A stretch of DNA of 64,000 nucleotides, from positions 159,465 through 223,464 of the IMG/VR virus record IMGVR_UViG_3300001580_000006, one strand, 5' to 3'. The number at the start of each line of letters is the position of its first letter. Positions within the stretch are counted from its first letter, which is position 1. The notes under the pieces were generated by a model. That model did not search any database. It was not told the origin of the DNA and worked only from the letters and a program-made list of their open reading frames with translations. The position numbers and the translations under genes are program-made. The DNA is from a virus. Taxonomy: Duplodnaviria; Caudoviricetes. Below are positions 1 to 64,000 of this stretch, in pieces.

Positions 1-474
1 TTTTGGTGTAAATCTATTGTAGACACTTACTAAGTGCTTGTCACCATACTTTGCTTCGGTGTCGAGTCCTCCTACCTTATCAGCAAGCCATAAGTATAAA
101 GCTGATGCTGCACGAACCGCATCGATGTCATATTGCTCCATATCAGAGTACTTTTCGTGGCTTGGCCATTCTCCAAACAGACGTACGACGTCATCATGGT
201 ATTCCCAGCCACTAGACAGCAGCTCCAGTATCTGCTCAGTAGTAGCCTCGCCCTTAGATAAGTCAGATAACACTATTTCAAGAATGGTGCCATTGGTTGG
301 TATTCTGGAGACATCGTCGTAGTAGTCTGGAGCCGCTATGTATGGCCCATCAAAATCTACTAGTTGCCTAAATAGAATCTTTGATAGTTCTTCTTTGGTA
401 GTTGGAATAGAATCTAGTCCTACCAAAAACCCTGAAGAGGACGAATTTGCTACATGTCTAAGTCTATGCTTCAT
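1..474 (-). CDS. Hypothetical protein with N-terminal K-x-R-x-x-x-V-A-N-S-S-S-S-x-F motif (runs off the window edge)
   Basis: Not in the ORF track. Manual translation from ATG at 474 gives MKHRLRHVANSSSSGFLVGLDSIPTTKEEL..., open to base 1. The N-terminal motif matches that of 1228..1782. Confidence 0.8.
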   Translation of the reverse strand, partial: MKHRLRHVANSSSSGFLVGLDSIPTTKEELSKILFRQLVDFDGPYIAAPDYYDDVSRIPTNGTILEIVLSDLSKGEATTEQILELLSSGWEYHDDVVRLFGEWPSHEKYSDMEQYDIDAVRAASALYLWLADKVGGLDTEAKYGDKHLVSVYNRFTPK

Positions 475-719
475 TTATACCCCATAGTTATAAACCCACC
501 GTCTACCTTACTACCGTTTGCAACAATATGCAGTACTTGCCCGTTTGGCATGCGCAGCTGCAGCTCTTCATGTAGGCCGCCGTGGTCTATAAACTTCTCT
601 ACTGATATTCCATGTTCTTTTAGAATGTCTTCTATAGCGTTAATTCGCTTTAGTTGACCTTTACTAACTTCACCTTCGGTTATCATTGTAGTCTGTTCCT
701 TTACAAGCATGAATAACAA
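471..719 (-). CDS. Hypothetical protein
   Basis: ORF in the co-directional gene string; its stop overlaps the next start. Confidence 0.6.
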   Translation of the reverse strand: MLFMLVKEQTTMITEGEVSKGQLKRINAIEDILKEHGISVEKFIDHGGLHEELQLRMPNGQVLHIVANGSKVDGGFITMGYK

Positions 720-743
720 TATCCTTATTCATTTATCCCATCT

Positions 744-932
744 TTATAGTCTCACCTTCGGACAGTTTTGGTCTAGCACCGCAAGTCTATCCATTACCTT
801 GTTAAACTTACTTTTGGCTTCAGCTAGTCTACTTGATACATGCTCTGCTAAGTTTGCACCGCAGCTAAATTCGTCAAGAATGCTATGATACTCTAAATAG
901 TATCTTCTAGCGTCGGCTTTAAGCTTATTCAT
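744..932 (-). CDS. Hypothetical protein
   Basis: ORF with an AAGGAG RBS. Confidence 0.65.
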   Translation of the reverse strand: MNKLKADARRYYLEYHSILDEFSCGANLAEHVSSRLAEAKSKFNKVMDRLAVLDQNCPKVRL

Positions 933-949
933 GTGCTCTCCTTAGTTAG

Positions 950-980
950 CCCCTGGTAAGGCGTTTTGCCTTACCAGGGG
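950..980 (-). terminator. 13-bp perfect hairpin just downstream of the Ubl gene (terminator or 3' stabiliser)
   Basis: CCCCTGGTAAGGC-gtttt-GCCTTACCAGGGG; no clear U-tract on the minus strand. Confidence 0.55.
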
Positions 981-988
981 TATTTGGC

Positions 989-1210
989 CTACCGACCGCC
1001 GGACACGTCGTCGATCACGGTAACGATGTCGCCAGCCTTGAGGACAGTGCCCTCTTTGGCGGTTTCGCCGTTAACCCGCACAGACGAATTGTACTCCAAC
1101 TCCTGCTTCTGCAGAAATTCGGTCAGAGTAGTACCCGCCTTCACGACGCAGCGCTTCAGACCCTCGGTCAGCCGACCCAGCTGAACGGGAATAGATGTCA
1201 CGTTGCTCAT
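989..1210 (-). CDS. Ubiquitin-like (beta-grasp, ThiS/MoaD-type) protein with C-terminal GG-R
   Basis: VRVNG...LKAGDIVTV beta-grasp signature; ends VSGGR (diglycine masked by one residue); operonic with E1 and JAB. Confidence 0.88.
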   Translation of the reverse strand: MSNVTSIPVQLGRLTEGLKRCVVKAGTTLTEFLQKQELEYNSSVRVNGETAKEGTVLKAGDIVTVIDDVSGGR

Positions 1211-1227
1211 TTTGCTTCCTCTTTGGT

Positions 1228-1782
1228 TTATGGTTTATTGTTAATAGCGGCACCTCGCCGCTTTGGGGGAACATATCCTGCTGGAACTACAGCGATCTCC
1301 ACGCTTTGAACGTCGCCACCTATAGCTATTTGCGCAGAAGTACCATCTGGCATGTAGGCAAGGAATATTGATCCTGGGTTGTCGAAGATTCCTTCACCTG
1401 CTTCTCCTTCCCAGTCCGGTACTTCACCACTTCTAAACAAATAACCGAAACCGCCAAATGTCAGTCCTTTTTTAGCTAGCTCTAGAAATTTGTTGGTTAA
1501 ATCACTGGAGCGAACAGTTGGCATAAAATCGCAACCACCAGCTCTAGTAAGCGGTACTATGGTTGTGCAAACACCAACCTTGTTAGCCCCGAGCATATAC
1601 AGTTCACTAACGTTACCGCACTCATTTCTGAGGTGTATCATCTTGTTATGTAGACGATTACTGATATAAATCGTCTTTCCAGAACGTGAGAAATCGCTCA
1701 GTGTTCTACCTCCTCCACCATCGTCATCATCTATAAAATCTGACGAAGACGAGTTTGCTACGAATCCTAATCTTATCTTCAT
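1228..1782 (-). CDS. GCxxMP paralogue 1 (JAB/MPN-like fold) with N-terminal GFVANSSSS motif
   Basis: RLH...YMLGAN...GGCDFMP...SDLTNKFLELAKKG aligns with five neighbours; extra N-terminal MKIRLGFVANSSSSDF plus an acidic/Gly linker. Confidence 0.75.
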   Translation of the reverse strand: MKIRLGFVANSSSSDFIDDDDGGGGRTLSDFSRSGKTIYISNRLHNKMIHLRNECGNVSELYMLGANKVGVCTTIVPLTRAGGCDFMPTVRSSDLTNKFLELAKKGLTFGGFGYLFRSGEVPDWEGEAGEGIFDNPGSIFLAYMPDGTSAQIAIGGDVQSVEIAVVPAGYVPPKRRGAAINNKP

Positions 1783-2186
1783 ATAACAACTGTTAATCCT
1801 GCTACGATACGGTTATTATTTCGGTTTACTACTCTAACTACAGACCTACCTTTATTGTAAAGGATGAATGGCATTCGTGTGTCATATAACGCACTACCGT
1901 GGTCCGGACTCCAAGCTGTTCTTACTTGTAGGTTACTTTGTACCAAAGCAAATGCTACCGGTTTTGACTTTTTCTTAGCCAGCTCAACATAGGCTTTTGT
2001 AACAGAAGATGAGTGGGCCCCAGGCATAAATTCACACCCTACATCTCGTGCTATAGGCATAAAATTATCTATTATGCCAAGCCTATTAGCTCCTAGTAAG
2101 TATAATACTGCGTATTTATCTGAGTTATCTTCTGACTCCTGCTTAAATACTTTGTGCAGGCCTCTCGATATCTTTAGCTTATCCAT
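1779..2186 (-). CDS. GCxxMP paralogue 2
   Basis: GLH...YLLGAN...VGCEFMP...TKAYVELAKK..P.AFALVQ. Confidence 0.8.
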   Translation of the reverse strand: MDKLKISRGLHKVFKQESEDNSDKYAVLYLLGANRLGIIDNFMPIARDVGCEFMPGAHSSSVTKAYVELAKKKSKPVAFALVQSNLQVRTAWSPDHGSALYDTRMPFILYNKGRSVVRVVNRNNNRIVAGLTVVI

Positions 2187-2589
2187 TAACTACTCGCAAT
2201 CTTATACTATTAATGCTACTGTTGCTACTTATTCTTGCTGCATGCCTGCCTCTGTTGTAATATATAAACGGTATTTTAGACTTATACAGGGCTGTGCCTT
2301 GCATCACTTGGTACCCTGGCTTTTTCTTACTTATTGTTCCTTGAATAACTGCTAAAGCGCACGGCGCTAGACTTATATTGGCTAGACGCATATATGCGGT
2401 GGTCATTCCTTGAATACTTGCTTCTGGCATCCAGGCACATCCACGGGTTGTAATAGGTACGCTAGTGCTTCTAATTATTACCCCATCGGTATTCTTTCCT
2501 AACAAGTATATTACAGTTTCAGGCGAGTTTTTAGCAGAGGTAGACTTCAGTCTCTCATGCAACTTCTTGGTAATAATTAGCTTATTCAT
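2179..2589 (-). CDS. GCxxMP paralogue 3
   Basis: KLH...YLLGKN...RGCAWMP...TTAYMRL...PCALAVIQ. Confidence 0.8.
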   Translation of the reverse strand: MNKLIITKKLHERLKSTSAKNSPETVIYLLGKNTDGVIIRSTSVPITTRGCAWMPEASIQGMTTAYMRLANISLAPCALAVIQGTISKKKPGYQVMQGTALYKSKIPFIYYNRGRHAARISSNSSINSIRLRVVNG

Positions 2590-2984
2590 ACTGTTTCAAC
2601 AACGAATGATTCTGTAATACTACCATTGTACTGCCTGGCTATATGCTCTCCAGTACGATAGAACAAGAACGGTATCTTTAATCTAAACAAGTCTAAACCA
2701 TGGAAAGAATAGTTTCCTACTTCTTTAGCACCGCGATATTGAATAACTGCTAAGGCGCAGGGTTTTCTACCTTTCTTTACAAGGGTGATGTAGGCGTCTG
2801 TTATGGTTCTAACTGTTACGCTTGGCATCCATCCACATCCTATATTTCCATTACGTAAAGCCACAGAGTCAACAATCGTTCCTGCCCTGTTTTTGCCCAA
2901 GAGGAAAAGCTTTCTGCCATTCGGATGATCGGCAGAATACTTTTTAAGCTTGTTGTGCAAATTCTTCTTTATTTTTAGCTGCAT
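2586..2984 (-). CDS. GCxxMP paralogue 4
   Basis: NLH...FLLGKN...IGCGWMP...TDAYITLVKKG..PCALAVIQ. Confidence 0.8.
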   Translation of the reverse strand: MQLKIKKNLHNKLKKYSADHPNGRKLFLLGKNRAGTIVDSVALRNGNIGCGWMPSVTVRTITDAYITLVKKGRKPCALAVIQYRGAKEVGNYSFHGLDLFRLKIPFLFYRTGEHIARQYNGSITESFVVETV

Positions 2985-3384
2985 TGTCTTTCAAATATAA
3001 TCTTGTTGGTGTGTGAACAAAGCCGACGGTTTTCATAGCCTTTGCTGCACCAGCTTCGTAGTACAGTACTGGGAGCCTTAGCTTTACAAATCCTTCTCCA
3101 ATTTCTGGTCTCCACCCCGGCTTTCTCCCGCCTTCGTTATTTTGTACAACTGCTAGCGCTCTTGGCCTAAAGCCTAAGTTTGTAACTTTTAGATAGGTTT
3201 TAGTTAACAGCGTACTGGATAAGTGTGGCATAGACCAGCAACCATCATCAGTATCCATTAAGTCGCAACGTATAGATACGCTGCCGTGGTTTGAAGATAA
3301 TAAATAAGCTTTAGCGGCTCGCTCATTAGCCAAAGACTCTTTCTTCAGCAGTTTGTGAAGCTCTCTAGATAGTTTAATGCTCAT
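2944..3384 (-). CDS. GCxxMP paralogue 5
   Basis: ELH...YLLSSN...DGCWSMP...TKTYLKV...PRALAVVQ. Confidence 0.8.
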   Translation of the reverse strand: MSIKLSRELHKLLKKESLANERAAKAYLLSSNHGSVSIRCDLMDTDDGCWSMPHLSSTLLTKTYLKVTNLGFRPRALAVVQNNEGGRKPGWRPEIGEGFVKLRLPVLYYEAGAAKAMKTVGFVHTPTRLYLKDNAAKNKEEFAQQA

Positions 3385-3788
3385 TTGATTTTCGTTATTT
3401 TTACTGCTGCTGCTCGTGGCTTTCCATTTGTAAAGACTCTGCCAACGTGCCTACCAGCACGATAATATAGGATGGGAAGCCCCATCCTACCGATATAGCT
3501 CCCTTGTGTTCCAGACCAGCCGGCTTTGATTGTGTTGCGCTGCGCTTGCACTACGGCTAAACCGCTTGGAGTCATATTCTTTTTAGCCAGTGCTATATAT
3601 ATTTGCGTTAAATCGCTAGACTTTACGCCAGGCATCCAACTGCAGCCGTTCCCAGTACTCGGCAGGCTGTGAGCAGCTGTCAATATTCCTTTATCATTAT
3701 CGGTAAGAACGAATAGCATTGCCCTATCTATGGTTCTCCTAGACATTTCTTTGAGACCATTATGTAGAGCTTTATCTATTTTTATCAT
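3381..3788 (-). CDS. GCxxMP paralogue 6
   Basis: ALH...FVLTDN...NGCSWMP...SDLTQIYIALAKK..PSGLAVVQ. Confidence 0.8.
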   Translation of the reverse strand: MIKIDKALHNGLKEMSRRTIDRAMLFVLTDNDKGILTAAHSLPSTGNGCSWMPGVKSSDLTQIYIALAKKNMTPSGLAVVQAQRNTIKAGWSGTQGSYIGRMGLPILYYRAGRHVGRVFTNGKPRAAAVKITKIK

Positions 3789-4459
3789 GCCGTTAACATT
3801 AGCGACCTTTGGTCTAAGAAAGTCATGTTGAAGATAACCTCGGTCGGGGTTGGCTGATTCATAGCAACGCCTTTGTAAACTCTGCTTATCAAGCTGGACA
3901 ACATAAGGACGTTATATATGATTGCTTTGTTAGTGCATCGCTGAGGCGGCACTTTGTCGTCAGAATAAAGCCGTGACTCGTAGAACTTCGCCTTATCGTC
4001 CGGAACTTTGCCGCCAGATTTGGCAAGGGTGTAGACCATACCCAGCTCAGCGCCCATTCTAGCCTCAATATATAACTGAGCAGCCGGCTGCTTTTTGAAC
4101 TGCTCCCAGACCATCTTCCTTGAAGACATTGAATCTGTAGCTACAATAACCACCGGTTTGAGCGGCTGATCTTTATAGAAGCGAATCTGCGGAAGTATTT
4201 TGGTGTCAGTAAACTCGCCCATAATATCAGCCAGAGCGTTCACCTTAAACTTCTTAAGGTCTTGGTGCCGAAAGAATTGGTTGGGCAAATTAACATCGGA
4301 AACGCCGTCCTCGTCGAAGATCTCTATTACCTTCGCCCCCATCTTTCCAATGGCTAAAGCAGTAAAACTGCCAACCGACCCGGAGCCGATAATGGTTATG
4401 GAGGAGTCGTTGCGACCAACCTTGAAAATGTCGGCTTGTCTAGTTCTGTCTAGGCTCAT
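3785..4459 (-). CDS. ThiF/E1-family Ubl-activating adenylyltransferase
   Basis: N-terminal RQ, IIGSGSVGS nucleotide-binding loop, D.DGVSDVNLPNQ, KFKV, VATDSMSSR, candidate catalytic Cys in QRCTNKA; no Zn-binding CxxC pairs. Confidence 0.9.
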   Translation of the reverse strand: MSLDRTRQADIFKVGRNDSSITIIGSGSVGSFTALAIGKMGAKVIEIFDEDGVSDVNLPNQFFRHQDLKKFKVNALADIMGEFTDTKILPQIRFYKDQPLKPVVIVATDSMSSRKMVWEQFKKQPAAQLYIEARMGAELGMVYTLAKSGGKVPDDKAKFYESRLYSDDKVPPQRCTNKAIIYNVLMLSSLISRVYKGVAMNQPTPTEVIFNMTFLDQRSLMLTA

Positions 4460-5172
4460 AGGTTATCACCGTCCATTTCTGAGAGGTATGCCTCCAGCTC
4501 TCTTTGGTTCATGAATTCACCGTACCGTGGAACTCTCCTATACTGACCTCCGCGGAACTCCACTGGACCTTCTTCTCCATGGGGGTACCCGCGCGGGGTC
4601 CGGTAGTGTACTGCCGGCGCAAAGGCTTCATAGGTAACCTTCTGCTGCACTTCGAGTTTGCAGGCCTGCAGCATACTGTTGCTGATTAGGCTCTCCACCT
4701 CGATTTTCAGCTCGGAGACCAACTTCCCGTTCTTGTCGATTCTGCCTACCATATCGCCTTTGGCGTTGATGCAGATTGAATACAGCTTTGAGGATTTTGA
4801 TAGCTTGGCAATGGTAGCTTCATCCTCGCCAGAAAAGAACGCAGTCATTGTGCCGTGGCTATGCCACCATAGGTTCCACTCTGCTGGATTCTGCTTCTCT
4901 TTTACCAGATGCAAATACCAGGCTGTTAGATCGTCTCCGTGCAAAGTGGTGTGGACGGAGTTGACCTTCTGTTTGAAGATCTGCGCGTCCAGCACGGTTA
5001 CTTGAGTTAGGTCTTTTTTGAAGATAAGCTTGGTTCGGGCAAACCCGCTTATCTCACCCTCTGAAACCCGGGCAAAGGACAGCATCCTCTGATAAACGTG
5101 CAGAGGGAGCTGAATGTTCATTTCGCGACCGTCTACCATCGCATTCTCCACCTGCTTGATTCTGGTTTTCAT
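4456..5172 (-). CDS. JAB/MPN+ metalloprotease (Ubl-processing / deubiquitinase-like)
   Basis: EISGF plus WWHSHGTMTAFFSGED = E...HxH-x7-S-x2-D JAMM motif. Confidence 0.9.
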   Translation of the reverse strand: MKTRIKQVENAMVDGREMNIQLPLHVYQRMLSFARVSEGEISGFARTKLIFKKDLTQVTVLDAQIFKQKVNSVHTTLHGDDLTAWYLHLVKEKQNPAEWNLWWHSHGTMTAFFSGEDEATIAKLSKSSKLYSICINAKGDMVGRIDKNGKLVSELKIEVESLISNSMLQACKLEVQQKVTYEAFAPAVHYRTPRGYPHGEEGPVEFRGGQYRRVPRYGEFMNQRELEAYLSEMDGDNL

Positions 5173-6263
5173 TTACCGTACTCCAATTCGTAGATTTGAC
5201 AGTGGCGACAGTTGTTTTTATCGCAACTGCCTATATTAGCTTCTCTGAATTTAATGGTTTCTTTGTTCAGCCAGACGTCCTTCATAAAACTGTCTGCTTT
5301 AAGGACATCCACGCCGACCCAGCCCTTAACTCCCTCAGTAAATGAGCACGGAAAGCCTATTCCTTCAACATTAATGTAGTAGCTGAATAGGGTACTTTCA
5401 CAGCTCTCCGCCAGCCTCTCATATCTGTCGTATTTTTCGTGCCCCTGAACGGCATCTAGGAAGAAGGGAGCCGAGCATGAATCGAAGCCAAACGGAACGC
5501 CCTTCGATATCGCGGTATTTACCAGCCGGACATACTTTTCCTTATTAGAAACTTGGTGGAAGACGTTACGGTCTCCTTTCGGTTTAAGCCATAGGAATAC
5601 TATAGCACCGATTTTGTCTAAACGTCTGTCATTTCGCACCAAGCTACCACTCTTAGTTGTACCACCGATTATTGGACTAGCGTCGTCTAGTGCAGCCATG
5701 CATCTATCATAGGTCTCATCTGATAGAAGCATGTGGATGTTGACCTGCTCCAGACCTAATTTTGATAGCTTCTCTACTGCGTTGTAGCAAGTGTCTGTGT
5801 TATAATTGGATACCGCTACGGCTCCACACAGCTTGACCAGCATTTGCGCATTTTCGTCGGTTAGGCCAGTTCCGTTAATGGTAACGTTTGGTACTACTTT
5901 GTTTTGCCGGCAGTACTCAAAGATTTTCCACATGTCTGGGTTGGCATTTATATCGCCAATACCAAAAGCTATTTGAGTCAGGGTTTTTGGGAACTTGTCG
6001 AACATGATTTTAAAGTCGTCGAACGACATGTAGGACCCCTGGCCAGTGTTGGACTTATAGCACCAGGCACAACCCTGATTACAGATAGTTGATATCTCAA
6101 TGTCCATAATTTCGGGGCCAAAGGGACTATGAGTTGGGTCGTCTTCCTTAGTTTTACCCCAGCGTGCAAAGTATCCTGTCTTGGTGTCAAACAGGTAGTT
6201 GTACTCTGGAGAGTTAAGGATTCTTATTCGACCATCTTTGTTTTCGGTAATAAAGTAGTTCAT
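5169..6263 (-). CDS. Radical SAM protein with SPASM/twitch-type C-terminal domain
   Basis: CNQGCAWCY (CxxxCxxC), NVTING, C-terminal CES...FPCSF...CRHC. Confidence 0.9.
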   Translation of the reverse strand: MNYFITENKDGRIRILNSPEYNYLFDTKTGYFARWGKTKEDDPTHSPFGPEIMDIEISTICNQGCAWCYKSNTGQGSYMSFDDFKIMFDKFPKTLTQIAFGIGDINANPDMWKIFEYCRQNKVVPNVTINGTGLTDENAQMLVKLCGAVAVSNYNTDTCYNAVEKLSKLGLEQVNIHMLLSDETYDRCMAALDDASPIIGGTTKSGSLVRNDRRLDKIGAIVFLWLKPKGDRNVFHQVSNKEKYVRLVNTAISKGVPFGFDSCSAPFFLDAVQGHEKYDRYERLAESCESTLFSYYINVEGIGFPCSFTEGVKGWVGVDVLKADSFMKDVWLNKETIKFREANIGSCDKNNCRHCQIYELEYGK

Positions 6264-6541
6264 TATAAATCCATAGCTTTGTTAAGTGTTACCATAAGTA
6301 TAAAGAAACATGTTATAACATATGGGAAGAACCACCAATCAAACGGATCCTTTGCACAAAACACCTTTGTTGGTATAAAAAAGAATACCCAGAACTCACC
6401 AACTACTATGATAAACATAATAGTATTAGATATCTGCTTCTTATGGCTATTGGCCCAACTAGATATTGTAGATATCATCGACGAGGCGTTGCTGCCTATT
6501 GTCTTAAGTAGCAGCCACAGTGGATTTTTCCACATAATCAT
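6263..6541 (-). CDS. Small membrane protein
   Basis: Two hydrophobic segments. Confidence 0.55.
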   Translation of the reverse strand: MIMWKNPLWLLLKTIGSNASSMISTISSWANSHKKQISNTIMFIIVVGEFWVFFFIPTKVFCAKDPFDWWFFPYVITCFFILMVTLNKAMDL

Positions 6542-6813
6542 AATTCTTTCCCCTATTATAAATGTGTTTGTCTTGGAGAGGTTGCGGACTCAGACCGCTG
6601 CTGTGCATCAAACTCAAAGCATAGAGATTTGGCCTTGTGACCTTTTGCTTGTTTAATCTGAGTAGTCTAAATTGGACTACTCACAGCACCAATCCTCACT
6701 CCCGTAATTAATAGTGCGAGCATTTGGGATGGAAGCGTCCCAAAACCCAGGCAGAACGCGTCTTATTATTTGACCACCGTAAACTGCCCTAATCGTAGGT
6801 GGCCGCGATTTTC

Positions 6814-8529
6814 CTACTTTACCGAGAGTTTATACACCTTCTTACCTGAAATGGCTAGTACAGTGCATCCATTGCTATGCAGTCTAAATGTAGAATCCAC
6901 TGCCGGATCATTTATAACTCGGCCGGACTTTGGGGCTTTGTTGGTATTAGTGATTTCTATGTCGCCATTCTCGTTCATCGAGACTAGTATTCCGTTATCA
7001 AGAACAGTCGAGTTTATATCGTAGTTGCCGCCGACATCCTCCTTAACCCAACTTACTGGAGTTGAGTAGTCAAACGGAAACACAAATGTCCATAAATCAT
7101 ATCGGCCGTTTAGGAAGCCAATTATTTGAAGCACTTTCTTCTCTTGTTTCATAGAGACAATGCGATAGTCGCGTAGCTCTGGTAGCTGTCTATACAGACT
7201 TGCCGTCTGGCCGTTCTTTTTGTAAGTGATTAGGATATACGGCATTCCAAGAACGTTCTGATAGACTACTCCATTATAGAGAGTGGTGGCATGCTCAAGT
7301 ACGTCCCAGGACATACCCACTGACGCTATGTTCTTCTTTCCAACTTTGTCGAACACTAGCTCCATCAATTTGGTTTTATACTTAACTAAGACAACACCGT
7401 TAGAAGTTGTTATATCATCGGCTCTGAAGCTATGAGCTACACTCTCTAACCCATTTGAGATTGTAAGTGGGCAGTCGTTGGCATTCCTTTTGCCAACCAA
7501 AATGGTTTCATTCACATTGTTCTTAGAAACCACTACTTTGTCATTGGTGTAGCTAATCTGCGGCCCACGCACTAACCCACGATTTATATAGAGCTCTGTT
7601 ATCACATCGCCATACTCGCTTATGAATAAGGCTGGCGAGTCGAACTCTGCCAATTCTTCAATCATTAGTAATGTACCAACCACTTTCTGTATAACGATAG
7701 TTGGTATAATATAGGTGCCGGGCTTTGCCGGCGGGGCGACCCTTTTGCCTTCCTTCAGTACGGCTCGATACCACTGAGCCCAACTAGTTGGAATTCCAGA
7801 GATTGGGCGCATGGTTTTAGGAAGAGATACCCCCTTATCAAACACCGAGGCATTAGCCTTCATTCTGCCTTCTATATCATTTCTGGCAAACTTTGGGTGG
7901 GTTCCCTTATAGGGATGAATGCCAGTAAACATCTGAAATGATACTACTGCGAACGAGAACCAATCGCTGCCTTCGTTAAATCCTTTGGTATGCCAATCGC
8001 GTATGGATGGCATAATGGCTGTAGCTGGAAAATTTCTCGTTTGATAGCTATCAACATCGATGAAGTACACTCTTCTATTGGCTTCATTGAACAGATAGTT
8101 AAACTCGTTTCCATCTACTATTAGGATGTCTCTGCTGTGAACAGCACAAATGGTAGTAGCCATCTCTGTGGCCATAGTAAGAATGTTTCCGGTGTTTATG
8201 CCCATACGCCCAATGTAGTCATTGGTAAAGATTTTACATAAGGCTACTGCGCCATCTACGAAATAGTAAACATAGCCAACTAACTCGTTGTGTTTGTTGT
8301 ATATAGCACGTAGTGGGTACATCACAGCAGGTCTGGCTGCCTCTAAACTAGTCAATTCTCTAGCCTTAGCTATTGGTATAGCCCTAGCTGGCTTGTGGTA
8401 TATTTTGTAGGCAAAATCACCCTTACGATATACTCTACCTTCTCCGCCCTCACTAACGAAATCCCTGTCGGTTAGGTTAATATCCCCAACGTCATTTGTG
8501 GAGATGACATCGCGTATTGAGTAAATCAT
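6814..8529 (-). CDS. Ser/Thr protein kinase (YegI / TerY-P-triad type) with beta-rich C-terminal domain
   Basis: GGEGRVY G-loop, AYKIY, VDGNEFNYL catalytic loop, FIDVDSYQ, SDWFSFAV..FQMFTGIHPYKG. Confidence 0.85.
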   Translation of the reverse strand: MIYSIRDVISTNDVGDINLTDRDFVSEGGEGRVYRKGDFAYKIYHKPARAIPIAKARELTSLEAARPAVMYPLRAIYNKHNELVGYVYYFVDGAVALCKIFTNDYIGRMGINTGNILTMATEMATTICAVHSRDILIVDGNEFNYLFNEANRRVYFIDVDSYQTRNFPATAIMPSIRDWHTKGFNEGSDWFSFAVVSFQMFTGIHPYKGTHPKFARNDIEGRMKANASVFDKGVSLPKTMRPISGIPTSWAQWYRAVLKEGKRVAPPAKPGTYIIPTIVIQKVVGTLLMIEELAEFDSPALFISEYGDVITELYINRGLVRGPQISYTNDKVVVSKNNVNETILVGKRNANDCPLTISNGLESVAHSFRADDITTSNGVVLVKYKTKLMELVFDKVGKKNIASVGMSWDVLEHATTLYNGVVYQNVLGMPYILITYKKNGQTASLYRQLPELRDYRIVSMKQEKKVLQIIGFLNGRYDLWTFVFPFDYSTPVSWVKEDVGGNYDINSTVLDNGILVSMNENGDIEITNTNKAPKSGRVINDPAVDSTFRLHSNGCTVLAISGKKVYKLSVK

Positions 8530-8972
8530 ATTCTAGTGCTCAGTAGGTGCGTCCATGCATCTTTTATTATTTTGAGGTGGTCAAATGCTAATTCTACTGT
8601 TCCGTTCATTATATCGTCTAGCGCAAACGACTTTATATCGGCTGCATCTGACTCAGCACTAAGCTTTAGATTACTGGTAGAGGCATGCACAAACGACGTA
8701 GTTATATATCGTCCTCTGAGATCTCTATCCGCTTTTGAATACGTATGAACTTGCCGAAGCTCTACTATAGAGACGGTTATTCCAGTTTCCTCTTTTAGCT
8801 CTCTAATAGCAGCATCTTCAAGGGTTTCCCCTTCGTCCAAATGGCCACCTGGAAGCGCCCACTTACCTTTAAATGGATCATACTTGCGCTTGATAAGCAC
8901 AACTTTTGCAAGTGGCCCTATTAGTTCGAATACAACGATGTCAACAGTGTTTACTGCTATTGGTTTAGTCAT
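8526..8972 (-). CDS. Nudix hydrolase (ADP-ribose pyrophosphatase / NrtR-like)
   Basis: Nudix box GGHLDEGETLEDAAIRELKEETG; WALPGG, RDLRGRYIT, LAFDH. Confidence 0.9.
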   Translation of the reverse strand: MTKPIAVNTVDIVVFELIGPLAKVVLIKRKYDPFKGKWALPGGHLDEGETLEDAAIRELKEETGITVSIVELRQVHTYSKADRDLRGRYITTSFVHASTSNLKLSAESDAADIKSFALDDIMNGTVELAFDHLKIIKDAWTHLLSTRI

Positions 8973-8981
8973 ATTATCTTA

Positions 8982-9983
8982 CTATACTATATAGCGTTCA
9001 TAGTCTCCATTTACTGCAGACAGTTCTCTAATCATACTGGAACTGATGTGCTCAAAGTGGGGGCTACAGTTAAAGTAGGCAAATTCTACATTTACTACAT
9101 CGTGGATGGCCTTCTGTAGATTAAGCTCATGTTGTATATCGCTGGTGTTCCTAAACCCGCGTATTATGTAGTACTTGTCTTTGGTTCCTGCGATATAATT
9201 ACGAATCCATTTAGCTAATTCAGTATCTACATCGTTACGTTCGTAGGGCTCTAAGGTGGTGCTTAAGGGCCAAGACCACCTTGCAGACTCCTTGTTACCA
9301 GCTTTAGCTTTCAAGATAACGATTTTATCAAATAGTGGCTCAGCCTTATTTAGGACATCAAGGTGTCCTTTGTGGAATGGGTTAAAGCTCCCAGGATAAA
9401 ACGCAATCTTTCTGTTGGTTGACTTTACGTAAGATACGTTCCAAGTGGTGTCTATGCCGGTTTTAACGTGTATCTGTTGTAGAGCCTGGATACGTTTTTC
9501 TCTGAATGTTTTGATCGGCACCCAACTATATTCACGGAATATGTTCTCTTCCATCGCCATTTGGTCTATTTTGCTAGCTCCAAATATTTGTAGATCTAGC
9601 CTAATTAAGGTGCGTGACAACTTATCCAATTTGCGTTTATCAAGAAAGCTATAGCTGGTATTTATAATAGCACTACAGACATCTTTTACTATTTTGCTGT
9701 TCGGATGCTTGGCAAAGTTATGTAGGGCACTAATGGCTCTAGCCTCGTTGTTGGGTGATTTTGGGTCATAGCCAAAGTCGTGGAATACAATAGCTAATAG
9801 CAGAGAATCTGATGGTCTTCCGCCCACAAAGGCGTTATTAACCATTTCTGCGATGTGGTGTATATTGTGATAATGTAACCACGATGGCGAAGTGGCAGCC
9901 AAATAATCATCATAGGTCATGGTGGTATATTTTCTTAATATACCGGCAATCCGAATTTCGGCTATTATACTTGTTTCTCCCAC
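8982..9983 (-). CDS. HD-domain + CoaD/NadD-like nucleotidyltransferase fusion
   Basis: N-terminal YHNIHHI...FHD...DL; C-terminal YPGSFNPFHKGH (HxGH), RGFRN, ISSSMIREL. Confidence 0.85.
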   Translation of the reverse strand: MGETSIIAEIRIAGILRKYTTMTYDDYLAATSPSWLHYHNIHHIAEMVNNAFVGGRPSDSLLLAIVFHDFGYDPKSPNNEARAISALHNFAKHPNSKIVKDVCSAIINTSYSFLDKRKLDKLSRTLIRLDLQIFGASKIDQMAMEENIFREYSWVPIKTFREKRIQALQQIHVKTGIDTTWNVSYVKSTNRKIAFYPGSFNPFHKGHLDVLNKAEPLFDKIVILKAKAGNKESARWSWPLSTTLEPYERNDVDTELAKWIRNYIAGTKDKYYIIRGFRNTSDIQHELNLQKAIHDVVNVEFAYFNCSPHFEHISSSMIRELSAVNGDYERYIV

Positions 9984-10336
9984 AGGCTATACCTCCAATA
10001 GGGTGTTGACATAAATGGCTCTACTTTTGCAGATGGAAGTGCTGCCTTCATCTTTCTTGCACCCTCCGGGTTAAACGAATGTATTACTATCTCTGGAGGC
10101 TGTTTGTCTGAATTGTTCTCCAGCCATTTTGCTACTTCATATCCGGTTCCAGGACCGGAAGCTACCATTTCCGATCCGCCTAAGTCATGATCTAGGAAGA
10201 CTATATCCCAACTATTTTTACCAAGTTCATCTATAGCTTCTTTGGCGGTTTCGACTATGACAGCTGTATGGTGTACAAACACACTGCGCATTGTTTGCCA
10301 CCGAAAGTGACTGTCTTCAAGTATCAGGATTTTCAT
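9965..10336 (-). CDS. Cyclic-phosphate-processing receiver-like domain protein
   Basis: ILILED...FLDHDLG...TGYEVAKWL...IHSFNPEGA..M. Confidence 0.8.
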   Translation of the reverse strand: MKILILEDSHFRWQTMRSVFVHHTAVIVETAKEAIDELGKNSWDIVFLDHDLGGSEMVASGPGTGYEVAKWLENNSDKQPPEIVIHSFNPEGARKMKAALPSAKVEPFMSTPYWRYSLWEKQV

Positions 10337-10533
10337 GACATGTGCTTAGCGCAGACTTGGAATCCTATACGAAGAGCACAACCAGCCAAGCCAGTTTGAG
10401 CTAAGCCTATTACCAAAACTCCCAGCGGCATGTTGTTCGCTTCGTACACAATGTACGGTGTAAGTGCGCACAGTGCTGTAGATAGAACTACAGCAAGGGC
10501 CAAAATTGCCAACTGGCCTTTGGAGATGTTCAT
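10333..10533 (-). CDS. Small membrane protein
   Basis: Two TM-like helices; overlaps both neighbours (ATGA). Confidence 0.6.
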   Translation of the reverse strand: MNISKGQLAILALAVVLSTALCALTPYIVYEANNMPLGVLVIGLAQTGLAGCALRIGFQVCAKHMS

Positions 10534-11300
10534 AGGGCTATTCCTCCGACTCCAATGTCGTCAAAATGTTTATTGGTTCTCAATATTTTATTTATTCTGC
10601 GTTTTACAAACTCACCTTCTAGAGTTCTAAATTGCGCTGCTTCTACTAATTGATTAGTCATATTGTCAAATGACAGTAACCCATCAGTTGACAATATAAC
10701 ACTATCGTATTCATCGATACTAAGAGATACGCGTAGTATGTCAGTACTTGGTTGTATGGACTCAACTTCAAATGACGGCATATCTAGACTAGCAGGAAAC
10801 TTGCTATACTCGACCATCGGCTGTTGATTGCCGACCATAGCAAACCAAGCCGATCTGTCTCTAGTTTCTACTTCATAGTAAGGATAGTATGGAGCATTGC
10901 ATGGGTACTCTATTTTATAATGGACAGCATCTCCGTTCCTTTTTCTAGCAACTATTACACCATCCCCCATTACCAAAATTTCGACGTGATCATCTATGAC
11001 AGTTCCTATCAACAGTGTTGTAAGACCAGCCTCTTTTGGCAGCCCCAAGCTCATTAGTACGTCCTGAGCAGCAGTGGACAATAAGCGCCTAACCTCGCTC
11101 ATAGCAGAAAGCTTCATTAGGCTATTAACCATGAGCTTTCTTCTTACAGCTTCATGAGCATATATCCTTGCACCAACGTCGGTGTTAGGCCCAGAGGAGC
11201 AGCCATCACAGACTACTACGAAATCGTCGCCGGCTGTAATAGCATAGTCTTGGCAGATTTCATGTCCGTACCCTTTGGTAAACATTGCGTCGGTGTGCAT
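10530..11300 (-). CDS. PP2C-family protein phosphatase
   Basis: HEICQDY, VCDGCSS...DVGA, GDG, STDG, DDI motifs. Confidence 0.88.
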   Translation of the reverse strand: MHTDAMFTKGYGHEICQDYAITAGDDFVVVCDGCSSGPNTDVGARIYAHEAVRRKLMVNSLMKLSAMSEVRRLLSTAAQDVLMSLGLPKEAGLTTLLIGTVIDDHVEILVMGDGVIVARKRNGDAVHYKIEYPCNAPYYPYYEVETRDRSAWFAMVGNQQPMVEYSKFPASLDMPSFEVESIQPSTDILRVSLSIDEYDSVILSTDGLLSFDNMTNQLVEAAQFRTLEGEFVKRRINKILRTNKHFDDIGVGGIAL

Positions 11301-11302
11301 AG

Positions 11303-12052
11303 CTACTCTTTTGCAAGTGTTCTATTTATAATGTCAAACAGGACGTCGTAGGATGCAGTTATGTTAGTCTGCTCCTCTATCCCGTTTAGATGCCCAGGCG
11401 ATCTAACAAGAAGAGTACCATTCTTCTGGCGAGGGGTGAGGTCTGTAGCCCAATTTCTACCCAGTTTATGAAGCATTTCGTGCATGTCTGAACTATTTTT
11501 CCCGAGCAGCTCTTTATGCGAGAAGATTGACTGACAGTACATTTGCAAGCTGTTACGAAGCCAATCCCTGTTCCTCCAGACGAAGTAATTAGCTGCATCA
11601 TCCAAAGGAATGTTGAAGGCTCGGGCATCAAAGGTCGGAAGCCCAAATCTGTAATGTTGATCTTCTGATAGATCACAGTTGTGTTCTGCTGCATTTTGTA
11701 ATAACCTATTATAAAAGTTTATGGTCATCATTGAGGCAGCAGAAGACACTATTTTGTTAACCTCGTAGTTGAACCAGCCCTGGGTTTGAATGGCGTCAAA
11801 GTCAGTCAGCATAAAGGAGGCCTCGTCTGACTGTATGTAGCCTAACTTAAACCCCTGCATAGATTTGGCGGTATCCATTGCGCCCTCGACCATAGAAGCC
11901 ATTAAGACACCATCGAAGGGTCTTTGGAACCCCCTAGTAAAGGAATGGAAGTGTTGCCCGTCCACCCTTATTATCAGCGGTGTTCTATGTACGAAAGAGT
12001 GCGCAAACGTGCTTTCGTACTTCTTCATCCTATCGCCTAATGAGTCTACCAT
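11303..12052 (-). CDS. tRNA(His) guanylyltransferase Thg1-like
   Basis: SLGDRMKKYE, IIRVDGQHFHSFT, YIQSDEASF, FDARAF, NYFVWR..D..RNS; probable start MVDSL at 12052. Confidence 0.92.
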   Translation of the reverse strand: MVDSLGDRMKKYESTFAHSFVHRTPLIIRVDGQHFHSFTRGFQRPFDGVLMASMVEGAMDTAKSMQGFKLGYIQSDEASFMLTDFDAIQTQGWFNYEVNKIVSSAASMMTINFYNRLLQNAAEHNCDLSEDQHYRFGLPTFDARAFNIPLDDAANYFVWRNRDWLRNSLQMYCQSIFSHKELLGKNSSDMHEMLHKLGRNWATDLTPRQKNGTLLVRSPGHLNGIEEQTNITASYDVLFDIINRTLAKE

Positions 12053-12418
12053 ATTTATGCTCCGTTTTACCTTCTCGCGTTCTTCGGCGTATGCCTTAGC
12101 GAATTCCTTATTCTTTAGTTCCTTTTTTAGACGTCGCCTGAATGTTCTTACTGGTATTAACTGGGCCACGAACTTTCTCCTTCCATTCCTTTTTGGGAAT
12201 GTATTTGGCACCTTTAGTCACCTCAGTCGCGGCTAGCGCATCGCTCAGCCGAGTAATTGATCCATCCGTGCGTTTTATGCACTTCATTTATTACTCCTTA
12301 TGAAGCCAGCTTGTTTTTGGTTTCCTGTTGATTTTTCTGGAGCGCCTGGCGGTCTTGTTTGCCTTACGGCGTTTTAGCTTAGCATTATGTATGCATTTCG
12401 CTGTTTTCATTGTGCTCC

Positions 12419-13588
12419 TTATATAAGTCCTAATGTTCTTTTTACTAAGTCCACCTTTCCAACATCGCCAGTTTCTTTACCAGTGTCATCGGACAACTTC
12501 ACTGTCCTAACGTAGTCATTTGGGTCACCGTTGGCAGACACTCTAACGAGTTTTATTACCATATTGAGTGGAGTGGTTCCAACATCATTGGTAAGATTGG
12601 TACCTATACCATATAAAGATTTAATTCTATCTTTGCGGTGGGATTCAATAGCAACCATTTTGTTCAGATTTATCTGATCTGAGAAGACGATGGTTTTACT
12701 CTTTGGGTCTATATGCAGTTTTTCGTAGTGAGCTATCATCTTCTCCATAAATTCGATTGGGTCTCCTGAGTCTTGACGAACTCCGTCAAACAATTTGGCT
12801 AGCCTTATGTCGAACTGTTTCAAGAACACTGGAGTAGTATACGTGTCGGTTAGAGCTACTCCTAAACTTCCATTGTAGACTTTGGTCCAAGCGTCCAAGG
12901 CTAGGTGATTTGCATACTCTACTCCAAACACCGCGCCATGGTATTGGAACCACTCGTGTGCATGTGTGCCATGCACTGGCAGATTAAACTCCATACCAAA
13001 GTGTAGGTTACTAGTGCCCTTAAAATTAGGGCCGGCATGGTCTTTCATCGTCTCTATAACCTGCCTATGGTTTTCGGACGAGAATCTGCGTCTCGTACCA
13101 AAGTCTATAAACTGCGCGCGACTGCCGAGTTCAACGGCTTTTGCAATATTCTCCTTGCCGCGTAAGTACTCGCTGTTTATAATACGAGCCGCTAGCTCAA
13201 AGTACAACTCGCTTATAGCGGCCATCAAAGGTACTTCCCACATTATAGCTTTGCGCCACGGGCCAGCTACTGTAACGCTTAGGTTGCCGTCTTTTTGTTC
13301 TATATGAACCAGTCTGGGATCATATCTATAACTGTCAAGAATATCTAGATATGAATCTGGTAGATAGTAGCACTTCTCGCGTATGAACTTACGTTGCTCT
13401 TCCAAAAGAATTTGCGTGCCGGCAAACTTTTCGATTATACTGCGGAGTTTAGCATCGAAGCCATCAGGAAACACTACCGGCCTTCGCATAAACAATTTAT
13501 ACTTAGCCCAGGCGTTTGGGTACAGTAGCTCAATAGCATACTGCATTGTGAGCTTGTACAGATCATTATCTATAAATGACTCTATCAT
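12419..13588 (-). CDS. pncB: Nicotinate phosphoribosyltransferase
   Basis: DNDLYKLTMQ, DFGTRRRFS, GTSN, GTHAHEW, LTDTYT, GVRQDSGDP, GIGTNLTND, KLSDD.GK. Confidence 0.95.
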   Translation of the reverse strand: MIESFIDNDLYKLTMQYAIELLYPNAWAKYKLFMRRPVVFPDGFDAKLRSIIEKFAGTQILLEEQRKFIREKCYYLPDSYLDILDSYRYDPRLVHIEQKDGNLSVTVAGPWRKAIMWEVPLMAAISELYFELAARIINSEYLRGKENIAKAVELGSRAQFIDFGTRRRFSSENHRQVIETMKDHAGPNFKGTSNLHFGMEFNLPVHGTHAHEWFQYHGAVFGVEYANHLALDAWTKVYNGSLGVALTDTYTTPVFLKQFDIRLAKLFDGVRQDSGDPIEFMEKMIAHYEKLHIDPKSKTIVFSDQINLNKMVAIESHRKDRIKSLYGIGTNLTNDVGTTPLNMVIKLVRVSANGDPNDYVRTVKLSDDTGKETGDVGKVDLVKRTLGLI

Positions 13589-13600
13589 CTCATTCCTCTA

Positions 13601-14347
13601 TTACTTACTATCATAATTACCTTGTTTATTCTTGTCCTCCAGCGGTTCGTTTGGCGGGACGGCTCTTTTATCAGTAGCGGCTTGAAGTTCGTTGTATGCT
13701 TTGCGTAATTGTGTCAGACCACAATTACATATTGATGTTGGCTCTATCCCATGTCCGTTGCAAAGTGGCGAATGCCGTAGGTAGCCTTTTTCAAACCACG
13801 CTACGACACGACCTGCCCATTTTATAAGTTCAGCCTCAGTGGCTGGACGGTCTTTGACGGTAGCTTGTTGACAATATCTGAGTACAGCCAGTGCTGCAAT
13901 GGTTTTATCCTCTTCGGAATACTGAGAAAACTCTTTTTCCAAAAATTGTTTTATTGTTTCATTGGTAGGATTTAAAAGAGCCTTCTGTGTTGGAGTAGGC
14001 TTCCTGTCTCGCTTCCACATATAATGGACAGCCATCCCTTCGGGGGACCAGTCGCCACTTTTAGGTGCTTCTCGTTCAAAATATTCGCGGTCTTCAATAT
14101 CCCATCCATTCTCGACCATGAACCAAAAGCTGTCTATTCGCTTCTGCAGAAGCTCTGTAGCCGACAGCTTAATCGTGTTGTTATTAGCTGACTTAGCTTC
14201 TGCACCACACGCTATACATCTTATAGCGTCACGAAAGACCATAACGTGGAACACGTCGTTTCCGCAAGGGCAAACAACTCTGCCAATTTTGTACTCTTCC
14301 ATTTTAATCTCATCTAGCTCTCGGTTGGATTGTTTTCTGTTGGCCAT
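13601..14347 (-). CDS. Hypothetical protein with Zn-ribbon motifs
   Basis: CPCG...CIACG; C-terminal H..C...CNCG. Confidence 0.6.
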   Translation of the reverse strand: MANRKQSNRELDEIKMEEYKIGRVVCPCGNDVFHVMVFRDAIRCIACGAEAKSANNNTIKLSATELLQKRIDSFWFMVENGWDIEDREYFEREAPKSGDWSPEGMAVHYMWKRDRKPTPTQKALLNPTNETIKQFLEKEFSQYSEEDKTIAALAVLRYCQQATVKDRPATEAELIKWAGRVVAWFEKGYLRHSPLCNGHGIEPTSICNCGLTQLRKAYNELQAATDKRAVPPNEPLEDKNKQGNYDSK

Positions 14348-14468
14348 GTGTGCTTAATCATTCTTACGATAAGGTTCTCAAGCCAACTTTGATATCTCCA
14401 GCAGTACCTGCACCACCAGCCGCCATTGCGGTCTTTTACTAGGTGTCCACGGCACTCTATACAGTAGT

Positions 14469-14672
14469 TCATGCTTTTGTCCTAAAGCCATTTTCTATCT
14501 TGTTCCATACACCATAAGCAGTTGTTAGGTCTTTCTTTGCGGCATTACGGATGTTTGGCGTTAGCCCATTGACCTCGATACCATGCAGCAGTTTAGTATA
14601 GAGCAACAAGGCAGCTATGAGTGTACCGCCCTCGTCTGGAGATACGCTAATCCTACTTTCTGGCATTTTCAT
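14469..14672 (-). CDS. Hypothetical protein
   Basis: ORF in the gene string. Confidence 0.5.
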   Translation of the reverse strand: MKMPESRISVSPDEGGTLIAALLLYTKLLHGIEVNGLTPNIRNAAKKDLTTAYGVWNKIENGFRTKA

Positions 14673-15489
14673 TGTCCATTGCGTTTTGAAGTGCCACCAT
14701 CTCGTCTTCTACTTGGTACACCTGATCGATAAACGATTTCTCTCTCTTGAGCAAGCGATTGCGCTCATATGGTAGGTTGATTTCTATCTTCTTTACCATT
14801 TGGCCTGGGTTCGATCTCATTAGGTATATTTCATCAGCAAGATATACTGCCTCTGAGATGTCATGGGTGACAAATATTACAGTGGTCTTTATTTTCGGCC
14901 ACAGGTCGCAGAGAAGGTCCTGCATCTTAAGCCGAGTATTTATGTCTAGAGCGCCAAAAGGCTCATCCATCAAAAGGACCTCAGGGCTAGTTAACAGGCT
15001 TCTAGCGATAGCTACTCTCTGTAGCTGGCCGCCTGAAAGTGTGGGGTATTTAGCATATTTCCAGCCTTGGCCTTCTAGCCCCACTAAACGTAGCATTTCC
15101 TTAGCTTTAGCTGTACGTTCTTCCTTCGGCACGCCTTTATAATAGAGCCCTAAGGCTACGTTTTCCTCAACGCTAAGCCATGGAAAGGAAGAGTACTGCT
15201 GAAAAACCATGGAGGTGGGCATCTGCCTAGACGCTACTTTACCGTTTATAAGGATAGTGCCGGCCGTAGGCTTTTGAATACCTGATATGTAACGTAGTAC
15301 CGTTGACTTGCCGCAACCTGACGCTCCCAAGATTACAACGAACTTACCGGCTGTCGATCCGTCTTCGATTAATAGGTCCAAGTCTTTGAGGACCCAGTGG
15401 TTACCGCCATCATACGATTGGCTCACTTTCTGTAGTTCTACAGAATCCCTTTTATTGGGATCATTAAAGATTGGTATATTTTCGTACAT
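14653..15489 (-). CDS. ABC transporter ATP-binding protein (NitT/TauT family)
   Basis: GASGCGKST, LSGGQLQRVAIAR, LLMDEPFGALD, VTHD; probable start MYEN at 15489. Confidence 0.95.
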   Translation of the reverse strand: MYENIPIFNDPNKRDSVELQKVSQSYDGGNHWVLKDLDLLIEDGSTAGKFVVILGASGCGKSTVLRYISGIQKPTAGTILINGKVASRQMPTSMVFQQYSSFPWLSVEENVALGLYYKGVPKEERTAKAKEMLRLVGLEGQGWKYAKYPTLSGGQLQRVAIARSLLTSPEVLLMDEPFGALDINTRLKMQDLLCDLWPKIKTTVIFVTHDISEAVYLADEIYLMRSNPGQMVKKIEINLPYERNRLLKREKSFIDQVYQVEDEMVALQNAMDNENARK

Positions 15490-15490
15490 G

Positions 15491-16276
15491 TTATTTCCTC
15501 TTATAAGGGAATAGCGTATTATCAAGCCACTTGAACACACGGTCTTGGATAAATCCAATAAGTATGATGACGAGAAGGACCGCAAACACTTTGTCCATTC
15601 TGCATTGTCTAGATGCTGAAAATATCAAAGCGCCTAAGCCGCCAGTTTTGTTAACCAACTCCGCCACAATGATATACGTCCACGATATGGCCACCAGAAC
15701 CCGAATGTCATCCGATAATTTTGATAAAACGGCAGGGATGTACACAGAGTGTATCTGCTGCCAACGGGATGCACCTAAGGTTCTGGAGGTCTGAACGTAG
15801 ACGTCTTCTAGCTCGTCAATTCGTTGTACTACCACCGGAAGGAGGTAGACGAAAATGCCGAAAGCTAGGAACAACACCTTCATATTAGTTTCGATTCCGA
15901 ACCAGGCTATAAAGATGCCAGTAAGAGCAGTGAGGGGAAGGAACCTAGAAGCGTCAATGTAACGGGAAAATAGGCTTCTGCAAATAGGAAACAATCCTAT
16001 TGGAAAGCCTATAAGAAACGCAGCCACAACAGCTTCTACGTACCCAAGCAGGTTAAGCTTGATAGAGTACCCCGCGTTCATTATGAGCGCGTCGTCAAAG
16101 TGAAGCTCACTAAACGATGTTATTACTTTCCAAGGTGCAGGAAGGATAGAAGGTGGAAGTAGGCCAGCACCTGTGATATAGGTCCAAACTGCTAGAATTA
16201 TAGCAAAGCCGGCTACCTCTATCGTAAGGCCTGTGCGCTTGTCTAAACGGCCACGCAGTTCAAAAAATCTTTTCAC
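15491..16276 (-). CDS. ABC transporter permease (NitT/TauT family)
   Basis: Multiple TM helices, EAA-like SRTLGAS, IIVAELV...GLG. Confidence 0.93.
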   Translation of the reverse strand: MKRFFELRGRLDKRTGLTIEVAGFAIILAVWTYITGAGLLPPSILPAPWKVITSFSELHFDDALIMNAGYSIKLNLLGYVEAVVAAFLIGFPIGLFPICRSLFSRYIDASRFLPLTALTGIFIAWFGIETNMKVLFLAFGIFVYLLPVVVQRIDELEDVYVQTSRTLGASRWQQIHSVYIPAVLSKLSDDIRVLVAISWTYIIVAELVNKTGGLGALIFSASRQCRMDKVFAVLLVIILIGFIQDRVFKWLDNTLFPYKRK

Positions 16277-16589
16277 TTCTTCTCCTTAGGAGTACTGTGA
16301 ATAGCTACCGATTTGTTTTCGCAATCTCAGCTCTTCTAATTCTTTCTTTGGTGTTGCTATGGTATACAGAAAGGGCAGCTACAGTGCAGGCAATAATAAG
16401 CCAGAGAATGAGCAGTGCTTTGGAATAGTTACTCATAAGCATGCTCTGGAAGACTGGTTTTGCAGAGATAAGCACATGCGGTACATGTTACCTCGCCGTT
16501 TTTAGGGTACTCAATAATGTCATTCAGCGTGTGGCATTGTGGACAAACCCACTCGTACCCTTTGGCTATTATATCAACTGTTTCCATAG

Positions 16590-16847
16590 TCAGTCCTTGA
16601 TGTGCATTACTTTAAATTGCTGAAGTTGTGGCATACCATATCCTACCCAGACACCGTCAAACTTTCCTAGCCACTTTTTGATGGCGTCTTCGGTGTCCTC
16701 TAGCACCATATGGTTGCCACGTACCGTGTTTCGTAGGTCATCATTCACCACAATTTCTATTTCACCAGCGTCAAGTAACACTTTCGCCGTTTCCGGAATG
16801 GGCAGAAGCTTTGGCTCTACGAGTATATTTATTGTCATCCGCAGCAT
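16590..16847 (-). CDS. Hypothetical protein
   Basis: ORF in the gene string. Confidence 0.55.
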   Translation of the reverse strand: MLRMTINILVEPKLLPIPETAKVLLDAGEIEIVVNDDLRNTVRGNHMVLEDTEDAIKKWLGKFDGVWVGYGMPQLQQFKVMHIKD

Positions 16848-17047
16848 CCTTTGAATGTTACCAAATCTCTTAGCCTGAGAGAGTTGTTTGTCAGTATGAT
16901 GTGTCCGTTTGGTTCTTTAACCTCGAACTGATCACGCTGTGTGGCTTTACTATTTACTTGTTCGGCCATTCCTAAAATCAATGCGCCAAGTGGATCCGGT
17001 GCATCGATACTATACTCAGCGTTTGGAAACTTTACAATGTAGTCCAT
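16835..17047 (-). CDS. Hypothetical protein
   Basis: ORF with an AAGGA RBS. Confidence 0.55.
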   Translation of the reverse strand: MDYIVKFPNAEYSIDAPDPLGALILGMAEQVNSKATQRDQFEVKEPNGHIILTNNSLRLRDLVTFKGCCG

Positions 17048-17248
17048 AATTCCTTTTCGACGGTGGCTGGGCGACTTAGGATTTTAGTCCACACTATCGT
17101 CACATAGTAGCCAGATTCCACTGGCATCTCCCAACTCACCATCTCTGCAGAAGGGCGGCCCACAGGCTGTGGACGTATTTTGTTATTGGTCGACGTGGGT
17201 CCCTAGTCCACGCCGTTCTGCCCCAATTGACGGGGACAGTAGACGCAC

Positions 17249-18787
17249 TTAATCGAGAAGTTCGAAGTCAGTGCGTCTATTCTTGGCCCGACCCCCAGAA
17301 GTAGTATTATCTGCTATGGGGTTGTCTGGGCCGTTTCCGACAACTATAAACCGGTCAGGGTCGAAGCCGTAACGCTGGACTAGGTAGGTAGCTACGGACT
17401 TGGCTCTCCTATACGAAAGATCGCGGTTGTACCCAGGATCACCGGTGTTGTCGGTGTTGCCCTCGACCCGCACCCGCGCTTTGGCGAAACCAGCTGCAAT
17501 GTTGCCGAATTGCTGATCGATGAGGTATTTTGCGTTATCATCGAGCGCATCAGCGTTCACAGCATAGTTCACCGTTACCCTCTTAGTCGTGACTGCGGGG
17601 GCACTCTTCATACCGGAAGGTGCTTTTTCAAACGCAGTAACGGATTCAGCAACGTGCGAGGGACCAGTTAGATCCACTGCCCGCAATATTGCGGTGTTGC
17701 TTATCGACCGCCAATTGGGTACTTTTGCCGGTGCAAAGCCGAGGTTTAGAAAGGCTTCAGCCATTTGTAAATATAGCTTTTCGCCTGTCATGCCAGAGTA
17801 ATCGTTATTCAGATTAAAGAAGTTTACGTTGTCACCGTAAGTGGTTAAATACGCATTGTTTACAGCAATCCACATAAAGTCTTCGCTCTGATTCATGCCG
17901 TCTGCCAAATATTTGGCAGCTTCACGGCGTGAGCCTTGATCGGAGTTAAGAGTGGCATTGGCTGATAGCCAGCCTGTGACCAAAGCAACCAGCTCTTTCT
18001 CGTGCTTGTCTATGAAGGACCTCTTAGCGAAGTAAACGTCCGCTATAATATTTGAAGCCTGCTTCGTTGAACGTAGCACCTTGGCACCCTTAACAGTATT
18101 CACGCAGTCCTCGTCGTCTGGGCTCCAGACGACGGCGGCGTCCACCTGACCAGCTTTGAAGTACCCGGCAGCGTCAATTGCCGAAGGCGCCTCAACCACC
18201 TTAATGTCGTTATAATCCAGGTTACTGGCCAATAGCATACTTACTAATAAGGTGTGGGAGGGCTGAGCGAAGGCTACTGCTACCTTCTTTCCTTTCAGTT
18301 GCTCGAACGAGGTTATGCCCGGCCGAACTACTATAGCGTCTCCACCGCGGCTCCAGTCTATCTGGAAGAATATCTGTGGTTCAAGCTCTGCTAGGCCAGA
18401 AGCGAACGTCGGAAAGACGTCTGCTGTAGTCCACATGAGATCGACCTTATCGGCTTTCCATGCCTCTCTAGCGGTGGTTGGGTCATCGATCAGTACGAAA
18501 TTCACATTGATGCCGTACTTCTTCGAGAACTCGGATTCTGAGTTGGCTTTGAATCCTTTGTTGTACCACACTCCACCTGCGAATCCGCCCCAAGTATTAA
18601 CGCAGACGTTGATGGTCTTCTTGCCGCCGAATATAGAAGGGGACGATTTCGAAGCACCCTTTCCTTCGGGGATAAGCGATTTGCCCATCTTGGTGTTCTT
18701 TAGCAGCGCAACGCCGCCGACTAGGCCGGCCAGAATCACAACCATTAAGAAGATTCTGGCAAACGGCGTCATCTGTGTCTTGGCCAT
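17249..18787 (-). CDS. ABC substrate-binding protein (NMT1/SsuA-like) fused to C-terminal OmpA-like domain
   Basis: N-terminal TM anchor; DWSRGGDAIV, LKGKKVAV, GQVDAAVVWSP; OmpA motifs EGNTD..G...YN..LS..RA..V and G.G...P...N....GR..NRR. Confidence 0.92.
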   Translation of the reverse strand: MAKTQMTPFARIFLMVVILAGLVGGVALLKNTKMGKSLIPEGKGASKSSPSIFGGKKTINVCVNTWGGFAGGVWYNKGFKANSESEFSKKYGINVNFVLIDDPTTAREAWKADKVDLMWTTADVFPTFASGLAELEPQIFFQIDWSRGGDAIVVRPGITSFEQLKGKKVAVAFAQPSHTLLVSMLLASNLDYNDIKVVEAPSAIDAAGYFKAGQVDAAVVWSPDDEDCVNTVKGAKVLRSTKQASNIIADVYFAKRSFIDKHEKELVALVTGWLSANATLNSDQGSRREAAKYLADGMNQSEDFMWIAVNNAYLTTYGDNVNFFNLNNDYSGMTGEKLYLQMAEAFLNLGFAPAKVPNWRSISNTAILRAVDLTGPSHVAESVTAFEKAPSGMKSAPAVTTKRVTVNYAVNADALDDNAKYLIDQQFGNIAAGFAKARVRVEGNTDNTGDPGYNRDLSYRRAKSVATYLVQRYGFDPDRFIVVGNGPDNPIADNTTSGGRAKNRRTDFELLD

Positions 18788-18810
18788 TGTACCTCCTTGT
18801 TTAGGTTTGG

Positions 18811-19827
18811 TTATTTATTCTTGAATAAGGTCGCATACTCTCCAACATCGACCTTCTTCCTGTCAGAAAATTCGAGCGTGTTGCTTGGATTGTTGGCCTG
18901 CTCTAGCAGCAGGACCTTGTCGTTGCCCAGCAGAGTAGACTCGGTGTGCTCCCACTTCTCCAGCATGTCTAAGCCACGCTGATCAAAGACACCAGCTTCG
19001 ATATCGGCGCCGTCCATGAAGTTCTTGGAGACATCGAGGAATCTGTCCATCTCTCCTACCTTCTGCCCCAGATCCTGTGCCATGAATTCGAGAGTCTGTT
19101 CGTACATGGCCCTCTCGTCCGGGTTCCCAGAGATAATCGACATGGCGGATTTCATCGCCTTGTATGACGCTTGGATGGATTTCCACTCAGACTCACGTAC
19201 TTCAATGTCGTTCTTGTTGTCTTCATATAGAAGTCCGCATACCTGGTACATTTTGTCCAGCGTACGATAAATCTTCTCCATATTGGTGTACATAACCCCA
19301 AGCCTCTCGCTAGACTTCTCTAGCCGAGCGGCCTGGTTGGCGTTTATCGTGGCAATGGACAGCTTGTTTGCCTTCTTAGCGGCAGAGGCTTTATCCATAC
19401 AGTTCCTAATTTCTGCTGAGTTTGCCTCTATCTTACGACGTAGAGTGGCCATCTCCCCTTTTAGTTTACCAAGCTGCTGATCCATTTTGTTAAGATTCTC
19501 TGCCAACCTGCGAAGATGTATTTTGAGAACATTGATTGGATCCAATTCGATGAACATGCCGGTAATCTTTCGCCAGAACGTCCGATAGGCATATCCTATC
19601 AGCATTCTCACTTTCGGATCCATTATGGAATAGCCGATGGCAAAGATGATGGCCAACAGGACAGCCAAGTGCAGAATATTCTGCGAGAAGATGATGAGGT
19701 ATGGAAGAGCCTTATAGAGAAACGCACCGGCGCCCACTATAAGGACCGCTAGGAAGGCCATTCCAGCCTTCCCTTCCGGTTTATCCCACCAGGATTTTAA
19801 TTGCTGTGAATCAGGTAGCTGGGTCAC
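18811..19827 (-). CDS. Membrane-anchored coiled-coil protein (PspA/IM30-like)
   Basis: Two N-terminal TM helices, DPI motif, long coiled coil. Confidence 0.65.
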   Translation of the reverse strand: MTQLPDSQQLKSWWDKPEGKAGMAFLAVLIVGAGAFLYKALPYLIIFSQNILHLAVLLAIIFAIGYSIMDPKVRMLIGYAYRTFWRKITGMFIELDPINVLKIHLRRLAENLNKMDQQLGKLKGEMATLRRKIEANSAEIRNCMDKASAAKKANKLSIATINANQAARLEKSSERLGVMYTNMEKIYRTLDKMYQVCGLLYEDNKNDIEVRESEWKSIQASYKAMKSAMSIISGNPDERAMYEQTLEFMAQDLGQKVGEMDRFLDVSKNFMDGADIEAGVFDQRGLDMLEKWEHTESTLLGNDKVLLLEQANNPSNTLEFSDRKKVDVGEYATLFKNK

Positions 19828-20480
19828 GACCGACCTCCTTTCGGTAAATCCGGAATGTAGCGAGCGATGCAGTCGAGGTCCTTCTGAATTTTGGCCTCTA
19901 TGACTCCGGCGGTCATGTTGAAATTGGCCCGCACCTGCTCTATTTTGCTGCGATTGGTTATCAGCTCATTGTTGAGCTGCATCTTCTTGGTCTGCGCAGC
20001 GTTGATGGCTTCGGTAAGCGCTTGGATCTCGCTGGCTTTGGCTTTGATATCATCATCCAGGGCTACCAGCTCACGTTCTTTGGCAGTTACGGTGGCCTCA
20101 GTCTGCTGGACAAGAACCTGCTCAAATTTCTTGCGCTCTTGGGCCACTATGCCTACATAGACTTTGCCCGAGTCCAGTAGGCCTTTTGAGGTTACTCCCA
20201 TAGAGCTGGCCACAGCGAAAGTGGATTGGAATCTCAAATCCTCGGCGGGAATTATCCTCTCCTGTTGCTGTAGAGCTTGTGCGAACTCAAAGTAGTCATA
20301 GCCGGGCTGATTCGCAGCTTCCAAAGCTTTCAGTATGACATCCTGGGCATTGACGTCTACCTGAGCTGAAGTTGGGCTGCCTACTGGCAGCACTGCTTGT
20401 ACAGGTGCTGTGGGCTGTGTCTGCTCATCCGGCACCGTAGTGACAAACAGACCTTTCAGCCCTTTTAATGATGCCTTCAT
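19824..20480 (-). CDS. Coiled-coil protein of the ABC/OmpA operon
   Basis: LKGLF N-terminus, NQPGYDYFEF, heptad-rich C-terminus. Confidence 0.7.
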   Translation of the reverse strand: MKASLKGLKGLFVTTVPDEQTQPTAPVQAVLPVGSPTSAQVDVNAQDVILKALEAANQPGYDYFEFAQALQQQERIIPAEDLRFQSTFAVASSMGVTSKGLLDSGKVYVGIVAQERKKFEQVLVQQTEATVTAKERELVALDDDIKAKASEIQALTEAINAAQTKKMQLNNELITNRSKIEQVRANFNMTAGVIEAKIQKDLDCIARYIPDLPKGGRS

Positions 20481-20629
20481 GTTTCTCCTTTTGTAGTTAG
20501 TTTCTAAACAATTCTATAAATAGTTGTAACAAGGCTATAAAAAACAGAGTTACTATGATTGGCACCGGAGTATGTATATGAAATGACCAGGTAACGGCTG
20601 CTGCTACAGCAGCACTATAGGCCAGCGAC

Positions 20630-21760
20630 TCACGCTCTTTCATTTTCCTTACCCTTGGCTTTGATTGGACACAATGGCTTTATGGTAAACTCTTTGATTA
20701 CTGTAGGTTTTATAAGTTCGGATATCATTTTGTGGTCTTTGTAGGCATCCGGAGATTCGTCAATGGTTGATTGATCTACGCTAGTTGTAAAGATTCCTTC
20801 CATGTCCTTTTTGAATTTGTCAAGGCTTAGGTTCCTTTTAGCGTCGCCACGGCTCATGACACGGCCAGCGCCGTGTGGGGCGGAATTGTTCCAATCGGAG
20901 TTCCCCTTGCCTCGTCCGATTATCAACCCGTCGCGCATATTCCATGGTATAACAACCCGCTCTTCTAAGTTGGCACGAATGGCGCCCTTGCGAATCATGA
21001 AGTAACCCGGGTTATTTGGAAAGAATTCTATGTAGTTGTGAACAGACTCGATGATCCGGTCATAGACTGGGTCTAACCCTATTGTTTTCAATATGTTAGT
21101 AAGTATAGTATACCGGTTTGCGGCTGCCCAGATATGGGCGACCTTTACGGTTTGTAGATAGTCAGATAGGTTTCTGCCAGTAACATATTCTAGACCGCCC
21201 ATCTTACCGGTTTCCTCAACAGCTTTGGCTTGGTAGAACTCCGCTATGCTTTTTCCGAAGTTTCTTGATCCAGTGTGAATAGTGATCCAGATGGTGTCGT
21301 TTTCTGCTAAACCAATCTCTATGAAATGGTTACCACCTCCTAAGGTTCCTATTGACCTACCTACGTAGTTTACATCCTGCCCTGTTATAGTAGCGGTATC
21401 AGCGTAGTATTCTTTGCCAACAACTGGCTTTGGATGCACGCTGAACCCCATAGGCACCACCTCTCTTATAAGCTTCTCAAACAGCTCTAAAGCAATTGGA
21501 AGCTTGGTGCCGATACAGTAGGAAAGCATGCCGCAGTTAAGGTCAACACCCACTATATTCGGAATGGCGAAGTTGGCGTCAGTATAGGCAGTAAAGCCTA
21601 TTACACAGCCGGCCCCTTTGTGTGCATCTGGCATAATGCGTATTTTAGCGTCCTTAAATACAGCCTGATTAAGCAGATTAAGGATTTGAGCTTGGGCCTC
21701 TGGCTCCACTGTGTGGGCAAAGACTATAGCCTTGGCATACTTTCCATCGACTTCGTACAA
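20630..21760 (-). CDS. rtcB: RtcB-family RNA ligase
   Basis: MPDAH.G.GC.IG, VGVDLNCG, GTLGGGNHFIE, HTGSRNFG, HNY, RKGAI, SAPHGAGR, DESPDAYK. Confidence 0.95.
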   Translation of the reverse strand: MYEVDGKYAKAIVFAHTVEPEAQAQILNLLNQAVFKDAKIRIMPDAHKGAGCVIGFTAYTDANFAIPNIVGVDLNCGMLSYCIGTKLPIALELFEKLIREVVPMGFSVHPKPVVGKEYYADTATITGQDVNYVGRSIGTLGGGNHFIEIGLAENDTIWITIHTGSRNFGKSIAEFYQAKAVEETGKMGGLEYVTGRNLSDYLQTVKVAHIWAAANRYTILTNILKTIGLDPVYDRIIESVHNYIEFFPNNPGYFMIRKGAIRANLEERVVIPWNMRDGLIIGRGKGNSDWNNSAPHGAGRVMSRGDAKRNLSLDKFKKDMEGIFTTSVDQSTIDESPDAYKDHKMISELIKPTVIKEFTIKPLCPIKAKGKENERA

Positions 21761-21771
21761 AAGGCACCTCG

Positions 21772-22422
21772 TTATTTCTTATTGGCTTCCTCTTCGAGAC
21801 GTTTGGCTTCCGCCAGGACTGGCTCTCTCATTGCAGCCAAAAGAACCTTACCGAACGGACCTTCGCACAGGCTGGGCCCAAAATGTTTGGCCACCAACTT
21901 GGCATCGGCACTGTCTTTGTAGGTGTCGAGGACCATTGTTGGAATGCTTACTGATTCGTTTGCGCCTGGCATGATTTCTCCTTTAAAGTTGTTTGTGTAT
22001 GGTATTACTAAATTACGTCGTTCTATTACGGCTATGAGTTCTTTGCTTAGGCCAAAGCCCAGCTTCAGCAGATGCTTTAGGTAATCAACATTCTTATCGC
22101 GCAATAACGACAGCAACGTTTTATTGGCGTATTTTCCGTCGAGCATGTAGTAGTTAGGACCTAAGTGAATCATGTCCTTACTACCATCGCCTTCGTGTAC
22201 ACCAATAGTGATTGGTGTTAAATTCTTTTTAGCTACTAAGCGATAGCCATCAAGATTTTCAAGGTCAGTTATTCTAGCTGCAGTATGTCCAGTTTCAGCC
22301 CAAGCATGTAGAACCACTGCTTTGTCAGTCTCGTAGAGTTCGTCTTCGTCTGCGTTCCACACACTATAACGATGATTGAACATCATGCCTGGAGGCCATG
22401 GGTATGAGAATACTAGGGACAT
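21772..22422 (-). CDS. Hypothetical protein
   Basis: 216-aa ORF in the gene string. Confidence 0.65.
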   Translation of the reverse strand: MSLVFSYPWPPGMMFNHRYSVWNADEDELYETDKAVVLHAWAETGHTAARITDLENLDGYRLVAKKNLTPITIGVHEGDGSKDMIHLGPNYYMLDGKYANKTLLSLLRDKNVDYLKHLLKLGFGLSKELIAVIERRNLVIPYTNNFKGEIMPGANESVSIPTMVLDTYKDSADAKLVAKHFGPSLCEGPFGKVLLAAMREPVLAEAKRLEEEANKK

Positions 22423-23795
22423 ATCTTCTCCAGTGATTCAGGTTTACCGTTGCGCCAATCTTTTACATTAGTATGCAAAAGGTTGAGCATCCAAACTCGG
22501 TCGGCTAGTGGGTTTTCCAGTTGGTAGAGCTCAAATTGTTCTAGAACCTGCTTGAAGGTTGGTCCAGGTGTCAATCCTTCAGCTATCAAATCGTCGCCAG
22601 TTATTAACCTAACTATCGTTGGTTTGGATTCTATATGAGCAGTTTTCTTAAATTCTTCTATGAAGTCTAGGTTGTCTAGATTCTTACTTGATGCATCAAC
22701 GTCAGCATAGCACAGATCATAGAGGTCCTCATAGAACGGATGGGCGAGAAGCTGCACTATCTTGCCTGGCCGCATCTTCTTTATGTCCTTGAAGCGCATG
22801 TGATTTTCAACCAACCACACAATCTTTTCAGTCTCGTCTAAAGACATTTTTAACCTGCGGCAGATAAACTCCGTCATCCTGGCGCTCATCTCTGCGTGGC
22901 TATGGCTGTGAACTCTTCCACCAATGATCTCGTGCGCATGGAATTTGCCAATATCGTGCAGTAATACAGCCCAGAGAGTAGGCAGATCTGGAGTCAACCC
23001 GATTTCATGCCTACGTGTAATGTAGAAATCGAGTGCCAGCATTGTGTGAGTATATGCGTCTCCTTCTGGGTGGTGCTCCTTAGGTTGCGGAAGCTCCCAC
23101 AGTCTGTCCATTTCCGGTAGGAAGAATGTCCATAGGCCAAGTTCGTGCATATCGTTCATATAGAGACTGGGGTTGCCTGTCAGCAACATTTTGTCCATCT
23201 CCATCTTTATGCGCTCCGGACTTATGCTTTGTAGACGGAAGCTGTTGCGCTGTATAGCTTTGTATGATTCAGTCTCTATACCGAATCGCAGCTTTGCTGC
23301 TATTCGTACTGCACGCAGCATGCGGAGGCAGTCTTCGTCAATGCGTTCATGTGGAACACCAACGAATCTTACCAGGCGGTTTGCAATATCATTTACTCCA
23401 CCTGTGCAATCTTTTAATCCACCGTTTACTGGATCTTGGTATAGAGCATTTATTGTGAAGTCGCGACGGATAGCATCTTCCTCCCAAGTTTCTGCTACTG
23501 AAGTACTTGCTGGTCTTCGCCCGTCTCCACCTTCGTTATGATCGATTCGGAACCTGGCTACCTCCACCTCGTGCTCATTGTCAGACACCAAATATACGCC
23601 AAATGACTTGCCGACTAATTTGGCACCAAACAGTTTGTCTAAAGCTTCTGGTGGAGCAGAGGTGGCTATATCGTAATCGTTTGGATCTTTTGTACTGAGT
23701 ACTCTGTCTCTGACGCATCCGCCAACGAAGTAGGCCTCATACCCGATAGCCTGTATTTTGGCTACGACTGAAGTGGCAAATTCACGTAGTTCCAT
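22413..23795 (-). CDS. cca: CCA-adding tRNA nucleotidyltransferase with HD domain
   Basis: VGGCVRD...DYDIAT, RRDFTINAL, EDCLRMLRA.R, ERI..E; HHPEGD...HT, LLHDIGK. Confidence 0.93.
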   Translation of the reverse strand: MELREFATSVVAKIQAIGYEAYFVGGCVRDRVLSTKDPNDYDIATSAPPEALDKLFGAKLVGKSFGVYLVSDNEHEVEVARFRIDHNEGGDGRRPASTSVAETWEEDAIRRDFTINALYQDPVNGGLKDCTGGVNDIANRLVRFVGVPHERIDEDCLRMLRAVRIAAKLRFGIETESYKAIQRNSFRLQSISPERIKMEMDKMLLTGNPSLYMNDMHELGLWTFFLPEMDRLWELPQPKEHHPEGDAYTHTMLALDFYITRRHEIGLTPDLPTLWAVLLHDIGKFHAHEIIGGRVHSHSHAEMSARMTEFICRRLKMSLDETEKIVWLVENHMRFKDIKKMRPGKIVQLLAHPFYEDLYDLCYADVDASSKNLDNLDFIEEFKKTAHIESKPTIVRLITGDDLIAEGLTPGPTFKQVLEQFELYQLENPLADRVWMLNLLHTNVKDWRNGKPESLEKICP

Positions 23796-24180
23796 TTACC
23801 TCCTCTACTATCTTCTGCGCTGTATAGTTGCCAAGTAGTATAGGCGCTAAGCTGGTAGCTAGCAAGGCATTACCGTGTGACAGGTTTAATAGCTCATCAG
23901 TTAGCTTGTCTCGGTTTACTCTATCTGCTGCGTCTTCCCATACTGTACAGATTTCAAGTAGGGTCTTGATTTCTTCCTCAGTGCCTTCGAACTCTGTGTC
24001 ATCGACACAGCCAAGCACACGAGTGGTTACGTTTACCTTTTTATCTGAGCACTTTGATAAAAGCCCACCGAATTTCAGTTCCCATTTGACGAGTTTTTCT
24101 ATGGCCTGCTCAAATGTAACCTCTTGGCAGTTTAGCATAACTTGTGGACCGCCATTGCTTCGATAGCTGTAGATGTTCAT
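23782..24180 (-). CDS. Hypothetical protein
   Basis: ORF in the gene string. Confidence 0.6.
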   Translation of the reverse strand: MNIYSYRSNGGPQVMLNCQEVTFEQAIEKLVKWELKFGGLLSKCSDKKVNVTTRVLGCVDDTEFEGTEEEIKTLLEICTVWEDAADRVNRDKLTDELLNLSHGNALLATSLAPILLGNYTAQKIVEEVNGTT

Positions 24181-24809
24181 TGGTTTAATCCTGCTGTATA
24201 AACTGAATCGTATAGATGAAATACTAATTTGGTTCTGGTTTCAACGGTATCTACATATCCCCAGCTATGATTGTAACCATATAGCATTTGCCTATAATTG
24301 CCTTTAGCTAAAAGGTTAAGATCAGCTAGATGTTTATATTGGCATGGTATAGAGATTTCAGGGTTTCTAAGTAGGCTTATTACTTCTTGCTCGTCTCTTG
24401 GGTCATAGCCCAATATTTTTAGATAAGGTAGTGCGGTTTTTGGCATAAACTGTGGTATACCAATTGCTCCAACATTTGAGGTAGCTGCACTAACAAATTG
24501 CGATTCATGAGATGCTACAGCTAGGCACTGAATAGCCAACTTGTCGGCTGGGAGGTCGAGATACGATCTAGCAACCTTTATCTTTTCCCACTTACCCATT
24601 TTAACAGGAGCGTACTTTGTAACAACAAAGTGTATCGCGTTAAACCTAGCAAGCGATTGGGTGTCCATTCCTCTCGTTGGGTTGTGCGACTGTATTAGTA
24701 AGTAGGTAGACACAGTTGCTGAGTACAAAGATAGAGCCACTACCAGCAGACCAAGTATGGCTGGTATTTTGTTTCTTCGTACTACTGAGGGTCTGCAGTT
24801 ATCTGGCAT
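24177..24809 (-). CDS. SLT-family lytic transglycosylase with N-terminal TM segment
   Basis: HESQF...ATSNVGAIGIPQFMPKTA, GYN. Confidence 0.85.
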   Translation of the reverse strand: MPDNCRPSVVRRNKIPAILGLLVVALSLYSATVSTYLLIQSHNPTRGMDTQSLARFNAIHFVVTKYAPVKMGKWEKIKVARSYLDLPADKLAIQCLAVASHESQFVSAATSNVGAIGIPQFMPKTALPYLKILGYDPRDEQEVISLLRNPEISIPCQYKHLADLNLLAKGNYRQMLYGYNHSWGYVDTVETRTKLVFHLYDSVYTAGLNQ

Positions 24810-24812
24810 TGT

Positions 24813-25055
24813 TCAAGGCTCAAAGTTCATAAATATTGTATATTGACCTTCTTTGAATTCTAGCACATAACCGTACTTATTGACAGAATCAGCTACTGCT
24901 GGTAGTACGCTGGAATTATACTTAGAATATATGTTTACTGGTTTATAAGTAAGCCATATTGTACGCTTAGGCTGATAAAATATTACTAAGCCCAGTTGTA
25001 CAAGAGCAAGTGCAGCCAAGAAAAAGTAGTGTATTTCTCGTAGTTTAAGGGTCAT
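24813..25055 (-). CDS. Small membrane protein
   Basis: N-terminal hydrophobic helix. Confidence 0.55.
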   Translation of the reverse strand: MTLKLREIHYFFLAALALVQLGLVIFYQPKRTIWLTYKPVNIYSKYNSSVLPAVADSVNKYGYVLEFKEGQYTIFMNFEP

Positions 25056-25503
25056 ATACGTTTATCTCCAACTCCGAGAGTTCTTGCTCTATTATTGGAA
25101 GGACTTCGTTCCTCCAATCTCCGCCGCCTAAGCCACAACCTATTCGTGGCATATGAATTGACGCATTGTGCTTCTTTGCTTCTATAGCTACTTTCTTAAG
25201 GCACAAGGTCAAGGCTTGTAAATCCAGTGGGTGTCTGCAAGTGGCAGATCTGACACCGTGCTGAGCTATCATATTAACTACTGCTATACTACCGTCTACC
25301 GGTACTATCTGTATACTCCCAAGCACCCTCGCTTTGAGGGCTCTGTATTCAGCTTCCGGTTTGGACCATCGCTTTGAAACAGCTAACACAAAGCCAGATC
25401 CCCATAGCCCAGCATCATTACAGATGTGGGCTATGAAGGCAACTTCCCCAAGTTTTTTGACTGGGATGGGTCTGGTTGCGTCTCCTGAGATATAGTTGAG
25501 CAT
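25045..25503 (-). CDS. Macro domain protein
   Basis: GDAT, IAHICND.G.WGSGF, NMIAQ, MPRIGCGLGGGDW. Confidence 0.92.
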   Translation of the reverse strand: MLNYISGDATRPIPVKKLGEVAFIAHICNDAGLWGSGFVLAVSKRWSKPEAEYRALKARVLGSIQIVPVDGSIAVVNMIAQHGVRSATCRHPLDLQALTLCLKKVAIEAKKHNASIHMPRIGCGLGGGDWRNEVLPIIEQELSELEINVYDP

Positions 25504-25898
25504 CCTTTCTCCAAGTTACAAGGTGCGCACATGGTCTGGGTGTTATGAAACGAGTCAGCTCCGCCTCTTGATAGAGGCACTATATGATCATGTGTTATAA
25601 GTACTTCGACACCATCAGGATCTACGGCGTATAGATTTAGGTGGTGTGAGTCGTTCACCGACTTTATGTGCTTTTCTACTGCAAAGAACTCTCCAGTTCT
25701 TCCGCACACTTTGCAGGTTATGCCGTTTTCTTTAAAACAGCGCAATCGTAAGCTGCTGGACTTTACTAACTTGCCTAGGACCATTATTTTGCCAGAACCA
25801 AGTAGTGGCAGTATTTCGTTTGTGCTAATGGTTCCAGCACGTACCATTTTACCAGCCTGTGGATTACGGCCATCTTTACGAAGTTCTTCTGGTGTCAT
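25431..25898 (-). CDS. HNH endonuclease
   Basis: CKVCG...THDHIVPLSRGG...NTQTMCAPCN..KG. Confidence 0.85.
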   Translation of the reverse strand: MTPEELRKDGRNPQAGKMVRAGTISTNEILPLLGSGKIMVLGKLVKSSSLRLRCFKENGITCKVCGRTGEFFAVEKHIKSVNDSHHLNLYAVDPDGVEVLITHDHIVPLSRGGADSFHNTQTMCAPCNLEKGCSTISQETQPDPSQSKNLGKLPS

Positions 25899-26179
25899 TA
25901 TTCCTTCACTGTAATGATAGCGTCAAACTGTGTGGGGTCAACTTCAAAGTACTCGCCGTCGACCTCGTTGCGTAGTGCTACTGGAATGGCTGTGTAGTCC
26001 AAAATGCAATTGTGTGGAATGTAGCCGCAGCCTTTTACAAGCTCATTAATAGAGACGTCTATCGGCTCGTTGTTAACCAGCTGGTTGACTACGTAATTAT
26101 CCACAAAGCGTCTTTTGTCATCAGCATCGTTTAGGAGAAAATGTACGAACTCCTTGCGTTTTATAATCAAGGTTGCCAT
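25898..26179 (-). CDS. Hypothetical protein
   Basis: ORF with a GGAG RBS. Confidence 0.6.
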   Translation of the reverse strand: MATLIIKRKEFVHFLLNDADDKRRFVDNYVVNQLVNNEPIDVSINELVKGCGYIPHNCILDYTAIPVALRNEVDGEYFEVDPTQFDAIITVKE

Positions 26180-26186
26180 AACTCTC

Positions 26187-27296
26187 CTATACTATTAGAT
26201 AATCGGCTCTTATTGTTACTGTTACAGAGCCGTTCGATATCGTTACGTTGGACTCTATATAGTCATTCTTATCCCACCAGGAGGCTATTTTCAGTTTTGC
26301 GTTGCCGTTTACGGCAACATACCCTTTAGCTCTCCAAGCAGGAATATGAGTTTTAGCGATAGACGTTGGGACGGTGCGGTAGAATACCCTACCATCGGCC
26401 AAGTCATTTGGCATGCCTGGCACTGGTGGTACGAAGTTAAGTTGGACATAACCAAACTTCCAACTAGGCTTGTTGCCTAACATTTTGCAGCTGTATCTGG
26501 CCTTGGACGAAGCGAAGTACCTAGACATCATGTCTATGTAGTCTTCTTTTCTCAGGTTTGGGTAGTTTTTGCGATATCTGTCGAAGTAGTACTCGCGCTG
26601 TATCGATGGTATGGTACCACGCCAGCCTTGTGACGCAAGCATTTTATACGACAAAAGCTGTTCCCACGATCTTTCGTCTACTGTGGAGCTGTTGTTAAGA
26701 TACTTGGCTATTAGCGGACGTACTGACTCAGCTCGCTCATTGTATTCCTCTATAGATACACCAAGTTCTGATTCTAGCACTCCACTTATATTGTGGTCCT
26801 TACCTAGTATAGTATATAGGTTCTTAAGATCGACTGAATATATATCTGAAAACCTTTTTGCTTCTAAGGTGTCGATAACATTGTTAGGATTGGTAAACAA
26901 ATAGTAGCCACTAAGATCTTCTATTCGAGCTACTATATCTACCCCTGGTTTATAGTATTGCTTTATACGATTAGCTAAGCAGATCAGGGTTTTAATTCCT
27001 CCAACTTCTGCTAAGTCTACTGTCGAATCGTTGGTTGGTTTCTTAGAGCCCCATGGTATTAGTATAGGAATAGGCAGATTCTCGTATATATACTTCCGCA
27101 GTATTTCGCGGATAGCGACAGCCTTCTCAGGGCTAGGAGCAGGGCCCAACCTGGTTTGCCCTGTGCCTATAAGAGCAGAGAATACAGCCTCTAGCATATT
27201 CTCGTCCGAAGAGATAGCTAATGGGAATTCCTGTTCCAGCATCTGTACTATTAGGCTGCCGTATGGATTATCTGAGTCGTTTATCTTAATTATCAT
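26187..27296 (-). CDS. DIT1/PvcA (isonitrile synthase)-like protein
   Basis: PIPILIPWGSKK...VDLAE...L..LANRIKQYYKPGVDI...ED resembles the PvcA/DIT1 P..F.LP.FP.K...PDLAE..L..L...I...Y.PG..I..SD motif. Confidence 0.6.
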   Translation of the reverse strand: MIIKINDSDNPYGSLIVQMLEQEFPLAISSDENMLEAVFSALIGTGQTRLGPAPSPEKAVAIREILRKYIYENLPIPILIPWGSKKPTNDSTVDLAEVGGIKTLICLANRIKQYYKPGVDIVARIEDLSGYYLFTNPNNVIDTLEAKRFSDIYSVDLKNLYTILGKDHNISGVLESELGVSIEEYNERAESVRPLIAKYLNNSSTVDERSWEQLLSYKMLASQGWRGTIPSIQREYYFDRYRKNYPNLRKEDYIDMMSRYFASSKARYSCKMLGNKPSWKFGYVQLNFVPPVPGMPNDLADGRVFYRTVPTSIAKTHIPAWRAKGYVAVNGNAKLKIASWWDKNDYIESNVTISNGSVTVTIRADYLIV

Positions 27297-27319
27297 AGCT
27301 TTAATAAGTTATGTCCAAA

Positions 27320-27350
27320 ACATGGACACGTAGTTATAACGTGTCCATGT
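27320..27350 (-). terminator. 12-bp inverted repeat, probable intrinsic terminator
   Basis: ACATGGACACGT-N7-ACGTGTCCATGT followed by a short T-run on the minus strand. Confidence 0.6.
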
Positions 27351-27373
27351 AAACTGCTAAACCAAGCTAAGAA

Positions 27374-27466
27374 CTAGTTCTTCTTCTTGGTAGTGGCCGG
27401 TTTTTTGGTGGCAGTCGCCTTCTTGGGGGCTGCCTTCGCCTTTTTGGCCGGAATGCCTCCGCACAT
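27374..27466 (-). CDS. 30-aa Lys/Ala-rich histone-H1-like peptide
   Basis: MCGGIPAKKAKAAPKKATATKKPATTKKKN with a strong GAGGAG RBS. Confidence 0.65.
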   Translation of the reverse strand: MCGGIPAKKAKAAPKKATATKKPATTKKKN

Positions 27467-27526
27467 GGTGCTCCTCTTTGGTTGATTTTACGGTTGCCTG
27501 TCTATCTTACGATGGCCCGGGCCGCC

Positions 27527-27649
27527 CTACCGCGGCTTGGTAACGACGATGTTGATCTCGAAATGGTAGCCGTCCTGATCGACGTGCTGAGTAGGCAGGA
27601 CTATCTTACCCGAATCCTGCTTCTCATCGTGCTCTCCGTGTCCGCACAT
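27527..27649 (-). CDS. 40-aa peptide
   Basis: MCGHGEHDEKQDSGKIVLPTQHVDQDGYHFEINIVVTKPR; GGAGG upstream. Confidence 0.5.
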   Translation of the reverse strand: MCGHGEHDEKQDSGKIVLPTQHVDQDGYHFEINIVVTKPR

Positions 27650-27653
27650 AAGT

Positions 27654-28280
27654 CTACTTCCTCCTTTCTTTTAAATGTGTTAATAGATTTATTGCTGCAC
27701 TGAACAGCATATCTCTTCCCGCTTTGTCTTTAGCAGTAGGGCCTACGATGGTAACACCGTAGTGCATAGACGGCCATCCGTCTCCTACCACCCTCATATT
27801 ATGCATCAGCATAAATCCGTGGATGCTCTGCAACGTCGTCTCCTGACCGCCATTCCTGGCATAGCCACAGGCAATGCCCATGCCCAGCTTTCCGCTTAGT
27901 ACGGGCGAATGTATTCGTAGGGATGCGGTTCGGTCCATCAGTGCTTTCAGCTGTGATGTAACGTTGCCAAAATACACTGGTGAGGCGACGACAATGGCGT
28001 CTGCGTGAATCATCTCGTTGTATGTTGCATCCATGTCACGATGGATACAAATGCCAGCGCCATATGAATCCTGCCCTCTTGTGCAAGCCCAGCACCCAGT
28101 GCACGACTTTGGTACACCAAGTGCTAGGCTCACTTTGCTAGTTTCTACTGACTTAGCCTTAAACAGGACGGTGTCGTCGTCCGAACGTATTTCGGAACTG
28201 CATATCCGAAGGAACTCCGTTAGGGCGATGTCTGTACTGCCGCCCGAGTGTGGACTGCCCATTATTCCCAGTATTTTCAA
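27654..28280 (-). CDS. Iron-sulfur flavoprotein / NADPH-dependent FMN reductase family
   Basis: GSPH.GGST, CTGCWAC...C, ADAIVVASPVYFG..TSQLKALMDR, RNGGQE. Confidence 0.92.
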   Translation of the reverse strand: MKILGIMGSPHSGGSTDIALTEFLRICSSEIRSDDDTVLFKAKSVETSKVSLALGVPKSCTGCWACTRGQDSYGAGICIHRDMDATYNEMIHADAIVVASPVYFGNVTSQLKALMDRTASLRIHSPVLSGKLGMGIACGYARNGGQETTLQSIHGFMLMHNMRVVGDGWPSMHYGVTIVGPTAKDKAGRDMLFSAAINLLTHLKERRK

Positions 28281-28579
28281 AGGATACCTCCAAAGATGAA
28301 GTTACTAGTGCTACTAAGGGGCAGTCTCTGGTACAATTGAGACAATCAGAAGTACAGACTTGTTCCATTAGTCTCCTCTAGTAATTAAGATTTACATTGC
28401 TTCTCCGCCAGAATCTTTCCAGCCCTTTTTCTTTGATTTTCTAGGTTCTTTTTGTTCACATTGAGGACATAAATCATTGTCGTCAAGATGTGTTACTTTG
28501 TATGTTTGTCCACAACTGCTGCATGTCGATTTAAGTATTTGGAGCATCGTTTTCTCCTAAGAACATTCTTACCGTGTTT

Positions 28580-28954
28580 TGGTGGAGGCGGTGGGAATCG
28601 AACCCACGTCCAACACTGTTTCAAAACCAACATCTACTACAATAGACTGTCGTGTATACGTACTTTCAGAGCAGACAGACAGACCCCATTAAGTACGGAG
28701 CAAGTACATTCAGCTACGGCAACCCTACTCAAACCTCCGTAGCTCGCCCTACCTAAATGATGGTTCTTTCAACTCTGATAGGGTAGAGTATCAGAACCAG
28801 GCTACTGGTTATTAAGCAGCAGCGCGGGCAGCCCACACCTGAGGGGCTGGGAATGCAATGTGTTTGGCATTTGCATGGTTTGGTGGTTTAACGAGCCTCG
28901 CCTTCTCGTGTAGCAGTCAGGATCTCCTCGATGCTGTCGAAACCTGTCGCCCCC
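28580..28954 (-). ncRNA. ssrA: tmRNA; tag (A)AKHIAFPAPQVWAARAAA
   Basis: 5' GGGGGCGACAGGTTTCGAC; 3' GTGGGTTCGATTCCCACCGCCTCCACCA with G3:U70; tag frame 28868..28812 ends AAA-TAA. Confidence 0.93.
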
Positions 28955-29464
28955 TTATATTACTAAGTGTTTTGCTACAGCCGGAAAATGTAGTTGAATT
29001 GCCTTTTTGAATTCCGGCCAAGGTCCTCTAAGTAGCCGTCCCTCGTTGATTAGTGCGCCAGCAAGAGAATCACAGAATGCCTCCTCTGCAGCAGCTGCGT
29101 TACTATTACACTTTCCGTGCCAATTGCTTATGTAATAGCGTTCAACCTTCTTTCCTACACGGAAGCTAAGCTTTGCATCATTACATAGTACATGTCCTAC
29201 TTCGTGGAAAGCTACGTACAAACGTAGGTAGGGGCTTATTGGAGCAGTCTGGATAAGCCGCCTTCTTACACATGTCCAGCCAGATGGCAGATGGTCATCT
29301 CCAATAGGATTAGCGTCCATACTTATTTCCAACTCGTGTAGTATATCGTCAAGAACTGAATATTTATCCTCCAGTTCTTTAGGAATGTTACCACCTAGTG
29401 TAGCATGCCATGGCAGCTTTGGCTCTTTACTGCCATCGCATTCGTTGCAATTGTGTGTCTGCAT
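28955..29464 (-). CDS. ImmA/IrrE-like Zn metallopeptidase
   Basis: FHEVGH...EEAFCDSLAGALI. Confidence 0.7.
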   Translation of the reverse strand: MQTHNCNECDGSKEPKLPWHATLGGNIPKELEDKYSVLDDILHELEISMDANPIGDDHLPSGWTCVRRRLIQTAPISPYLRLYVAFHEVGHVLCNDAKLSFRVGKKVERYYISNWHGKCNSNAAAAEEAFCDSLAGALINEGRLLRGPWPEFKKAIQLHFPAVAKHLVI

Positions 29465-29475
29465 ATTCTCAACTA

Positions 29476-29718
29476 CTATGTTACACGCTTTTTGTCGATT
29501 ATGATGCTTTGGTTATTTCCAAAATATCTAAAGCTATGTTGCTCAGGCTTGCTGACGATAAACTTACGAAATGGAAAGTCTTTGCTAAAGTCTGGCCCAC
29601 CGTGCTTAACAATGAACGTTGTTAGCTTGTCTGGAGAGGAGAACAACTTATGCTGTGCATGATCTCCAGGCTTTGGCGCTGAACTTCCAGCAAGAAATTG
29701 TAGGGCATAGACGTGCAT
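29476..29718 (-). CDS. Hypothetical protein
   Basis: ORF with a GGAGG RBS. Confidence 0.6.
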   Translation of the reverse strand: MHVYALQFLAGSSAPKPGDHAQHKLFSSPDKLTTFIVKHGGPDFSKDFPFRKFIVSKPEQHSFRYFGNNQSIIIDKKRVT

Positions 29719-29726
29719 ATTACCTC

Positions 29727-30497
29727 CTATTCTATGGCAACCCCCTGTTGACAGATGCCGGCAAAGCAGTTGTCCTTCACCTTTTGAGCTACTGACTCAA
29801 TGTTGTCCTGGTAGTGGATGAGCCACATCTTCTTTCTGATGGGCTCTTCCAGGGTAGCCAACTCGTCGAGGTGGGCATGCACGCCGGACTTGAACGGGGA
29901 GGTTTCGCAGTCCTGGATGATAATGTCGGCCTGCTTGTAAAAATCCTTGATCTGATTGGGGTTGAACTGGGTGTCGGATGTATAGTAGATCAACGGAGCC
30001 GGAGAGGCCGACAGCTCCTTGATCATCAATCCGAATGACGGAACGATGGCATAGCCGTTCATTATATGAACGGTTTGTACCACTGTCATTTGGATTCCTT
30101 CCCAGTTGAAGGCTTCGTTGTCGTCCAAATAATGAACATCGAAGTAGTCGTTGAGGCCAACAGTTTTGCCTTGGATCGAGGACAGGCCGCCTGACCAGAC
30201 GGAATCCCAGGCTTTGTGAAGAACGCTGCGGTGGCCATAAAGGGCAATCTTTTGCTTGGAAGGGTCGAAGAAAGAGCAGAAAGCCAAATACTCCACTCCT
30301 CCTATATGGTCAGCGTGCAGGTGAGAGACATAGAGGGCATCTATATCCTTGTAGGACAGTCCTACTTCTTTCAAAGAGAAGCGGGTGTCCGAACCCGCGT
30401 CGATCAGAAGATTCTTCCCATTCTGTTGCAAAAGCAGGTTGGTTTGGAAGTTCTTCATAGCGAATGCTGATCCGGTGCCGATTGGGATAAGTTTCAT
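29727..30497 (-). CDS. MBL-fold metallo-hydrolase (RNase Z-like)
   Basis: GTGSAF, LIDAG, SHLHADHIGG, YTSDT, VHAH, IHY. Confidence 0.9.
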   Translation of the reverse strand: MKLIPIGTGSAFAMKNFQTNLLLQQNGKNLLIDAGSDTRFSLKEVGLSYKDIDALYVSHLHADHIGGVEYLAFCSFFDPSKQKIALYGHRSVLHKAWDSVWSGGLSSIQGKTVGLNDYFDVHYLDDNEAFNWEGIQMTVVQTVHIMNGYAIVPSFGLMIKELSASPAPLIYYTSDTQFNPNQIKDFYKQADIIIQDCETSPFKSGVHAHLDELATLEEPIRKKMWLIHYQDNIESVAQKVKDNCFAGICQQGVAIE

Positions 30498-30596
30498 GTT
30501 GCTCCTCGGTCTTATTTTGGTGGGTAAATGACCATAATTCCTTGGTCACTTACTGTCATACTATTCTTCCCAATATTTGCTATGACGTCCAGAGTA

Positions 30597-30878
30597 CTAA
30601 TATTCGATGAGCGTAGTAGGCACGATTTTGGCCTTCTTATCGAACTGCTTGATGTACTTCAGCAGCTGCTTCGGATCGGCTAACGCTCCGCTAGTGTTGG
30701 CCAAAACGTCCGTTGTGACCATCTCGGAGATCGAGGCGTTGTCGTTTGCCGTTGGATTCTCCATACGCATCTTCTTCAGAAGCGTAGCTTCTCGTGTGCT
30801 GGGAAGTTCGAACAGGGTGCCGGTTATTGGACCATTGTCTCCTTTGTTGTCCTCGTGACTGGCGATGAATAAAAACAT
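30597..30878 (-). CDS. Hypothetical protein
   Basis: ORF with an AGGAGG RBS. Confidence 0.65.
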   Translation of the reverse strand: MFLFIASHEDNKGDNGPITGTLFELPSTREATLLKKMRMENPTANDNASISEMVTTDVLANTSGALADPKQLLKYIKQFDKKAKIVPTTLIEY

Positions 30879-30891
30879 GTTTCCTCCTAAA

Positions 30892-32046
30892 TTAGGTTGT
30901 TTGAAGATGTTTAGTGGTTTGCTCAGTTTCTACCTGTAGAGAGGTATTCCACTCAAATTTGCACGCAGTGCAGCGATGCTTTCCGGCTTTGTTTATGCTA
31001 ATACGAGAAGGGTTGGCGCCGCATCTCTGGCAGCGCAGTGCTCTGCCAGTTCTGCTTCCCCTCTTTACGCCACTCTTACGCATGAGCGTTCCTAGCTCAA
31101 GTACTGATATTACGTTGTAACTATCTATTTGATATCTAGCAGTTACTAGAAAGTTTTCGCGTAGCCTCTTCTCGGTGCCTGCTCTAATAACCGTAAAGAA
31201 AACAACGCTAGGAAAGATTTTAAGCACTTCTTGTAGAGCGCGGCTACGGGCATGGTGTCCGCTAAGATTTTCGTATATGAACGGTTTTCTTAGCCCCGCT
31301 GCGTATAAGTGTTGACTGATGAGTGCCATAGCAGTCGGTGTTGACAAATCTGTTGGTATGTAGTGTATGTTGTTGTGGCCAAACTCATGTATGAGTTTAT
31401 CCAACTCGCCTTGTGAGGCGTCATAGCAGTATATAGGTAGACGGTGCTCTTGTCCAATATGTAGGAGATCTCTTACGTCTTCTCTGTACTGCGCTCCCAT
31501 TATCACAATACCATCCCATTGTTGACTATCTTGGTAGAATATGCGCGTTAGAATGCGACGCTTCTGAGTTTCATGCGTTGTTACAGTGTTACTAAAATGT
31601 CTGACGAGTGGAACCGTTGGTTCTGGACTGGGTACGGTAGACGCGGTGTTTTTACTAGCCCAGAGATTCTCTTGTCTGACAAGATCTAACAGAGCAGACG
31701 ATGGTTTCTCTCTGCGCTGCTCCGCAATCTTAAGTACGTCTTTTGGGAGAAAGATTCTATCGTGCCCCGTACCACACTTCGGTAAATATTTATGGGCCCA
31801 CGATTTAAGTGTTCCGTGATTTATGCCAAGAAGGTCTGCAGCTTTCTTTGTATCGAGTAGAGGAACCTTGGAGAATATAGAGAACAGCTGGTCTTTGCTG
31901 TGTCTTACAACAACTCCTTCGTCGTTAGTAAGAGCATACGATCCACGACAAAGCTTGAGTTCTTTACCACGGGGACCGTACATTGCTTTGCTTTCTGGAT
32001 CAAAGACATATCGGCTAAGATTGTCTAGCCTGACTTCTTCATTCAT
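30892..32046 (-). CDS. Multidomain protein: MerR/Xis-like HTH + Rossmann-like domain + Zn ribbon
   Basis: LLDTKKAADLLGINHGTLKSW; C-terminal domain paralogous to 41086..42384; CQRCG...CTAC. Confidence 0.65.
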   Translation of the reverse strand: MNEEVRLDNLSRYVFDPESKAMYGPRGKELKLCRGSYALTNDEGVVVRHSKDQLFSIFSKVPLLDTKKAADLLGINHGTLKSWAHKYLPKCGTGHDRIFLPKDVLKIAEQRREKPSSALLDLVRQENLWASKNTASTVPSPEPTVPLVRHFSNTVTTHETQKRRILTRIFYQDSQQWDGIVIMGAQYREDVRDLLHIGQEHRLPIYCYDASQGELDKLIHEFGHNNIHYIPTDLSTPTAMALISQHLYAAGLRKPFIYENLSGHHARSRALQEVLKIFPSVVFFTVIRAGTEKRLRENFLVTARYQIDSYNVISVLELGTLMRKSGVKRGSRTGRALRCQRCGANPSRISINKAGKHRCTACKFEWNTSLQVETEQTTKHLQTT

Positions 32047-32085
32047 AAGTACACTGTCTTCATTGTAAATTAAATGTGGAACGCT

Positions 32086-32532
32086 TTAGCGTGGTATTGT
32101 TCTAAGCTCGGTTCTAACACGCATTAATATTTTGCCGAGCTGATTCTGCTTGGGCAAGCCGTCGCACTTTGAGCATAGGCACGCGCCCCAGAAGTTATCG
32201 TGCCAGGTGTTGCCCTCAACCAGTTCTTTGTCGCCGGTGTCCAATAGGGTTTGGAGCATGAGCGGGTTCCGCTCGAACTTCTGTTTGACTAGCTCATACA
32301 TGATCTCGACTCTTACTTCTAGCCAGTCAGAGCGCATTGTAACAAGCCTTCCGGCTCTCTTAGCGTCTCCGGCCGATCTGCAGAGGCGGATCTTGTTTCG
32401 CTCTTCCGGGTCTAAAGTCTTGGCGGCTTGGAAAGCGTGTTCGACTGAGGGATACATTATGCCATCGAACGGAACCCACGCCGAAATGAAATTGGACAGG
32501 CACATGTAGTTGCCACGGAAGTCATTTATCAT
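32086..32532 (-). CDS. NADAR (YbiA-like) protein
   Basis: LSNF, YPSVEHAFQAAK, AKRAGR, KF..N, LVEGNTWHDNFWG, NQLGKILM.VR. Confidence 0.92.
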   Translation of the reverse strand: MINDFRGNYMCLSNFISAWVPFDGIMYPSVEHAFQAAKTLDPEERNKIRLCRSAGDAKRAGRLVTMRSDWLEVRVEIMYELVKQKFERNPLMLQTLLDTGDKELVEGNTWHDNFWGACLCSKCDGLPKQNQLGKILMRVRTELRTIPR

Positions 32533-32750
32533 AGATTATACTCCAACATATTGCTTATGACAAATCGTGTGAAGTCATTTTTCCACAGTTGTTTGCGGTT
32601 CTCGTGCGAAATATGATGCCACTTATCTGTAAAAAGAAGGCGTATCTGCCCAATAGTACGAGGACTGACCCACGAAGTGCACTTTCCTCCCTTTACGGTG
32701 GCAGCTTGACAGCCTTCACAGTTTTGGTATGGACTTCTTGAGCAAGGCAT
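32529..32750 (-). CDS. Small Cys-rich hypothetical protein
   Basis: ORF in the gene string. Confidence 0.5.
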   Translation of the reverse strand: MPCSRSPYQNCEGCQAATVKGGKCTSWVSPRTIGQIRLLFTDKWHHISHENRKQLWKNDFTRFVISNMLEYNL

Positions 32751-32956
32751 TAATCTTCCCTATCTTTTACGTACTTTGCAAATTCGTACCAACTGTAGCC
32801 ATCCCAAGGTTCGTAGTCAACATGTCTAAGGGGGACCTTGCGACCACCATTGGAGTGGGATCTGTCGCATAAACAACCGCCTTCATCTCCACGTGCTCTC
32901 AAGTCACGTTTGCAACAAGAGCATCTGTACTTAGAAGGTATTTTGACATGGCTCAT
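32750..32956 (-). CDS. Small Cys-rich hypothetical protein
   Basis: ORF in the gene string. Confidence 0.5.
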   Translation of the reverse strand: MSHVKIPSKYRCSCCKRDLRARGDEGGCLCDRSHSNGGRKVPLRHVDYEPWDGYSWYEFAKYVKDRED

Positions 32957-32965
32957 AGCAAATCC

Positions 32966-33220
32966 TTAGTGAACTAAGGATAATAAGACGACATCGTTGG
33001 CTTTGATTGCTGAATCCTTTTCGGCTGAGCGACCGTTGATGAATACTTCATAGTCAAAACCTTCAGGGAGCTGTGGGTTACCAGAAGCTATAGGTAGCTT
33101 TTTAACTGCCTCAGCAGCGTCAGAGGCAGTGCTGCCTACTTTCAAAACAAGGTCGGTAGACACTCCTGGTAACACACCAACGGTGGCTATAATTGAGTCA
33201 GTGAGTTCCTTCTCCAACAT
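32966..33220 (-). CDS. Second ubiquitin-like beta-grasp protein, lacking C-terminal GG
   Basis: VGVLPG...LKVGSTASDA...VFING......IKANDVVLL aligns with Ubl 989..1210. Confidence 0.7.
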   Translation of the reverse strand: MLEKELTDSIIATVGVLPGVSTDLVLKVGSTASDAAEAVKKLPIASGNPQLPEGFDYEVFINGRSAEKDSAIKANDVVLLSLVH

Positions 33221-34715
33221 AAACCCTCTCTACTATTGGCTGAAACGGGACGCCGTTCTCTACTTTAGACATTCTGGTATACGATATGTCGGCCTCAGTG
33301 CCGATAAAACCTTCAGGGTTTTTATACATATCGTACTTTATATCTGAATCTAGTTTTCCTGTTGATGTGAACTCTCTGCCTTTGTATTCAAAGATAGGTA
33401 TAGCAGACTCTTTCGGCCTTCCGGTTATTGACACTTCCTGCTTTACGTCGACAATCGGAAGGGTTATCTCCTCACGCCACTTATGCTTGAGGGTTTCGTT
33501 GCCATCGAGTCTTTGGAAGACGACCCCATCGACGCCGTCCTCTCTTCTCGCCATCTTTAGCAGCGTTCTTTTGCCAATAGGAGTAGAGGCATAGGCTGGG
33601 ACCTTCAGCGGCGTATTGGGGTTCGCTTCGTGGATGGCTTCGATGAGCGCGATTTTCTCGCGGTACGGGACTTCACCCCAGTCTTTTCCGTTGACTGAGG
33701 TGATATTGAACATGTATATGTATGGTCGCCGGCTTTGTAAAGCTGCAGTAACATCGTTGTATTGCAGTCTGGCGTTGAGATCTTGGAAGTCATCAAGCCA
33801 AACCTCAGCGACTCCTTCGACGACAAATCTGTTATTCCGTCCATACTTTCTAGTAATAGATCTGCCAGTTGATCCGCTGAAGCCTGTCTCAATTTGATGA
33901 ACTCGATCTCTGAGTTTATCAGTCCAGTCGATTCCCTCGTCAAAACCGGAAGACTTATTAAGGCGCTTGTCTTGTCGGTAACTACCGATAGAAAAGTTGG
34001 CCTCCCCGTCGACAATAGCAAATTTAAAATTGCCCCTAGCTCCGTCCTTCTTAACGAGTTCGAGGTAATTGCTATCGTTGATGTATTTATCGACTGACTC
34101 ATTTCCAATTACTTTATAATGATTTTTAGGAGTTCTTGGGATCCTTCTTGGATTAGCTCTGACCATCAGGCCTCCAGCTTTCTCAGCTTTTGGCCCAAGG
34201 TTGGAGGCCGGTACCCATGACCAAACACCTCTGTGTTCGCCGAATACGATGTGCAAATGATCGTTCTTTGTATAGAGCAGGCAATTGCCGTGCTCTATAA
34301 CCCTTGTGGTTCCTTTACCATAGCCTTCTGTTATGATAGCAGGGTTATTTGGTTTAGTATGTTCAGGTTGAAGGAGCCATAACATTTTGGTATGAGCACC
34401 GAATTGATCCCACATTGGGTCTTTAGTAGCCCAACGATAGTAACGACCATCGTCTGCTCTGACTGTTATGTCATAGTGTAGCCCAGCTCTTTCTGCATTG
34501 TGCTCTTCGATCCAGTACTCGGTGATGACTGGCTCTTTTACTGGACGAATCTGCGGAGGAGCCCAAGAGCTTACAATTGGGCTTCTGCTTTTCCACCACT
34601 CGTGGACTTTGGATTTTGGTGGATATTTTACCTTTACTTTGGCAGTAAATAGGCCAGGAGACAGCAACTTAAGACCCCTATGACTTATCGCCAAAGCTGC
34701 TGCTCCATAGTTCAT
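33198..34715 (-). CDS. LigD-like 3'-phosphoesterase + ATP-dependent ligase fusion
   Basis: EEHNAERAGLHYD...RWA (PE domain), EH...I..GYGKG; KKDGAR (KxDG), DGVVF, KHK; OB-like C-terminus with FQP. Confidence 0.75.
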   Translation of the reverse strand: MNYGAAALAISHRGLKLLSPGLFTAKVKVKYPPKSKVHEWWKSRSPIVSSWAPPQIRPVKEPVITEYWIEEHNAERAGLHYDITVRADDGRYYRWATKDPMWDQFGAHTKMLWLLQPEHTKPNNPAIITEGYGKGTTRVIEHGNCLLYTKNDHLHIVFGEHRGVWSWVPASNLGPKAEKAGGLMVRANPRRIPRTPKNHYKVIGNESVDKYINDSNYLELVKKDGARGNFKFAIVDGEANFSIGSYRQDKRLNKSSGFDEGIDWTDKLRDRVHQIETGFSGSTGRSITRKYGRNNRFVVEGVAEVWLDDFQDLNARLQYNDVTAALQSRRPYIYMFNITSVNGKDWGEVPYREKIALIEAIHEANPNTPLKVPAYASTPIGKRTLLKMARREDGVDGVVFQRLDGNETLKHKWREEITLPIVDVKQEVSITGRPKESAIPIFEYKGREFTSTGKLDSDIKYDMYKNPEGFIGTEADISYTRMSKVENGVPFQPIVERVYVGEGTH

Positions 34716-34716
34716 A

Positions 34717-35457
34717 CTACCTCTTTATGCTTGGTATTGGTAGCCTTTTGTGGTAGGTCCGTTCGTACGCTTTGACCACAAAGGCCATTGCTTCCGGAGT
34801 GGTTGATGGAAGGCCATACGGCATCTCCTCCGCCCTGTCTTGATATAGCAGGCGGAGTACGGCTCCGTCGAGATCGTCGTATGAGAAGCCAAGTTCGCGC
34901 TCGTCGGTTTGTCCCTTCCAAAGATCTGCGCTGGGCGCTTTCTCGATGATTCTTTTGGGAATGCCCAGTTCCCGAGCGAGCCCTCTTACCTCGTATTTGG
35001 CTAAGTGGGCGATTGGTTCTACGTCCACCCCACCGTCGCCGTATTTGGTAAAGTAGCCCAGCGTCATTTCGGTAAGGTTGCTGGTGCCAGCGACCAGGAG
35101 GCCCAGTTGGTTTGCGTAGGCGTACAAGGCCACCATCCTTAAGCGCGACCTTATGTTGCCGGCGGCGAGCTTGTCGTAGTCGATGCCAGTGGCTGCCACG
35201 ATCATGTCGTGCGTCCGTCCAAGATCGGCTAGTAGTAGCGAGACCCCAAGGTGCTCTGCTACCAGTTGGGCGTCCTCAAAGGCAGAGTCCGAGCTTTGGC
35301 ATGGCAAGGCAACAAGCACTAGATGGGCATCTATTCTGCTGCATAGGGCAGCGACAACCGCCGAGTCCAGGCCACCTGATACTCCCACTACATAGCCTTT
35401 CGCTGTTTGCGATAGCCTTCCTTTTAGGAAGCCTGTTATTAGGTCTATTTGGCTCAT
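34717..35457 (-). CDS. nadE: NH3-dependent NAD+ synthetase
   Basis: GVSGGLDSAV, NIRSRLRM, GTSN.TE..LGYFTKYGDG, KAPSADLW.GQTDE.ELG. Confidence 0.95.
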   Translation of the reverse strand: MSQIDLITGFLKGRLSQTAKGYVVGVSGGLDSAVVAALCSRIDAHLVLVALPCQSSDSAFEDAQLVAEHLGVSLLLADLGRTHDMIVAATGIDYDKLAAGNIRSRLRMVALYAYANQLGLLVAGTSNLTEMTLGYFTKYGDGGVDVEPIAHLAKYEVRGLARELGIPKRIIEKAPSADLWKGQTDERELGFSYDDLDGAVLRLLYQDRAEEMPYGLPSTTPEAMAFVVKAYERTYHKRLPIPSIKR

Positions 35458-35469
35458 ATATCTCCTTTG

Positions 35470-36165
35470 TTATGATCTCCAATAGCAATATAGGCACTTG
35501 TGTGGACACGGTGCCCTGTTGACCAGCATCTCAAACTTTTCTCCTGCGCAAGCACAGGCTTTTCTTTGTTGTCCGCCAGGGGTAACTCTGCCAGATAAGC
35601 CCATGGCTAGCAGGTCGGTTTGTGAGACACAGCCGGTGCAGTCGAAGTCTGGCTCCCCACAAACTTCAGGTACTTTGACACTGTTCCTCTCTATCAGGTG
35701 GAACAAGTCCTTGCGGGTATCCAGTGGTGCATGAAACGTTGTTTGCTTAGGGTCTATATTGGCTTCTGTGAACCTTCTTCGGACATGATCGTATAGGTCA
35801 AGGAATGAGATTCGTACCCTGCCTTCCGCCTCTTTTGCCAAGGACGGAAGATGGCTAATAAAGCCAGGGATAATTGGATCGATTCTTAGTACTGCCCTTG
35901 TTGGGCCCAGCAGTTTTACCAGCTCGTGGTATGCTTCCAGCTCCTTTTCGGTGCTGTTTACGTTTGGTTCTATTGATTTGGGTAACCCAGTAATGGTACA
36001 GTGAACTATGATATTGGAGGGTAAAGACATACCAACGAGGATGGGAACCAAGGCGGAGGGCCTTTTGGTAATAAGGATCGCGCCGTCGACTTTTGAGTCG
36101 GTGACAAATTGACGCCAGCTTAAATCGAGACCGGCATCTCCGCGCTCAGTTACGCCTATTCTCAT
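35470..36165 (-). CDS. DUF1848-like (radical-SAM-related) protein
   Basis: LITK, TITG, IEPNV, LRIDPI, R.SFLD.Y, QR.AC.C, PCPHKCLYCYW. Confidence 0.75.
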   Translation of the reverse strand: MRIGVTERGDAGLDLSWRQFVTDSKVDGAILITKRPSALVPILVGMSLPSNIIVHCTITGLPKSIEPNVNSTEKELEAYHELVKLLGPTRAVLRIDPIIPGFISHLPSLAKEAEGRVRISFLDLYDHVRRRFTEANIDPKQTTFHAPLDTRKDLFHLIERNSVKVPEVCGEPDFDCTGCVSQTDLLAMGLSGRVTPGGQQRKACACAGEKFEMLVNRAPCPHKCLYCYWRS

Positions 36166-36184
36166 TTGTATATCCTCATTTTGT

Positions 36185-36216
36185 TGGTGCTACTGGAGGG
36201 AGTCGAACCCTCATGG
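36185..36216 (-). pseudogene. Isolated tRNA 3' half (T-arm + acceptor strand + CCA)
   Basis: CCATGAGGGTTCGACTCCCTCCAGTAGCACCA; no matching 5' half seen upstream. Confidence 0.65.
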
Positions 36217-36224
36217 TTTCTCTT

Positions 36225-36836
36225 CTATTTATTTCTTGCTTTGCGAGACAACTTCTGCATAGCCATTTTCAGGGCGATATCCCAATTATTGAGAATAGCT
36301 CTCAAGTGGACTATACTTAAGTTATCCAAGTTGGGCATATCCACAGTTTCTACAAACAGGGTGCTATTATCTGGTTTTATTGTAGTAAGAGGCGTAAGGT
36401 TTATATTTATGAATGGAAGATCAGCAACGGAGATAAGCTTTGATTGTGTTTTCCATTCGCTGAGTTTGGAATTTATCTCCTTTATTAATATCTGCCGCTC
36501 TTCGTGGATTTTAACGGCAGCTTGTGAATCTATGCTACTATAAGCTTTCTCATATTCTTCTAGTTTAATAGCAAGCTTTTTTAGAGCTACATCTAGGTTT
36601 TTGTTGTGCTTACAGCCATTACTGGCTAGCTCTGAAATCGGTTTTACTATTTTAGTATAGAAGAAGTCACGGAACTGGTCTCCCCAATATACTGCTATTT
36701 CCTTACTTTGTGGTGTTATCTCATGCAGTTTGTTAATTTCTTTTTGTATTAGAGAAGTAACAAAGTTTAGCAGGATAAGAATGAGGCCAGCGCCAAAGCC
36801 GGTAATAAGGTTTACCGGCACTATCCTTTTTAGCAT
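36225..36836 (-). CDS. Hypothetical protein with N-terminal TM helix
   Basis: Probable start MLKRIVP at 36836 with an AAGGAG RBS. Confidence 0.6.
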   Translation of the reverse strand: MLKRIVPVNLITGFGAGLILILLNFVTSLIQKEINKLHEITPQSKEIAVYWGDQFRDFFYTKIVKPISELASNGCKHNKNLDVALKKLAIKLEEYEKAYSSIDSQAAVKIHEERQILIKEINSKLSEWKTQSKLISVADLPFININLTPLTTIKPDNSTLFVETVDMPNLDNLSIVHLRAILNNWDIALKMAMQKLSRKARNK

Positions 36837-36855
36837 ACAGCTCCTTTTACTAATA

Positions 36856-36895
36856 TTGCAAGTATTTTGGTATACACTCTTAAATGTGGTATAAT
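36856..36895 (+). promoter_or_regulatory. Promoter TTGGTA-N17-TATAAT with extended TG, driving the HNH gene
   Basis: ttgcaagtattTTGGTAtacactcttaaatgTGgTATAAT. Confidence 0.7.
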
Positions 36896-36924
36896 TAAAG
36901 TATAACAAATAAAGGAGTGCCAAA

Positions 36925-37368
36925 ATGCGTACAGATATTATCGAACACAGAGAAGAAATTGAAAAATGGATTCAGGAGAGGCAGAGTAAGGCTTACATAT
37001 GTATGGAGTTAAGGTGTAAGCCTGCTACTCTTGAGTACTATTTAAAGAGGATGGAGATAGTCTACACTGGTAACAAGGGACTGTATGGAGGAAAAAAAGC
37101 AAGAACCAAGATTTCATTGGACAAAGTGTTATGTAACAACAGTACATATAATACAAACTGGCTTAGGAAGCGCCTGCTGGAAGAAGGTATTAAAGAACAC
37201 AGGTGTGAAAAGTGTGATGCTACTACGTGGCTAGGTTATGTCATTCCTCTTGAGTTGCACCACATAGATGGAAACAATACAAACAATTGTATTGAAAACA
37301 TTAGAATGCTTTGTCCAAACTGTCACGCTACAGAACCTTTTTACAGAGGTAATGCCAAAAAGAGCTAG
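36925..37368 (+). CDS. HNH homing-type endonuclease (counter-oriented insertion)
   Basis: CEKC...LELHHIDGN..NN...N...LCPNCH; N-terminal HTH. Confidence 0.88.
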   Translation: MRTDIIEHREEIEKWIQERQSKAYICMELRCKPATLEYYLKRMEIVYTGNKGLYGGKKARTKISLDKVLCNNSTYNTNWLRKRLLEEGIKEHRCEKCDATTWLGYVIPLELHHIDGNNTNNCIENIRMLCPNCHATEPFYRGNAKKS

Positions 37369-37379
37369 AGCTGATGAAG

Positions 37380-37466
37380 TGGTGCGCATGAGAGGAGTTG
37401 AACCTCCAAGCCCTTACGGGCACCAGATCCTAAATCTGGCGTGTCTGCCAGTTCCACCACACACGC
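37380..37466 (-). tRNA. tRNA-Leu(TAG)
   Basis: Full cloverleaf, CCAGA-TT TAG GA-TCTGG, long variable arm, encoded CCA. Confidence 0.95.
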
Positions 37467-37468
37467 AT

Positions 37469-37924
37469 TTATATTGCTACACAGTCTCTATACTGAGAGG
37501 ACTGTAGTGATTTACGTTTGTTGAAGTATTGATTTATTTTGTCTGTTACGCTTCCTTTGTTTCCATTACATATGCAGCACATGGTCTGCATGTTCTCAAT
37601 TCTGTTTGAACCGCCGTCTGATCTAGCAACAATGTGATCTGCTGTTATAAGCCTATGTCCACCATTAACTTCGGTATATAGGTTGATATGGTAGCTTTTC
37701 GCTGTTCTATCTCGAATAGGTTTTTCTACAGAGAAGAACACTCCTTCTATACCACAAACGCAGCATTTGGTGCCGCGTGTTTTGAAGGTGACAAGTCGAA
37801 GGGAGCCAGTACGTACCAATGAGCCAAGAAGTAAGGTGCGAGATGTTGGAGTCACAACAGGCTCCAAAAGTGGAAGGACTTGATCAATAGGGACAAAGCC
37901 TTTTGATTTATAATTTGTACGCAT
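37469..37924 (-). CDS. HNH endonuclease, paralogue of 25431..25898
   Basis: SLRL..FK..G..C..CG...FF.VEK...H.NLY...TADHIV..S.GG...NMQTMC..CN..KG; probable start 37924. Confidence 0.85.
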   Translation of the reverse strand: MRTNYKSKGFVPIDQVLPLLEPVVTPTSRTLLLGSLVRTGSLRLVTFKTRGTKCCVCGIEGVFFSVEKPIRDRTAKSYHINLYTEVNGGHRLITADHIVARSDGGSNRIENMQTMCCICNGNKGSVTDKINQYFNKRKSLQSSQYRDCVAI

Positions 37925-37931
37925 AAAATCC

Positions 37932-38104
37932 TTAATAGGAAACCACGGCAACCCGCCAGACCGTCGGAACAGCAGAATCAGCACCTACGAATACTCAGTG
38001 CCTACCAGCGTTACAAAGCAGCGCTCTTTGCGGTACAGCAGCATTTTATGGATTAGGATCCCCTCCCCCAGCTCCGATATTCACCGGCCATGGTCTCCTA
38101 TTAA
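37932..38104 (-). ncRNA. Candidate rod-shaped ncRNA (6S-like architecture)
   Basis: 18-bp closing stem whose two mismatches become G:U only on the minus strand; further nested helices. Confidence 0.5.
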
Positions 38105-38229
38105 AGATCGATACTTATCTCTTCCAAACCGAACGGAAGACTGGCATAAAATGGATTGGTAAACCAGTTACTAAGGCGGTATTTGCGCACCGATAGATTG
38201 GTATTATACCAAACTATTGAATTTATGTT

Positions 38230-38445
38230 TTACAGCGGTCGGCCAGCTGGTCCGATGCTCTCAAACAAATGTTCTCGAGGTTTTGTAGGGTCGCATAGCG
38301 CCCTCTTTGTCCTCGGATTCCGCTGCTTCTATTTGGGCTTTTTAAGACCGCTAGGCACCACCCATCGAGCGTCTAGACCAATAGAGCCAGCTACTGGACT
38401 GTGGTGCTTCCCCGCCCCTGATTTGAACTAGCGGTTCAGGTTCCG
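38230..38445 (-). ncRNA. Candidate multi-helix structured RNA
   Basis: Nested complementary pairs 38347-38361 with 38401-38407 and 38428-38435; 38233-38238/38320-38325; 38276-38280/38311-38315. Confidence 0.45.
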
Positions 38446-39201
38446 CTATTTTATTATTACCATTTTCTTAGTTCTTCCGTTGCTATACCTAACAAGGTAG
38501 ATTCCGTTCTTCGTGGGCTTTTGTATTTTTCTTCCCAATAGATCGTAATATGCTTTTGGGTCTGATAGGATTGGTGTGGCAGACTTATATTGTTCCTGCA
38601 CACCGGAAACTAACTCAAAGTAACAGGTGTACGTAGTGTTTATATACGGAGTTATAGAATGTGTGATTTCTAAGAAGTCACTCCAGCCAACAAATTTATA
38701 ACCCGATTGAATAGAGTCGGTTGACAGTATATGAGTTGAACCGGTAGCCACCTTTGTTATCAATGGAGCTGTATACAGTACTCCATCCAAATATATCTGC
38801 TTCATCAGAGGACTTGTCTGGAGAACGATGGTAACACTATCGTCTAATTTATAGGCATAACCAGAGTCCCGAAGGACATTTGCTGTATTTATCACTGCGG
38901 CTCCACCTTGAGTAAATCGGCTTTGCAGTGTACAAGCAAAGCCTACAAAGAATTCTGTCTGTGGCAAGACATTGCCACATATCCAGTTAGGAAAGAAGAC
39001 AGAGTCTTTGTAAACGTTGACAATGAAGCAGGGAACAAGGGCGGAGTCTGCTCTTCCTAGAACCCAGAAGACTTTGTCCGGGCAATCTGCCAACTCTAAG
39101 CTGGCAATCTGGTTATAGTCGTCGCCGTAGATGGCATACTGCGCAGCATTGGATACTGAAAACAACGCCAGCAGTGACAAAAGGAGAGCTATCTTTTTCA
39201 T
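38446..39201 (-). CDS. Secreted protein with C-terminal T9SS-type sorting-like domain
   Basis: Signal peptide; GYKFVGWSD...TYTCYF repeat; C-terminal YYDLLGRKI...GIYLV....KKMVIIK. Confidence 0.65.
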   Translation of the reverse strand: MKKIALLLSLLALFSVSNAAQYAIYGDDYNQIASLELADCPDKVFWVLGRADSALVPCFIVNVYKDSVFFPNWICGNVLPQTEFFVGFACTLQSRFTQGGAAVINTANVLRDSGYAYKLDDSVTIVLQTSPLMKQIYLDGVLYTAPLITKVATGSTHILSTDSIQSGYKFVGWSDFLEITHSITPYINTTYTCYFELVSGVQEQYKSATPILSDPKAYYDLLGRKIQKPTKNGIYLVRYSNGRTKKMVIIK

Positions 39202-39641
39202 TATATCACCTTTGCTAAAGTTAGTTTCCCTGATTTTGCGTTGGCATAGTCATCCTTCAGGTCTTTCCAAAGTTTGGATACTGATAGTATCATGGCTGGT
39301 AGAAGAAGCTCAGATGCTATATGGGCTAGGCTGATTGCGAACATTGCCACAGCTATACCTGATAGCAATGTTCTTAGCAGCCCAACATGATCCGGAGTGA
39401 ATGAAACCGAAACAAGGAAGACACAGAACGCCGGAGACAGAATGCAGAGAGACAGACAGGCAAGACCCAATGCAGCCAACTTCCACCACGTTTTGGGAAG
39501 GGACCTCCAGGCCGTCTTAAAGATATCCTTCTCCTGTTTGCCCCAATCCTTCACTAACTTAGCTATCGTTGTCTTTTGAAGGCGGGTCACGAGGTTCAGT
39601 GATTTCTCGTATTGCTCTGCGAACGTAGTCTGGCAATTCAT
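39201..39641 (-). CDS. Membrane protein
   Basis: Two TM helices. Confidence 0.55.
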   Translation of the reverse strand: MNCQTTFAEQYEKSLNLVTRLQKTTIAKLVKDWGKQEKDIFKTAWRSLPKTWWKLAALGLACLSLCILSPAFCVFLVSVSFTPDHVGLLRTLLSGIAVAMFAISLAHIASELLLPAMILSVSKLWKDLKDDYANAKSGKLTLAKVI

Positions 39642-39936
39642 TGTTAAATCCTTTGGTTCGTGGTTGTATCCAATAAAGATAGACTACTGCAATAGGACCT
39701 ATATATCCTACTGCAATCGCCAACCATACGGACTTAGTGAGCATGCCTATTATAAAAGCACACGCTATTGTCATCGCAGTCCAAACAAGCATGTTGATTC
39801 TGGTAAGAGATAAGGAGTAGGCGTACTCGATGTGCTCCTTGCTTTGCAGCTTTGACTCTGCTGATAGAGCAATATAGTATGTTATTATGAAAGGCAGTAC
39901 TCCTACTAAGACCAATGCTATCTGTATTGGACTCAT
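39559..39936 (-). CDS. Membrane protein
   Basis: Three TM helices. Confidence 0.6.
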   Translation of the reverse strand: MSPIQIALVLVGVLPFIITYYIALSAESKLQSKEHIEYAYSLSLTRINMLVWTAMTIACAFIIGMLTKSVWLAIAVGYIGPIAVVYLYWIQPRTKGFNNELPDYVRRAIREITEPRDPPSKDNDS

Positions 39937-40030
39937 TTCATTCTCCTAATGGTAACAATTATGACAGCGATAATAGTAAGTAGCAGAAGCGGAAGCTCCC
40001 ACCACCAGCCAGCAATAATTAAAAAGAACA

Positions 40031-40324
40031 CTATTTCCTCGCTTTCTCTGCCTCCAAGTCAGCTGTTAAGTCAGTGATACGTCGCTGAAGATCCACAATG
40101 GTTTGAGTGGCAAACTCATAATGCGTTGGAAGGAAGACTCTTTCATAGAACTCGTTCTCGCTTGCGCTTCTTGCCACCATAATATAATCCTCTGGATGGG
40201 TAATAGGGCACAGCCTGTATAAAAGATCGCGGTCAGCTCTTCCTACTACCAAAGGACCGGTGCATATCTCTACTCCGGTGTACCACTTTCCTGTGGTTTT
40301 GTAGAAGTCAATTTTCAGTTTCAT
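40031..40324 (-). CDS. Hypothetical protein
   Basis: Probable start MKLKIDFYK..GKWY at 40324. Confidence 0.6.
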   Translation of the reverse strand: MKLKIDFYKTTGKWYTGVEICTGPLVVGRADRDLLYRLCPITHPEDYIMVARSASENEFYERVFLPTHYEFATQTIVDLQRRITDLTADLEAEKARK

Positions 40325-40333
40325 AATTCCTCT

Positions 40334-40422
40334 TGGTGCCAGGATGGGACTCGAACCCATATTCCCAGAGCGCGCCTCCAGAGCTACTACTCCAAGCGTC
40401 TTACCGTTTAGACGACCTTGGC
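40334..40422 (-). tRNA. tRNA-like gene with aberrant/expanded anticodon arm (identity undetermined)
   Basis: GCCAAGG..., D-arm GTCT-AAACGGTA-AGAC, T-arm ATGGG-TTCGAGT-CCCAT, CCTGGCACCA; no canonical 7-nt anticodon loop. Confidence 0.6.
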
Positions 40423-40423
40423 A

Positions 40424-40645
40424 CTATTCAAATATGTATTCGGTATAGTTTCTAATTACGATTACCTTAATTTGATGTTCTTCGGTTCTTCTGGCAGCAA
40501 TATAACAGTTACCTGATCTCCAGCCTGCATACGGAGCTGGTTTCTTTTCGAGCTGTCTTACCAATTTTTTAGCTTGGTGCATTATTTCAACGTCACTGAT
40601 TGGTATGCCAGTGTCTAGAAAGACGGCTGTATACTTAAGTTTCAT
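40424..40645 (-). CDS. Hypothetical protein
   Basis: ORF with a GAGG RBS. Confidence 0.55.
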   Translation of the reverse strand: MKLKYTAVFLDTGIPISDVEIMHQAKKLVRQLEKKPAPYAGWRSGNCYIAARRTEEHQIKVIVIRNYTEYIFE

Positions 40646-40646
40646 A

Positions 40647-41093
40647 TTACACCTCTATGGCAATAATGGCATTGACCATATTTGATGTGATTTTACAGTC
40701 TACGCACGATTTATCGTGGAGACTGATGAGGGCTGCCTTATGCTTGTCGCAAGCGCCGATCTTTACCTGAATCCATTTTGGTTCGCTCGGGCGATAATCT
40801 AACCGAGCTCCCTTAGGGAATAGGGCAACGATGCGCTCTCCGGCTTCTTTACTTTCTACAAAGCCTGAGATGTTGTTATATAGGTGAGGCTCTCCCCCAC
40901 ATATGAAGCAGCCAGGTGTGTTGTCTAATCCCATACCACGGGAGGTAAATCTTTCAGACGTTGGCTCTAAGCCAACAATATCTGAGAGACTATTAAGGAG
41001 TTCTAGGACCTGTTCTTTGAAAGCGCCAGGCTGTTTTATAAGAAACCTAACGTCAGACAGTTGCTGATCTGTTAGGTCGGTAATTCTATGCAT
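40647..41093 (-). CDS. Hypothetical Zn-binding protein
   Basis: CFICG...C..H. Confidence 0.6.
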   Translation of the reverse strand: MHRITDLTDQQLSDVRFLIKQPGAFKEQVLELLNSLSDIVGLEPTSERFTSRGMGLDNTPGCFICGGEPHLYNNISGFVESKEAGERIVALFPKGARLDYRPSEPKWIQVKIGACDKHKAALISLHDKSCVDCKITSNMVNAIIAIEV

Positions 41094-42384
41094 AGTTACT
41101 CCTTACAACCTCCAGTGGTTGTGGGATTGCGTTGTTTTGCTTGGTTTTCGTGCTTTGGCCAGTACTGTCCTGTTGACTAAAGAGAAGCTGTTGTTGAAAG
41201 GTATCTGTTTCGAAGACGCTCTGCACTTTTGACCAAGATGGTGTTAACCCGTCACGACGACCAACAATAAATAGATAGTTTTTGTTGTTTCCCAAAGGAA
41301 AGCTTTTTATTACATTAAAGAGCTGTAGAACCTTGGTGTGTGTGCCATGACGAGCATGTACATAAAATACAACCTCGGGAAAGTACTCCAAGGCCTGCTT
41401 TACGTAGTCTATTCTAGTAGGCCCACCACTAGTATTATCATAGATTAACGGCTTTTTGATCCCAAAGGCTGTTAATAATGTATATACAGTAGTCAATTGG
41501 TCATGATTGGATAAATCAACAGCTAACGGAAATCCGTAGTTTAGCTTACGTACTATGCCACCAGCTTGAGTTGTTCTTATATCACAAAGGAATAGTGGAC
41601 GGTTGGTAGCTTTGGCTTTTTCTGACAAACGGATAACGTCGGCTGCTTTCTGGGCACCAAGGATCAATATAGCATCATGCTTGGCTGGGTCGTATATTTT
41701 GTCCATTAGCGGAGCTTTATACTCCGCATGAGATGGAACAATATTACTATAGAATTTCTTTGTACGATATCTGGGAACAGATCGACAAGTTCTAACTCCA
41801 GTCCAACAAACGTTGTCACCAGAGATTGGTTTAGTACTATCAATTAGAGTTGGGCCGGCACCATAATATGGTTTTGCCCAAGCTAATGCCATAACTTTAA
41901 GATGTCTACGTCTGGTAGCCCTACCATCAGTTTTTCTGAGGGAGACGTAACCGTTTCTGATGGGGGTTGGTTTACCCCATCCATTAAGAATGGTACCGTC
42001 TTTAAGTATGACATTACGGACTCCTGCTATCTGTCGACTGCTGTCGTCGATGATTAATGGAGCGCCATTCTTAGGCCAGTTGACCCACCTCAAGTTGTTT
42101 GCAGAGATTGGAAGGGACCGGTCAATTTTTGCAGCGTGGTTTCCTTTAAATGGGTATACAAATGCAGTGGCTACCAAGTTAGCCACCGAGTGTGATTTGG
42201 TCTTAATGCTACCTATCGAGGTAATTGCTACTACAGGTATTTCGCTCTGCGTATGTAGTTTAAGAGGTACACCGGTTATGCCATATATGGTACCATCTTT
42301 TCCTATCCAATTGCGAACGCCTTTTATCCTACGAACATCGTGATATTCACGTAGGTTTAACGGATAGGTAGCTCTATGTCTCAT
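41086..42384 (-). CDS. Protein with two degenerate NUMOD4/HNH-like repeats plus a Rossmann-like domain shared with 30892..32046
   Basis: Repeat I.GVRN.I.KDGTI.G...D...PIS..N..W occurs twice; HDAILILGAQ...PLFLCD...DLS...KPLIYDNTSG. Confidence 0.65.
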   Translation of the reverse strand: MRHRATYPLNLREYHDVRRIKGVRNWIGKDGTIYGITGVPLKLHTQSEIPVVAITSIGSIKTKSHSVANLVATAFVYPFKGNHAAKIDRSLPISANNLRWVNWPKNGAPLIIDDSSRQIAGVRNVILKDGTILNGWGKPTPIRNGYVSLRKTDGRATRRRHLKVMALAWAKPYYGAGPTLIDSTKPISGDNVCWTGVRTCRSVPRYRTKKFYSNIVPSHAEYKAPLMDKIYDPAKHDAILILGAQKAADVIRLSEKAKATNRPLFLCDIRTTQAGGIVRKLNYGFPLAVDLSNHDQLTTVYTLLTAFGIKKPLIYDNTSGGPTRIDYVKQALEYFPEVVFYVHARHGTHTKVLQLFNVIKSFPLGNNKNYLFIVGRRDGLTPSWSKVQSVFETDTFQQQLLFSQQDSTGQSTKTKQNNAIPQPLEVVRSNYA

Positions 42385-42420
42385 TAAACTCCTTCCTTGG
42401 TGTGCTTACGCTTAGGTCGG

Positions 42421-42753
42421 CTAAGCCAGCACTTTATATGATGCTCCGGGGAGCAGATAATTTTTCATACTGGATATTAAGTCGTTGCGCCATAACCACA
42501 TGGATATTAAGGCGCCACCAACTGAGCCGATAAGGAAGGCATACAAGCCTCCGCCGGCCAGCAGAACGACGAGTGCGGTGCAGGAGATATCGGCCAGAAA
42601 GCGCCACGTTTCGACGCCGAGCTGTTCCGATTTCCCATTCTTCCTATAGGAAATGAAAGCCGCCTTTATAGCCTTTAGCTCTTGCATATAGAAAAGGACG
42701 TTAATGACTAAGGCAGCTATTCCGAGTAGCAGTATTGATAACATCTGAATCAC
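42421..42753 (-). CDS. Membrane protein
   Basis: Hydrophobic helices. Confidence 0.55.
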   Translation of the reverse strand: MIQMLSILLLGIAALVINVLFYMQELKAIKAAFISYRKNGKSEQLGVETWRFLADISCTALVVLLAGGGLYAFLIGSVGGALISMWLWRNDLISSMKNYLLPGASYKVLA

Positions 42754-42771
42754 CCCCTCTCTCCGACAGCA

Positions 42772-43149
42772 TTACTTTATTAAACCCTTCAGTTCTTTAT
42801 TAAGTATCATGACTGGGTTGTTCTTCCTTTCTAGGAGTTTTCTGACAAGCTTTGTGCTTATCTCTTCCTCTAAATCCGCAATTTCGTAGGCACGCCAGCC
42901 GTAAATTGTGGTGCTTCCAGGCTTAAGGAAGTGGAGGAAGTCGAATGGGCAACAGGATATGTCGTGAGGTGATATCTCCTTAGTATCCTCTGCCCATTTG
43001 GTAAGGAACCCTTTCAGCTGTTCGATCAGCTGAGCACGTTCCAGTGCCACTGTTTTGATTAGATCGTTACACATGGTTTTTCTCCGACAGATTGTGTGCA
43101 TTTCCAGGATAATTGATATAAAATATGATGTTTTTACAAGATCATGCAA
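42772..43149 (-). CDS. Hypothetical protein
   Basis: ORF; true start probably the internal MCND. Confidence 0.5.
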   Translation of the reverse strand: MHDLVKTSYFISIILEMHTICRRKTMCNDLIKTVALERAQLIEQLKGFLTKWAEDTKEISPHDISCCPFDFLHFLKPGSTTIYGWRAYEIADLEEEISTKLVRKLLERKNNPVMILNKELKGLIK

Positions 43150-43164
43150 ACCAAGGGTTTGCAG

Positions 43165-43590
43165 TTAAGCCTTTGCAGGGCTAGGGCTTAACGAAGCTGT
43201 CGCATGGACGTTCTTCAGGAAGCCGAGGTCTAAATCCATGTAACCATCTTTCAGGTGGACACGGACCGTACCTTCTTCCGGAGGAAACCAGAGGTCTGAC
43301 AGCTTGTTGATGGTGGGAGGTATTGCCCAGATGATCAAAGCCACCAGGCCGGCAATGTAAAGCAGCAGGATAACGAGCAGGGCAGCGCCTGGGGTCATCA
43401 CAGCCAGCATGCCATGGAGCAGCAGGTTAAGAAGGGTGCCGAAGACGTAACCGTAGACATAGCCAGCTGCAAAGCAGGAGGCATAGAAGCCTACGTACTT
43501 ACCGATCTTCTTGAGGGATTTCTTCAGAGAGTCACGGTCTATGCTGTCAATCTTGTCCAAGACTTTCTGAGCAGCACCGAAGGTTTTCAT
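43165..43590 (-). CDS. Membrane protein
   Basis: Two TM helices, AAGGAG RBS. Confidence 0.65.
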   Translation of the reverse strand: MKTFGAAQKVLDKIDSIDRDSLKKSLKKIGKYVGFYASCFAAGYVYGYVFGTLLNLLLHGMLAVMTPGAALLVILLLYIAGLVALIIWAIPPTINKLSDLWFPPEEGTVRVHLKDGYMDLDLGFLKNVHATASLSPSPAKA

Positions 43591-43697
43591 GGTGATCTCC
43601 TTATTGTATGTTAGAAAGCATACATTATTAATTATTATAACTACTGTAAATTACTATAACTTACGGTAGCAAGATGACTAGGTAAACGGCATTTATT

Positions 43698-44249
43698 TCA
43701 GAAGTTTTCGAGTTCTGTTTTGTACAGATCCTCAAAATACTGCAATCTCTTCTCGAAAGCAGCTCTTATTTCCGATGCAGCTGGGTGACGTTGTGGATCT
43801 ATACGTTTCATCCACTCTTGCTCGGTACATGCTGCTTCATCTATTATGGATGGGCAGTTGCCACAACCATCTGCAAGGACATTAATGGACCAATAATTTC
43901 GGCAGCCGGGACACAGGTTGCGTCTTCCGAAGTGATAGTGATTCTTTACGAGTTCGATATCGTCCTGGGCGAGCAGATCACGGTATTTCAATATCATTTC
44001 TGCTATTGTGCCTCTTCGTAGGGCAGCGGACTTCTGTGCTTTAAACCAGGCTTGTCGATCAGAAGCATGTGCTTGCTTAGACTCCTTTTCTATATCAGAA
44101 GAAAGGATGATTGCTAGGGCAAAGCCCAACAGCGTAGCTAGAACGGTTCTTGCTATAACCTCGTTTGTGCCAGGGACAGCCATCTTTAGTGCAGCATTGA
44201 GGATTATCAATCCTAATATACAGATGATGACTATTACTTTTGTTCGCAT
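43698..44249 (-). CDS. Membrane protein with Cys-rich C-terminal domain
   Basis: Two TM helices; LCPGC...GC.NCP....C. Confidence 0.6.
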   Translation of the reverse strand: MRTKVIVIICILGLIILNAALKMAVPGTNEVIARTVLATLLGFALAIILSSDIEKESKQAHASDRQAWFKAQKSAALRRGTIAEMILKYRDLLAQDDIELVKNHYHFGRRNLCPGCRNYWSINVLADGCGNCPSIIDEAACTEQEWMKRIDPQRHPAASEIRAAFEKRLQYFEDLYKTELENF

Positions 44250-44259
44250 GGTTTCCTTT

Positions 44260-44322
44260 CCGCTCGCTTCCGCTCGCTTGGTACCCCGCCTTCGGCGGGG
44301 CCCCTGCCCCGCCTTCGGCGGG
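44260..44322. repeat. Tandem CCGCTCGCTT x2 followed by two GC-rich hairpins CCCCGCC-TTC-GGCGGG(G)
   Basis: Read directly from the sequence. Confidence 0.75.
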
Positions 44323-44530
44323 TTGCTTTCTATGAGTTTTAGCTGTTAAATGTTCATTTTTCAGGCTTTTTAGGCCTTTCTCGAAGTATTTCGGCCTTTT
44401 CTGTAGCCGTAAATATAGCCGGCTACCAGTGAAGCAGCGCTTAGGGCCCATGCTGAAGACACTGGTTCTCCACGATATGCTATTGCTAGCCAAGACATTA
44501 GCGCCACTATCGAGATAATTGGCCAGTGTT

Positions 44531-44944
44531 TCATTCGTAGGTCCTTATGGACTGAATGTCCGGGATGATTGAGGGCCTGGGCTTGGTTCTGACCGGATCG
44601 ATGGACTTGCGGTCGAACTCCGCCAGGTGATCGTGGGCGGCCCCCATGATCTTGGAGCCGTCCTTGGACAGCTTGCTGGTATTGACTGCCAGCTTGCTCA
44701 AGAACGGGACCTTACTGACCGTCCCCAGTACCTCTCCGGTAGTGGAGTCGGCATTGGTCTTGGTCGGGATCTTCTTGGCGGCCTCTTCGGTCACCTTGCT
44801 GAGCTTGCCCATGCCGTCTGATAGGGCGGCGGCTCCGATTCTGGCAGTCGCTGAGAGGAGGATTCGTGCTCCCTCTGCCCCTGTCACAGCTAACGTCAGC
44901 GAAGCCTTGCCTGCGTCCTTCAGAGCATCCGTGTACTTGCTCAT
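44531..44944 (-). CDS. Hypothetical protein
   Basis: ORF with an AAGGAG RBS. Confidence 0.65.
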   Translation of the reverse strand: MSKYTDALKDAGKASLTLAVTGAEGARILLSATARIGAAALSDGMGKLSKVTEEAAKKIPTKTNADSTTGEVLGTVSKVPFLSKLAVNTSKLSKDGSKIMGAAHDHLAEFDRKSIDPVRTKPRPSIIPDIQSIRTYE

Positions 44945-45123
44945 GGTTCTCCTTTACCTTATTGCCTGTTTGAATCGAAGTACTGCTGGCAATAGAGCAG
45001 CCTTCATGTTTGTGCGTTCACTCTCCAGGATATATAACGAGGAGATCAATACCATTTGGTGGGCCCAGTAGATACAGAGTGTAAATACTCTGGCCATGAT
45101 GTTAATCTCCTGACTTTAGCGTT

Positions 45124-45159
45124 AAAAAAAGGGAACCCAGTATCTCTACTGAGTTCCCT
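45124..45159 (-). terminator. Intrinsic terminator
   Basis: AGGGAACTCAGTA-gaga-TACTGGGTTCCCT followed by a T-run. Confidence 0.85.
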
Positions 45160-45175
45160 CGGCCGCGGAAGGTTT

Positions 45176-45508
45176 TTACACCTTCAGGGCGCCGAAAGCC
45201 ACCGGGAGGCCATCGGCCACGACCTCATAGGTCTTATAGGTCACGGTCCCGATCTCCACCAGCTCGAACACGGGCATGGTTTCGCCTTCTTTCTTGGCGG
45301 CCACGTCCTGCACGCGCCGGTTCAGGGTCGCGCCTTGGTTGTACATCCCGAAGCCCTGCTGGAACTCCAGATTTTTCACGATCTGTACTTCGTGTAGGGC
45401 TCCGTCTTCGCCTTTGACCTGCAAGGCCAGCATGTGGCCCCCGTTTCTGGCGTTCTTGATGCCTACCTCGGCTCTGATCTTCTTCTGTCCGTCCATTGTA
45501 TGTTTCAC
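45176..45508 (-). CDS. Hypothetical protein (beta-rich, possibly OB-fold)
   Basis: ORF with strong codon bias, followed by a terminator. Confidence 0.65.
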   Translation of the reverse strand: MKHTMDGQKKIRAEVGIKNARNGGHMLALQVKGEDGALHEVQIVKNLEFQQGFGMYNQGATLNRRVQDVAAKKEGETMPVFELVEIGTVTYKTYEVVADGLPVAFGALKV

Positions 45509-45548
45509 CCCCTTTCATGTTGGCATTTAATTCGAGATATTTTCACAG

Positions 45549-48179
45549 CTACTCGGCGGCCTGTTGGGCATCGTCACTTTCCTCTGACTCTGCCTCGACT
45601 TGCGCCCATCTGCGTATCTGGCCCTCTACTGGGTCTAGCGGGCGACCACCGGGAGCGGAGTAAAGACGTTCGCCTATTGTCCCCTTGCCGGCCCACACGA
45701 TCATGTCCAGCGGAAGAGTTGACATTCTGGTGCGCTTCCAGTTGTCCCTGCCTGAGTTACGCAGCCGGCTCTCCATGGTCTCTGCGTCCTGCCAGGCTGC
45801 GACTATCTCTCTGCCTACCAGCACGATTGCCGCATCACGTTCGGTTGGATCCAGGACCTTGATCTGATCTGCCTTGCTATGGACTTCAGTCAGGTCTGGC
45901 TTGATCATTTCAGCATGCGGGTTGCTTGCTCGGCGCATCTTGGTCTCTTCGATGGCTGCTCTTACTACCGTACGGTAGGAGGTCAGGAATTCGGAGACCA
46001 ATAGGTCTGTGCTGAGCTCGTGCGGGAAGAGGTCTTCTTCCTTAATCGCAGCGATTATTTGGGCTCTGTTGACTTCCGGAAGCGCAGTCTCTGGGCACAG
46101 TCCGATATCTGCGAACTGCTTGCACACCCAGCCATGCAGACAGGGCTCCCAGCCTGAGTCTACCTGCTGGAAGAACTTGATTCTGTTGTTGAACCCTTCC
46201 GCGGTGCGATCCTTGGTCTGCCGGCCCTCGTTGAACGGTAGCTTGGCTTCCATGCCCACTGACCTGCCAAACTGTTCTGACGTAAGGTCTTGCGTGCGGA
46301 CCACCCTCTTATTGGCGTGCATGCCCACGAACGCCTCTGGGAAGTCTTTCTTGTCGATCCACCGTAGGTTGTCGGAGATATACTTGGCTGATTCCGCCAT
46401 AAACGGACGGTGATCGAAGTCATTGTTCTTCACTGCCTGGATTATCTTGTGGTATGCTTCGGCGCCCAGCTTCTCCAGTTCGATGGTATCCAACCGGAAG
46501 CATGCCCTGATTGCTCTCAAGACCAATAGGCGGTTGCACACGGCACCTACTGCGGCCGCGGACGTGAATGCCTTATAAGCCTCATCGAAGTGGGAACGTG
46601 ATGTCCTGGTTATGGTTCCCTTATCTTCGGTGGTGAGCTCCTGATGCTCTATTGCCTGGAACTGCATCGGTACTCCGAAGAAGAACCCGAGATCCTGGTC
46701 GAAATCGCCATTGGAGAACTTCCGCCAGTCCTCTGCATTGACATAGACTGCGCGTCCGAAGGCCTTGGATTTGCGCCAGTTATATCTCACACGCACATGC
46801 TGGACTTCTCCTGGCTGGTTGAACGGATACCGGCCGAACGATCCGTAGGGCTTATCGGTCTCCATCTTGGCACACAGCCACTTATATAGCGACTTGGGCA
46901 CGATTACCTCGCCCTTTCTGCACGCCTCGGACGGAAGTGCGCATGCCATGAACCCTGAGTCAATGTGAATGCCAGACTGGAGGTCCTCACGCATCCAGTG
47001 CATCGCGATTTCGGCCGCCTTCTTGACGAACGGATGGGACTTTGGGGTGGCGCCTGAAGCGAGCAAGGGTTCGGCTGTCTGGAACCACTTCCTGCGAGCG
47101 CCGTCTTCCGTCATCATGAGCCCGGGCCCGGGGACGAAGATATCGCTCAGGCTCATGGCATCTTGCAGTGCGCCGGCTTCCAACTGGGCTACTCCGCGCA
47201 GTAACTCGAATTGTGGCTTGACATACTCCTCTGCCACCTCTCTCCAGTTTTCTGCCATGGACAACACCTGCCAGCTCAATGTGACCCCCTTCTTATAATA
47301 GGAACGGGAATCGCTGACGATGCGGAAGTCCTTCATGCTCAGTATGCCTTCATCGGTCAGTTCACGGTGGGTGCCCTTGTCATTGCCCACTGCGTAGACA
47401 TATTCATCCGGCTCGGGCATGTTGGGGTCCACATAGATGACCAGCTTGCTTGAGTGAGGCCAGCAGCCTGACAGTTTGATCCAGGTCAGACCTTCCGGCC
47501 GGCCGAACGCCATGGCGATCAGATCCAGCGTGTCCTGCGTAACTCTCATGCAGCCATCGTATTGTGGCTCCTTGTTGTCGACTACCTTGACCTCTACATC
47601 AATGTCTTCGATGCAGGGATCACCTGGTTGATTGGACACGCCGCCGGCCTTCATGGTCTCCCAGGGCCAGTTGGCTACTGTGCTCTCCGGAGCGAAGATC
47701 AGCCACCAATCTTGGGCCAGCTGTTTGACCTGCGGTGTGAGCTGCATGTCTCTGCGGCCGCAGTGGTCATATACGGCTTCCCATATCATGTCGGGCAGGT
47801 TGCCGCTGTCATCTGGCTCTGGGGTTATGTAGCGGGGATCCCTGATTGCCTCACCTGTCTCATCGGGCACCACCAGCCCATTGACTTTCCTGGTTACCCA
47901 TATCTTTACGTAGATGCTGAGCGCCACGATTTCGTCATGGGCAAGCATGAACTCGCGAACGAACGAGCTTCTTTCGGTCCCGCGCTTCTCGCCAGCGATA
48001 AACTTGGGATCATTCAGAATCTCACTCTTGTTCTGCGTGATTATGGCTATTTCCGGAGAGTCCGCGAAGCATTCTGGAGGTCTTTTCATGATCGGCCCCC
48101 TTCCTATTTGATTTGTGTGTTGATTTAGTTGATTGCGCAGCATAAGGTTCCAGTCAGTACTCCTCTGGTACTCCGTCAA
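45549..48179 (-). CDS. Single-subunit two-barrel (DPBB) RNA polymerase, YonO / cellular-RdRP-like
   Basis: GRYP.NQPGE (R-x-P), AVYVN...NGDFDQD metal-binding motif, upstream P..SK..IYVD and LSWQ motifs in the expected order. Confidence 0.75.
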   Translation of the reverse strand: MTEYQRSTDWNLMLRNQLNQHTNQIGRGPIMKRPPECFADSPEIAIITQNKSEILNDPKFIAGEKRGTERSSFVREFMLAHDEIVALSIYVKIWVTRKVNGLVVPDETGEAIRDPRYITPEPDDSGNLPDMIWEAVYDHCGRRDMQLTPQVKQLAQDWWLIFAPESTVANWPWETMKAGGVSNQPGDPCIEDIDVEVKVVDNKEPQYDGCMRVTQDTLDLIAMAFGRPEGLTWIKLSGCWPHSSKLVIYVDPNMPEPDEYVYAVGNDKGTHRELTDEGILSMKDFRIVSDSRSYYKKGVTLSWQVLSMAENWREVAEEYVKPQFELLRGVAQLEAGALQDAMSLSDIFVPGPGLMMTEDGARRKWFQTAEPLLASGATPKSHPFVKKAAEIAMHWMREDLQSGIHIDSGFMACALPSEACRKGEVIVPKSLYKWLCAKMETDKPYGSFGRYPFNQPGEVQHVRVRYNWRKSKAFGRAVYVNAEDWRKFSNGDFDQDLGFFFGVPMQFQAIEHQELTTEDKGTITRTSRSHFDEAYKAFTSAAAVGAVCNRLLVLRAIRACFRLDTIELEKLGAEAYHKIIQAVKNNDFDHRPFMAESAKYISDNLRWIDKKDFPEAFVGMHANKRVVRTQDLTSEQFGRSVGMEAKLPFNEGRQTKDRTAEGFNNRIKFFQQVDSGWEPCLHGWVCKQFADIGLCPETALPEVNRAQIIAAIKEEDLFPHELSTDLLVSEFLTSYRTVVRAAIEETKMRRASNPHAEMIKPDLTEVHSKADQIKVLDPTERDAAIVLVGREIVAAWQDAETMESRLRNSGRDNWKRTRMSTLPLDMIVWAGKGTIGERLYSAPGGRPLDPVEGQIRRWAQVEAESEESDDAQQAAE

Positions 48180-48429
48180 CGATCATACCGACATATCGGC
48201 CGGCAGTCTCGTCTTTGACTTGGAATACCTCGTGCCCTGCTCGCGCTAGCCTGGCACCCTCGCTTACCTTGGAGGGGAGGGGATTTTGCTCTATTAGAGC
48301 GATAGTGTGCCCATCATGTTGTTCTGTGCGAGTACGCAGGGAGAGGCCCTGTCGCTGACCGACTGTGGTGAAGTGCCCCTCTTGTATGCTTTTGTACGCC
48401 TGCGCCGCTGCCTGCATGATTGGAAGCAT
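48154..48429 (-). CDS. Hypothetical protein (EQNP motif)
   Basis: IEQNP..S..GARLARAGH.VFQ. Confidence 0.6.
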   Translation of the reverse strand: MLPIMQAAAQAYKSIQEGHFTTVGQRQGLSLRTRTEQHDGHTIALIEQNPLPSKVSEGARLARAGHEVFQVKDETAGRYVGMIVDGVPEEY

Positions 48430-48460
48430 AACGCTCCTTTCTTGTTGAAAACCAGGAGAT

Positions 48461-48991
48461 TTAGAAAGAATCTCCGGACAGAGGGGCTACCCAAGACTGG
48501 CTTTCCTGGGTTTTTCCTTCCACTGCCAGAGCGTCTACGCGGACCTGATATTCGATATGCTTACGCATTACCGGATCCACGATGTCTTGTGGTCTCTGGT
48601 GCCCGTCGATGTGTGTGATCTTGAAGTTGAGCTTGTCCACTGTGTTGCGCAGCTTCGCCACCATCTCGACGTTGGCATTGGTCTTGAACCGGTTCTCCCT
48701 GCGGACTTGCCCGACTACATAGTTTGAGTCCGTGTAGATGTCCAGTTCGTGGTCACCCGGGATGTTCTTCGCGATGTAGTTCAGCGCGAACCCCAGGGCG
48801 CACAGTTCAGCGGTGCTGTTGGTCACTTCGTAGCCGAGCTGCTTACACTTCTCCTCTATCTGAGCATGGGAGACACGTAAGCTATGGATGTCAGTATCGG
48901 TGAGGATGACTGCTCCTACTCCGCCGCGGCGTGTTTCTACCGGGGCACCGTTGTTCGAGCACGCTCCATCGGCATAGATCGTGAGTCTCAC
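48461..48991 (-). CDS. rnhA: Ribonuclease HI
   Basis: YADGACSNNG, TNSTAEL, YTDSNYV, HIDGH, VDALA. Confidence 0.92.
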   Translation of the reverse strand: MRLTIYADGACSNNGAPVETRRGGVGAVILTDTDIHSLRVSHAQIEEKCKQLGYEVTNSTAELCALGFALNYIAKNIPGDHELDIYTDSNYVVGQVRRENRFKTNANVEMVAKLRNTVDKLNFKITHIDGHQRPQDIVDPVMRKHIEYQVRVDALAVEGKTQESQSWVAPLSGDSF

Positions 48992-49433
48992 GGTTAACTC
49001 CTTTCGTTAATTGCGTTTAGGTGGATTGAACAATCCAACCTTGATAGACCAGCTTCCAGAACCCCTGCTTCGAAGCTAGTCAGTCCATCTCCTGCGAGTG
49101 GGCAGTGGTTCACGTCTTTGCAGGAGGCGCAGTCGTTAGGATCTTGACACATCTTGCCTCTCCTTATACTGCTTCTTGGCGTCGGCACACGCTTCGATGC
49201 TGTTATTGATCCGACGCAGGCCCTTGGCTACCCCGACTTCCATCTTCTGGAGCAGTGCGAGACCTTCCACTTTTATGGAGGTGGGAGGATCCTGGTGCTT
49301 CTGTTCGACGTCAATCAGCGCCTTGGTGCCGATCTCCAGGCCGAGCGCGAATTCCTTCTGTGCTTGGCCTATTGCTTTTCCGAGTTCTTTGAGTAATGAC
49401 ATGGTTCTTTCTCCTATGGTTAATGATTGTTGA

Positions 49434-49742
49434 TTACCGTCCATCAGGCCTAGGCTGATAGTACGGGTTGATCTTGTAGGGTTCGCCGAGCTTCTTGTAG
49501 ACTCCAGTCTCACTGTTATAGATGAAGTCTATGCCTCTGCCATCCTTCAGTTTGAAGTGCTTGAAGGAAGTCCTTGGCGTGTGCTCGGTTAAGGTACCAT
49601 ACCTGTGCTCCCAGACCTCGATGGGCTGTGGACTGTTGTAGTGGACCAGCATGGTGACCACTGTGGTGATGCCGGTCAACAATGCCACGGCAACGAGGAT
49701 GGTTGCTACGGTGAGCAGGATGTCCTTGATCTTGGCTTTCAT
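49434..49742 (-). CDS. Membrane-anchored hypothetical protein
   Basis: N-terminal TM helix. Confidence 0.55.
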   Translation of the reverse strand: MKAKIKDILLTVATILVAVALLTGITTVVTMLVHYNSPQPIEVWEHRYGTLTEHTPRTSFKHFKLKDGRGIDFIYNSETGVYKKLGEPYKINPYYQPRPDGR

Positions 49743-50083
49743 AAGCCTCTCCTTGTTAAGTTGTTAAACGGTAAGGATATATAAATTTTATATATCCCAA
49801 AGTAAAGTTCAAGAAAGGTAACTTACTCTGGTAGAGCAGCTTATAGTGGCACACAGTAAGCTATTGGGAATGAGTAAGATAGCACTTAATATAGCATCGA
49901 CAAATAAAACCTACCAGTGCCATAACAAAAGTCGTGAGAGTAAGTAAGTGAAGGGAGATATATAGAATGACTTTAGTAGAACTAGGAGACCCACGCGTAC
50001 ATTCCCCCTACACCACAACTCCTTCCATTCGGTTGGAGCTGCCGATCCGAGGGCAGTTTAACGTCTTGCCCAGGACGAATCCA

Positions 50084-50401
50084 TTATTTTTTCGGCAGGC
50101 CTGTCAGATCATTTTCATCAGCAAGTTTCTTGCTCAGTCTACGGCCCCGTTTTGTGCGCAAGAATTTCTTCCAGTCTGCACGCTCCCTGTCGCCAAAACC
50201 AGCGGTGCTAAAGTAAATTACTGCTCTTTTTGTTAACACATAGTGCACCACCTTACCTCTGTAAAAACCAAACCACGCTATGCGAATAGCCTCGCCAGTC
50301 TGAACTGTTGCTACTGCGCAATTAAACTCCTCTGCCGTTATCTCCATGCGGTGGCTGAAGTTCGAATTTTTATCATTGATTACGTGTATGAAGTATCTCA
50401 T
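50084..50401 (-). CDS. Hypothetical protein
   Basis: ORF in the gene string. Confidence 0.55.
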   Translation of the reverse strand: MRYFIHVINDKNSNFSHRMEITAEEFNCAVATVQTGEAIRIAWFGFYRGKVVHYVLTKRAVIYFSTAGFGDRERADWKKFLRTKRGRRLSKKLADENDLTGLPKK

Positions 50402-50446
50402 GGCATTATTCTTTCTCCCCGTATAGCCGATAGGACAGCTGCTTGT

Positions 50447-50722
50447 TTAGTTGTAAAGGAATATTTGTGTTCCGTATTGATTGGCTACGGCTATCTTGCT
50501 ATCAGTAAGAACACCGTAACACGCCTTCTCTACTGGTTTAGGAGGATAATAGTCAGGGTCAGGACCCGGGTTGTCCTGCATATCTTCCCACACCTGCTCT
50601 ACCATAGAGAACGGAGCTCCTGTTTCCTGCGCCACATTGCTGATGATTGTCCTAGCATCCAATTTGTGCCCGACATACTCAGCCAGGCGCTTGATTACTT
50701 CTTCTCTCCAATCTAGTATCAT
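50447..50722 (-). CDS. Hypothetical protein
   Basis: ORF in the gene string. Confidence 0.55.
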   Translation of the reverse strand: MILDWREEVIKRLAEYVGHKLDARTIISNVAQETGAPFSMVEQVWEDMQDNPGPDPDYYPPKPVEKACYGVLTDSKIAVANQYGTQIFLYN

Positions 50723-51072
50723 GATATCTTCCTTCCGTTTTTGCAGTTAATTGTTGTAGTGAATTCGCTGGGGAATTTGGTTACCAGCCATTCGATTAGG
50801 ATATAGGTGTGGCAGAACCACTCGTCTCGGCAGTAGCACAAGAATGTCCAATGCTTGGTGTCCATCTCACGCAGATACCGCAGTATTCTGGTCTCATAGA
50901 AGTCTAAACTGTTCTTATAATCTTCTATGTATTCAGCCTCTGTAATGGTTTTATTCTTGACACCCATTACCATCTCCCAGGTAGGGGCTAGTATTTGCAG
51001 ACCTGACTTTACGGAGGTGTCTAGGCCAGCTGCATATCCTATTTGCCCTCTTGATAGTGTAATCATGATCAT
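50719..51072 (-). CDS. DUF488-like protein
   Basis: LAPTWEMV...EY...Y, LCYC....CH..IL. Confidence 0.7.
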   Translation of the reverse strand: MIMITLSRGQIGYAAGLDTSVKSGLQILAPTWEMVMGVKNKTITEAEYIEDYKNSLDFYETRILRYLREMDTKHWTFLCYCRDEWFCHTYILIEWLVTKFPSEFTTTINCKNGRKIS

Positions 51073-51193
51073 TTCCCTTCTATTATGTTACGGAGCAGCT
51101 TCCCGTGACGCAGTATTAGCGCCATAAGGTGCTCCTTAGTGAGTCTGTGCAGCTTGAACAACAGGAGTTCTCTCTGCACCACCTCTGTGTTGG

Positions 51194-51520
51194 TCATAAT
51201 GGCATCTCCAGTTGTTTAGGTTCACGCACCTTGCGTTCTATTTTAGTTACTGGTTGTTCTTTCTTTGCCTTACGCACTGCTGCAGAAATATGTCCACCAA
51301 GTTTGCCGTTGAAGTGATTGGCCAATGACCTAGCTGCTTTCCTTAGCTCATCAGGAGCAGCGCGACCCACTGCTTCATTGGCGAAGTACGCAGCCCTGTC
51401 TGCCCACGGACAGTCATGTTGTGTAGCTAATTTCTTAGCATATGTTTCTGCCCATGGTTTGGCACCAAATGTAAGGCGCCAATTGTTGATCTTATCTAAG
51501 ATCTCTTTTGTGTTAACCAT
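51194..51520 (-). CDS. Hypothetical protein
   Basis: ORF with a GAGGA RBS. Confidence 0.6.
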   Translation of the reverse strand: MVNTKEILDKINNWRLTFGAKPWAETYAKKLATQHDCPWADRAAYFANEAVGRAAPDELRKAARSLANHFNGKLGGHISAAVRKAKKEQPVTKIERKVREPKQLEMPL

Positions 51521-51731
51521 TGTTTTCGTCCTCCTCTCCGACTAGCCTGATGTCGTGAGCCACTGGGAACTCACAGATAGGAATGAAGATGCCGAACTTT
51601 ACTGTTGTTGCATCACTATAGTCCAAAGCCTGCTCTCCGCTCACATCGTAGAACTTCTGTGCCAGACGGCCAAGTATTGCGAACTTGATGCTATCGATGG
51701 CATTGTTGATTGCATTTTTGATCTTCTTCAT
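51513..51731 (-). CDS. Hypothetical protein
   Basis: ORF with an AAGGA RBS. Confidence 0.55.
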   Translation of the reverse strand: MKKIKNAINNAIDSIKFAILGRLAQKFYDVSGEQALDYSDATTVKFGIFIPICEFPVAHDIRLVGEEDENNG

Positions 51732-51804
51732 GATGGTATTCCTTTATTAGTTGATTTATGTTTAAGTTGAGGCAGTTTATGCGCACTCTGCCAAACGCTT
51801 GTGA

Positions 51805-52527
51805 CTATGCAAGCCAAGTCTTGAAAGCGTCACCCTTCCAGTAGGACAGGATGATACCTTTGGCCTCCAGGGCGTTTCCGAACCTCTTCGTAAAGAACGC
51901 CATGTGGTCAGAGATCTTAGCTGCAACGATTATGGCACCACAGTCCAGCTTGACCGAGAAGGTGTCGATGTCGCCATCTTTCAGTACCTTGTATTTGCCA
52001 GACAGCTTTGTTCCCTTCTTAAGCGTTACTGTGTGCTTGTTGGGTGTTTGCTCAGCTACTTCCAGACCACGGACCAGTCTGAATATCTGAGCTGGTGTTA
52101 AGTCGTAGAAGCGGCGCATTATGCGACCTTCTTCTGCTGCCCTCGCCATGGTGTCTTCTCCGTGGTCTTGCTGCTCATACTCAGCTGTTGGCTCAGAGTA
52201 GTAGAACTTTGGTCCGCCAGACTTTATCTCTACCAGAGCCTTAAGCCAATCAGGAGCTTCAGTACCACGTTTGCCATGCCTACGTATCTCTTTCCATGCG
52301 AGCTTCCGGCGAACCATCCACTCATTATGGAAGTTATACGTTTTCATGATGTCTGCTACGAGACCACGGTTTGCCCGACTGACCAGCCAGCGAACAAGCC
52401 GATCATAGACTGCTAGAAAGTGCTCATCAAAGACAAGCGATCCTTCAGCGTCCATGCTCACGTCGTCACTGCGATCAATGGTCTCAAGCAGATACAGCCC
52501 TAAAGCTGTGAAGCTGTTAAACTTCAT
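51805..52527 (-). CDS. Hypothetical protein
   Basis: 240-aa ORF with an AAGGAGG RBS. Confidence 0.7.
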   Translation of the reverse strand: MKFNSFTALGLYLLETIDRSDDVSMDAEGSLVFDEHFLAVYDRLVRWLVSRANRGLVADIMKTYNFHNEWMVRRKLAWKEIRRHGKRGTEAPDWLKALVEIKSGGPKFYYSEPTAEYEQQDHGEDTMARAAEEGRIMRRFYDLTPAQIFRLVRGLEVAEQTPNKHTVTLKKGTKLSGKYKVLKDGDIDTFSVKLDCGAIIVAAKISDHMAFFTKRFGNALEAKGIILSYWKGDAFKTWLA

Positions 52528-52547
52528 GTCTGCCTCCTTGTTAGTGG

Positions 52548-52814
52548 TTAATTGTTGAATGTTCCATCTGCTTCCATGATCTTGAATACCTTCTCATGCA
52601 CCTTGGCGAATAGACAGAACTCTGGGTTGCACTTGTTCTGATGATAGCATGTGCCGCACACTCTACCATCAGCATGCTTCCAGGCCTCCCTCTTCCAACC
52701 TAGTTCTAGCATGTGGTTAACTATGTTAGTCTGTTTCTTTAGCCACACGACACGCCTTACCATGTCAGCTGTGACCTGTCTGCCCTGCCAGTCAGAGATC
52801 TTTACCTTGCTCAT
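52548..52814 (-). CDS. Hypothetical protein
   Basis: GGAGG RBS; Cys cluster. Confidence 0.6.
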   Translation of the reverse strand: MSKVKISDWQGRQVTADMVRRVVWLKKQTNIVNHMLELGWKREAWKHADGRVCGTCYHQNKCNPEFCLFAKVHEKVFKIMEADGTFNN

Positions 52815-53015
52815 GATCTACCTCCGTTTGATTGTTAAGATTAATGTTAAGAATAACCCCATTAATAAGCACGCAACACTGATGTCATATGCCGCATCAG
52901 AGCCATATACACTGAATTCGGCGTTTAACCGGAAGATTCCAGCAGCTATATAAGCCGCTATTGCTAGGTACTTGGCTAGTTTCATGGGTAGTTCTCCTTT
53001 GTTAATGGTTGTTGT

Positions 53016-53204
53016 TTAGTCTGTCCAGTATCCAAGTTTTACTGCCAGCTCGATGTAGCTCTCCTGATCGTGTTCCAAGGCACCACTTATGCTCTCCATT
53101 CGTGCATAGTCAGCCTTCTTGGTAGCCTCTTTTAAGGCTATGGATTTGGCTAGTATACTCTCAGAGAGTATGACCAGCAGCCTGGGTTTGGTTGTGTTTG
53201 CCAT
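53016..53204 (-). CDS. Hypothetical protein (first gene of the leftward arm)
   Basis: AAGGAG RBS. Confidence 0.6.
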   Translation of the reverse strand: MANTTKPRLLVILSESILAKSIALKEATKKADYARMESISGALEHDQESYIELAVKLGYWTD

Positions 53205-53509
53205 GGTAGACTCCTTTGTTTAAGTTGGTTTGTTGTTTGATAAGTATTTAGGCAACCCGGGGGCTCGGAATGATTGCCGTTTATACTTATTATATTACTA
53301 TGGTCATAGAGTTGAAACCCAAATTCTGGAAAATCCCATATAGAAATTTCGAAATTCCCCCAGAAAAATCCCAGGATTTCTGAATTCCGCATTGGAAATT
53401 GAGTATAACCTAGAGACGTAAGTCGTGTCCAGCAAGCTATCCAGGTTAAGTCATCTGGCCGCATCACCTTAACTCTATCAGTTATTTTATGTTGCCATTC
53501 ATTTTGTCC

Positions 53510-53538
53510 TTGACTTTTGAGACGTTCTATGATATAAT
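53510..53538 (+). promoter_or_regulatory. Sigma70-type promoter of the rightward arm
   Basis: TTGACT-N17-TATAAT with extended TG. Confidence 0.8.
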
Positions 53539-53596
53539 ACTGACAATTGATAAAGGAGACGTATGGATGTCCTAAGCTTCTTCCTGGATAAGATAG

Positions 53597-53836
53597 ATGA
53601 ATGAGATAAGTGTAAGTGTAGTAGGTAAGGATGGCTATCTATCAAAAGAGCAATATATGCAAGATATTATGCGCTCCAAAGAGATCGCTAGGACTGTCTA
53701 CTCTATGCGAGATGTAGAGAAACGTGATTGGCCCTGGATAAAGCGCTACTTGGACTTGCTTGTAGAGTTCTCTTATATAAATGGATATGAGAAGTTCATA
53801 CTATTTATGAATAACGGATTGGACATACAAATATAA
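53597..53836 (+). CDS. Hypothetical protein
   Basis: ORF after the promoter. Confidence 0.5.
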   Translation: MNEISVSVVGKDGYLSKEQYMQDIMRSKEIARTVYSMRDVEKRDWPWIKRYLDLLVEFSYINGYEKFILFMNNGLDIQI

Positions 53837-53991
53837 GTGAGAGATTAAATGGAAAAGATGATTAAAGAACTATGTCGCAAAGCATTTGTTGACTGCGCTA
53901 CAATCATATTTGATACCGAAGACGTCAAAGACGAGGACTTCGAAGCGTGGTGGGAGAAAAACAAACCAACAGATAGGCAAATGGAGAACTA

Positions 53992-54405
53992 TTGATGAAA
54001 AAGTTTATTTACTGGCTGGCCGAAGTTTCAGGCGTAGCAGATGACATCAAGAGAGAGCACAATCATTACATAGGCAGTCTAATGTGTCGCTATCACTTAT
54101 GGTGGTGGGCGGGAACCCCAAAGCTTAAACACAAGATGCCTGTATTGAATGCGTTCTATCTTTATGGTATGGCGCTTAAATCTGGCTGGTACACTCCAAA
54201 CATTGGTGACATTAGAGATAAAGTCTATAAACTTGGTAACCATATGCATCCAGATATAACGAAAGATCAAGAAGTTGAATTTATGAGCGGTACTGCTACT
54301 ATTACTCTTGATGAAAAATACCAAAAGCTGCTGCTTGATAGTCTTGCTCATCCACCAAAGCCAAATGACAAGTTAGTTAAATTAATGAAAGATTATAGAG
54401 GTTAA
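53992..54405 (+). CDS. Hypothetical protein
   Basis: C-terminal TITLDE....L.DSL.HPPKPNDKL resembles a DUF1778-like tail. Confidence 0.55.
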   Translation: MMKKFIYWLAEVSGVADDIKREHNHYIGSLMCRYHLWWWAGTPKLKHKMPVLNAFYLYGMALKSGWYTPNIGDIRDKVYKLGNHMHPDITKDQEVEFMSGTATITLDEKYQKLLLDSLAHPPKPNDKLVKLMKDYRG

Positions 54406-54412
54406 AGTCGTT

Positions 54413-54697
54413 ATGGGAAAGTGTCGTTTACCACCTTGGCACTGGTATTGTAAGGGGCTAGAGTGTAGTAATTTTAAAGAACACAACCCATGGATAGAAT
54501 CACAGTCTAGCAAAGGATTACCACGCCTTAGCAAAGAAATAAGACTTGTGGACCCAACAGCCCACCCAGATTACAAAGACTTATCAATGACAGCACTTGT
54601 TGGATTAGTCTCACAAGAAAAATGCCAAGTATGCGGAAAATGGTTCTTTGAAAGAGATCAAAAAACTGAATGCTGTAAGGGAGAAAGCGATGAGTAA
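54413..54697 (+). CDS. Cys-rich hypothetical protein
   Basis: CQVCGKWF. Confidence 0.55.
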   Translation: MGKCRLPPWHWYCKGLECSNFKEHNPWIESQSSKGLPRLSKEIRLVDPTAHPDYKDLSMTALVGLVSQEKCQVCGKWFFERDQKTECCKGESDE

Positions 54698-54990
54698 GCT
54701 AGTTAAAATACTTATTGGAGGAATTTGGATTATCACCATCGTAGTGATGATTGCCGTTGCCGTCTTTATATTCAAAGGCGGGAAATACATAAAACAACAT
54801 GGGCTAAAGTATGCTGTGGAGCGGATATGGCAAGGCCAGCAATAGTCCTTGGTTTAGGCTTACTACTAGCTCTGGCTATTAAGAAGTTAATGGAGGACCC
54901 AGAGACTCAAACTGACGAAGATATAAATAACAACCGCAAACAAGCAACCGTACTAAACATGAACCCCGAAGAATTTAAAGGAGTTAGGTA

Positions 54991-55452
54991 ATGAAATTCG
55001 ATCCAATATCACTCAACAATTCTATTATCTACGACGCAATGGCATTGTGTTTGAACTTGCAAGACACAGAGCGAGTAAAACGCATAAGGGGCATAACTCC
55101 GTGGAAAGCGTTCTTAAGGGAATACTGTACAGTAGAGATTAGTCTGCCTAGGCAGACCGGTCACACAACCAATGGTATAGATAATATGATTACGTGGTGC
55201 GAACACCCTGTTGTTATTGTACCAAATACTAAACTGCTAAAACATGTCAAAGACATACACCGTAAGTTGACTAATAACACAAAAGGGTCCCCAAAGTTTG
55301 TGTTTGGCTTGGCTGGATCGGTACCAATAGGCCCAAATACAGATGGAATAATGATAGACCTATCCAGCTTCGTATCAAAACCTAAGTTGGATAAAATATA
55401 TGATTCTATACCTACTACTAATAAGACGTTTATAATACTAAAACTACAGTAA
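54991..55452 (+). CDS. Small degenerate P-loop-like protein
   Basis: LPRQTGHTT resembles Walker A PRQxGKT/S with K replaced by H. Confidence 0.55.
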   Translation: MKFDPISLNNSIIYDAMALCLNLQDTERVKRIRGITPWKAFLREYCTVEISLPRQTGHTTNGIDNMITWCEHPVVIVPNTKLLKHVKDIHRKLTNNTKGSPKFVFGLAGSVPIGPNTDGIMIDLSSFVSKPKLDKIYDSIPTTNKTFIILKLQ

Positions 55453-55458
55453 AACAAT

Positions 55459-55487
55459 TTGGTTTATAGCACAAAGTGTGTTATAAT
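55459..55487 (+). promoter_or_regulatory. Promoter TTGGTT-N17-TATAAT with extended TG
   Basis: ttggtttatagcacaaagtgTGtTATAAT. Confidence 0.65.
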
Positions 55488-55512
55488 AAGTATAACCTAA
55501 AGAGGAAAGAAA

Positions 55513-55956
55513 ATGTTACGAAGAATTAAGATCTTTAACCCGTCCAATGTTGGGCTAAAAGAAGGCGAGCTTATAAATGGGGCACCTTCTGCCCAAGACA
55601 TTCATGTAATCGACATGGATACCAACGAAGAGCTCTACAACATTACCTGCGTTGAATTTAAGGCAGATGTAGATGACATCTGTGTTCCAGTAAAGCTAAC
55701 CATACTGGTAGATGAGATTGTTGTAGAAAACATGATCGCTGAGGAAATCAAGGCCGAACTTCCTCGTATTGACAGACCCACAGTTTGCGATAGGGTGGTG
55801 AAGGCTCCGGTATATACTGTCGGTAATATGGATCCAGTAGCTATTTACAGTTTCAAGAAAAAGCCAACACTCAAAGAGTGGGTTGATGAGCTTCCTGCCA
55901 AAGACTACGATCAGGTTATCGAAGCTTTACAAGAAAAGAAAAAGGAAATGAAGTAA
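55513..55956 (+). CDS. Hypothetical protein
   Basis: GAGGA RBS. Confidence 0.65.
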   Translation: MLRRIKIFNPSNVGLKEGELINGAPSAQDIHVIDMDTNEELYNITCVEFKADVDDICVPVKLTILVDEIVVENMIAEEIKAELPRIDRPTVCDRVVKAPVYTVGNMDPVAIYSFKKKPTLKEWVDELPAKDYDQVIEALQEKKKEMK

Positions 55957-56192
55957 TGCCGCACCTTAATGAACAGCAACAAGCTGTGTGGTCAGACATA
56001 CGTAAACTATCAAACAAACACACTGTAGATTTAAGTTACATACTTCATGTCTTAGCCGAAGTGCATACAATGTCGACTGAAGAAGCCGAAGAATACCATG
56101 ACAGAGAAGGAAAGAAACTATTTGCTGATTGTGCAGCTTGTTTACAAAAAGCGGCTGACTCAGCTTACAAAGCAGGAAGCTTATCAAATTAA
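55956..56192 (+). CDS. Hypothetical protein
   Basis: TAATG coupling with the previous gene. Confidence 0.6.
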   Translation: MPHLNEQQQAVWSDIRKLSNKHTVDLSYILHVLAEVHTMSTEEAEEYHDREGKKLFADCAACLQKAADSAYKAGSLSN

Positions 56193-56212
56193 TTCAAACG
56201 GAGGACACACTA

Positions 56213-56410
56213 ATGCCAGCAGGTGGAATGATCAAACTTGACCAGACTCTCGCAATCGTATTCGACAAGAAAGAGGGAGAGACTATCACTGGGATGGACC
56301 TTTCAAAAGGCATTTGGGCTTATATCAAAAAGAATAAGCTGCAAGTCGGTGCCGACGGTAAACCTGTCGAACCAAAACCTGAAAAAGTTAAATCTTTGAA
56401 GAAGAAGTAA
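56213..56410 (+). CDS. SWIB/MDM2-domain protein
   Basis: LAIVF...IT..DLSKGIWAYIKKNKLQ matches the SWIB hallmark W.YIK.N.LQ. Confidence 0.75.
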   Translation: MPAGGMIKLDQTLAIVFDKKEGETITGMDLSKGIWAYIKKNKLQVGADGKPVEPKPEKVKSLKKK

Positions 56411-56415
56411 GAAAG

Positions 56416-56610
56416 ATGAACGAGGCAGTGCTGAGTTGTCCGTTTTGCGCACAGGCGCCGACTATTGATTTCTGGCGAGGGGAGCACCAGGTCATTTGTC
56501 GCAATTCGGCCTGCCTCGTTAAACCATCTACCTGTCTATTTTCTACCGAGCAAGAAGCCATAGCTTCGTGGAATGACAGGGCACCAAAAGAATATGGCGA
56601 CATCGAATAG
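56416..56610 (+). CDS. Lar-family (restriction alleviation-like) Zn-finger protein
   Basis: CPFC...C...C...EAIASWN.R. Confidence 0.75.
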   Translation: MNEAVLSCPFCAQAPTIDFWRGEHQVICRNSACLVKPSTCLFSTEQEAIASWNDRAPKEYGDIE

Positions 56611-57289
56611 GAGGGATATGGAGGATAGGCAAACAGTGCTAAGCGAAGCACAGAGTTGGATGAACGACCAGCTACGGGAGTACTTTTATAAAGCAGTAGA
56701 GGCAGAAGCACTTGACAGGCTAATTGAGATGAAGCTGCTCCTTTACTACAAAGATCATCCAAAGCACAAGTTCGTATATACGATTACCTGGAGCTCAGGA
56801 CTACTGACGGCTGTTAGGCTGCTGTTTGACATAAATAGCGACGCAGAGGCCTGTAGAGATGAAAATAGAACTGCCGAAGAGAATAGAAAACTAAACAGCA
56901 TGGTCGGCTGGAGAACTTATGTTCCACCCAAACACGTTTCTGATGCTATTGATGCCGCCTTTAATAGGGAACTAAAGAACCTATCATATTTTACTGATGT
57001 TGGCTGGTCATCTATCTCTGCTAACTTAATCAAAACACTTACTACTAGTATCACTAAAGAGCTTGGCTATGGTGAGGTGCACGTAAGGCTATACTTCAAA
57101 GACACAAAGATATGCTATGAGTTACTCAGGCGTGCTAATCACATCGTGATTACTGTGGATCGGGACGAATACGTAGCAGAACTAATGGTGCATCTAGACG
57201 GGGCGTGCTCAGAGGAGGTAGCTCGGGCAGATTCGTTCGATAAATTAATGGCAAAATTGATGGTGAGCGAATGTGGAAAGCAACTATAA
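56573..57289 (+). CDS. Hypothetical protein
   Basis: Long ORF; true start probably MEDRQ. Confidence 0.6.
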   Translation: MTGHQKNMATSNRRDMEDRQTVLSEAQSWMNDQLREYFYKAVEAEALDRLIEMKLLLYYKDHPKHKFVYTITWSSGLLTAVRLLFDINSDAEACRDENRTAEENRKLNSMVGWRTYVPPKHVSDAIDAAFNRELKNLSYFTDVGWSSISANLIKTLTTSITKELGYGEVHVRLYFKDTKICYELLRRANHIVITVDRDEYVAELMVHLDGACSEEVARADSFDKLMAKLMVSECGKQL

Positions 57290-57651
57290 AAGTAGCACTA
57301 ATAGTGCTAATGTTTTGTTCGTGTGCCGCGGCTCAAGATGATAGTTTATACCTATCTCCATTAACGACAAACACTATAGATATTGGAAATTGTGGCATTA
57401 GTGCCCCGCACACCACCATAATATATCTTTCATATTTTGATTCAACAAGTACGGTGTTGGTTGTAGGAAAAACTTATTCTGATACTGTTACTGGGCCTGA
57501 ACTAAACAACTTAGTGAACTGGGCTCACAAACATTGGTGCTACAAATGTGGATGTGCAAAGATCCAACATAAGTTATGGCCAATGGTAAAAGGCGTTGGT
57601 TGGCTGTGCCCCAAACATGAAAATTGGTGGGACAATGAAAAAAGTAAATGA
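57271..57651 (+). CDS. Hypothetical exported protein
   Basis: Signal-peptide-like N-terminus. Confidence 0.55.
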   Translation: MWKATIKVALIVLMFCSCAAAQDDSLYLSPLTTNTIDIGNCGISAPHTTIIYLSYFDSTSTVLVVGKTYSDTVTGPELNNLVNWAHKHWCYKCGCAKIQHKLWPMVKGVGWLCPKHENWWDNEKSK

Positions 57652-57769
57652 AAGAATTCATCTTACCTGCAAACGCTGTGACTGGGGTTGGTATCCAAGA
57701 AAGAAGACAGAGGACATCAGAATTTGCCCGCGGTGCAAAAGCCCGTATTGGGACAGGAAGCGCAAATGA
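57635..57769 (+). CDS. Small Zn-finger protein
   Basis: CKRCDWGWYPR...CPRCKSPYWD (manual translation). Confidence 0.65.
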   Translation: MKKVNERIHLTCKRCDWGWYPRKKTEDIRICPRCKSPYWDRKRK

Positions 57770-58017
57770 TAATAACTACTGAACATGAGAAGAAAATTAA
57801 ACAAACAGAAGTGGTCGGCTACAAATGCGATTGCTGCGGAAAGGTATTCATGCATGAGATGGATTTGTATGAGTGCCAGGAGTTCTTTCACATTCGACAC
57901 ACTGGTGGGTTCGGATCCGTTTTTGGAGACGGGGATACCGTCGAATTGGACATCTGCCAAAGCTGTTTCAAACACAAACTTGGTGACTACTGCAGATATT
58001 CTGACGAAACTGCCTAA
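57766..58017 (+). CDS. Zn-binding hypothetical protein
   Basis: CDCCGK...GFGSVFGDG..VELDICQSC. Confidence 0.65.
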   Translation: MIITTEHEKKIKQTEVVGYKCDCCGKVFMHEMDLYECQEFFHIRHTGGFGSVFGDGDTVELDICQSCFKHKLGDYCRYSDETA

Positions 58018-58123
58018 GTAGCTATCTAGCTATTACTTAACAACCTATTAGCTCAACAGCAGTATATCTACTCTAGCATGCTATATACTATATAGCTATA
58101 TAGCTAGTAGCTACTAGGAAAGT

Positions 58124-58164
58124 TTGCAAGCATTTTTGGTATAGCTATGCCATTGTGGTATAAT
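58124..58164 (+). promoter_or_regulatory. Promoter TTGGTA-N17-TATAAT with extended TG
   Basis: ttgcaagcatttTTGGTAtagctatgccattgTGgTATAAT. Confidence 0.7.
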
Positions 58165-58228
58165 ATATTATACTTCCACCCAACTAAACAGGCCACGGTG
58201 GATGGCCAATAAATAAGGAGAAAGAGCT

Positions 58229-58987
58229 ATGTATCACGAAAAACTCGTGGTCGCCGTTCGCTCTGGCGGCAAATTCCTAAAGGAAGATGGAGATTGCGTC
58301 TACCTTCCGTTCAAGTCAGAGTACTCACTACGTATCAAGAACCTTGCCTCTACTAGAGCGGTTGTAAAAGTAGAAATCGATGGTCAGGATGTTCTTGACG
58401 GTCACCGGATAGTTGTATTGCCAAACTCGTATGCTGATCTGGAAAGATTCTTAGATAAAGACATGAGTCATGGGCATAGATTCAAGTTTATCGAAAGAAC
58501 CAACAAGATAAGCCGGCACCGTGGAGCTCGTATGGACGACGGATTGATTAGAATATCGTACAAGTTCGAAAAGCCGCTTGAGTTTGTCACCGTAATGAAC
58601 TACAATACCAATATCTATACGCCTGTTCCTCCGCACTACCCATATTACATAAGTTCAACTATGGGATTTGCCAATGTACGAGGCGGCAACATGAGCATCA
58701 GTTGTTTAGACAACAAAAATGTTACACTGACTTCGCATATGAGTAAATCTGATGTTGGTATAACGGTTCCAGGAAACCATTCAAGCCAGCAATTCCAGGA
58801 AGTAGTTCCGATTAATAACCTCGATGGCACAGAACACGTAATGGTTATAAAGTTGGTTGGCGAGATAGGGAGCGTTCAGGTAATGACACCTATAGCTAAA
58901 TATGATAAGGCCATATGTGCTACTTGTGGCACAAAACAGCCTTTTACTAATAAATTTTGTTCTGATTGTGGAACGAACTTGCATTAA
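58229..58987 (+). CDS. Phage hypothetical protein with C-terminal Zn ribbon
   Basis: YSLRIKN...RA.V.V.IDG.DV...LERF...FKFIERT; CATCG...FCSDCG. Confidence 0.75.
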   Translation: MYHEKLVVAVRSGGKFLKEDGDCVYLPFKSEYSLRIKNLASTRAVVKVEIDGQDVLDGHRIVVLPNSYADLERFLDKDMSHGHRFKFIERTNKISRHRGARMDDGLIRISYKFEKPLEFVTVMNYNTNIYTPVPPHYPYYISSTMGFANVRGGNMSISCLDNKNVTLTSHMSKSDVGITVPGNHSSQQFQEVVPINNLDGTEHVMVIKLVGEIGSVQVMTPIAKYDKAICATCGTKQPFTNKFCSDCGTNLH

Positions 58988-59064
58988 GGGACCGTAGCGC
59001 AACTGGCTAGAGCACCAGACTGTCTATCCGGAGGTTGCGGGTTCAAATCCCGTCGGTCCCGCCA
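58988..59064 (+). tRNA. tRNA-Asp(GTC)
   Basis: Cloverleaf, CT GTC TA loop, encoded CCA. Confidence 0.93.
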
Positions 59065-59140
59065 GCCGGAGTAGCTCAGTTGGTAGAGCGGCAGCCTGAA
59101 GAGCTGCGCGTCAGCGGTTCAAGTCCGTTCTCCGGCACCA
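59065..59140 (+). tRNA. tRNA-Phe(GAA)
   Basis: Cloverleaf, GCAGC-CT GAA GA-GCTGC; abuts tRNA-Asp with no spacer. Confidence 0.95.
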
Positions 59141-59278
59141 TAAACAAGCAGAATGAAGCGCTGCACAAAAGCTTCAGAAAGAAAGAGGACTACCTATGCT
59201 GTAGGTTAAGAAGCCGCCATAATTTCGATTGTCAGATTATAACTAAGTCAATCAATAATCAAAACAAGGACAATCGAA

Positions 59279-59641
59279 ATGGAACAGAAAACTTTACTCG
59301 ATCTCCAAGCGTTCCTAAAAGAGAGCGCAAACACGTTACACGATTTGCATAGACGCAGGAAGGATTGCAGGCTAAAGCCTGGCGAGAGCAAGGCAAGCAA
59401 CTTCGAAATCTGGAAAACAAGTTACGAGCACAGACACCACTTTATCGCTTACTGCGAAATGCGCGGCCGGACCAGAGACCAGATCGAAAAGCCAAGAGAA
59501 AACAACCTTCCCTACGAAAGTAAAATCGCTAAAATAAAGGAGCAATATGGAAAAGCTCTACGTGTTGACGAGACAGGATCTCCCGATAGCATACTCGGCG
59601 GTGCAAGCGGGGCACGCAGTAGCTCAGTGGCTGCTGAATAA
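59279..59641 (+). CDS. Phage hypothetical protein
   Basis: RHHFIAYCEMRGRT..QIEKP. Confidence 0.7.
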   Translation: MEQKTLLDLQAFLKESANTLHDLHRRRKDCRLKPGESKASNFEIWKTSYEHRHHFIAYCEMRGRTRDQIEKPRENNLPYESKIAKIKEQYGKALRVDETGSPDSILGGASGARSSSVAAE

Positions 59642-59843
59642 CAAAGATCAAACATGGAATAACCATACACTGGTATACCTTTAGGTTGCAGACGAAAAGT
59701 CTCTGCTAGAGTGGTCAGAAAAACTAAATGCCAGGTTTATACCATGGACCGGCTTTCGTGAACCAGACATAAATAACCAACTAACTGCGATAGCCTGTCA
59801 GGCGTCAAAAAATCTATTCAAGAATTTAGCTCTTTTAAAATAA
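59547..59843 (+). CDS. Peptidyl-tRNA hydrolase 2 (PTH2)-like protein with in-frame TAG at codon 46 (59682-59684)
   Basis: MEKLYVLTRQDL...AVQAGHAVAQW...TLVYL*VADEKSL...FREPDINNQLTAIA...LFKNLALL; AAGGAG RBS; family motifs on both sides of the TAG. Confidence 0.85.
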
Positions 59844-59845
59844 TT

Positions 59846-59919
59846 GTCTCTGTGGCAGATCGATCATGCAGCAGTCTCTAAAACTGCGCAGCCGGGTTCG
59901 ATTCCCGGCAGAGACGCCA
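59846..59919 (+). tRNA. Amber suppressor tRNA (anticodon CTA)
   Basis: Acceptor GTCTCTG/CAGAGAC-G-CCA; anticodon arm GCAGT-CT CTA AA-ACTGC; T-arm CCGGG-TTCGATT-CCCGG. Confidence 0.92.
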
Positions 59920-60046
59920 AGTGGCACGTTGCTATACGCCGTGCAAGTGGCTCACGCCCGGCTTCCCCGGGCCTGTCCAATAGGATAAGATATTGAGCCA
60001 CTTAGATTACTTGCCAGAGAGGTAAAACTCCGCGGCTTTTGAATAT

Positions 60047-60124
60047 GGGGGTGTAGCTCAGTTTTGGTAGAGTGCCTGCCCTGCAAGCAGGATGTCACCG
60101 GTTCGATTCCGGTCACTTCCACCA
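60047..60124 (+). tRNA. tRNA-Ala(TGC)
   Basis: G3:U70, CCTGC-CC TGC AA-GCAGG. Confidence 0.93.
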
Positions 60125-60134
60125 GAAAAACAAT

Positions 60135-60210
60135 TCCGGGTTAGCTCAGTTGGTAGAGCGTCTGCCTGTTAAGTAGAATGTCCTAGGTTCAAGTCCTAGA
60201 CCCGGAGCCA
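60135..60210 (+). tRNA. tRNA-Asn(GTT)
   Basis: TCTGC-CT GTT AA-GTAGA, encoded CCA. Confidence 0.95.
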
Positions 60211-60228
60211 AATAAATGTGGAGATGGT

Positions 60229-60573
60229 ATGAAGAGAATTTTCATTACGATTGTGGCTGTGATAGCCACGACTGCCTTTGCGCAACAGGTGTACATAGTT
60301 AAAGATCCGCCAACTAGCAAGTCTATTCGTCTAACTGTCCAAGACAGCCTAGGGCGAGCTACCGACGGCGGAGAGTTCATTAACGTAGTAGAGCACAACA
60401 AAGTCGTCAGAATAGCAATGATGTATGAACAGCTTCTTGCCAAACACGCCGCAGAAGCGCTAAGTGCAACTAACCCAGAACTAGCTAAAGCCATAGTAGA
60501 GCTGGTCAAAGCGCAAGCAGATACTACTAAGAAGACTGAACCAAAAGCTACTGTAAAAAAGAAGAAAAAATAA
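60229..60573 (+). CDS. Exported hypothetical protein with Lys-rich tail
   Basis: Signal peptide ...TAFA-Q. Confidence 0.65.
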   Translation: MKRIFITIVAVIATTAFAQQVYIVKDPPTSKSIRLTVQDSLGRATDGGEFINVVEHNKVVRIAMMYEQLLAKHAAEALSATNPELAKAIVELVKAQADTTKKTEPKATVKKKKK

Positions 60574-60574
60574 A

Positions 60575-60943
60575 ATGCAGTCGTTGCCACAACGACATAT
60601 TAGCTACATCTTTGGTATAGACAACGGCTCTCAGCTAACAGTGGAAATAAACGGCCAGCCGACAGACTGCGTAGTATCAGTTTACTATAAGTACGTAGGC
60701 AGCGTATTACGTGGGTCTATGCAACTAGCTGAGATCTGTAATTTAGAAGATATCTACAAATTGATCAAGGATAACTCCAAAAACCTAGTAGACTTTAGCT
60801 TCACTGGCGCTGACGGCACATCGAGTTATAGGCTTAATGGGGTATCATTTGTAGGTGAGGAGAAAAGAGCGAATCTTCATAGATCACAGATAGCCACCCG
60901 TGTACTATTTACAGCCAAAGAGCTAATACCGAAAAAAGCTTGA
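60575..60943 (+). CDS. Hypothetical protein
   Basis: ORF in the gene string. Confidence 0.55.
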   Translation: MQSLPQRHISYIFGIDNGSQLTVEINGQPTDCVVSVYYKYVGSVLRGSMQLAEICNLEDIYKLIKDNSKNLVDFSFTGADGTSSYRLNGVSFVGEEKRANLHRSQIATRVLFTAKELIPKKA

Positions 60944-61137
60944 TGAAAGAAGATACAGAGTGCCCAACGTGTCATTTCAAGGATTGCTTCATAGTGCTCA
61001 ACGTATCTGATAAAGTAAGGTTGTTTTGTGTACACTGCTACGAAGAATTCCTTGTTGACAAAAATAAGTGGGAGTAGGTGGTTAGGCAGTTGCCTGCAAG
61101 GTAACTTTACGTGGGCCCGACTCCGCCCGCCCCATCG

Positions 61138-61232
61138 GGAGAGTTGGCAGAAATGGACAATTGCACCGGTCTTGAAAACCGGCAGTCGTTCGAAAGGGCG
61201 ACTTGAGGGTTCGAATCCTTCACTCTCCGCCA
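61138..61232 (+). tRNA. tRNA-Ser(TGA)
   Basis: CCGGT-CT TGA AA-ACCGG, long variable arm, G73, CCA. Confidence 0.95.
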
Positions 61233-61251
61233 ATTAATAAGATTATATAGC

Positions 61252-61788
61252 ATGCCTAAAGACGGAAAAATCGGAGAATACCTGCTAGTCCAGACCAGCG
61301 ACGGGAGAATGGTAGTCCTCACGTCTGGCAAAGTAATAAAATCGCTTAACGCTGATCTGCTAGACGGTAAGCACTCTGGTGAGTTCGCCAATGCTTCGCT
61401 AGAGCAAGAGCTTGAGGGGTTGAGGTCTCAAGTCGGCAACCTTACATTTATTGGTCTAACAGATGTTCCTGATTCCTACGCTGGGTCAGCTGGAAAAATA
61501 CTAGTTGTTAAGTCTACGGAAAACGGCATTGAGTTTGTAACTCTACCAGATATTACTGCTACAATAAAGGAAATACCTACTGGATTAATAAATGGGGTCA
61601 ACACGGTATATATACTATCACACGCATACTTATCTGGGACAGTTCGGGTGTGGCTTAATGGACTTAAGCTACAAGTGGGGGAGGACTATGAGGAGGATCC
61701 AGGCAACCAATCATTTATAATGGCATACCCACCAAGCAACACTGGGTTTACCGATTTGCTAGAGGTGGAGTACAACATAGACCTCTAA
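61252..61788 (+). CDS. Virion structural / tail-fibre-associated protein
   Basis: LNADLLDG, F.GLTDVP.SY.G.AGK.LVV, C-terminal E.P.G..NG.N..Y.L...LNG..Q...DY domain. Confidence 0.75.
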   Translation: MPKDGKIGEYLLVQTSDGRMVVLTSGKVIKSLNADLLDGKHSGEFANASLEQELEGLRSQVGNLTFIGLTDVPDSYAGSAGKILVVKSTENGIEFVTLPDITATIKEIPTGLINGVNTVYILSHAYLSGTVRVWLNGLKLQVGEDYEEDPGNQSFIMAYPPSNTGFTDLLEVEYNIDL

Positions 61789-61804
61789 CCCAAAGGAGAA
61801 ACAA

Positions 61805-62899
61805 ATGGCAGTAACTAAAATTCGGTCAAGTGCTCAATTTTTTGTGGATGCTGATTTAGCTGTCGGCTCACATAAAATTACTGGAGTAACAGACCCAACA
61901 GCAGCGCAAGACGCAGCCACCAAAGCCTACGTAGATAGTAAAGTACAAGGCGTAGAGTGGCAAGATTCTGTATTAGATAAAGATTTGCTAACGCCTCCAG
62001 GCTCGCCAGCTACTGGTGCTCGTTATATTATTAATGGGACTGGCACAGACGCCTGGGCTACTCATGACTATGCCATCGCCGAGTGGTCTGGTACAGCCTG
62101 GTTATATACTGCCGCTCGTGAAGGGCTAGCCACCTGGGTCGAGGACGAGAATATTATATACGTCTGCAATGGTTCTCTTGCCTGGGTAAAGATGACCTCA
62201 GTGTACTCACACAACGACTTAGCTAGTATACAAGGCGGGGCGGCTAATGACTACTACCACCTAACGTCTGCGCAGCATACTGACCTAACAGATGGGAATA
62301 ACTGCACAAGTCACGTTCATACCACCTATCTTCTTCTAACTGGTGGTACGATGTCTGGTGATATTACCATGGGCGAAGATGGTCATATTGGGCTAACAGG
62401 GGCGATGATTCACTTCAATGGTGGTGGAACCGCTATTGAAATTAGTAATAATGTTACAATGGCCGAGGATGCTACCCTAGGGTTATCTGGTGCGACGCTT
62501 ACTTTTAATGGTAGTGCTACATCTATCGATATAAGTAATAAGCTGTCTGTAACAAACCAGATTACCTCTACACTAGCAAACGGAACAATGCCATTTGTGT
62601 TAACATCTAGCACAATGAGCACAAACCTAAACGCCGACCTGTTAGACGGTAATCACGCTACAGCCTTCTTCTTAACCACTGGACTTGTTGTCAGAGAGAC
62701 TCCATCTGGAACAAAGAATGGTTCCAACCCTACCTTTACTCTTGCCAACACTCCTACAGCAGGGACAGAGCAGCTATATCTAAATGGTATACTACAGAAC
62801 GCCGGCGCAACTGAAGACTATACTATTACTACAAATACCATTACTATGGCAACACCTCCGGTAGCAACAGACGTATTGCTTTGCACTTATTGGAAGTAA
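61805..62899 (+). CDS. Virion structural / tail-fibre protein (DUF2793-like segment)
   Basis: DPTAAQDAATKAYVD, PPGSPATGARYII...W..HD.AIAEW, NLNADLLDG, ETPSG..NG.N..FTL...LYLNG..Q...DYT. Confidence 0.8.
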   Translation: MAVTKIRSSAQFFVDADLAVGSHKITGVTDPTAAQDAATKAYVDSKVQGVEWQDSVLDKDLLTPPGSPATGARYIINGTGTDAWATHDYAIAEWSGTAWLYTAAREGLATWVEDENIIYVCNGSLAWVKMTSVYSHNDLASIQGGAANDYYHLTSAQHTDLTDGNNCTSHVHTTYLLLTGGTMSGDITMGEDGHIGLTGAMIHFNGGGTAIEISNNVTMAEDATLGLSGATLTFNGSATSIDISNKLSVTNQITSTLANGTMPFVLTSSTMSTNLNADLLDGNHATAFFLTTGLVVRETPSGTKNGSNPTFTLANTPTAGTEQLYLNGILQNAGATEDYTITTNTITMATPPVATDVLLCTYWK

Positions 62900-62902
62900 T
62901 TT

Positions 62903-64000
62903 ATGGCGATAACTAGACCAAGAGCAGACCAAATAGGAAGCGGAAACGTTTCTAATACAGAGTACGAATTTGTTGACTCTATGGACCAACATGTTGCTTC
63001 TAGCTCTGAGGTAGACTTTGCTTCTATTACAATAAATGCTGCAAAGGCCAATAAAGACTCTGTTATATCTGGTGTTAATGATGACTACCTTGTATCTATA
63101 GACGCTAGCGCTGATAGGGTAGGCTTTGGTGTTGCAGCCCCGCAGGCTAAGGTTGACATCTACCACGCTATAACAGCCGATGCAGCCGCTGTCTATGACA
63201 CAGTTTTGCAGTCGTCTGTAAACACCAACTCTATTAATGCTGGGACTGCCAATAACTATGGTTTTACAGGACAAGCATATGGTGGTTCTGATGGTGCTGG
63301 TTCTTCTACAATAAACATTGGTGGTAACTTTAACGCCTTTGGTGCAGTAGGAACAAATAGTGGCGTAGTTTCAAATAGAGCAATTCAGTGTTGGGCTGCT
63401 AATGGAGACACAAACTATGCTATATATGTATCTGCTGGGGATATTTACTCTGAGGCTGGAAATTTAAGTTTAGTGTCTGGTGGTATTAATGTAAGTACAT
63501 CAGTAGTAGCTGGAACATACTTAAGCGCTCCAGATATAAACTCTGTAGGCAGTACTAACTTAAAATTCAACATTGGTGGATACCCTGATGAAACCTGGGC
63601 GTATACAGACGCTATAAACCACAACGAAGAGGTTCTTTGGACTCGTAGGACATGGAAAGGTAATGCTATACTTCCAAAGGGAGCCGTTACCGATACATTC
63701 TATGGACAGTACAAGAATGATGATAGTGTCTTTTACGGCTACACCCCTTATCTAAATGACCCTAGTTATTATAGTGGAGTATATGATGGCGGTTGGTTAG
63801 CAGTGCCGGCCATCCACAATGGGCTTATGTTCTCTGATGAAACTGAGTTTGCAAACAACTGGGTTAAGATAGACGGAACTAATGGAAACGTACTAATAGA
63901 GACAGACAACACATTCCTATTAGTTCCTCGTTATAAGCTAGACATCAATGGTATCCTACGATTACAGGGAACCAACGCAATAGCTTTCGGTGGGGATACA
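62903..64000 (+). CDS. Tail-fibre-like protein (runs off the window edge)
   Basis: MAITRPRADQIG...DRVGFGVAAPQAKVDI...PRYKLDINGILR; no stop before base 64000. Confidence 0.75.
   Translation, partial: MAITRPRADQIGSGNVSNTEYEFVDSMDQHVASSSEVDFASITINAAKANKDSVISGVNDDYLVSIDASADRVGFGVAAPQAKVDIYHAITADAAAVYDTVLQSSVNTNSINAGTANNYGFTGQAYGGSDGAGSSTINIGGNFNAFGAVGTNSGVVSNRAIQCWAANGDTNYAIYVSAGDIYSEAGNLSLVSGGINVSTSVVAGTYLSAPDINSVGSTNLKFNIGGYPDETWAYTDAINHNEEVLWTRRTWKGNAILPKGAVTDTFYGQYKNDDSVFYGYTPYLNDPSYYSGVYDGGWLAVPAIHNGLMFSDETEFANNWVKIDGTNGNVLIETDNTFLLVPRYKLDINGILRLQGTNAIAFGGDT

Follow-up and report, generated by a model that had tools for sequence, protein, structure and literature searches.

A phage ubiquitin-like operon with six cysteine-bearing, JAB-fold paralogues as possible carriers of the ubiquitin-like protein

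The DNA analyzed here (the window) is a 64,000-nucleotide stretch of an IMG/VR virus record (IMGVR_UViG_3300001580_000006; 223,464 bp, 94% complete), and 100% identical DNA is present in the assemblies of at least four samples. On the minus strand, positions 989-6263 hold a translationally coupled operon that runs from a radical SAM enzyme (rSAM) through a JAB metallopeptidase, an E1 and six tandem paralogues (X1 to X6) to a ubiquitin-like protein (Ubl) (Table 1). ATGA overlaps are found at six junctions and ATGGATAA at one further junction, while the X2 and X3 reading frames share 41 nt and 17 nt separate X6 from the Ubl. The reading frames and their tight coupling are as originally described. 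A stem-loop starts 9 nt past the Ubl stop; it has no U-run and the terminator scan gave no call there, and, read from the sequence, it is likely to be an RNA element at the operon end.

Table 1. Genes and features of the operon, in window coordinates
Feature	Length	Position	Strand	Evidence and remarks
Radical SAM enzyme	364 aa	5169..6263	-	First operon gene; Pfam Radical_SAM 5.8e-10
JAB/MPN+ metallopeptidase	238 aa	4456..5172	-	Prok-JAB 2.6e-04 (below cut-off), intact motif
Compact ThiF-type E1	224 aa	3785..4459	-	Pfam ThiF 8.1e-12
X1	135 aa	3381..3788	-	Cys49 codon 3642-3644, its sole Cys; AF2-modelled
X2	146 aa	2944..3384	-	Cys49 codon 3238-3240; alignment, family profile
X3	132 aa	2586..2984	-	Cys50 codon 2835-2837; alignment, family profile
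X4	136 aa	2179..2589	-	Cys51 codon 2437-2439; alignment, family profile
X5	135 aa	1779..2186	-	Cys51 codon 2034-2036, its sole Cys
X6	184 aa	1228..1782	-	Cys84 codon 1531-1533; adjoins Ubl; Blast, tree, tag motif
ThiS/MoaD-like Ubl precursor	73 aa	989..1210	-	Pfam ThiS 8.6e-07
Stem-loop		950..980	-	Perfect 13-bp stem CCCCTGGTAAGGC / GCCTTACCAGGGG, 5-nt loop, read from sequence

The zinc motif of the JAB is complete when checked codon by codon (E40, H104-x-H106, S114 and D117), in agreement with the intact HxH-x7-S-x2-D that had been noted. This protein shares 33-39% identity with its counterparts in two other cassettes (contigs L032 and L036), and presumably serves both in Ubl processing and in deconjugation. 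The E1 scores 45.2 bits against the ThiF model (cut-off 28.1), which places it among the ThiF/MoeB/E1 adenylyltransferases, and a profile comparison with the PDB recovers the adenylation domains of PaaA, Uba1, MccB and ThiF. Neither a rhodanese nor a CYS domain was found in its 224 residues, and its sole cysteine, C175 (codon 3935-3937), is invariant across five cassette E1s. With 29.9 bits against ThiS (cut-off 22.5) and a C-terminal Gly-Gly (S-G71-G72-R73, the anticipated GG-R ending), the last gene can be classed by sequence as encoding a ThiS/MoaD-like Ubl. It is 40-52% identical to the Ubls of four other cassettes, which terminate in SGGR, SGGRF or TGGR.

The six paralogues share 21-38% pairwise identity, with a peak in the GC loop described below (0.42) and the lowest values in the C-terminal strands (0.21); L8, H9, G48, C49, M52 and P53 are invariant in the six-copy alignment. 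X6 alone is acidic (pI 6.1) and carries a 35-residue N-terminal extension beginning MKIRLGFVANSSSSDF. Of the six, it also most resembles the members that occur as single copies in other phages (36% identity by Blast to those of L007 and L008), and X1-X5 form an exclusive clade in the tree (support 0.96). X6 is probably the ancestral copy, and X1-X5 would represent a lineage-specific five-fold expansion, which suggests several targets.

These proteins, referred to below as MPN-Cys proteins, belong to an undescribed family of at least 227 cluster representatives (50% identity clusters), the definition of which would annotate many phage genes. Its profile recovers the paralogues in their own genome at E 2e-53 or better; no family match was found in Pfam, NCBIfam, PHROG or, by sequence, in the PDB. 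Relatives carry N-terminal extra domains and, often, Lys-rich C-terminal tails. In all six other contigs with a visible upstream gene, the family gene lies directly 3' of a close homologue of this E1, 47-59% identical to it in contigs L007, L008, L030/31, L032/33 and L036, and a ThiF gene precedes it in two contigs known from gene tables alone. Wherever the DNA is readable, a JAB is located upstream of that E1 and a GGR-bearing Ubl downstream of the family, so that the conserved core order is JAB, compact E1, MPN-Cys protein(s) and Ubl, with tandem arrays elsewhere of two, probably three, and at least 11 genes. The linkage to E1 and Ubl holds in every visible neighbourhood, and no independent occurrence is seen there.

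The fold was addressed by an AF2 model of X1 (pLDDT 94.2), which aligns with Pyrococcus JAMM1 (PfJAMM1, 5ld9_A) over 126/129 residues (VIA Z 17.1, rmsd 2.1). PfJAMM1 is the best of 36 MPN chains that reach a Z of at least 7; Foldseek returns an E-value of 4.6e-07, and Atlas Prok-JAB clusters match at TM 0.77. The guess of a JAB/MPN fold is thereby confirmed by structure prediction, on one modelled paralogue. The same relationship emerges from hhalign (paralogues against the JAB, E 0.043 with 6 sequences and 0.0016 with 74), which aligns the paralogue helix SDLTQIYIALAKKNMTP to the DDLTAWYLHLVKEKQNP of the JAB and, in the same register, the paralogue LAVVQ with the WWHSH zinc-motif strand; both the match to the JAB and the replacement of WHSH by LAV(V/I)Q had been noticed beforehand. 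At the zinc positions, HSH gives way to AQR-type residues and SxxD to SGTQ/W...G, and the upstream Glu was not found in the paralogues when aligned to the JAB. With the E...HxHx7Sx2D ligands gone, the paralogues do not qualify as JAMM/MPN+ metalloisopeptidases, and none of 74 family members matches any Pfam JAB model at E<=0.1. Reading frames, alignment and predicted structure together bear out the original description of six Cys-bearing, JAB-derived paralogues between E1 and Ubl.

The cysteine is kept in 150/150 family representatives and the preceding glycine in 145/150. Of the LH and GCxxMP residues reported as invariant, all are so among the six copies, and only the Gly-Cys holds across the wider family. 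Since X1 and X5 have no other cysteine, it would act as a lone thiol rather than in a disulfide or metal site. In the model, residues 43-56 form the GC loop, which links strand 36-42 to helix 57-69 and is the topological equivalent of Ins-1 in true JAMMs. W90 and G95/96, which come next in conservation, stand at helix 3 in place of the SxxD zinc motif. In JAMM enzymes, Ins-1, H2 and H3 form a groove that positions the last Gly of the Ubl, and Ins-1 pairs with the Ubl C-terminal tail (PMC6043591). By topology and homology, the cysteine would be expected to sit close to the Ubl Gly in three dimensions.

The paralogues have a peptidase fold whose substrate groove holds an invariant, nucleophile-type cysteine, and might be JAB folds turned into cysteine peptidases, i.e., thiol-dependent Ubl proteases, possibly directed against host Ubl-based defence conjugates, as phages are confronted by the Bil, CBASS and Bub conjugation systems (PMC10557695, PMC11601596). 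This is very improbable: no His, Asp or Asn is conserved as a partner for the cysteine, an intact metallo-JAB is already present in the operon, and a family so strictly tied to the E1 and Ubl of its cassette is more likely to work within that pathway. The N-terminal His that had been proposed to act with the cysteine varies (H/Y/F/A) across the family, which makes a Cys-His pair unlikely.

The paralogues could also be non-catalytic pseudo-JABs, which pair with the MPN+ JAB or serve as Ubl receptors or adaptors steering E2-independent, SAMP/TtuB-like (de)conjugation to different substrates. MPN+/MPN- pairing is typical among the structural matches (4o8x, 5cw3, 4d10), the operon combines a single JAB with several MPN-minus genes, double-MPN fusion proteins occur within the family, and SAMP/UbaA provides a precedent for Ubl conjugation without E2. 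Nevertheless, a purely structural partner would not retain a lone Cys in all 150 representatives at <=50% identity, and the conserved positions map to the former catalytic groove, not to a dimer face, so that such a role appears unlikely.

The rSAM scores 40 bits against Radical_SAM (cut-off 29.5) and has its CxxxCxxC motif at C61/C65/C68; its C-terminus, rich in Cys, weakly matches SPASM (0.013, 16.2 bits, against a cut-off of 21.5). It matches phrog_7293 at 3.7e-87 and is present in 172 phage records, most of them T4-like; those whose surroundings were checked have no cassette close by. The gene was not found in any other examined cassette; it lies outside the conserved core and is a local addition in this phage. 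A sulfur relay serving the rSAM, put forward originally as an alternative, is weakened by this distribution. In its general form, a Cys persulfide would turn the Ubl-adenylate into a Ubl-thiocarboxylate, with the sulfur delivered to a cofactor, nucleotide or tRNA, perhaps with the rSAM. The matches of the Ubl to ThiS/MoaD and of the E1 to ThiF models, and the translational coupling of the rSAM in this phage, are in keeping with such a relay, and sulfur-carrier precursors are known to be trimmed by JAB (PMC1779556). It is nonetheless improbable: 6-11 diverged carriers would not be needed, rhodanese-free E1s are of the conjugation type (Iyer et al. 2006), and the phage genome contains no rhodanese, cysteine desulfurase (Aminotran_5) or TtuA/Ncs6-type enzyme, its sole PP-loop match being NadE, although the host may supply these activities.

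Six Pfam E2 models searched against the whole phage genome returned nothing at E<=1, in line with the original remark that no E2 is recognizable in the operon. The paralogues themselves have no Pfam E2 match, and their predicted fold is MPN, not UBC. We favour, tentatively and at somewhat below an even chance, the reading that they are Cys-bearing pseudo-JABs that accept or transfer Ubl within a phage Ubl-tagging cassette. In such a pathway, the JAB would remove the residue after the Gly-Gly of the Ubl precursor, as inferred from the Bil, CysO and QbsE precedents, and the E1 would adenylate the C-terminal Gly and might load the Ubl onto Cys175. The MPN-Cys protein, a zinc-less JAB fold with its tail groove kept, would bind the Ubl tail, form a thioester with the Ubl through the invariant Cys of its loop, and hand the Ubl to a target. 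The choice of target would depend on parts that differ among family members, namely the variable C-terminal sheet, the added N-terminal domains and the basic tails. Held a little more tentatively still is the full proposal that MPN-Cys proteins form a phage-borne Ubl-conjugating class derived from a deubiquitinase fold, combining the JAMM groove with an Ins-1 Cys thioester and acting as combined E2/E3s, whose tandem copies would allow a single E1-Ubl pair to tag many targets in host or phage.

Several observations count against a carrier role. SAMP and TtuB systems conjugate without E2, so that an E2 substitute is not strictly required, and by sequence the Ubl belongs to the ThiS/MoaD-like class used in sulfur transfer. 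Neither a general base nor an HPN-like motif was found beside the paralogue Cys. A second E1-JAB-Ubl operon, located 24 kb away in the same genome, might lend an E2 to the cassette and also weighs against a carrier role, as does contig L036, which likewise carries two E1 systems side by side. The E1 of this second operon is 27% identical to the present one, with Cys175 aligned, and its Ubl terminates in KSN. Rather than carriers, the MPN-Cys proteins may be acceptors, with Ubl attached to their Cys or Lys-rich tails and the tagged basic proteins as the product, e.g., regulated nucleic-acid binders or virion proteins. The high pI of five of the six copies (9.7-10.6), the Lys-rich C-terminal tails of many relatives and the position of the paralogue genes between E1 and Ubl would suit this reading, but a passive substrate needs no Ubl-tail-binding fold and groove, and X1-X5 have no Lys-rich tails, so it is quite unlikely. 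The cassette as such is encoded by phages, is conserved even among diverged ones and readily expands in tandem, a pattern that suggests involvement in conflict between phage and host or in the reshaping of the infected cell.

To our knowledge, characterized carrier-using Ubl cascades all employ a UBC-fold E2 or a relative, and bacterial Ubl conjugation has so far been studied almost solely as a host defence. The operon resembles archaeal SAMP/UbaA/JAMM1 and Thermus TtuB/TtuC in its ThiS/MoaD-like GG Ubl, compact single E1, JAMM peptidase and lack of a UBC-fold E2, and the best structural match of the paralogues, PfJAMM1, belongs to the SAMP system (its complex with SAMP2 is PDB 5lda). Both systems also serve as sulfur carriers, together with rhodanese and TtuA-type enzymes; no such enzyme was found in this phage genome, and we know of no Cys-bearing pseudo-JAMM partner in either system.

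The paralogues are also comparable to MPN-minus pseudoenzymes (Rpn8, CSN6, Abraxas/KIAA0157, eIF3f/h and the Prp8 MPN), with the MPN fold, lost zinc ligands and an active MPN+ neighbour, as in the pairs of Rpn8 with Rpn11 and CSN6 with CSN5. The phage proteins differ from these in having a single domain, a very basic character and tandem amplification, and we know of no MPN-minus pseudoenzyme with a conserved nucleophilic Ins-1 Cys or in an E1-Ubl operon.

The BilABCD (bacterial ISG15-like) ubiquitination operon is alike in its Ubl precursor trimmed by a JAB, its E1, a third Cys-bearing component, a compact operon and a setting of phage-host conflict. The Bil E2, however, is UBC-fold, and the Bil E1 has two domains with a mobile CYS domain (Chambers et al. 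2023, PMC10557695), whereas here the 224-residue E1 has one Cys, the third component is MPN-fold and multiplied, and the system is phage- rather than host-encoded. Bub (6E) shares the JAB-E1 partnership and offers a precedent for replaced thioester chemistry and components, but relies on a UBC-like E2 and oxyesters without Cys (Ye et al. 2024, PMC11601596), while the new component here is defined by its Cys. The ThiF + metalloprotease module of crAss-like phages and the second in-genome operon also have compact phage E1s (24-27% identity) with an adjoining JAB, although the third component in each bears no relationship to the MPN-Cys family: the crAss neighbour gives an hhalign E of 0.54, and no family match was found in either locus. 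If the carrier reading is true, a JAB/MPN-fold carrier/ligase would constitute a third solution beside the E2-dependent and the E2-less (SAMP/TtuB) pathways, in which the groove of a hydrolase fold that normally removes ubiquitin is reused for the opposite reaction.

Ten closely packed genes occupy 989-6263 on the minus strand of the window, the final 64 kb of an IMG/VR virus record of 223,464 bp (94% complete). At six junctions neighbouring genes overlap by ATGA, and a seventh reads ATGGATAA; the X2-X3 overlap measures 41 nt, and 17 nt separate X6 from the Ubl gene. Because the same DNA was assembled, identically, from at least four independent samples, the operon is not an assembly artefact. 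The JAB retains its full set of catalytic residues despite a weak Prok-JAB match, and coordinates, Pfam matches and catalytic residues agree with the tight operon, intact JAB motif and Ubl ending in GG-R of the original prediction. The window also holds NAD-related genes, namely a NUDIX hydrolase (6e-24), the NAD synthase NadE (2.6e-63) and an HD-like protein with a fused cytidylyltransferase/NMNAT-like domain (4.6e-10), a combination suggestive of NAD+ reconstitution by the phage. A protein with a cREC_REC receiver domain is present as well, and a 571-aa ORF just 5' of the operon displays a kinase-like N-terminal pattern, with no Pfam match at E<=0.01.

Features of the window, of the whole genome (G000) and of two other contigs (L011, L037)
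Feature	Sequence	Position	Strand	Description
Radical SAM gene	window	5169-6263	-	Pfam Radical_SAM 5.8e-10
JAB	window	4456-5172	-	Pfam Prok-JAB, weak match; E40, H104, H106, S114, D117 all present
E1, 224 aa	window	3785-4459	-	Pfam ThiF 8.1e-12
X1	window	3381-3788	-	paralogue
X2	window	2944-3384	-	paralogue
X3	window	2586-2984	-	paralogue
X4	window	2179-2589	-	paralogue
X5	window	1779-2186	-	paralogue
X6	window	1228-1782	-	paralogue, adjoins Ubl
Ubl, 73 aa	window	989-1210	-	C-terminus S-G-G-R; Pfam ThiS 8.6e-07, exceeds cut-off
Perfect 13-bp hairpin	window	950-980		after Ubl stop
571-aa ORF	window	6814-8529		
NAD-related genes	window	8526-9983, 34717-35457		
cREC_REC protein	window	9965-10336		
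Second Ubl-type operon	G000	135368-138866		24 kb before window
MK(I/H)R motif ORFs	window	1-474, 1228-1782		
MK(I/H)R motif ORFs	G000	120022-121769, 132258-132886, 157278-159938		
MK(I/H)R motif ORFs	L011	15719-18860		
RtcB fragments	L037	6122-7515		164 + 187 aa, ~330 bp apart

The six paralogues share 21-38% pairwise identity, and their alignment bears out the predicted LH and GCxxMP motifs as invariant L8, H9, G48, C49, M52 and P53. Identity among them peaks in the loop containing the invariant Gly-Cys (GC loop, 0.42) and is at its minimum in the C-terminal strands (0.21). No match is found in Pfam, NCBIfam, PADLOC or PDB sequences, and PHROGs return a single one (E 0.067). The operon has no megablast match among 50,697 phage records, and tblastn with X1 and an E1-only search of IMG/VR for related loci are likewise negative; a word-indexed homologue search with the family alignment A2 retrieves 3 proteins only. 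A degenerate DNA pattern for GCEFMPG hits 11 IMG/VR loci, all by chance, with no family match among them. Profile searching of 1.84 billion cluster representatives yields 227 relatives at E<=1e-3, 66 of them at <=1e-10, some with additional N-terminal domains and Lys-rich tails; JAB models match none of the 74 relatives scanned (0/74).

Across this wider family, the Cys is present in all 150 representatives and is directly preceded by Gly in 145 of them. Further conserved positions are Met+3 (109/149), Pro+4 (125/150) and a Gly after strand 1 (130/150). Since X1 and X5 have no Cys besides that of the GC loop, this residue is a lone thiol, involved in neither a disulfide nor a metal site. The N-terminal His, invariant in X1-X6, varies across the family, so that a Cys-His dyad, entertained in the original prediction, is rejected. 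A thiol protease on the JAB fold is very improbable: the family conserves no partner residue for catalysis.

Structural comparison places the paralogues among JAB/MPN proteins. The AlphaFold2 model of X1, built with an alignment of relatives as input (pLDDT 94.2, pTM 0.87), is predicted to be an MPN fold: the best Foldseek match is PfJAMM1 (E 4.6e-07, TM 0.80), followed by BRCC36, Rpn11, CSN5 and a bacterial Bil DUB, and in an all-against-all VIA search 5ld9_A scores Z 17.1 (rmsd 2.1 A, 126/129 residues), with 35 more MPN chains at Z>=7. The closest ESM Atlas models are Prok-JAB clusters (TM 0.77); the Atlas's own X1 model is of low quality (pLDDT 0.32), with feature matches to unnamed viral clusters. 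From these results, the JAB/MPN fold originally proposed from secondary-structure order, with Foldseek and AlphaFold suggested as the check, turns out to be right.

A sequence-profile search of the PDB with the family gives no meaningful match, and profile-profile alignment with the cassette JAB is weak (E 0.043 and 0.0016), in the register originally proposed. AQR-type residues fall opposite HSH, and W..SGTQG opposite F.SGEDE, so the zinc site is absent from the paralogues; family-wide, the SxxD position is taken by an aromatic residue and Gly (115/134). As MPN-minus proteins, the paralogues might have no catalytic role and instead partner the JAB, or serve as adaptors to it or to a SAMP-like pathway that needs no E2, a reading with a small but real chance of being correct.

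In the X1 model, the GC loop (residues 43-56) connects a strand (36-42) to a helix (57-69) and contains two beta-bridges (residues 48 and 53), which makes it, as modelled, the topological equivalent of Ins-1 of true JAMM enzymes. In Rpn11, AMSH and archaeal Rpn11, Ins-1 is a hairpin that pairs with the C-terminal strand of Ub and brings its final Gly to the active site; H3 forms one wall of the groove there, Ins-1 and H2 the other (PMC6043591). From the Ins-1 topology and this groove layout, it can be inferred by homology that the conserved family residues flank the ancestral groove for the Ubl tail on both sides.

The gene-neighbourhood survey proposed with the original prediction shows a ThiF gene directly 5' of the family gene in every contig with a visible upstream gene, and where DNA is readable, this E1 is a close homologue of that of the window. 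L008 carries an E1 (59% identity), then a member; L007, an E1 fragment, a member and a Ubl ending SGGR; L030/L031, an E1, a member and a Ubl ending SGGRF. The order is JAB (33% identity), E1 (51%), a member with an extra N-terminal domain and a Ubl ending TGGR in L032/L033, and JAB (39%), E1 (52%), two members and a Ubl (52% identity) in L036. Two contigs are represented by gene tables only: one from ENA, with a 218-aa gene, ThiF and a member, and a JGI phage contig, with ThiF, 191-aa and 193-aa genes, a 381-aa member and a 72-aa gene. From these gene orders, the core cassette is JAB, E1, one or more X, and Ubl-GG-R. The protein following E1 in a crAss-like cassette was considered as a member and ruled out, the crAss neighbour checked not being one.

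Copy number varies widely, and L037 holds at least 11 consecutive family genes (15 domains), the contig ending within the array. Because X1-X5 form an exclusive clade (support 0.96), and X6 groups with single-copy members of other phages, where its best BLAST matches also lie, the five copies are a lineage-specific expansion, independent of the L037 array. Directly after this 11-gene array lie two RtcB fragments, which may be an RNA ligase gene interrupted by an intein, intron or frameshift.

The window E1 is without rhodanese or CYS domain. C175, its sole Cys, is invariant in five cassette E1s, and its aligned counterpart in a second E1 of this genome is C178. As solved E1s align with the window E1 only over the N-terminal adenylation half, C175 is equated with ThiF Cys184 by inference. 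The second E1 (227 aa, ThiF 1e-15, 27% identical) belongs to another Ubl-type operon, together with a 605-aa protein, a 248-aa JAB-like protein with the HxH...S..D pattern (HLHP...SPSGPD) and a 73-aa protein ending KSN. For the 605-aa protein, no homologues or Pfam match were found, and its single-sequence AF2 model (pLDDT 34) is unusable. In agreement with the original claim of no recognisable E2, six Pfam E2 models find nothing at E<=1 in the whole 223-kb genome. The cassette could possibly use the E2 of another system. In L036 (Logan DRR404984, 58 kb), the cassette is adjoined by a second E1 system; two other cassette contigs show a single ThiF within ~15 kb. The second L036 system comprises a JAB-containing 453-aa protein and an E1, 3 kb upstream, with a RuvB-like AAA gene between, a layout mirroring that of the window's genome.

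The radical SAM gene is absent from all compared cassette contigs. Its family, phrog_7293, covers 172 phage records, mostly T4-like, and in RB16 it lies among unrelated small genes; standing alone in RB16/RB43-like phages, it is dismissed as a core part. A persulfide relay yielding Ubl-thiocarboxylate, originally envisaged as serving this enzyme, is weakened by the non-conserved radical SAM gene, the multi-copy X arrays and the missing sulfur enzymes, and is quite improbable: the genome gives no match to rhodanese or cysteine desulfurase models, and its sole PP-loop match is NAD synthase. About 13 ORFs in the genome start with a near-identical MK(I/H)R..FV(S/A)NSSSS(S)F, then unrelated sequence; five lie directly 3' of the Ubl operon, and the N-terminal extension of X6 has the motif. 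Five such ORFs lie 6-9 kb 3' of the radical SAM homologue of L011, a distant 140-kb phage, and none near that of RB16; a constant pairing of radical SAM gene and motif ORFs, seen in the former and failing in the latter, is therefore rejected. Library matches are weak PHROG ones only (phrog_7397; one goF match), and the literature searched gave no instance of the exact motif string.

The best reading, a tentative one, is a phage Ubl-conjugation pathway. The JAB would trim GG-R, and E1 would activate the Ubl; the MPN-Cys proteins would then bind the tail of the Ubl in the former JAMM groove, accept the Ubl on the invariant Cys, and pass it to targets selected by their variable parts. Fold, missing zinc ligands, the lone invariant Cys with its place in the topology, synteny and expansions are what the data show; every chemical step is proposed. 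That the X proteins are instead the acceptors of the tag is unlikely.

The cassette has the same parts list (Ubl, E1, JAB) as the Bil, CBASS and Bub systems (PMC10557695, PMC11601596), and as the E2-less SAMP and TtuB systems. Searches of the literature, Iyer et al. 2006 (PMC1779556) included, gave no MPN family that lacks zinc, bears a Cys and is linked to E1 and Ubl. The third component of the cassette, the MPN-Cys family, is new, and thioester transfer on an MPN fold, if demonstrated, would be categorically new.

Follow-up and report, generated by a model that had tools for sequence, protein, structure and literature searches.

A cassette of two overlapping genes and a tRNA is part of a same-strand tRNA cluster in the analysed stretch of 64,000 nucleotides (hereafter, the window), which forms the final 64 kb of a virus record (a single contig of 223,464 bp, about 94% complete according to CheckV) and which encodes 27 tRNAs and a tmRNA. 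The cluster lies on the plus strand and runs in the order Asp, Phe, cassette, Ala, Asn and Ser, with tRNA-Asp and tRNA-Phe occupying 58988-59140 upstream and tRNA-Ala and tRNA-Asn 60047-60210 downstream (ARAGORN and Rfam). Within the cassette, the first plus-strand element is an ORF of 120 amino acids (59279-59641) that belongs to no known family and that we call UpX; its last 95 nt overlap, in a different frame, the start of a PTH2-like gene of 98 codons (59547-59843, plus strand), which was recognised by its translation, its homologues and its fold. A Shine-Dalgarno sequence, AAGGAG, can be read 4 nt upstream of the ATG of this gene (59537-59542, plus strand). Its codon 46 is an in-frame TAG (59682-59684), situated between the residues LVYL and VADE and followed by a G, and its reading frame ends with TAA at 59841-59843. 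After a TT spacer follows the third element, a plus-strand tRNA of 74 nt with the anticodon CUA and an encoded CCA end (59846-59919; ARAGORN, Rfam RF00005), hereafter tRNA(CUA). The initial annotation had reported the PTH2-like frame, the TAG at codon 46 and a tRNA with anticodon CTA 2 nt after the TAA, and all of its coordinates hold. Scanning the surroundings of the cassette for promoters and terminators gave matches at chance level, with no plus-strand terminator between the gene and the tRNA.

The most immediate objection to such an arrangement, that the TAG is a sequencing error, can be answered from independent metagenome assemblies. All six readable assemblies, retrieved from ENA, Logan and JGI and representing at least five samples, carry the TAG at codon 46; they are nearly identical to one another, and two of them differ from the window by SNPs near the TAG. 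Because six independent assemblies share the codon, two of them as SNP variants, the TAG is neither a sequencing error nor an assembly artefact, but fixed in this phage population. The UpX protein occurs in identical form on 14 contigs.

Integrity and predicted fold of the PTH2-like protein

When translated through the TAG, the PTH2-like protein aligns with homologues of about 96 residues over its full length, at 55-66% identity and without a gap across the TAG, its closest relative being about 66% identical. Every residue that is invariant in the family is retained, both before and after the TAG, in agreement with the family motifs that had been described there at the outset. A family HMM built without the window protein scored it at 145 bits, which places it at rank 12 of 57, and scored the halves before and after the TAG at 74 and 58 bits. 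Since the overall score is high and both halves are strong, the gene is, as far as its sequence tells, free of signs of decay.

These observations bear on the possibility that we are dealing with a recent pseudogene, in which a nonsense mutation inactivated the gene and became fixed in the lineage before further decay set in. Such a history would fit a TAG position that is common to no relative, and also the near-identity of the six assemblies, which amount to one young population. We nevertheless rate it as very improbable: neither side of the TAG shows decay, an amber-reading tRNA lies 2 nt away from the gene, and the family as a whole, described below, has at least five independent internal TAG positions as well as leader TAGs, which would not be expected from random inactivation.

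With 20 bits, the window protein falls short of the cut-off of 23 for the Pfam PTH2 family (PF01981), which is exceeded by relatives of the same family (38 bits at locus L010, 40 bits at L028, 32 bits at L037). The family profile matches the Pth2 structure 2zv3 over its full length with E = 0.001. An AF2 model of the read-through protein, built on 57 sequences, reached a pLDDT of 95.5 and a pTM of 0.87, and its top 14 Foldseek matches in the PDB are all Pth2 enzymes or Pth2-like proteins, with TM-scores of 0.70-0.81; they include 2zv3, 3erj, 1xty, 1wn2 and 1q7s (human Bit1), and the best of them, at 0.73-0.81, are without exception Pth2 enzymes. In the model, the TAG marks the end of strand beta-2 within a single compact Pth2-fold domain, and neither of the two fragments could therefore be expected to work alone.

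The active site appears to be altered. The catalytic residues of Pth2 are the conserved Lys of the GK..AQ..HA motif and the Asp of the RDAG motif, corresponding to K18 and D86 in S. solfataricus. In the profile alignment to 2zv3, the Q..GHA part is retained, with Q20, G22 and H23 invariant in the family, and the likewise invariant E72 is found opposite the Asp of Pth2; the Lys is opposite Tyr16, a residue that is not invariant in the family. As Tyr16 takes the position of the Lys, the substrate or chemistry of the window protein may differ from that of Pth2. We file the protein as a predicted Pth2 fold with an altered active site, and its hydrolase activity as putative.

The amber-reading tRNA and the genetic code of the phage

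tRNA(CUA) has an ordinary cloverleaf, with a 5-bp anticodon stem and a TTCGA T-loop, and attains 50 bits against Rfam RF00005 in a sensitive pass (gathering score 29). In the fast-filter pass of Rfam, run in gathering mode, the tRNA at 59846-59919 was missed; suppressor tRNAs with odd D-loops may be under-called by pipelines that rely on fast filters. The discriminator base is G73, the first pair is G1-C72, and the D-loop is without the usual GG. In this phage, G73 would be compatible with Gln, Trp, Asp or Asn, while G1-C72 is unlike the phage's own Gln and Trp tRNAs, and tRNA(CUA) shares no more than 64% identity with any of the phage's other tRNAs. The label 'Pyl' that ARAGORN attaches to it refers to the anticodon alone. 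Searches of the genome, at its 94% completeness, found no PylS (TIGR02367), no RF-1 domain, no Gln/Glu-tRNA synthetase and no bacterial Pth; given the lack of a phage Gln/Glu-tRNA synthetase, a host enzyme would have to charge tRNA(CUA). The window also holds a tRNA-maintenance toolkit, comprising a Thg1-like tRNA-His guanylyltransferase (11306-12211) and a CCA-adding enzyme (22416-23795), the genes of which both end in TAG, and the tmRNA (28580-28954), whose tag peptide is AKHIAFPAPQVWAARAAA.

The phage uses the standard genetic code and is not TAG-recoded. TAG terminates 45 of the 276 ORFs of the genome (16%), and 28 of 98 in the window, among them full-length genes such as those for Thg1, the CCA-adding enzyme and an ABC ATPase, and the coding density is 0.923 with table 11 as compared to 0.925 with TAG as a sense codon. 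The initial annotation was thus correct in regarding TAG as a normal stop elsewhere and in dismissing a genome-wide code 15, and its proposal to scan the remaining genome for in-frame TAGs, late genes included, led to no other convincing gene. Specifically, a codon-usage scan of the genome, with limited sensitivity, yielded no second convincing gene in need of read-through, and none of the 30 patterns returned by a genome scan for ATG..TAG leaders was convincing. Seven same-frame ORF pairs in the genome are split by a TAG. In six of these, a start codon follows the TAG at a distance of 0-11 codons, and they were rejected as read-through genes, being ordinary gene boundaries. The seventh, with its TAG at window position 40424 and the first start 21 codons downstream, was also set aside, as its downstream frame overlaps a doubtful tRNA-like call. 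This call, an 89-nt ARAGORN prediction on the minus strand (40335-40423) whose anticodon has four bases (agta) and whose acceptor stem is weak, comes immediately after the TAG stop and is probably no normal tRNA. Stop usage also varies along the genome: at 180-210 kb, TAG terminates almost half of the ORFs.

A single gene with a sense TAG, next to a suppressor tRNA, could also represent an intermediate state, in which this is the first or the last gene affected by an early or relic stage of a genome-wide TAG reassignment towards code 15. The distribution of stop codons seemed to point in this direction, as the late and structural genes on the plus-strand arm, which include the major head protein and the tail sheath, end in 60 TAA, 4 TAG and 17 TGA codons, and the genes of the minus-strand arm in 78 TAA, 32 TAG and 57 TGA codons, so that the late arm has few TAG terminators (4/81 vs 32/167, p = 0.002). 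However, the late arm is also poor in TGA (p = 0.004), and a comparison of TAG with TGA shows no significant difference (p = 0.20). We therefore rejected a specific avoidance of TAG by late genes and attribute the pattern to their general preference for TAA. As TAG still ends 16% of the ORFs, and as the single-gene pattern recurs in many unrelated standard-code phages, which indicates a stable state rather than a transition, there is little to recommend this explanation, and we give it a very small chance of being correct.

In-frame stops and neighbouring tRNAs in relatives

A survey of relatives covered 123 loci from IMG/VR, JGI metagenomes and GenBank phages, corresponding to 96 non-identical genes. 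An in-frame TAG is present in 50 of these 96 homologues; in 43 it is found at codon 3-5 behind the ATG, following leaders such as MK, MKDT or MTH, in six it is internal, and one gene has both. In the subfamily of the window gene, the internal TAGs occupy five alignment columns (34, 37, 49, 53 and 72), all of them variable, so that they must have had at least five independent origins. Column 49, which contains the window TAG, is unique to this gene in the sample. It had been suggested to align the homologues in order to see which residue the TAG replaces; the alignment has S, Q, E, N, G, Y, K or H at this position and thus reveals a variable column. As for the idea that relatives keep the combination of TAG and tRNA, the pairing does recur throughout the family, but none of the sampled relatives has its TAG at codon 46. 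The same holds for the condition under which read-through was to be abandoned, namely a unique nonsense mutation: indeed no sampled relative shares the TAG at this codon, but as in-frame TAGs recur family-wide, uniqueness of a single position is too narrow a test.

Leaders of the form ATG-x(1-3)-TAG open 48 of 93 genes, as opposed to 13 of 578 flanking ORFs, a 46-fold enrichment with a Fisher p-value of 3e-35, although such p-values overstate independence, because the surveyed loci were found by their similarity to the window gene and are phylogenetically related. The sequence context of the in-frame TAGs is distinctive, too. They are followed by A in 40 cases, G in 10, T in one and C in none (50 purines in 51), compared to 18 A, 15 G, 23 T and 18 C (33 purines in 74) after the TAG terminators, with which 74 of the 578 flanking ORFs end. 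An A or G following UAG favours amber suppression.

Across the surveyed loci, 82 of 185 tRNAs have the anticodon CTA, and all 82 are located on the same strand as the PTH2-like gene, often within 150 nt of it, either 2-85 nt downstream, as in many loci of subfamily A, or about 65 nt upstream. Most of the genes with an in-frame TAG have such a tRNA beside them. The tRNAs with this anticodon differ widely in sequence between loci, which argues that they do not stem from one recently spread cassette. At a single locus, L122, the PTH2-like gene (2471-2908) has a TGA instead of a TAG in its leader (MKTKH-TGA-VTST...), and the tRNA (3694-3765) has the anticodon UCA; to judge from the two sequences, this is the one compensatory case in which stop codon and anticodon have apparently been switched together.

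The other 46 of the 96 homologues have no TAG, yet most of them adjoin a CUA tRNA, and gating can therefore not be a requirement for the pairing. This is what one would expect under neutral tolerance, where the suppressor is kept for some other reason, TAGs drift in harmlessly, and the window TAG is an accident; a TAG position found in no other sampled gene, at a site where many residues are tolerated, would be consistent with this as well. However, TAGs that are merely tolerated should spread over all genes, while we find one 98-codon gene among about 276 ORFs; the leader TAGs of the relatives are strongly enriched over the flanking ORFs; and the purine bias at position +4, together with the match of TGA and UCA at L122, indicates selection on decoding. 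On balance, we regard neutral tolerance as unlikely, if somewhat less so than the two scenarios of pseudogenisation and genome-wide reassignment.

For genes of the leader type, it is conceivable from their sequences that a mini-ORF is translated first and that ribosomes reinitiate at ATT, the codon directly after the TAG in 34 of 51 cases. In the three loci with a Shine-Dalgarno sequence, however, this is correctly spaced before the leader ATG, with none before the codon that follows the TAG, and this fit, along with the stop being specifically TAG, argues against reinitiation. In the case of the window gene, where the TAG interrupts the domain in its middle, reinitiation cannot yield a functional protein.

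In a narrow, single-pattern scan of cellular genomes, we obtained one match, the phage-like 427-kb contig L137 (JAOZSQ010000001.1, 426,929 bp). It is labelled as a Thermoplasmatota MAG and carries tRNA arrays and an intact PTH2-like gene with a tRNA(CTA) 42 nt downstream; it looks like a huge phage that was binned as an archaeon.

Cultured phages and partner genes

The same layout is found in cultured phages that use the standard code, namely in XacN1 (with an MK-TAG leader), Xoo-sp13, Stenotrophomonas phage RAS14, Tenacibaculum phage pT24 and Serratia phage BF. In several of these, it has affected the annotation. In Serratia phage BF (L042, region 2971-3875), the PTH2-like gene, with its MTH-TAG leader, falls into a gap without annotation. 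In RAS14, the annotated start has been placed too far downstream, as conserved N-terminal residues are encoded between it and the TAG. In XacN1, the gene in question is ORF364, which combines HD-like and PTH2-like domains and whose start, as annotated, is downstream of the MK-TAG. A peptidyl-tRNA hydrolase is annotated in mycobacteriophage ScoobyDoobyDoo as well, and 180 nt beyond this gene comes a tRNA(cta).

The HD-like domain is a recurrent partner. Fusions with the PTH2-like domain, in which either of the two may come first, occur in XacN1, Xoo-sp13, RAS14, pT24 and L028, and the loci that combine HD-like and PTH2-like sequences comprise L042 (Serratia phage BF), L033, L034, L036, L037 and L028. 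In Serratia phage BF, the adjoining HD-like gene itself has an in-frame TAG at codon 47, by which it is split into BF_0405 and BF_0406. A homologue of the HD-like protein was not found in the genome studied here.

The second partner is UpX, a protein without a match in Pfam or PHROG, whose family is characterised by the core motif YRHxHIAYCE[ML]RG[RK]TR[DE]QIE. UpX homologues are encoded directly upstream of the PTH2-like gene at no fewer than ten other loci, with a start overlap of the same frame offset (L009 at 2539-3309; L071, L043, L044, L052, L058, L069, L074-L076 and L078). In L009 and L079, UpX is joined in frame, via a TAG, to a PTH2-like domain that lacks its own start codon. At two further loci (L004, 2652-3038; L001, 2574-3038), the stretch 5' of the partner gene starts with MK-TAG-S, and it is 100% identical between the two, while the bodies of the partner genes are only about 75% identical; the stretch may represent an RNA element, or else a TAG-containing leader of the partner gene. 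The notion that the leader of the upstream gene in L004 hides a tRNA was dropped, as no Rfam family matches it.

Discussion

We think it probable, on comparative grounds, that the PTH2-like gene of the window is functional, and that the amber-suppressor tRNA beside it gates the production of its Pth2-fold protein. Ribosomes would start at the ATG at 59547 and reach codon 46, where they would either terminate, releasing a useless 45-residue fragment, or accept an amino acid from the phage's tRNA(CUA), which very probably is part of the same transcript. Read-through would give rise to the complete Pth2-fold protein of 97 residues, and the amount of enzyme would track the activity of the suppressor tRNA, with the TAG being kept by selection in a working gene. 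Such a mechanism presupposes that tRNA(CUA) is expressed, charged by a host synthetase and able to decode UAG, that the protein acts as a hydrolase of peptidyl- or acyl-tRNA, and that its coupling to the suppressor is the benefit on which selection acts. From the initial annotation, the proposal that synthesis of the enzyme depends on decoding of the TAG by the co-encoded suppressor has gained strong comparative support. The purposes suggested along with it were that the enzyme might clean up drop-off or read-through products, or that the pair might mark an early or relic stage of recoding; for the latter, the one genome-level hint, a shortage of TAG in late genes, failed its control.

What such gating might be good for can be addressed with low confidence only. 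Our preferred, tentative answer is that the enzyme handles tRNA species arising from suppression, or the suppressor tRNA itself; if its substrate arises from suppression, it would be economical to produce the enzyme in proportion to it. Gating remains confronted, however, with a real problem, the cost of suppression. With 16% of the ORFs ending in TAG and no enrichment of backup stops after TAG-ended ORFs (p = 0.24), an efficient suppressor should be costly to the phage, and the absence of any visible adaptation to a strong suppressor argues for suppression that is weak, timed or dependent on context.

An alternative that retains the link between tRNA and gene, but that we consider rather unlikely, is that the cassette is a self-limiting decoding device, in which the Pth2-like enzyme acts on the acylated or peptidyl form of the suppressor tRNA, and the UAG in its own gene serves as the sensor that sets its level. 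In one variant, the enzyme would limit suppression and thereby exert negative feedback, similar to RF2 with its in-frame UGA; in another, it would free peptides from tRNA(CUA), such that tRNA and hydrolase together substitute for RF1 at UAG. Both partners would then belong to this tRNA-centred module as well, UpX with its TAG-bridged fusion in L009 and the HD-like protein with the TAG that interrupts its gene in Serratia phage BF.

Returning to gating by the suppressor tRNA as the probable explanation, the pairing is common to dozens of distant phages, which suggests that the enzyme is probably made only when the tRNA overrides the stop. Suppressor tRNAs of standard-code phages have so far been without a known client, and a matched stop in a neighbouring Pth2-like gene provides a concrete candidate. 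If the prediction from sequence is correct, the cassette would be a naturally occurring case in which a dedicated suppressor tRNA switches one gene, and tRNA-gene pairs of this kind may be of interest to builders of orthogonal suppression systems. For annotation, the consequences are already apparent in the missed gene of Serratia phage BF and the shortened start in RAS14. New in the present instance are the conserved upstream partner gene and a mid-domain TAG that reinitiation cannot bypass; as reinitiation cannot mimic read-through at a mid-domain stop, the window gene offers the cleanest template for a reporter.

Several known systems invite comparison. The pyrrolysine system likewise has a dedicated tRNA(CUA) clustered with genes, with pylT beside pylS and pylBCD, and in-frame UAG codons in client genes, which encode methyltransferases; the phage genome differs in having no PylS, and its tRNA fits the general tRNA model. 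A resemblance of another kind exists to prfB, the gene of RF2, which contains an in-frame UGA and is autoregulated by a +1 frameshift, thus sensing its own product. In both cases, a gene for termination or quality control is interrupted by a stop, and its synthesis would report on the decoding of that stop, but while prfB relies on a frameshift, the stop in the phage gene would be read by a separate tRNA.

Among phages, the closest parallels are the code-15 phages (Lak, crAss-like and other gut phages), in which TAG is read as Gln and suppressor tRNAs are phage-encoded (bioRxiv 10.1101/2021.08.26.457843; PMC9523058). They share with the present phage a tRNA(CUA) of their own, in-frame TAG codons and a proposed tRNA-dependence of translation. 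Their recoding concerns a set of late and lysis genes, however, rather than one small gene in a genome where TAG is still a terminator, and in the window the gated gene, placed beside the tRNA, would itself be a factor for translation or tRNA maintenance; the preprint on stop-codon recoding (bioRxiv 10.1101/2021.08.26.457843) does not mention peptidyl-tRNA hydrolase. XacN1, like our phage, has a CUA-anticodon tRNA while using TAG as a stop, and its authors, who read through the annotated TAG stops, reported two CUA suppressor tRNAs for which no target could be identified (PMC5852040); the candidate target seen here would have escaped this approach, with its TAG at codon 3 and the annotated start of ORF364 further downstream. 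Iyer et al. (2021) presumed the PTH2 of jumbo phages to be an RNA-repair or ribosome-rescue factor (PMC7824862), but, unlike the present analysis, their survey is silent on suppressor tRNAs and in-frame stops in PTH2, and our full-text literature searches returned no paper in which a Pth2 gene of a phage is connected with a suppressor tRNA or an in-frame stop. Set against these systems, the cassette most likely represents phage suppressor-tRNA recoding that is confined to one neighbouring gene.
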